Positions 1 through 7,165 of a DNA stretch of 7,165 bases are shown in pieces. The stretch covers positions 1-7,165 of the forward strand of contig NZ_JAEDAM010000095.1 in the NCBI RefSeq assembly GCF_018420025.1. The letters are read 5' to 3'. Position 1 is the first letter of the stretch. Each line of letters begins with the position of its first letter. The DNA comes from Candidatus Vampirococcus lugosii. Lineage in GTDB: Bacteria; Patescibacteriota; Gracilibacteria; Absconditabacterales; Absconditicoccaceae. The translations under genes and the position numbers were made by a program. The notes beneath the pieces were generated by a model. It worked only from the letters and a program-made list of their open reading frames with translations. It made no database searches and had not been told where the DNA came from.

Positions 1-258
1 AAAAATCTTGATGAAAAAGATATAGATGCTTTTAATATCGCTTGAGAAGATACAAATCAAAATTTTGATAGGTGGGTAGTACCTTTGGAATACTTTGAAA
101 ATAATAATTATGACATATCACCCAAAAATCCTTTTGAAAAAAAAGATATAGTTTTGTCAATAGATGAAAATCTATCTTTGATAAATAAAGGAAATAGTTG
201 ATTTACACAAGAGTTTGAAAATCTTGAAAAACTTTTGGAAGATAATGATTTGGTATAA
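1..258 (+). CDS. hsdM: Probable type I R-M methyltransferase subunit HsdM, C-terminal fragment (5' end outside window); translated with table 25
   Basis: Frame 1 is open from the window edge to TAA 256-258, with two in-frame TGA (43-45, 199-201). The translation ...NFDRWVVPLEYFENNNYDISPKNPFEKK...LEKLLEDNDLV* has a W...E(Y/I)...N-Y-D/N-L/I-S/N-P tail like HsdM C-termini. It ends 25 nt upstream of hsdS. The call rests on a short fragment plus operon context. Confidence 0.55.
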
Positions 259-283
259 TTTTAATTAATATAAAACTTAAAAA

Positions 284-1756
284 ATGGAACAAAATATATG
301 AGATTTGATTAAAAATCTTGAGTGGAGAGAGGAAAAGTTGGGAAATATTATAGAAAAATCTGAAAAAGAAAATAAAAAATGAGAAAAAAGACCAATTTAT
401 GATGGAATTTTGACAGGTTGAGGATTTTCTAGAAATAAATCTTCTTGAGTTATAAGTGCTTGATGAGACCATATATGAACAGATTGAAAGTTAAGAATAA
501 ATGATAATAATAAAAAATATATTTCAAAAGAGTTATTTGATAAAAGAAATAATACTGAAAAATGAAAAAATGATTTTAAAGAAGTTCATGAAAAAATACT
601 TAAAAATTGAGATATTTTGATGGTTAAAGATTGAGCTGGTAGTTGAAGAGTTTGTTATGTAGATCAGAAAGATTTAGATTTTATTTTAAAAGGTGAAGAC
701 AATAAAGAAATAACAATAAATGAACATGTTTATATATTTAGATTTGATAATAATATTGTAAATCAAAAATTTATTTATTATTATTTTTTCTTTTTATGAG
801 CAGAAAAAATTACTTCTATAACAAGTGCTAATCAAATTATTAATTGAATAAATAGAGGTTCTATTATTGAATTAAGTATAATACTTACTGACCTTCAAAC
901 CCAACAAACAATAGCAAATTTTCTGGATGATTGTTTTGATAAACTTGATAATGCAGATAAATATTTGCAGTTGATTTTTCAAAGCACAAATCAAAAAAGA
1001 TGATGATGAGATGTGATTGACAAAAATTTTTTGAATACAAATTTTGAAGAGATATTGCAAAAATATGATGAAAAGATAGTAAAACTTGAAAAATTAGAAA
1101 AAGATAAACAAAAAAGAAATTTTGAAAATACAGTGATGAAGTGAAACTTGATTGATAATCTATGGAAAAGTATACTTGAAGGGGTTTTAGGAAAATATAA
1201 TACTGAAGATGATGATACATTAAATAATATAATTTCTTGATTTAATAAATGAAAAAAACCAAAAAATTCTGTAGATCCAAATTTAAAACCATATTTAGAT
1301 TTAAATTATTTTAGAACTTGAAAAGTTAAAGAGTATTTAAATGACTGATTGGAAGTTAACAAATGAGATTTAGTTATTGTATGGGACTGAGAAAATAGAT
1401 GAGATAGTTTTATTGTAAATACAAACTGATATTTATCATCTACTATGTCAAAAGTTAATTTAAAAAGATGAAATGAGTTAAAGTTCTTAAATTATATATT
1501 TTTATACTTTAAAGAAGAATTTAAAAATAATTGAGTTTGATGGCACTTAAATAAAGATTATATTTTAAAAAAATCTTTTAATATCCCCGACCTTGAAACT
1601 CAAAAAGAGATAGTAAATATACTTGAAAAAGCATTTATATACTATCAAAGGATGAAAAATAAAGCTGAAAGCAATCAAAAATATCTACAAAATATGAGAA
1701 AATGAATACTTACAAATATATTTGAAACTGCAAATTTACTTTCTAATCAAAAATAA
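284..1756 (+). CDS. hsdS: Type I R-M specificity subunit HsdS (490 aa, two target-recognition domains); table 25
   Basis: ATG 284 is the first start after in-frame TAA 278-280. The frame stays open to TAA 1754-1756 with 30 in-frame TGA (every codon walked by hand) and no TAA/TAG. It has a two-half architecture. Each half has a TRD-type G-D-(I/L)-(L/V)...D-G...G strand: GDILMVKDGAGSGRVCYV at 608-661 and GDLVIVWDGENRGDSFIV at 1364-1417. Each is followed by the conserved-helix start (L/P)DLxTQxxIxxxL(D/E): LTDLQTQQTIANFLD at 884-928 and IPDLETQKEIVNILE at 1583-1627. Confidence 0.85.
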
Positions 1757-1758
1757 AA

Positions 1759-4236
1759 ATGTATACAGAAGCTGACACAAAATCAAAACATATAGAGCCA
1801 AATCTTAAAAAATCTTGATGGGATGAATCAAACATCGCAAGAGAATATAAGATAACAGCTGATAGTATGGTAGTAGTATGAGAAGAATACCACACCAAAA
1901 ACACTGCCAAATTTGCTGATTATGTTTTGAAGATAAACAACAATATCATAGCTATCATAGAAGCTAAAGCTGAAGATCAAGATTTAGATAATCATACCAA
2001 ACAAATCAAAACTTATGTAAATATGATGTGAATGAGATTTTGATTTTTGACAAACTGAAAAAGCATATTGCAATATGATAGCAAAACTCAAGAATTTACA
2101 CACATAGAAAATTTTCCAACTCAAGAACAACTGATAAACCAAATATACGGTAAAAACATAGATATAAAGTCTGATCCTTTGACCTTTCCTTTATACAATC
2201 TATGAACAAGAACTCCAAGATATTATCAACTTAGAGCAGTAAATAGCATCATAAGCAATATTAAAAGATGAAATAAAAAAACTTTACTTGTAATGGCAAC
2301 AGGAACTTGAAAAACTTTTGTATCTTTCCAAACTATATGGAAACTTTATAAATCATGATTTTTCAACAAAATACTTTTTTTAGCAGATAGAAATATACTT
2401 GTTGATCAAGCATTTGACGATTTTGAACCTTTCAAAGATGCAAGATACCGCATACAAGATTGAAAATTTAATCAAAATAGAAATATATATTTTTCAACTT
2501 ATCAAACTTTATATTCTCCAAAGTGAGATGGTTATTTTTATGAGCAGATAGATAAAGATTTTTTTGATTTGATAGTTATAGATGAATGCCATAGATCAAG
2601 ATATGGTAGCTGGTGAGAAGTGCTAAACTGGTTCGGTAGTGCTTATAGTGTATGACTTACTGCCACTCCTCAAAGAAGCGATAATATAGATGTTTTTGAT
2701 TATTTTTGACAACCTGTATATGAGTATAGTATGTGAAAAGCTATAGACGATGGTTATTTAGTACCATATAAAATTTATAAAATTACTTTAAACACTCATA
2801 GAGAATGAATAAAAATAGATGATAATATAAAAATACTTAATCCTGACGAAGTAGATGTAGAAGAAGTAAAAAAACAAAAATTTTATGATCCAAGCAGTAT
2901 AGAAAGAAAGATAATCTGAAAAGAGATAACAGATAAGATATGTAATAAGATATATGATATTGTACAACAAAATAATAAACCTTGAGCCAAAGCTATTGTT
3001 TTTGCAGTAGACAAATCTCATGCAGGTAGAATTTCTGATAAATTATGTGAAATTGCTAAAGATCCTGATTATGCTACTAGAATAGTTTCTGAAGACAAAG
3101 ACGATCTAAGAAAATTTAAAGATATAGAACAAAATAAACCTATAATAGCAACAACTGTAGATTTACTTTCAACTTGAGTAGATATCACAACTGTAGAAAA
3201 TATTGTTTTTGCAAGAAATATAGGCTCTATGACACTTTTTAAGCAAATTATATGAAGATGATCAAGACTTAGCAAATGAAAATGATTTTTTAGAATTATA
3301 GATTTTACAAATGCTACAAGATTCTTAGACGAATGGGATGTGCCAGATGCTGAAGAAGATGAGGAAACAAATAACGAGCAAGCAATTCCTCCATTTGAAA
3401 ATAAATGTTTTGGGCAAGTAGTAGATAAAGAAACTTGAGAATGAATCTATAAAGCATATATCAAAGTAAAAGTTTGAAAAAATATAGTAGCTCATACTTA
3501 TTCAAATCAAGATGGAAGTTTTGAATTTTTTAACTTGCCAAGCAACGAAAAACTAAGAATTATCATAGAATACAAATGATACAAAACAAAAAATAAACTT
3601 ATAGAAAACGAAAACTCTCAAGATATAGAAACTTTTGAACTGAAAAAAATCAAAAAATCAAAAAAGATAAAAGTAGAATGACTTGAAGTATATGAGGAGG
3701 AAGAAGTTATTATAGAATTTGACGGGAAAAGAATGAATTTTGGAGAATATAAAAAATACTCACAAAATGGACTTAAAGAAGAAGTATTTGATATGAACAA
3801 CTTAAAAGAGATCTGGACAAATATAGGAAAAAGAGAGGAATTTATAGATAAGCTAAAAGAAAAAAATATATTTCTTGATTTTCTAAAAAACACTGATGGA
3901 CTTGAAGATGTAGATAAATTTGATTTTATAGCACATACGGTATTTGGGGCACCGATCATATCAAGACATGAAAGATATGAAAAGTTTATGCTTGAAAATG
4001 CTGATAAGATCAAAAATTCTTGAGAAGAATTTGCTGAAGTAGTTTTTTGGATGCTTGAAAAATACAAACTTCATGGAGAAGAAGAACTTTCCCCTGATGT
4101 TTTTGTGCATTCACCGGATAAGATAGATTCTATAAAACAAGTGTATACTAAAGAAAGGTGATGACTTAGAAAATTTATGAGCTGACTTTTACATAAAATT
4201 TATTTTTCTAAAGAAGTAGAATATGGTAGAAAGTAA
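1759..4236 (+). CDS. hsdR: Type I restriction enzyme R subunit HsdR (825 aa), EcoEI/EcoAI-like; table 25
   Basis: ATG 1759 lies 2 nt after the hsdS TAA and is the first start after in-frame TAA 1744-1746. The frame is open to TAA 4234-4236 with about 32 in-frame TGA and no TAA/TAG (all lines checked codon by codon). The N-terminus MYTEADTKSKHIEPNLKKSGW is HsdR-like. There is a PD-(D/E)xK-like D...EAK at 1918-1968. SF2 helicase motifs present: I MATGTGKT (2293-2316), Ia LFLADRN (2374-2394), II DECH (2581-2592), III GLTATP (2653-2667), V STGVD (3169-3183), VI QIIGRGSR (3244-3267). The C-terminal VDKFDFIAHTVFGAPIISRHERYEKF resembles the EcoEI_R_C domain. Confidence 0.93.
1918..1968 (+). other. 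PD-(D/E)xK-type endonuclease motif of HsdR (D-x13-E-A-K)
   Basis: FADYVLKINNNIIAIIEAKA: Asp at 1918-1920, then Glu-Ala-Lys at 1960-1968, in the N-terminal position where HsdR nuclease motifs II/III sit. Confidence 0.6.
2218..3300 (+). other. SF2 (DEAD/DEAH-like) helicase/translocase core of HsdR
   Basis: Ordered motifs Q-like RYYQ, I, Ia, II (DECH), III, V and VI as listed for hsdR. Glycines in motifs I, III, V and VI are TGA-encoded. Confidence 0.9.
3406..3591 (+). other. CarboxypepD_reg-like (transthyretin-like beta-sandwich) domain inserted between the HsdR helicase core and the C-terminal domain
   Basis: CFGQVVDKETGEGIYKAYIKVKVGKNIVAHTYSNQDGSFEFFNLPSNEKLRIIIEYKGYKTK follows the family pattern G-x-V-x-D-x-x-T-G-x-x-(I/L)-x-x-A-x-(V/I)-x-(V/L) ... 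T-x-(S/T)-x-x-D-G-x-F-x-(F/L)-x-x-L-P ... (Y/L)-x-(I/V) ... G-Y. This is pattern recognition only, with no profile search. Confidence 0.55.
3673..4203 (+). other. EcoEI_R_C-like C-terminal domain of HsdR
   Basis: VEGLEVYEEEEVIIEFDGKRMNFGEYKKY...LKEIWTN...REEFIDKLKEKNI...DVDKFDFIAHTVFGAPIISRHERYEKF...FAEVVFWMLEKYKLHGEEEL...GGLRKFMSGLLHKIY matches the remembered consensus of type IB-like HsdR C-termini (DLFDLI-H-AF...R-ERA...). Confidence 0.6.
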
Positions 4237-6808
4237 AAAAAATGATAAATGATATAAAAGTTCTTACAATTCTATTGTAGATTTTTGGAATGATGTTGAA
4301 AAAATACCAAAAAATGAATTTGAAAAAATCTATATAGATACTTTAAATAAAGATAAATCAGATGATTATAATATTGTCCCAACTCCAAGAGATTTGATAG
4401 ATTTAAGTATTGATCTATTTACTAAATTTCTAGAGGGAAAGGAATTTAAAAGTTTGCTTGATCCTTATATGTGAACTTGATGATTTTTGATAAAAGCAAA
4501 AGAAAAACTATCTATAACAAATTTTTATTGATTTGAGATAAAAAAAAGTTTAGAAGAAAAAAATGATAGATATTTTGAAGCAATTTGATTTAAGAAAACG
4601 AATAATTTAAAATATGAAGAATTTGATAAACAATGAGAATATAATTTAATTTTTACAAATCCAGATACTAAAACAAGTTTTGAAAATATAAAAAACCTTT
4701 TATGAAATAATCTTAAAAATAACTGATATGCTATTTTATTCCTACAAGATGAAAAATTAAAAGAGTTTAAAACTACTGAATTTGAAAAGGTTGATCCAAA
4801 ATTTATAGTAAAACTACCTTGATGAATATTTGAAAAATCTTGAATTCAATCAAATATTGTTTTGATACAAAAAAAAGCATATTCATGACAAACTTTATTT
4901 GTAAATTTTAGAGACCAGCAAAAAGACTTTTTACAAAAAACTTGAAAAAAACCAGAATTAATAAAAACTATAGAAAACAATTATAAAGATTGAAAAATTG
5001 ATGAAAAAATAGAAAATGATTATATAAAATTACTTGACTGGGCAAAAATAAATTGATTAAATTATAAATTTGAAACAAATACTTCTATTGACCTTGCTTC
5101 CACATACGAAGTAATAGAAAAAAGTTTTTTTGCATGACTTTGACAATTAAGAAGCTTGAATCATCTTTTGGATAAAAATGATATAATGTCTTTGAAAAAT
5201 ACAGTTTCTATCTTAACTGATAAAAAAATAACTAAGATTATAAAAGAAATTCAAGATTCTCCACAAAAGATACAATCTTCAAAACTTTATGAGATCTTAA
5301 CAGCACTTACAGTTAGTAATTTTTTGATATTTTCATGACCTCCGTGAGTTGGTAAAACAAGTTTAATTGATAAATTATCAAATGCTATTTGATGAAATTT
5401 TAAAAAAATGCCAATCAAATCAAATTTTGTTGATGAAAGTGGGCTTTTATGATATTGGAATCCTTTACTTTCAAGGTATGAATGAACTGAAGTTTTAGAG
5501 TTTATCTTTGAAAGTGCAAAAGTTGAAGAAATACCATATTTTTTACTACTTGATGAGATGAACTTATCAAAAATAGAAAATTATTTTAGCGAATTTTTGG
5601 CAAAGATAGATAATTTACAATCTATTTGAGCAGAAATAAAACTTTTTGATGTGCTTATAGATAGTAAATCTAAATTTAATAATATAAAATATTTTATAGA
5701 CAAGTATTACTTAGATGAAAATCAAATTAATATGAAAAAATGAAATTTTCAAGATTTTTATGATGATTATAAAGAATGAAAACAACTTGAGATAGAAGTA
5801 AAGATAAAACTATCATCAAACCTACATATCATCTGAACTATAAACGAGGATGAGACAACAAATAGTTTATCAAATAAAGTTCTTGATAGAGCTTTTTATA
5901 TAAGTTTATGAGTGGATGATTTATTTGAGGGGAATGAAGAAGATTTTATAAATAAAAGTTATAATTATATAAAAAACATAAAACTACAAAAACAAGAAAT
6001 CAATAAAAAAATAACAGGTAAACAATTAGAAGATGATATATTTAAAAAAATAGAAAAATATTGAGAAGTTGATAGAGAAAAAAAAGTAAATAATAAAAGT
6101 GTAGATTTACTTCAAAATATAGATAATTGATTTTCAAAAATAGATATACTTTATGAGATAAAATCTTCAAATAATCAAGGTAATAATTGAATAAATCAAT
6201 TAAAAGATTATATAAATTTATATAAATCAAATAATCAAGGTAATAATTGAATAAATCAATTAAAAGATTATATAAATTTATATAAATCAAATAATCAAAA
6301 AATATGAATTTTAGTTATTAATTGATTTAATTGAATTGATAGAAAAGATAATATATTTATTTTATGATATGATGTTTTTGATTCTTTTATTGATCTATTT
6401 TTTAAACAAATTTTCTTTATTAAAAATGATGTAAATTATCAAGATATTACTTCAAAAAATAGTTGAAACTTAGAAGATGCAAAGGGAATATTTTCAAAAG
6501 AAGAACAAAAATTTATAAATGAAATAAATGAACTTATACAACAAATAGAAAAAAATGATGCTATAGCTTATAGATCTATAGAATATATGGCAAGTTTTGT
6601 AAAAAATTATAAGGAAAATATAAATAATGTTGATGAAAAAAACATATTAGATATAGTACTTTGTCAAAAAGTCTGGCCCAAGATAAAAAATTATAGTATA
6701 TTATGAAACAAAGAAGATGATTTTAAAAAATTAAAAAACAAGGTTAAAGAACATCTTTGAGAAAAAAGTGAAAGTTGGCAAATGTTAGATAGTATTGATT
6801 TTAATTAA
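4223..6808 (+). CDS. Fusion protein (861 aa): N-terminal HsdM-like gamma-class N6-adenine DNA methyltransferase domain with degenerate catalytic motif, plus C-terminal McrB-type AAA+ (AAA_5-like) NTPase; table 25
   Basis: ATG 4223 is the only ATG between in-frame TAG 4217-4219 and the first conserved motif, and it overlaps the hsdR 3' end by 14 nt. The frame is open to TAA 6806-6808 with 40 in-frame TGA and no TAA/TAG. Every codon was walked, and both domains lie in one continuous frame. MTase-like motifs: IVPTPRDLIDLSIDLF (4373-4420), LLDPYMGTGGFLI (4454-4492), FYGFEI (4523-4540), YNLIFTNPDT (4640-4669), PGGIFEKSGIQSNIVLIQKK (4817-4876). AAA+ motifs: FSGPPGVGKTSL (5330-5365), FLLLDEMNLS followed by KIENYFSEFLAKID (from 5540), IIGTINEDETT (5828-5860), LDRAF (5882-5896). 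Confidence 0.8.
4373..4876 (+). other. HsdM/N6_Mtase-like domain, no own target-recognition domain recognised, catalytic motif IV reads NPDT
   Basis: The order motif X-like (TPRDLIDL) -> I (DPYMGTGGF) -> II (GFEI) -> IV position (FTNPDT) -> VIII-like (LPGGIFEKSGIQSNIVLIQK) is the gamma-class permutation seen in HsdM and Eco57I-type enzymes. Confidence 0.7.
5318..5911 (+). other. McrB-type AAA+ NTPase domain
   Basis: Walker A GPPGVGKT (5336-5359), Walker B LLLDEMN (5543-5563), GTxN sensor segment IIGTINEDETT, and LDRAF. This compares with the E. coli McrB pattern GPPGxGKT ... DEINR ... GTMNTADRS ... D-A-x-x-RRF (from memory). Confidence 0.72.
6167..6298 (+). repeat. Perfect 60-bp tandem duplication (2.2 copies), in frame inside the fusion CDS
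   Basis: 6167-6226 and 6227-6286 are identical at 60/60 positions, and 6287-6298 repeats the first 12 nt. The flanks mismatch at 6166 vs 6226 (t/a) and 6239-6240 vs 6299-6300 (gg/aa). The repeat encodes SNNQGNNGINQLKDYINLYK twice, then SNNQ. Confidence 0.97.
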
Positions 6809-6892
6809 ATTTTGTATTATAAGAAAAAATATTTGCATTTTATAATATAATGAGTATTATAAGAAAAAATATTTATAGATAACAATAATATA
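6809..6892 (+). promoter_or_regulatory. Only sizeable intergenic gap in the window; presumed promoter/leader of the downstream ATPase gene
   Basis: An 84-nt gap lies between TAA 6806-6808 and ATG 6893. There is a TATAAT hexamer at 6841-6846 and another at 6889-6894 that overlaps the start codon. No convincing -35 at canonical spacing, and TATAAT-like hexamers are expected by chance in DNA this AT-rich. Confidence 0.3.
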
Positions 6893-6896
6893 ATGA
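6814..6896 (+). repeat. Imperfect tandem duplication (40 nt + 43 nt) of the leader/start region of the downstream ATPase gene
   Basis: The 21-mer gtattataagaaaaaatattt occurs at 6814-6834 and again at 6854-6874. Both units end in ataatataATGA (6842-6853 and 6885-6896). Unit 2 follows unit 1 directly. Confidence 0.85.
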
Positions 6897-7165
6897 AAAA
6901 CATCATAGAAGAAAATAGGCAATATATATTATCAAAACAAATTTATAATAGAAATTACTATTTAGATAAATTTGCTAATTTTGTAAATACCAAAAATGTG
7001 CTTGTAGTAGAATGACAAAGAAGAGTAGGGAAAAGTTCGGTAGTTATATCTTTTTTGAAATCAAACAATATAGATTTGAATAAAGTTTTTTATATCAATA
7101 AAGAATTGGACATATTAAATAATATAAAAAATGCTGTAGATTTGGATGAAGTTTTTAGTTTCTTT
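6893..7165 (+). CDS. AAA+ ATPase, AAA_14/DUF4143 (COG1373-like) family, N-terminal fragment (3' end outside window); table 25
   Basis: ATG 6893 is the first start after in-frame TAA 6860-6862, and the frame is open to the window end (91 codons). MKNIIEENRQYILSKQIYNRNYYLDKFANFVNTKNVLVVEGQRRVGKSSVVISFLK... has Walker A G-Q-R-R-V-G-K-S (7013-7036, first Gly is TGA). This matches the typical G-x-R-R-(V/T)-GK-(S/T) start of that family. Confidence 0.55.

What the first reader, a model, noticed from the sequence alone, without database searches (positions are those of the whole stretch)
1..7165. Whole window is recoded: TGA reads as glycine (translation table 25), so standard annotation sees no genes
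Under table 11 the supplied track has no ORF above 149 aa, and the longest ones are antisense and low-complexity. With TGA as sense, five + strand ORFs cover about 98% of the window (7054 of 7165 nt by my arithmetic). They contain roughly 100 in-frame TGA and no in-frame TAA or TAG, and all four natural stops seen are TAA. The amino-acid identity of TGA can be read from invariant motif positions: helicase motif I gga-act-TGA-aaa-act = G-T-G-K-T (2302-2316); motif VI ata-TGA-aga-TGA-tca-aga = I-G-R-G-S-R (3250-3267); motif III TGA-ctt-act-gcc-act-cct = GLTATP; MTase motif I atg-TGA-act-TGA-TGA-ttt = MGTGGF (4469-4486); Walker A TGA-cct-ccg-TGA-gtt-ggt-aaa-aca = GPPGVGKT (5336-5359). Trp would destroy all of these. 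TGG is used separately where Trp is expected, for example TGA-TGG = GW at 1819-1824 in the conserved HsdR N-terminus. In hsdR, TGA (about 32) outnumbers GGN (about 18) as the glycine codon by hand count. Table 25 is known only from SR1/Absconditabacteria and Gracilibacteria, which places the source in those uncultivated lineages. Any pipeline run with table 11 or table 4 would miss or mistranslate this defence locus.
Basis: partly seen in the sequence, partly recalled or inferred. Interest (0 to 1): 0.8.

Follow-up and report, generated by a model that had tools for sequence, protein, structure and literature searches.

The report
TGA read as glycine (code 25)
This AT-rich DNA piece comes from a bacterium, or one of its mobile elements, that reads the stop codon TGA as glycine; this is a known rarity of the Absconditabacteria/Gracilibacteria group, and once decoded the piece is an ordinary restriction-modification defence locus.

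Summary
With TGA as a sense codon, five + strand ORFs cover 7054 of 7165 nt. They hold 105 in-frame TGA, no in-frame TAA or TAG, and four TAA stops. The longest open frame is 862 codons, against at most 223 in 300 shuffles.

I masked every TGA in HsdR as X and aligned it to 120 homologues. The TGA columns are 66% Gly (23 of 32 columns have a Gly majority). A Codetta-style likelihood gives Gly a posterior of about 1, and Trp is the worst of the 20 amino acids. TGG columns are Trp. The AAA+ gene gives the same answer.

The decoded locus is the hsdM 3' end, hsdS, hsdR (EcoAI/FtnUII type IB family, above NCBIfam's curated cut-off), a methyltransferase-like/McrB-like AAA+ fusion, and the start of an AAA_14 ATPase.

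The source genome was not found in any collection searched. tRNA-Gly(UCA), loss of RF2 and phylogenetic placement therefore stay untested. The lineage assignment is indirect: a Vampirococcus relative and TGA-P-loop helicases in Gracilibacteria and Absconditabacterales MAGs.

Code 25 has been known since 2013 and standard tools detect it, so this is a correct but unsurprising finding.

The parts
1..258 (+). 3' end (85 codons plus TAA) of the upstream gene, probably hsdM. It has 2 in-frame TGA.
   Evidence: The frame is open only with TGA as sense. It gives a weak PADLOC MTase_I match to the last 68 positions of a 491-position model, E 8.6e-4. It also has a 'WVVPLEYFENNNYDISPKNP' tail, typical of M-subunit C-termini (my own knowledge).
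284..1756 (+). hsdS, the type I specificity subunit. 490 aa, 30 in-frame TGA, TAA stop.
   Evidence: Pfam Methylase_S, 2 stretches, E 6.6e-15. 58 PADLOC Specificity_I models match, best E 2.8e-22.
1759..4236 (+). hsdR, a type IB (EcoAI/FtnUII family) restriction subunit. 825 aa, 32 TGA against 18 GGN, TAA stop. It carries a CarboxypepD_reg-like domain (aa 552-630), which many family homologues also carry.
   Evidence: NCBIfam NF046051 scores 605.1 bits against a cut-off of 550. Pfam finds HSDR_N, ResIII, Helicase_C, CarbopepD_reg_2 and EcoEI_R_C. PDB 3h1t matches at E 1.9e-102. 120 homologues are 41-47% identical.
1816..1821 (+). TGA-TGG = Gly-Trp in the HsdR N-terminus. This shows that the two codons have different meanings.
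   Evidence: The homologue columns are G in 114 of 120 and W in 119 of 120.
2302..2316 (+). Helicase motif I, GGA-ACT-TGA-AAA-ACT = G-T-G-K-T.
   Evidence: The TGA column (2308) is G in 119 of 120 homologues. The single W is P0033, itself a mistranslated TGA.
2653..2670 (+). Helicase motif III, TGA-CTT-ACT-GCC-ACT-CCT = GLTATP.
   Evidence: The TGA column is G in 120 of 120.
3250..3267 (+). Helicase motif VI, ATA-TGA-AGA-TGA-TCA-AGA = I-G-R-G-S-R.
   Evidence: The two TGA columns are G in 119 of 120 and 120 of 120.
4223..6808 (+). An 861-aa fusion protein: an HsdM-like methyltransferase-like N-domain joined to an AAA_5/McrB-like AAA+ NTPase and a long C-terminal region. 40 TGA, TAA stop. It overlaps the hsdR end by 14 nt.
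   Evidence: The N-domain aligns to an HsdM of locus L027. Motifs X, I and VIII are kept, but motif IV is TNPD rather than NPPF. Pfam finds AAA and AAA_5. PADLOC PDC-M26A scores 125 bits. The profile of alignment A1 matches E. coli McrB 6hz4 at E 7.9e-10. The only other in-frame start is TTG at 4394.
4469..4486 (+). Methyltransferase motif I, ATG-TGA-ACT-TGA-TGA-TTT = M-G-T-G-G-F.
   Evidence: It aligns to 'DPCCGTGGFL' of an N6_Mtase-family HsdM.
5336..5359 (+). Walker A, TGA-CCT-CCG-TGA-GTT-GGT-AAA-ACA = GPPGVGKT.
   Evidence: Both TGA columns are G in all four comparison homologues P0128-P0131, which have ordinary Trp/Gly content. G48 and G51 are invariant in alignment A1.
6167..6298 (+). 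A perfect 60-nt tandem duplication (2.2 copies) inside the fusion gene. It is in frame, and each copy carries a TGA.
   Evidence: TRF reports period 60, 100% matches, score 264.
6893..7165 (+). 5' end (91 codons) of an AAA_14 / PDC-S01-type ATPase gene. 1 TGA. It runs off the window.
   Evidence: Pfam AAA_14, E 3.1e-5. PADLOC PDC-S01, E 6.9e-13.

Best explanation
The window comes from a genome that uses translation table 25. UGA is decoded as glycine and UGG stays tryptophan. UAA stays a stop, and UAG behaves like one.

By analogy with characterised members of this group, I infer the mechanism as follows. UGA is read by a tRNA-Gly with anticodon UCA, and release factor 2 has been lost. Strong AT pressure (GC 23.5%, GC3 13%) has made TGA the main glycine codon: 105 of 142 Gly codons here.

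The most likely source is a bacterium of the Absconditabacterales/BD1-5 clade (NCBI 'Absconditabacteria/Gracilibacteria', GTDB class JAEDAM01), or a mobile element living in one.

Once decoded, the DNA is a defence island on one strand. It holds a type IB restriction-modification operon in the order hsdM-hsdS-hsdR (EcoAI/FtnUII family). This is followed by a gene that fuses a probably catalytically dead HsdM-like domain to a McrB-like AAA+ NTPase, and then by an AAA_14 ATPase gene.

Shown here: the reading frames, the Gly identity of TGA, the Trp identity of TGG, and the protein families. Inferred, not shown: the tRNA, the loss of RF2, the taxon, and any enzymatic activity.
For: ORF structure and statistics.

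Gly identity of TGA:
- X-masked HsdR against 120 homologues gives 66% Gly in TGA columns, with a G majority in 23 of 32 columns.
- Likelihoods are Gly -53, Ala -81 and Trp -171, so the posterior for Gly is about 1.
- The same method recovers the standard meaning of all nine control codons (TGG, GGA, GGT, AGA, AAA, GAT, TTT, TAT, ATA), though with a posterior of only 0.50 for GGT (5 columns).
- The EcoAI equivalog scores 605 bits with Gly and 539 bits with Trp, against a cut-off of 550.
- The AAA+ gene has Gly at TGA columns 372, 375, 390, 410 and 538 in homologues with ordinary Trp/Gly content.

Composition: Gly is 6.0% and Trp 0.72% under code 25. Under code 4 they would be 1.6% and 5.2%, which is implausible.

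Lineage:
- The nearest named relative of the AAA+ domain is from Ca. Vampirococcus lugosii, an Absconditabacterium (53% identity over 245 aa).
- All other close relatives lie on low-GC contigs dense in in-frame TGA (L001, L027, L029).
- I scanned 185,579 species genomes for MATGT-TGA-KT. Full-length, TGA-rich helicase ORFs (more than 700 codons, 13-33 in-frame TGA) turned up only in MAGs labelled Gracilibacteria or 'uncultured bacterium'. A shorter hit of the same kind lay in an Absconditabacterales MAG.

Literature: UGA=Gly in these clades (PMC8629427), confirmed by proteomics (PMC4032931), and several type I R-M systems in Vampirococcus (PMC8080830).
Against: - No tRNA gene is present in the window or in the related loci held. 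The source contig was not found in GTDB species representatives, JGI metagenomes, IMG/VR, or the exact-protein index. The tRNA-Gly(UCA), RF2 and phylogeny criteria are therefore untested.
- 9 of the 32 HsdR TGA columns are not Gly-dominated in homologues (for example D at aa 91 and K at aa 200). This is expected for variable positions, but it means that not every site is individually informative.
- HsdR itself is no closer to recoded relatives (48% to L001) than to standard-code ones (up to 47%). It carries no lineage signal.
- TAG is never seen as a stop in the window; all four stops are TAA.
Confidence: 0.93

Rival explanations
1. Translation table 4: TGA is read as tryptophan, as in Mycoplasmatales, several insect endosymbionts, and some phages.
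For: Table 4 gives the same open reading frames as table 25. Public pipelines chose it for related contigs: P0033 and P0121-P0127 are W-rich. Low GC fits both codes.
Against: - Trp is the least likely of the 20 residues at the TGA columns, with lnL 118 units below Gly.
- The only Trp seen at any TGA column in the 120 homologues is P0033, whose excess Trp residues are themselves TGA codons translated with table 4.
- Trp would replace the invariant glycines of helicase motifs I, III and VI and of Walker A.
- Trp content would be 5.2% and Gly 1.6%.
- The curated EcoAI score falls below its cut-off.
Confidence: 0.01
2. Standard code, but a decayed locus: the genes are pseudogenes littered with nonsense mutations. 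Alternatively, the TGAs are selenocysteine or programmed read-through sites.
For: Table 11 finds no long sense ORF.
Against: - There are 105 TGA but no TAA or TAG in 2352 codons, although TAA and TAG are twice as frequent off-frame.
- There are no frameshifts over 7 kb.
- The TGAs sit at conserved Gly columns.
- Homologues on independent contigs share TGA at 15 of the same columns.
- No SECIS-like or other Rfam element is present.
Confidence: 0.005
3. The recoding is right, but the window belongs to a code-25 phage, prophage or other mobile element of an Absconditabacteria/Gracilibacteria host rather than to the core chromosome.
For: Phages and prophages of these hosts use code 25 (PMC10746230). 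Defence islands are often mobile. The perfect 60-nt duplication and the patchy distribution of the AAA+ fusion suggest recent turnover.
Against: - No structural, replication, integrase or transposase gene lies in the 7 kb.
- There is no exact match in IMG/VR.
- There is no similarity to 50,697 phage records, and only one 98-nt match in 72,556 records of the plasmid collection.
- IMG/VR holds only remote AAA relatives.
- Type I R-M operons are normal chromosomal content in Vampirococcus (PMC8080830).
Confidence: 0.1
4. TGA = Gly evolved independently in a lineage outside Absconditabacterales/BD1-5, and the window comes from that lineage.
For: The source genome is in none of the collections searched. 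No phylogenetic marker lies in the window.
Against: - The closest relatives of the lineage-restricted AAA+ gene are from an Absconditabacterium and from similarly recoded low-GC contigs.
- The genome-wide motif scan found full-length, TGA-rich helicase ORFs with a TGA in the P-loop only in MAGs labelled Gracilibacteria or 'uncultured bacterium', plus a shorter hit in an Absconditabacterales MAG.
- Large screens report no other Gly-recoding clade (PMC8629427; preprint doi 10.64898/2026.05.24.727570).
Confidence: 0.03

Closest known systems
Translation table 25 (UGA = Gly) of Absconditabacteria/SR1 and Gracilibacteria/BD1-5 (GTDB class JAEDAM01). References: Campbell 2013 and Rinke 2013, both cited via PMC8629427, and Hanke 2014 (PMC4032931).
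   Same: - In-frame TGA at conserved Gly positions.
- TGG kept for Trp.
- TAA as stop.
- Very low GC.
- TGA used as a major Gly codon.
- Arg encoded almost only by AGA, with CGA and CGG essentially absent.
   Different: Nothing differs in kind. TGA supplies 74% of Gly codons here, which is high but matched by related contigs: one L029 gene has 34 TGA against 3 GGN. The tRNA-Gly(UCA), RF2 loss and taxonomy could not be verified for this source.
Translation table 4 (UGA = Trp) of Mycoplasmatales, Hodgkinia, Zinderia, Nasuia, Stammera and some Eggerthellaceae.
   Same: TGA is a sense codon, GC is low, and TAA is the preferred stop. ORF maps are identical under tables 4 and 25.
   Different: The amino acid at TGA differs. 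Homologue columns are Gly, not Trp.
EcoAI/FtnUII family (type IB) type I restriction-modification systems.
   Same: - HsdR scores above the NCBIfam equivalog cut-off.
- It has an N-terminal PD-(D/E)XK region (FADYV...IIEAK), DEAD-box motifs I-VI with DECH, and an EcoEI_R_C tail.
- HsdS has two target-recognition domains.
- The gene order is M-S-R.
   Different: It is encoded with 62 TGA glycine codons across hsdS and hsdR. HsdM is represented only by its last 85 residues. HsdR is at most 48% identical to any homologue found.
McrB, the AAA+ GTPase of the McrBC type IV restriction system.
   Same: The AAA_5-clade core has Walker A GPPGVGKT, Walker B LLLDEMN and an IIGTINEDETT segment. The profile aligns to E. 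coli McrB over about 210 residues (E 7.9e-10). The N-terminal DNA-related domain varies among relatives, as it does in McrB families.
   Different: - No McrC-like partner is next to it.
- Relatives are instead followed by a 414-462 aa protein with hydrophobic, probably membrane-spanning C-terminal segments (my reading of the translations).
- The N-domain is methyltransferase-like with a degenerate motif IV.
- There is a long, unannotated C-terminal region.
- The best defence-database match is the uncharacterised candidate PDC-M26A.

Membership tests
Genetic code 25 (UGA = Gly) | TGA occurs in frame inside conserved genes and is not used as a terminator. | tested here: met
   There are 105 in-frame TGA in five ORFs, and all four stops are TAA. 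The longest open frame is 862 codons, against at most 223 in shuffles.
Genetic code 25 (UGA = Gly) | TGA aligns to glycine in homologues from standard-code organisms. | tested here: met
   In HsdR, 66% of cells in TGA columns are Gly, 23 of 32 columns have a Gly majority, and the posterior for Gly is about 1. The AAA+ gene has Gly at 5 conserved TGA columns.
Genetic code 25 (UGA = Gly) | TGG remains tryptophan, so there is no merged UGR box. | tested here: met
   TGG columns are 71% W, and 5 of 7 are almost invariant W. The posterior for W is 0.997.
Genetic code 25 (UGA = Gly) | TAA and TAG remain stop codons. | tested here: met
   Neither occurs in 2352 in-frame codons, against 8.3% off-frame. 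TAA ends all four complete genes. TAG is not seen as a stop in the window, but it ends three genes of the related recoded locus L027.
Genetic code 25 (UGA = Gly) | The genome encodes tRNA-Gly with anticodon UCA (G1:C72, C2:G71, G3:C70, U73). | not testable with these tools
   No tRNA is present in the window or in seven related loci. The source genome was not found.
Genetic code 25 (UGA = Gly) | Release factor 2 (prfB) is absent. | not testable with these tools
   This needs the whole source genome, which was not located.
Absconditabacterales / BD1-5 (GTDB class JAEDAM01) | Phylogenetic placement by marker genes. | not testable with these tools
   No marker gene lies in the window. There is only indirect support: the nearest named relative of the AAA+ domain is from Ca. 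Vampirococcus lugosii, and TGA-P-loop helicases were found in MAGs named Gracilibacteria and Absconditabacterales, as well as in three unnamed 'uncultured bacterium' MAGs.
Type I R-M, EcoAI/FtnUII (type IB) family | HsdR matches the family's curated equivalog model above its cut-off. | tested here: met
   NF046051 scores 605.1 bits against a cut-off of 550, covering model positions 2-754 of 768.
Type I R-M, EcoAI/FtnUII (type IB) family | HsdS has two target-recognition domains. | tested here: met
   Pfam Methylase_S matches in two stretches. Many PADLOC Specificity_I models match both halves.
Type I R-M, EcoAI/FtnUII (type IB) family | An HsdM methyltransferase is present in the operon. | tested here: inconclusive
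   Only 85 C-terminal residues lie in the window. The MTase_I match is weak, E 8.6e-4, to the model's C-terminus.
McrBC type IV restriction | A McrB-type AAA+ NTPase core. | tested here: met
   The family profile matches McrB 6hz4 at E 7.9e-10 over profile positions 28-246. All 8 members of alignment A1 match Pfam AAA_5.
McrBC type IV restriction | An adjacent McrC nuclease partner. | tested here: not met
   The downstream gene is an AAA_14/PDC-S01 ATPase. In relatives, the downstream gene has no Pfam hit on record; its table-25 translation shows hydrophobic, probably membrane-spanning C-terminal segments (my reading).
N6-adenine DNA methyltransferase (active enzyme) | Catalytic motif IV (D/N/S)PP(Y/F/W). 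| tested here: not met
   orf3 has TNPD where the aligned HsdM has TNPPFGG. Motifs X, I and VIII are retained. There is no Pfam N6_Mtase hit.

The most novel reading that the evidence does not exclude
The window comes from a user of TGA = Gly that lies outside the two known orders (Absconditabacterales and BD1-5). This could be an independently recoded lineage, or a free-standing mobile element that carries the code. A second possibility is that the methyltransferase-like/McrB-like fusion is an uncharacterised defence module confined to recoded bacteria and largely hidden from annotation by mistranslation.
Probability: 0.05. Interest if true: 0.6.

Novelty: new member of a known kind. Interest (0 to 1): 0.2.

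Why it matters
Scientifically, this adds one more code-25 fragment to a phenomenon described in 2013. That phenomenon has since been confirmed by proteomics, and Codetta, gTranslate and coding-density heuristics detect it routinely.

The practical point is real but modest. Under table 11 the locus breaks into fragments of 96 aa or less. Under table 4 the glycines of every nucleotide-binding motif become tryptophan, and HsdR drops below NCBI's curated family cut-off. Large public protein sets (JGI, ENA, Logan) already hold such Trp-mistranslated relatives. Defence-system surveys of candidate-phyla bacteria will therefore under-count or mis-model them unless table 25 is applied.

Tried and rejected
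Searches for the source genome:
- Exact 57-mer in IMG/VR: none.
- Exact 43-mer in JGI metagenome contigs: none.
- Degenerate P-loop pattern that matches the window, scanned over GTDB species genomes: 25 hits, none of them the window.
- Exact-protein look-up of the longest table-11 fragment: not on record.
- Look-up of the Vampirococcus protein's contig: not on record.

Other searches that found nothing useful:
- tRNA scan of the window and seven related loci: none.
- Rfam at gathering thresholds: none.
- Phage records: no match. Plasmid records: a single 98-nt match at 75% identity to a Fusobacterium record.
- IMG/VR relatives of the AAA+ domain: only remote generic AAA hits.
- Campbell 2013 (PMC3619370) is not held in the paper library.

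Explanations rejected:
- Table 4: Trp is the worst-fitting residue.
- Pseudogenes, selenocysteine or read-through: ruled out by the TGA-only asymmetry and the Gly columns.
- Other reassignments (Ala, Ser, Cys and the rest): their lnL is at least 27 units below Gly.
- orf4 as the conserved partner of the AAA+ fusion: it has no similarity to the partner genes in L027 or L029.
Full report
**Observation**

The window is 7165 nt with 23.5% GC. Under table 11 the longest ORF is 149 aa. It is antisense (3618-4067) and low-complexity. The longest fragment on the sense strand is 96 aa.

With TGA treated as a sense codon, the + strand resolves into five ORFs:
- 1-258, the end of a gene
- 284-1756
- 1759-4236
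- 4223-6808
- 6893-7165, which runs off the window

Together they cover 7054 of 7165 nt. They hold 105 in-frame TGA, split 2/30/32/40/1. There is no in-frame TAA or TAG, and the four stops are all TAA. hsdR has exactly 32 TGA and 18 GGN.

Inside these ORFs, TAA+TAG make up 8.3% of off-frame triplets. Their complete absence from 2352 in-frame codons has ln P of about -203. TGA is as common in frame (4.5%) as off frame (3.9%). The longest TAA/TAG-free frame is 862 codons, against a mean of 121 and a maximum of 223 in 300 dinucleotide-preserving shuffles.

GLTATP at 2653 follows from the codon positions. The exception is the TGA-TGG pair, which lies at 1816-1821 rather than 1819-1824.

**Which amino acid TGA encodes**

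To avoid circularity, I masked every TGA in HsdR as X before searching. The search returned 120 full-length homologues of 41-47% identity. Those with a source name come from standard-code organisms, including several Patescibacteria, Hippea, Methanocaldococcus, Methanobacterium and Persephonella.

In a MAFFT alignment, the 32 TGA columns are 66% Gly, against a Gly background of 4.8% in the homologues. Gly is the majority residue in 23 of the 32 columns. Many columns are 119-120 of 120 Gly. These include motif I (2308), motif III (2653) and both glycines of motif VI (3253 and 3259). The seven TGG columns are 71% Trp, and five of them are almost invariant.

I then ran a Codetta-style calculation. 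I built an HMM from 119 homologues, aligned the X-masked query to it, and summed the log emission probabilities over the 31 aligned TGA columns. This gives lnL of -53 for Gly, -81 for Ala (second best) and -171 for Trp (the worst of all 20). The same procedure recovers the standard meaning of all nine control codons (TGG, GGA, GGT, AGA, AAA, GAT, TTT, TAT and ATA), though only weakly for GGT, which has 5 columns and a posterior of 0.50.

The curated NCBIfam equivalog for EcoAI/FtnUII HsdR has a cut-off of 550 bits. It scores 605.1 bits with TGA = Gly, 561.9 with Ala, 554.3 with X and 539.4 with Trp.

A second gene agrees. In the AAA+ domain of orf3, four homologues with ordinary Trp and Gly content (P0128-P0131) have Gly at the Walker A TGA columns (5336, 5345) and at 5390, 5450 and 5834. 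None has Trp at any TGA column.

Amino-acid composition points the same way. Gly is 6.0% and Trp 0.72% under code 25. Under code 4 they would be 1.6% and 5.2%.

Table 4, pseudogene decay, selenocysteine and read-through are therefore excluded for practical purposes.

**What the locus is**

- **orf0 (1-258)** is probably the HsdM C-terminus. The evidence is a weak MTase_I match to the end of the model.
- **orf1 (284-1756)** is an HsdS with two target-recognition domains.
- **orf2 (1759-4236)** is an HsdR of the EcoAI/FtnUII (type IB) family. It has HSDR_N, ResIII, Helicase_C, a CarboxypepD_reg-like domain that many family homologues also carry, and EcoEI_R_C. Its best solved relative is 3h1t, E 1.9e-102.
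- **orf3 (4223-6808)** overlaps the hsdR end by 14 nt. Its N-domain aligns to an N6_Mtase-type HsdM. Motifs X (TPR), I (DPYMGTGGF) and VIII (LPGGIF) are kept, but motif IV reads TNPD where the aligned HsdM has TNPPFGG. I therefore infer a non-catalytic, SAM- or DNA-binding module. Its central domain is an AAA_5/McrB-like AAA+ NTPase, supported by Pfam, by PADLOC candidate PDC-M26A at 125 bits, and by a family profile match to E. coli McrB at E 7.9e-10.
- **orf4 (6893-7165)** starts an AAA_14/PDC-S01 ATPase gene.

No McrC-like partner is present. In two related recoded loci (L027 and L029), the AAA+ gene is followed by a 414-462 aa protein with hydrophobic, probably membrane-spanning C-terminal segments. 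In L027 it also sits next to a type I R-M operon.

**Relatives and the mistranslation point**

One HsdR homologue, P0033 (JGI, with ENA copies P0133 and P0134), has Trp at 15 of the query's TGA columns, and 35 W against 15 G overall. Its DNA (L001, GC 24.9%) shows that 29 of those W are TGA codons translated with table 4.

Six of the seven close homologues of orf3, from Logan and ENA, are likewise W-rich and G-poor: 27-46 W against 3-15 G. The seventh has normal composition. It is from Ca. Vampirococcus lugosii (WP_213349540.1), an Absconditabacterium known to read UGA as Gly (PMC8080830).

It also supplies the only taxon names close to the window.

**Source and lineage**

The exact sequence is absent from IMG/VR and from JGI metagenome contigs. 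It is also absent from the GTDB species-representative genomes, which I scanned with a pattern that matches the window. The exact-protein index does not hold the longest table-11 fragment.

The GTDB scan used ATGGCNACNGGNACNTGAAARAC, which encodes MATGT-TGA-KT, and returned 25 hits.
- Five lie in long helicase ORFs dense in in-frame TGA: L008 and L017 ('Candidatus Gracilibacteria') and L004, L006 and L018 ('uncultured bacterium').
- A sixth, L013 ('Candidatus Absconditabacterales'), has the same helicase context but lies in a short stretch with only 2 in-frame TGA.
- Two, L020 and L021, have a helicase-like context in otherwise standard-code DNA.
- The other 17 are out-of-frame chance matches in ordinary genomes.

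There is no similarity to phage records, and only one 98-nt match in the plasmid collection. IMG/VR holds only remote AAA relatives. No tRNA gene or Rfam element lies in the window.

The tRNA-Gly(UCA), RF2 loss and phylogenetic criteria therefore could not be tested. Assignment to Absconditabacterales/BD1-5 rests on the code itself plus these indirect links.

**Comparison with what is known**

UGA = Gly is the established code 25 of Absconditabacteria and Gracilibacteria (Campbell 2013 and Rinke 2013, as cited in PMC8629427). It was confirmed by proteomics in a BD1-5 enrichment (PMC4032931).

A 2026 preprint (doi 10.64898/2026.05.24.727570) reports that hundreds of such genomes are now catalogued under GTDB class JAEDAM01, and that dedicated tools exist to detect the code. 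The same preprint lists loss of RF2, and in many lineages a tRNA with anticodon UCA, as hallmarks of these reassignments.

Phages and prophages of these hosts can share the code (PMC10746230), so the code alone does not prove a chromosomal origin. Vampirococcus carries three type I R-M systems (PMC8080830), so a type I locus in such a genome is expected.

Shulgina and Eddy also propose that CGA and CGG encode Trp in Absconditabacteria (PMC8629427). The window has no CGA or CGG codon, so it cannot speak to this.

**Verdict**

I take this to be a fragment of a code-25 genome that is not indexed in any collection searched. It carries a conventional type IB R-M operon and a less conventional methyltransferase-like/McrB-like fusion.

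The recoding is not new. The specific sequence and the fusion protein are new members of known kinds.

Confidence that TGA = Gly is about 0.97 or higher. Confidence in the whole statement, including the lineage, is about 0.9. Interest is low to modest.

Noticed in passing
window 4223-6808 (orf3); related loci L027 5868-8774, L029 1300-3615 and 4893-6992: orf3 fuses an HsdM-like methyltransferase domain with a degenerate catalytic motif IV (TNPD) to a McrB-like AAA+ NTPase. The best defence-database match is the uncharacterised PADLOC candidate PDC-M26A. Close relatives occur only on TGA-recoded contigs and in Ca. Vampirococcus lugosii. Their N-domains vary (methyltransferase-like, HsdS-like, or neither). 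In L027 and L029 the gene is followed by a conserved 414-462 aa protein with hydrophobic C-terminal segments, which the window lacks.
   Followed up: partly
window 6167-6298: A perfect 60-nt tandem duplication (2.2 copies, 100% identical) lies in frame inside orf3. It repeats the peptide SNNQGNNGINQLKDYINLYK, and each copy has a TGA. It looks like a very recent slippage or duplication event, or possibly an assembly artefact.
   Followed up: partly
window 6799-6896 (intergenic region before orf4): There is a 40-nt direct repeat (6799-6838 and 6839-6878, 75% identical) with an exact 21-nt core, GTATTATAAGAAAAAATATTT. ATAATATAATGA also occurs twice (6842 and 6885), and the second copy holds the orf4 start codon. 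This may be a duplicated promoter or operator, or a 10-codon upstream mini-ORF (ATG at 6850).
   Followed up: no
P0033/P0133/P0134 (L001 1229-3727); P0121-P0124, P0126, P0127: Public protein collections (JGI/IMG, ENA, Logan) hold relatives of these genes translated with TGA = Trp, with 27-46 W and 3-15 G per protein. I verified at the DNA level that P0033 owes its excess Trp to TGA codons (29 TGA).
   Followed up: yes
L021 6084-6106 (Acidobacteriota MAG, GC 58%) and L020 91-113 (Roseivirgaceae MAG): HsdR-like helicase genes in apparently standard-code genomes carry TGA at the P-loop glycine codon, in a genuine LLVMATGTGKTY context. These could be pseudogenes, a sequencing error or a mis-binned contig.
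   Followed up: no
window, all five ORFs: There is no CGA, CGG or CGT codon and only one CGC in 2352 codons. Arg is AGA (54) or AGG (5), and GC3 is 13%. No Shine-Dalgarno-like purine run precedes any of the four start codons.
   Followed up: partly
window 4223-4236: hsdR and orf3 overlap by 14 nt, in different frames. The only other in-frame start for orf3 is TTG at 4394, which would remove methyltransferase motif X. The overlapping ATG at 4223 is therefore the likely start, which suggests translational coupling.
   Followed up: partly

What the first reader, a model, noticed from the sequence alone, without database searches (positions are those of the whole stretch)
4223..6808. Single 861-aa ORF fusing an HsdM-like methyltransferase domain to a McrB-type AAA+ NTPase: candidate new defence component
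Codon-by-codon reading shows one uninterrupted frame from ATG 4223 to TAA 6808. Residues ~51-218 carry gamma-class N6-adenine MTase motifs (TPRDLIDL, DPYMGTGGFLI, GFEI, FTNPDT, LPGGIFEKSGIQSNIVLIQK) and, like HsdM, show no recognisable target-recognition domain. A helical linker follows. Residues ~366-563 carry the McrB/AAA_5 signature (GPPGVGKT; LLLDEMNLSKIENYFSEFL; IIGTINEDETT; LDRAF). About 300 further residues are helical or low-complexity. McrB-family NTPases are known to carry interchangeable N-terminal DNA or modification reader domains. McrBC-like motors can also serve conventional methylation-blocked R-M systems (the LlaJI type, from memory). I know of no characterised McrB-family protein whose N-terminal module is a methyltransferase fold. 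A methyltransferase fold flips bases out of the helix and binds AdoMet, so it would suit a reader of adenine methylation state or of AdoMet level, coupled to an NTP-driven motor.
Basis: partly seen in the sequence, partly recalled or inferred. Interest (0 to 1): 0.85.

Follow-up and report, generated by a model that had tools for sequence, protein, structure and literature searches.

The report
Degenerate methylase fused to McrB-type motor
In a bacterium that reads TGA as glycine, the gene right after a Type I restriction operon encodes a McrB-family NTPase whose usual DNA-reader domain is replaced by a degenerate HsdM-like methyltransferase domain: a rare variant of a known defence motor that I could not find described, not a new kind of system.

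Summary
With TGA read as glycine (code 25, shown here), 4223-6808 is one 861-aa ORF whose start overlaps the hsdR stop by 11 nt. Residues ~44-231 are homologous to the HsdM catalytic core, with AdoMet motif I intact. Catalytic motif IV reads NPDT instead of NPPF/Y, and the closest relative (L069) has the same NPDT. Residues ~366-570 plus the C-terminal ~115 residues form an AAA_5/McrB-type NTPase. It carries the shortened NxD sensor-1 motif (GTINEDETT), which places it in the 'NxD clade' of McrB-like GTPases (Bell et al. 2024). McrB is the best solved-structure match by sequence profile and by fold. Standard-code relatives carry classic reader domains (MrcB_N, EVE, DCD, CSD) and are followed by true McrC genes. 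The methylase-like fusion appears only in a tiny recoded-lineage subgroup: 8 representatives among 1.84 billion proteins, and five loci, all directly after Type I genes. In those relatives the gene heads a cassette: X1, then a membrane protein or AAA_14, then a second McrB paralogue, gene Y, and a McrC-like nuclease. The window ends before these genes. Verdict: a real new variant of a known kind. The N-domain's role is inferred, not shown.

The parts
1..255 (+). 3' end of hsdM (Type I methyltransferase subunit), cut by the window start
   Evidence: PADLOC MTase_I PDLC03021 positions 423-490 of 491, E=8.6e-4. Gene order with hsdS and hsdR.
284..1753 (+). hsdS (Type I specificity subunit, 490 aa, code 25)
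   Evidence: Pfam Methylase_S 6.6e-15, two stretches.
1759..4233 (+). hsdR (Type I restriction subunit, 825 aa, code 25), with a CarboxypepD_reg-like insert
   Evidence: Pfam ResIII 2.2e-43, HSDR_N_2, Helicase_C, EcoEI_R_C, CarbopepD_reg_2 8.9e-10. Stop TAA at 4231-4233.
4223..6808 (+). X1: 861-aa ORF (code 25) fusing an HsdM-like domain to an NxD-type McrB-like AAA+ NTPase. Its ATG overlaps the hsdR stop by 11 nt.
4352..4915 (+). HsdM-like (gamma-class N6-adenine MTase-fold) core, aa 44-231. Motif X 4382-4405, motif I 4460-4492, motif II 4526-4540, degenerate motif IV (FTNPDT) 4652-4669, motif VIII 4814-4873.
   Evidence: BLASTP to the genuine HsdM of L001, residues 249-485, E=4e-7. PADLOC MTase_I 8e-11. 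hhalign to an HsdM profile: 96.4% over 50 columns. The profile hits only MTases in the PDB. No Pfam hit.
5081..5317 (+). Helical linker, aa 287-365
   Evidence: Long helices at the equivalent place in the P0003 model, with low to medium confidence.
5318..5932 (+). AAA_5/McrB-type NTPase core, aa 366-570. Walker A 5336-5359, LLGYWN 5444-5470, Walker B 5540-5599, sensor-1 NxD (GTINEDETT) 5828-5860, LDRAF 5867-5896. An insert lies between Walker B and sensor-1.
   Evidence: Pfam AAA 1e-6, AAA_5 7e-4. PADLOC PDC-M26A 8e-37. Profile against PDB: McrB 2e-8. Foldseek top 3 hits are E. coli McrB. NxD motif in 132 of 132 classifiable relatives.
5933..6457 (+). Variable insert, aa 571-745, absent or different in most relatives. 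Contains a perfect 60-bp tandem duplication at 6167-6298.
   Evidence: Alignment A2. TRF: 2.2 copies, 100% matches.
6458..6805 (+). Conserved C-terminal helical (lid) domain, aa 746-861, with invariant R784 (AIAYR) and D810 (LDIVLCQKVWPK)
   Evidence: Invariant or near-invariant columns in A2, A4 and A5. pLDDT about 90 in the P0003 model.
6799..6878 (.). 40-nt imperfect direct repeat spanning the X1 stop and the spacer before the next gene
   Evidence: the repeat finder D1, 75% identity, core GTATTATAAGAAAAAATATTT x2.
6893..7165 (+). 5' part of an AAA_14 / DUF4143-type ATPase gene (PADLOC PDC-S01), cut by the window end
   Evidence: Pfam AAA_14 3e-5. PADLOC PDC-S01 6.9e-13. An AAA_14 gene also directly follows X1 in L006 and L066.

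Best explanation
X1 is a McrB-family (NxD clade) AAA+ NTPase. It is the fourth, translationally coupled gene of a Type I R-M operon in a code-25 (Gracilibacteria/Absconditabacteria-type) genome.

In place of the usual small modified-base reader it carries a catalytically degenerate HsdM-derived methyltransferase-fold domain. That domain probably still binds AdoMet.

Most likely mechanism (inferred): the MTase-fold domain acts as the DNA-targeting or state-sensing module. It would work either by flipping and inspecting adenines or by docking on HsdS. The AAA+ domain forms a McrB-like hexameric motor that hydrolyses NTP. Cleavage is delivered by a McrC-like PD-(D/E)xK nuclease (Z) encoded further downstream, together with a second McrB paralogue (X2) that carries a conventional reader domain.

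Shown here: the genetic code, the ORF, both domain homologies, the NxD-clade placement, synteny with Type I R-M, and the X2-Y-Z cassette in relatives.

For: - Code 25 and ORF.
- HsdM homology: BLASTP 4e-7 spanning motif X to motif VIII; PADLOC MTase_I 8e-11; hhalign 96%; the PDB profile hits only MTases; relative P0003 passes Pfam's threshold for an MTase domain and keeps a canonical NPPF.
- Degenerate motif IV: NPDT is identical in the window and L069, which are 54% identical over the module. That is close to the 64% of the AAA+ core, so the module is under constraint.
- McrB type: profile against PDB gives McrB 2e-8; the Foldseek top 3 hits are McrB, from a model with pLDDT >90 in the AAA+ and lid regions; NxD in 132/132 relatives, matching the clade defined in PMC11090510; relatives carry MrcB_N, EVE, DCD and CSD readers; 6 of 6 tested downstream partners are DUF2357 + PD-(D/E)xK McrC.
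- Cassette in recoded relatives: X1, then a TM protein or AAA_14, then X2, Y, Z. Z matches the McrC nuclease domain by hhalign at 78-93%, E down to 3e-7, with PDF...DAKF aligned.
- All five HsdM-like X1 loci lie directly after hsdM or hsdR.
Against: - No McrC-like gene is visible in the window. The next gene is an AAA_14 ATPase.
- In relatives Z follows X2-Y, not X1, so Z may serve only X2.
- Pfam does not recognise the N-domain, and the AF2 model of that region is unreliable (pLDDT <50), so the MTase fold rests on sequence evidence only.
- HsdM alone binds DNA poorly without HsdS (general knowledge of Type I enzymes).
- The gene directly coupled to X1 in three relatives is a membrane protein with no similarity to McrC, which hints at a different effector.
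- L069's copy carries a stop in motif I and a Walker B D->Y change.
Confidence: 0.55

Rival explanations
1. Docking or guard model. The HsdM-like module (or the half-HsdS module in P0001) is not a free-standing DNA reader. It is an adaptor that slots into the Type I M/S assembly, so X1 takes the place of an HsdM on HsdS. This would tether a McrB-type motor to the Type I recognition complex. The purpose could be to direct a second nuclease or effector to the same target sites, or to sense when phage anti-restriction proteins attack the complex and then trigger an abortive response through the coupled membrane protein.
For: - The alternative N-modules on the same AAA+ chassis both derive from Type I subunits: HsdM-like in the window, P0002-4 and L069; HsdS-like (Pfam Methylase_S) in P0001.
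- 5 of 5 HsdM-like X1 genes lie immediately after Type I genes, with overlapping or 5-7-nt junctions.
- Catalytic motif IV is degenerate while motif I is kept.
- A conserved protein with C-terminal TM helices is tightly coupled to X1 in L001, L005 and L007, and is also present in L065 and L068.
- Precedent from my own knowledge: PrrC, an NTPase-nuclease embedded in a Type Ic operon, is held latent by the R-M complex.
Against: - The HsdS-like variant (L005) has no Type I genes in the 1.3 kb upstream. It sits next to a tRNA-Lys.
- No similarity was detected between X1 and the HsdM C-terminal tail that contacts HsdS.
- X1 lacks the HsdM N-terminal domain.
- There is no interaction data.
- The N-modules are only 24-29% identical to the neighbouring HsdM, so there is no sign of matched co-evolution.
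Confidence: 0.2
2. Active enzyme. X1 is a working N6-adenine methyltransferase fused to an NTPase. It would be an extra modification activity, or a self-protecting methylase for the linked McrBC-like nuclease, in the manner of methylase-associated McrBC systems.
For: - Motif I, the motif II acidic residue and the motif IV Asn are kept.
- Relative P0003 has a canonical DPCCGSGGF...SNPPFG and passes Pfam's MTase threshold.
- McrB-like GTPases of all three motif clades are reported as contextually associated with DNA methyltransferases (PMC11090510).
Against: - The window's motif IV is NPDT. It has no second Pro and no aromatic residue to stack on the flipped adenine. P0004 has NPPS and P0002 has NLAN.
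- There is no TRD.
- Pfam finds no MTase hit.
- A full hsdM is already present in the operon.
Confidence: 0.1
3. AdoMet sensor. The dead MTase domain binds AdoMet and reports its depletion by phage SAM-degrading enzymes, gating the motor and effector.
For: AdoMet-binding motif I is invariant in all four aligned fusion proteins (D80, P81, G84, G86), while the catalytic motif is not.
Against: - The motif II acidic residue is not conserved in P0002 and P0004.
- The HsdS-like variant and the N-module-less variant (P0012) cannot sense AdoMet, yet they sit on the same chassis.
- There is no direct evidence.
Confidence: 0.08
4. Decaying remnant. The N-module is a relic of an hsdM fragment captured by fusion and has no function. 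X1 works like McrB-S, the N-terminally truncated E. coli McrB, or is itself a pseudogene.
For: - N-modules are very divergent (20-26% identity among subgroups). P0002 and P0004 retain little more than motif I.
- A natural N-module-less form exists (P0012).
- L069 carries a stop and a Walker B lesion.
Against: - An 861-codon intact ORF in a 22% GC genome.
- The N-module is 54% identical between the window and L069, including the exact FTNPDT. That is comparable with the C-terminal domain at 52%.
- All NTPase motifs are intact in the window.
Confidence: 0.07

Closest known systems
McrB-like GTPases of the 'NxD clade' (Bell, Makarova, Wolf, Koonin 2024, eLife, PMC11090510), which includes CoCoNuT CnuB and methyltransferase-associated McrBC systems
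   Same: - AAA_5-type core with Walker A/B.
- Shortened sensor-1 motif NxD followed by E (GTINEDETT).
- Insert between Walker B and NxD.
- Conserved C-terminal lid.
- Modular N-terminus.
- Relatives are paired with DUF2357 + PD-(D/E)xK McrC.
- Contextual link to methyltransferases and R-M systems.
   Different: - The N-terminal module is itself an HsdM-derived MTase fold (an HsdS half in P0001), not a reader such as EVE, ADAM (DUF3578/MrcB_N) or CSD, and not a long coiled coil.
- There are two tandem McrB paralogues.
- The McrC-like gene is separated from X1 by other genes.
- The subgroup is confined to code-25 lineages.
E. coli K-12 McrBC (Type IV restriction; structures 6hz4, 6ut6)
   Same: - Best solved-structure match by sequence profile and by fold.
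- The N-terminal specificity domain plus AAA+ motor concept.
- E. coli mcrBC also lies next to hsdRMS.
- E. coli makes a short McrB-S lacking the N-domain, which P0012 resembles.
   Different: - NxD instead of NTAD.
- DEMNLS instead of DEINRA.
- About 20% identity.
- Different N-domain.
- No adjacent mcrC in the window.
- Large inserts.
LlaJI / methylation-blocked R-M systems that use McrBC-like R subunits (from memory, not tested here)
   Same: A McrB-like NTPase working within a conventional R-M context instead of a purely modification-dependent one.
   Different: - LlaJI.R1 uses a B3-like DNA-binding domain and has separate Type IIS-like methylases.
- Here the MTase fold is fused to the motor, is degenerate, and the context is Type I.
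PADLOC candidate PDC-M26 (model PDC-M26A)
   Same: The AAA+ core matches the model at 125 bits (E=8e-37).
   Different: - Ordinary NxD McrB homologues match equally or better, at 125-181 bits.
- The match covers only the core (model positions 290-442).
- No PDC-M26B partner was recognised in any neighbour.
- No publication on PDC-M26 was found.
PrrC anticodon nuclease embedded in the EcoprrI Type Ic operon (from memory)
   Same: An NTPase gene embedded in, and co-transcribed with, a Type I R-M operon. It is a precedent for physical and functional coupling of an accessory NTPase to a Type I complex.
   Different: - PrrC has an ABC-like NTPase and an RNase domain.
- It has no MTase fold and no McrB homology.

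Membership tests
McrB-like GTPase family (AAA_5; McrBC Type IV restriction) | AAA+ core with Walker A (GxxGxGKT/S) and Walker B (hhhhDE) | tested here: met
   GPPGVGKT 372-379 and FLLLDEMN 440-447. Invariant columns in A2 and A5. Pfam AAA 1e-6; AAA_5 7e-4, just below the gathering score.
McrB-like GTPase family (AAA_5; McrBC Type IV restriction) | Nx(xx)D signature (sensor-1) motif | tested here: met
   GTINEDETT is the NxD variant followed by E, as defined for the NxD clade in PMC11090510. 132 of 132 classifiable relatives have NxD.
McrB-like GTPase family (AAA_5; McrBC Type IV restriction) | Closest solved structure is McrB | tested here: met
   Profile hmmsearch: 6hz4 2e-8, the best single-domain hit. 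Foldseek: the only three hits with E<=1e-3 are 6hz4 and 6ut6. The model used relative P0003, not the window protein.
McrB-like GTPase family (AAA_5; McrBC Type IV restriction) | Adjacent McrC partner (DUF2357 + PD-(D/E)xK) | tested here: inconclusive
   Not present in the window (the next gene is AAA_14, then the window ends). Standard-code relatives: 6 of 6 partners are McrC. Recoded relatives: Z is McrC-like over the nuclease domain (hhalign 78-93%) but follows X2-Y, not X1.
McrB-like GTPase family (AAA_5; McrBC Type IV restriction) | GTP-dependent hexamer whose hydrolysis is stimulated by McrC | not testable with these tools
   Needs biochemistry.
HsdM / N6_Mtase (gamma-class N6-adenine methyltransferase) | AdoMet-binding motif I (D/E-P-x-x-G-x-G-x-F) preceded by motif X (TPR) | tested here: met
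   TPRDLIDL 54-61 and DPYMGTGGFLI 80-90. Aligned to HsdM FFTPRSVIK...DPCCGTGGFL.
HsdM / N6_Mtase (gamma-class N6-adenine methyltransferase) | Catalytic motif IV (N/D/S)PP(F/Y/W) | tested here: not met
   The window has NPDT aligned to HsdM NPPF. L069 has the same NPDT. P0004 has NPPS and P0002 has NLAN; only P0003 has NPPF.
HsdM / N6_Mtase (gamma-class N6-adenine methyltransferase) | Recognised by the curated family model (Pfam N6_Mtase / NCBIfam) above threshold | tested here: not met
   No Pfam MTase hit at E<=0.1. NCBIfam gives only sub-threshold hits. PADLOC MTase_I 8e-11 on the isolated N-part.
HsdM / N6_Mtase (gamma-class N6-adenine methyltransferase) | HsdM N-terminal helical domain and C-terminal HsdS-binding tail | tested here: not met
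   The alignment to HsdM starts at HsdM residue 249. No Pfam HsdM_N hit. No similarity to the HsdM C-terminal fragment.
CoCoNuT (coiled-coil nuclease tandem) systems | Long coiled coil fused to, or encoded with, CnuB, plus a CnuC partner (and CnuH/CnuE in types II and III) | tested here: not met
   X1 has only an ~80-aa helical linker and no helicase or HEPN neighbours. The distant relatives P0008-P0010 do have long coiled coils.
PADLOC PDC-M26 | Both PDC-M26A and its partner gene(s) present | tested here: inconclusive
   The A model matches at 125 bits. No neighbour in any locus hits a PDC-M26B model.

The most novel reading that the evidence does not exclude
The HsdM-like N-module (and the HsdS-like one in P0001) is an adaptor that inserts a McrB-type motor into the Type I methyltransferase/specificity complex. 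That would create a hybrid in which Type I target recognition, or the integrity of the Type I complex under attack by anti-restriction proteins, controls a McrBC-like nuclease and/or a membrane effector. It would be the first physical bridge between Type I and Type IV-like restriction machineries.
Probability: 0.2. Interest if true: 0.8.

Novelty: new variant of a known kind. Interest (0 to 1): 0.55.

Why it matters
McrB-family motors are known for swapping small N-terminal domains that read modified bases. The gene is welded onto a Type I R-M operon.

If the module reads adenine methylation state or docks on HsdS, restriction systems could recycle their own modification enzyme as a sensor. 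It would also link Type I and McrBC-like (Type IV-like) machineries mechanistically.

It also illustrates how much defence-gene diversity in code-25 CPR bacteria is hidden from standard annotation. With table 11 this gene breaks into dozens of fragments, and with table 4 every recoded glycine reads as tryptophan.

Tried and rejected
- Single-sequence AF2 of P0003 failed (pLDDT 35). With 148 sequences, the AAA+ and lid regions were good but the MTase-like region stayed below pLDDT 50. There is therefore no structural confirmation of the MTase fold.
- A profile search of the N-module in the 5.8-billion-protein database found nothing.
- The first genome scan used non-conserved peptides and found nothing.
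- GTDB representatives hold only distant relatives. Viral contigs hold none. Phage records hold two distant hits.
- An exact-tag search for the window's own contig failed in viral and JGI metagenome collections.
- Y and the membrane protein show no similarity to McrC or to any Pfam or PADLOC model.
- The idea that X1 retains the HsdM C-terminal tail was not supported, and neither was a recent duplication of the neighbouring hsdM (24-29% identity).
- 'PDC-M26' appears in no searchable paper.
- Promoter-like sites are not enriched, and there are no terminators or Rfam matches.
- Rejected: code 4 (TGA = Trp), the CoCoNuT assignment, and a phage origin.
Full report
OBSERVATION. Under the standard bacterial code the frame 4223-6808 holds 40 in-frame TGA codons and ends with TAA. 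When TGA is read as sense, the + strand of the window resolves into a tight co-directional array:
- the 3' end of hsdM (1-255)
- hsdS (284-1753)
- hsdR (1759-4233)
- the 861-codon ORF called X1 here (4223-6808)
- the start of an AAA_14 ATPase gene (6893-7165)

TGA encodes glycine, not tryptophan. In an alignment with standard-code homologues, the residues opposite X1's TGA codons include 19 Gly and no Trp. These positions include Walker A G372/G375, G410 and G538. In HsdR the invariant glycines of helicase motifs I, III and VI are TGA. This is code 25, used by Gracilibacteria and Absconditabacteria. The closest named relative is from Ca. Vampirococcus lugosii.

Given the base composition (22% GC), an 861-codon frame free of TAA/TAG has a chance probability of about 10^-33. 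X1's ATG overlaps the hsdR stop by 11 nt.

THE N-TERMINAL MODULE. Pfam sees no methyltransferase in X1, so the claim needed more sensitive tests.
- The isolated N-part (residues 1-319) hits PADLOC Type I MTase models (8e-11 and 2.4e-10) better than a Type II model (2.7e-7).
- BLASTP against the genuine HsdM encoded next to a relative aligns residues 44-231 to HsdM 249-485 (E=4e-7). The alignment runs from motif X/I (TPR...DPxxGTGGFL) to motif VIII (LPGG[IV]F).
- A profile of the four available N-modules matches an HsdM profile at 96.4% hhalign probability, though only over 50 columns.
- In the PDB that profile hits only methyltransferases, with marginal E-values (best 1e-4).
- The relative P0003 passes Pfam's threshold for an MTase domain (UPF0020, 30 bits) and has a canonical DPCCGSGGF...SNPPFG.

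The module is therefore HsdM-derived, but it is not a normal HsdM:
- The HsdM N-terminal domain is missing, and no similarity to the C-terminal tail was found.
- There is no TRD.
- Catalytic motif IV reads NPDT where HsdM has NPPF.
- P0004 has NPPS and P0002 has NLAN.

The closest relative found (L069) sits in the same hsdR-X1 locus type and has exactly the same FTNPDT. Its N-module is 54% identical to the window's, against 64% for the AAA+ core and 52% for the C-terminal domain. The degenerate state is therefore conserved, not random decay. The AF2 model did not resolve this region (pLDDT <50), so the fold assignment rests on sequence evidence only.

THE AAA+ MODULE. A profile of the core and C-terminus gives McrB (6hz4, 2e-8) as the best single-domain PDB match. 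The multi-AAA_5 proteins midasin and dynein also match. An AF2 model of P0003 built with 148 homologues has pLDDT >90 over the AAA+ core and the C-terminal lid. The only three Foldseek hits at E<=1e-3 are E. coli McrB chains.

The exhaustive HMMER search of 1.84 billion representatives with P0003 found 5,838 relatives at E<=1e-3 and 1,789 at E<=1e-10, but only 8 at E<=1e-30. All 132 classifiable hits have the sensor-1 motif in the shortened form NxD, typically GTxNxDETT. X1 has GTINEDETT. This is the defining feature of the 'NxD clade' of McrB-like GTPases in the McrBC census of Bell et al. 2024 (PMC11090510).

A Pfam survey of 81 representatives found AAA_5 in 59 of them. It also found the classic McrB specificity domains MrcB_N, EVE, DCD, CSD, MTaX1 and HARE-HTH, but no methyltransferase domain. 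In 57 loci from standard-code genomes the gene is almost always followed by a tightly coupled ORF. Six of six tested are DUF2357 + PD-(D/E)xK, which is McrC.

The strong PADLOC hit to PDC-M26A (125 bits) is a family-level hit. Ordinary NxD McrB homologues score 125-181 bits against the same model.

HOW RARE IS THE FUSION. Among the 155 relatives retrieved, only P0002, P0003 and P0004 have an MTase-like N-terminus (local HMM and motif scans). A metagenome scan added L069. All come from recoded genomes.

Sister proteins on the same chassis carry other N-termini:
- a half-HsdS (P0001, Pfam Methylase_S)
- no N-module at all (P0012)
- in the paralogue X2, a PD-T4-1-like or MrcB_N-like reader

The census paper describes contextual association of McrB GTPases with methyltransferases in all three motif clades, but no fusion. 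Four further literature searches found no description either.

GENOMIC CONTEXT. All five HsdM-like X1 genes lie immediately downstream of Type I genes. Two follow hsdR (the window and L069) and three follow hsdM (L001/L002, L006, L007).

Downstream, relatives show a recurring cassette:
- X1
- then a 414-462-aa protein with C-terminal transmembrane helices (L001, L005, L007) or an AAA_14/DUF4143 ATPase (window, L006, L066)
- then a second McrB-like paralogue, X2
- then Y (238-422 aa, no detectable homologues)
- then Z

.

Z carries LYE[IY]WL...TPDFI...F[LF]DAKFSKY. It matches the nuclease domain of a McrC profile built from the standard-code partners at 78% (one sequence), 93% (two) and 90% (three) hhalign probability, with E down to 3e-7. 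Pfam does not recognise Z.

The window stops inside the AAA_14 gene, so X2-Y-Z cannot be seen here. In L006, which has the same X1-AAA_14 order, X2 follows.

MECHANISM. Best supported (confidence 0.55): X1 is a McrB-type NTP-driven motor subunit. Its specificity slot is filled by an HsdM-derived, catalytically degenerate, probably AdoMet-binding domain that targets or gates the motor. Cleavage is supplied by the McrC-like Z, possibly together with X2.

Rivals:
- the N-module docks on the Type I M/S complex (0.2)
- X1 is an active methylase (0.1)
- X1 is an AdoMet sensor (0.08)
- the N-module is a functionless relic (0.07)

Nothing about activity is shown. All functional steps are inferred from homology and synteny.

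VERDICT. The finding is real and its domain assignments are correct. X1 is a member of a known family (NxD McrB-like GTPases) with an N-terminal module I could not find described elsewhere, in a lineage-restricted two-McrB cassette attached to Type I R-M. It is a new variant of a known kind, with moderate interest (0.55). Interest would be higher if the Type I docking idea proves true.

Noticed in passing
window 6167-6298: A perfect 60-bp tandem duplication (2.2 copies, 100% identity) inside X1 repeats the 20-aa unit SNNQGNNGINQLKDYINLYK. It lies in an insert that most relatives lack, so it is a very recent in-frame expansion.
   Followed up: partly
window 6799-6878: A 40-nt imperfect direct repeat (core GTATTATAAGAAAAAATATTT x2) spans the X1 stop and the spacer before the AAA_14 gene. 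L069 has the same hsdR-X1 locus type but no AAA_14 gene, so the repeat may be an insertion scar or an operator.
   Followed up: partly
window 1759-4233 (HsdR aa 552-630): HsdR carries a carboxypeptidase-regulatory-like beta-sandwich domain (Pfam PF13715 8.9e-10, PF13620 4e-8) between the helicase and EcoEI_R_C domains. This is unusual for a Type I R subunit.
   Followed up: no
window 6893-7165; L006 8279-9484; L066 2426-2566: An AAA_14/DUF4143 ATPase gene (PADLOC candidate PDC-S01) follows X1 in three independent loci. It is either a recurrent insertion or a functional partner.
   Followed up: partly
L001 8783-10171; L005 3622-4866; L007 9181-10560; L065 5529-7325 (-); L068 3094-4233 (-): A conserved protein of about 410-600 aa with C-terminal transmembrane helices and a terminal Cys-containing motif (KEGKSCFE) accompanies the cassette. 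It has no Pfam or PADLOC match and could be a membrane effector.
   Followed up: partly
L068 734-3097 (Z): This McrC-like Z carries an insert resembling sigma-70 region 2 (…LQMYLNEIEKN…VVSIAKKY…LIQKGNEGLFKAIDAYNP), which the L065 and L070 versions lack.
   Followed up: no
L069 ~340-380 and Walker B: The closest relative of the window protein has an in-frame stop inside motif I (DPYMGT*GF) and a Walker B D->Y change (LLLYEMN). It is either a decaying copy or carries sequencing errors.
   Followed up: partly
L006 3134-4376; L007 3859-5101: An AbiEi/AbiEii toxin-antitoxin pair is embedded between hsdS and hsdM of the Type I operons that precede X1 relatives.
   Followed up: no
L005 835-910: The cassette headed by the HsdS-like X1 variant begins right after a tRNA-Lys(CTT) gene, which suggests an integrated island.
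   Followed up: partly
P0005, P0006; L069 2403-2972; L001 10202-11461: A small shared N-terminal element (…ING.xI.PL…) precedes different bodies in these loci: McrB-like cores, or TPR/HEAT-repeat proteins. It looks like a mobile adaptor domain of unknown role.
   Followed up: no
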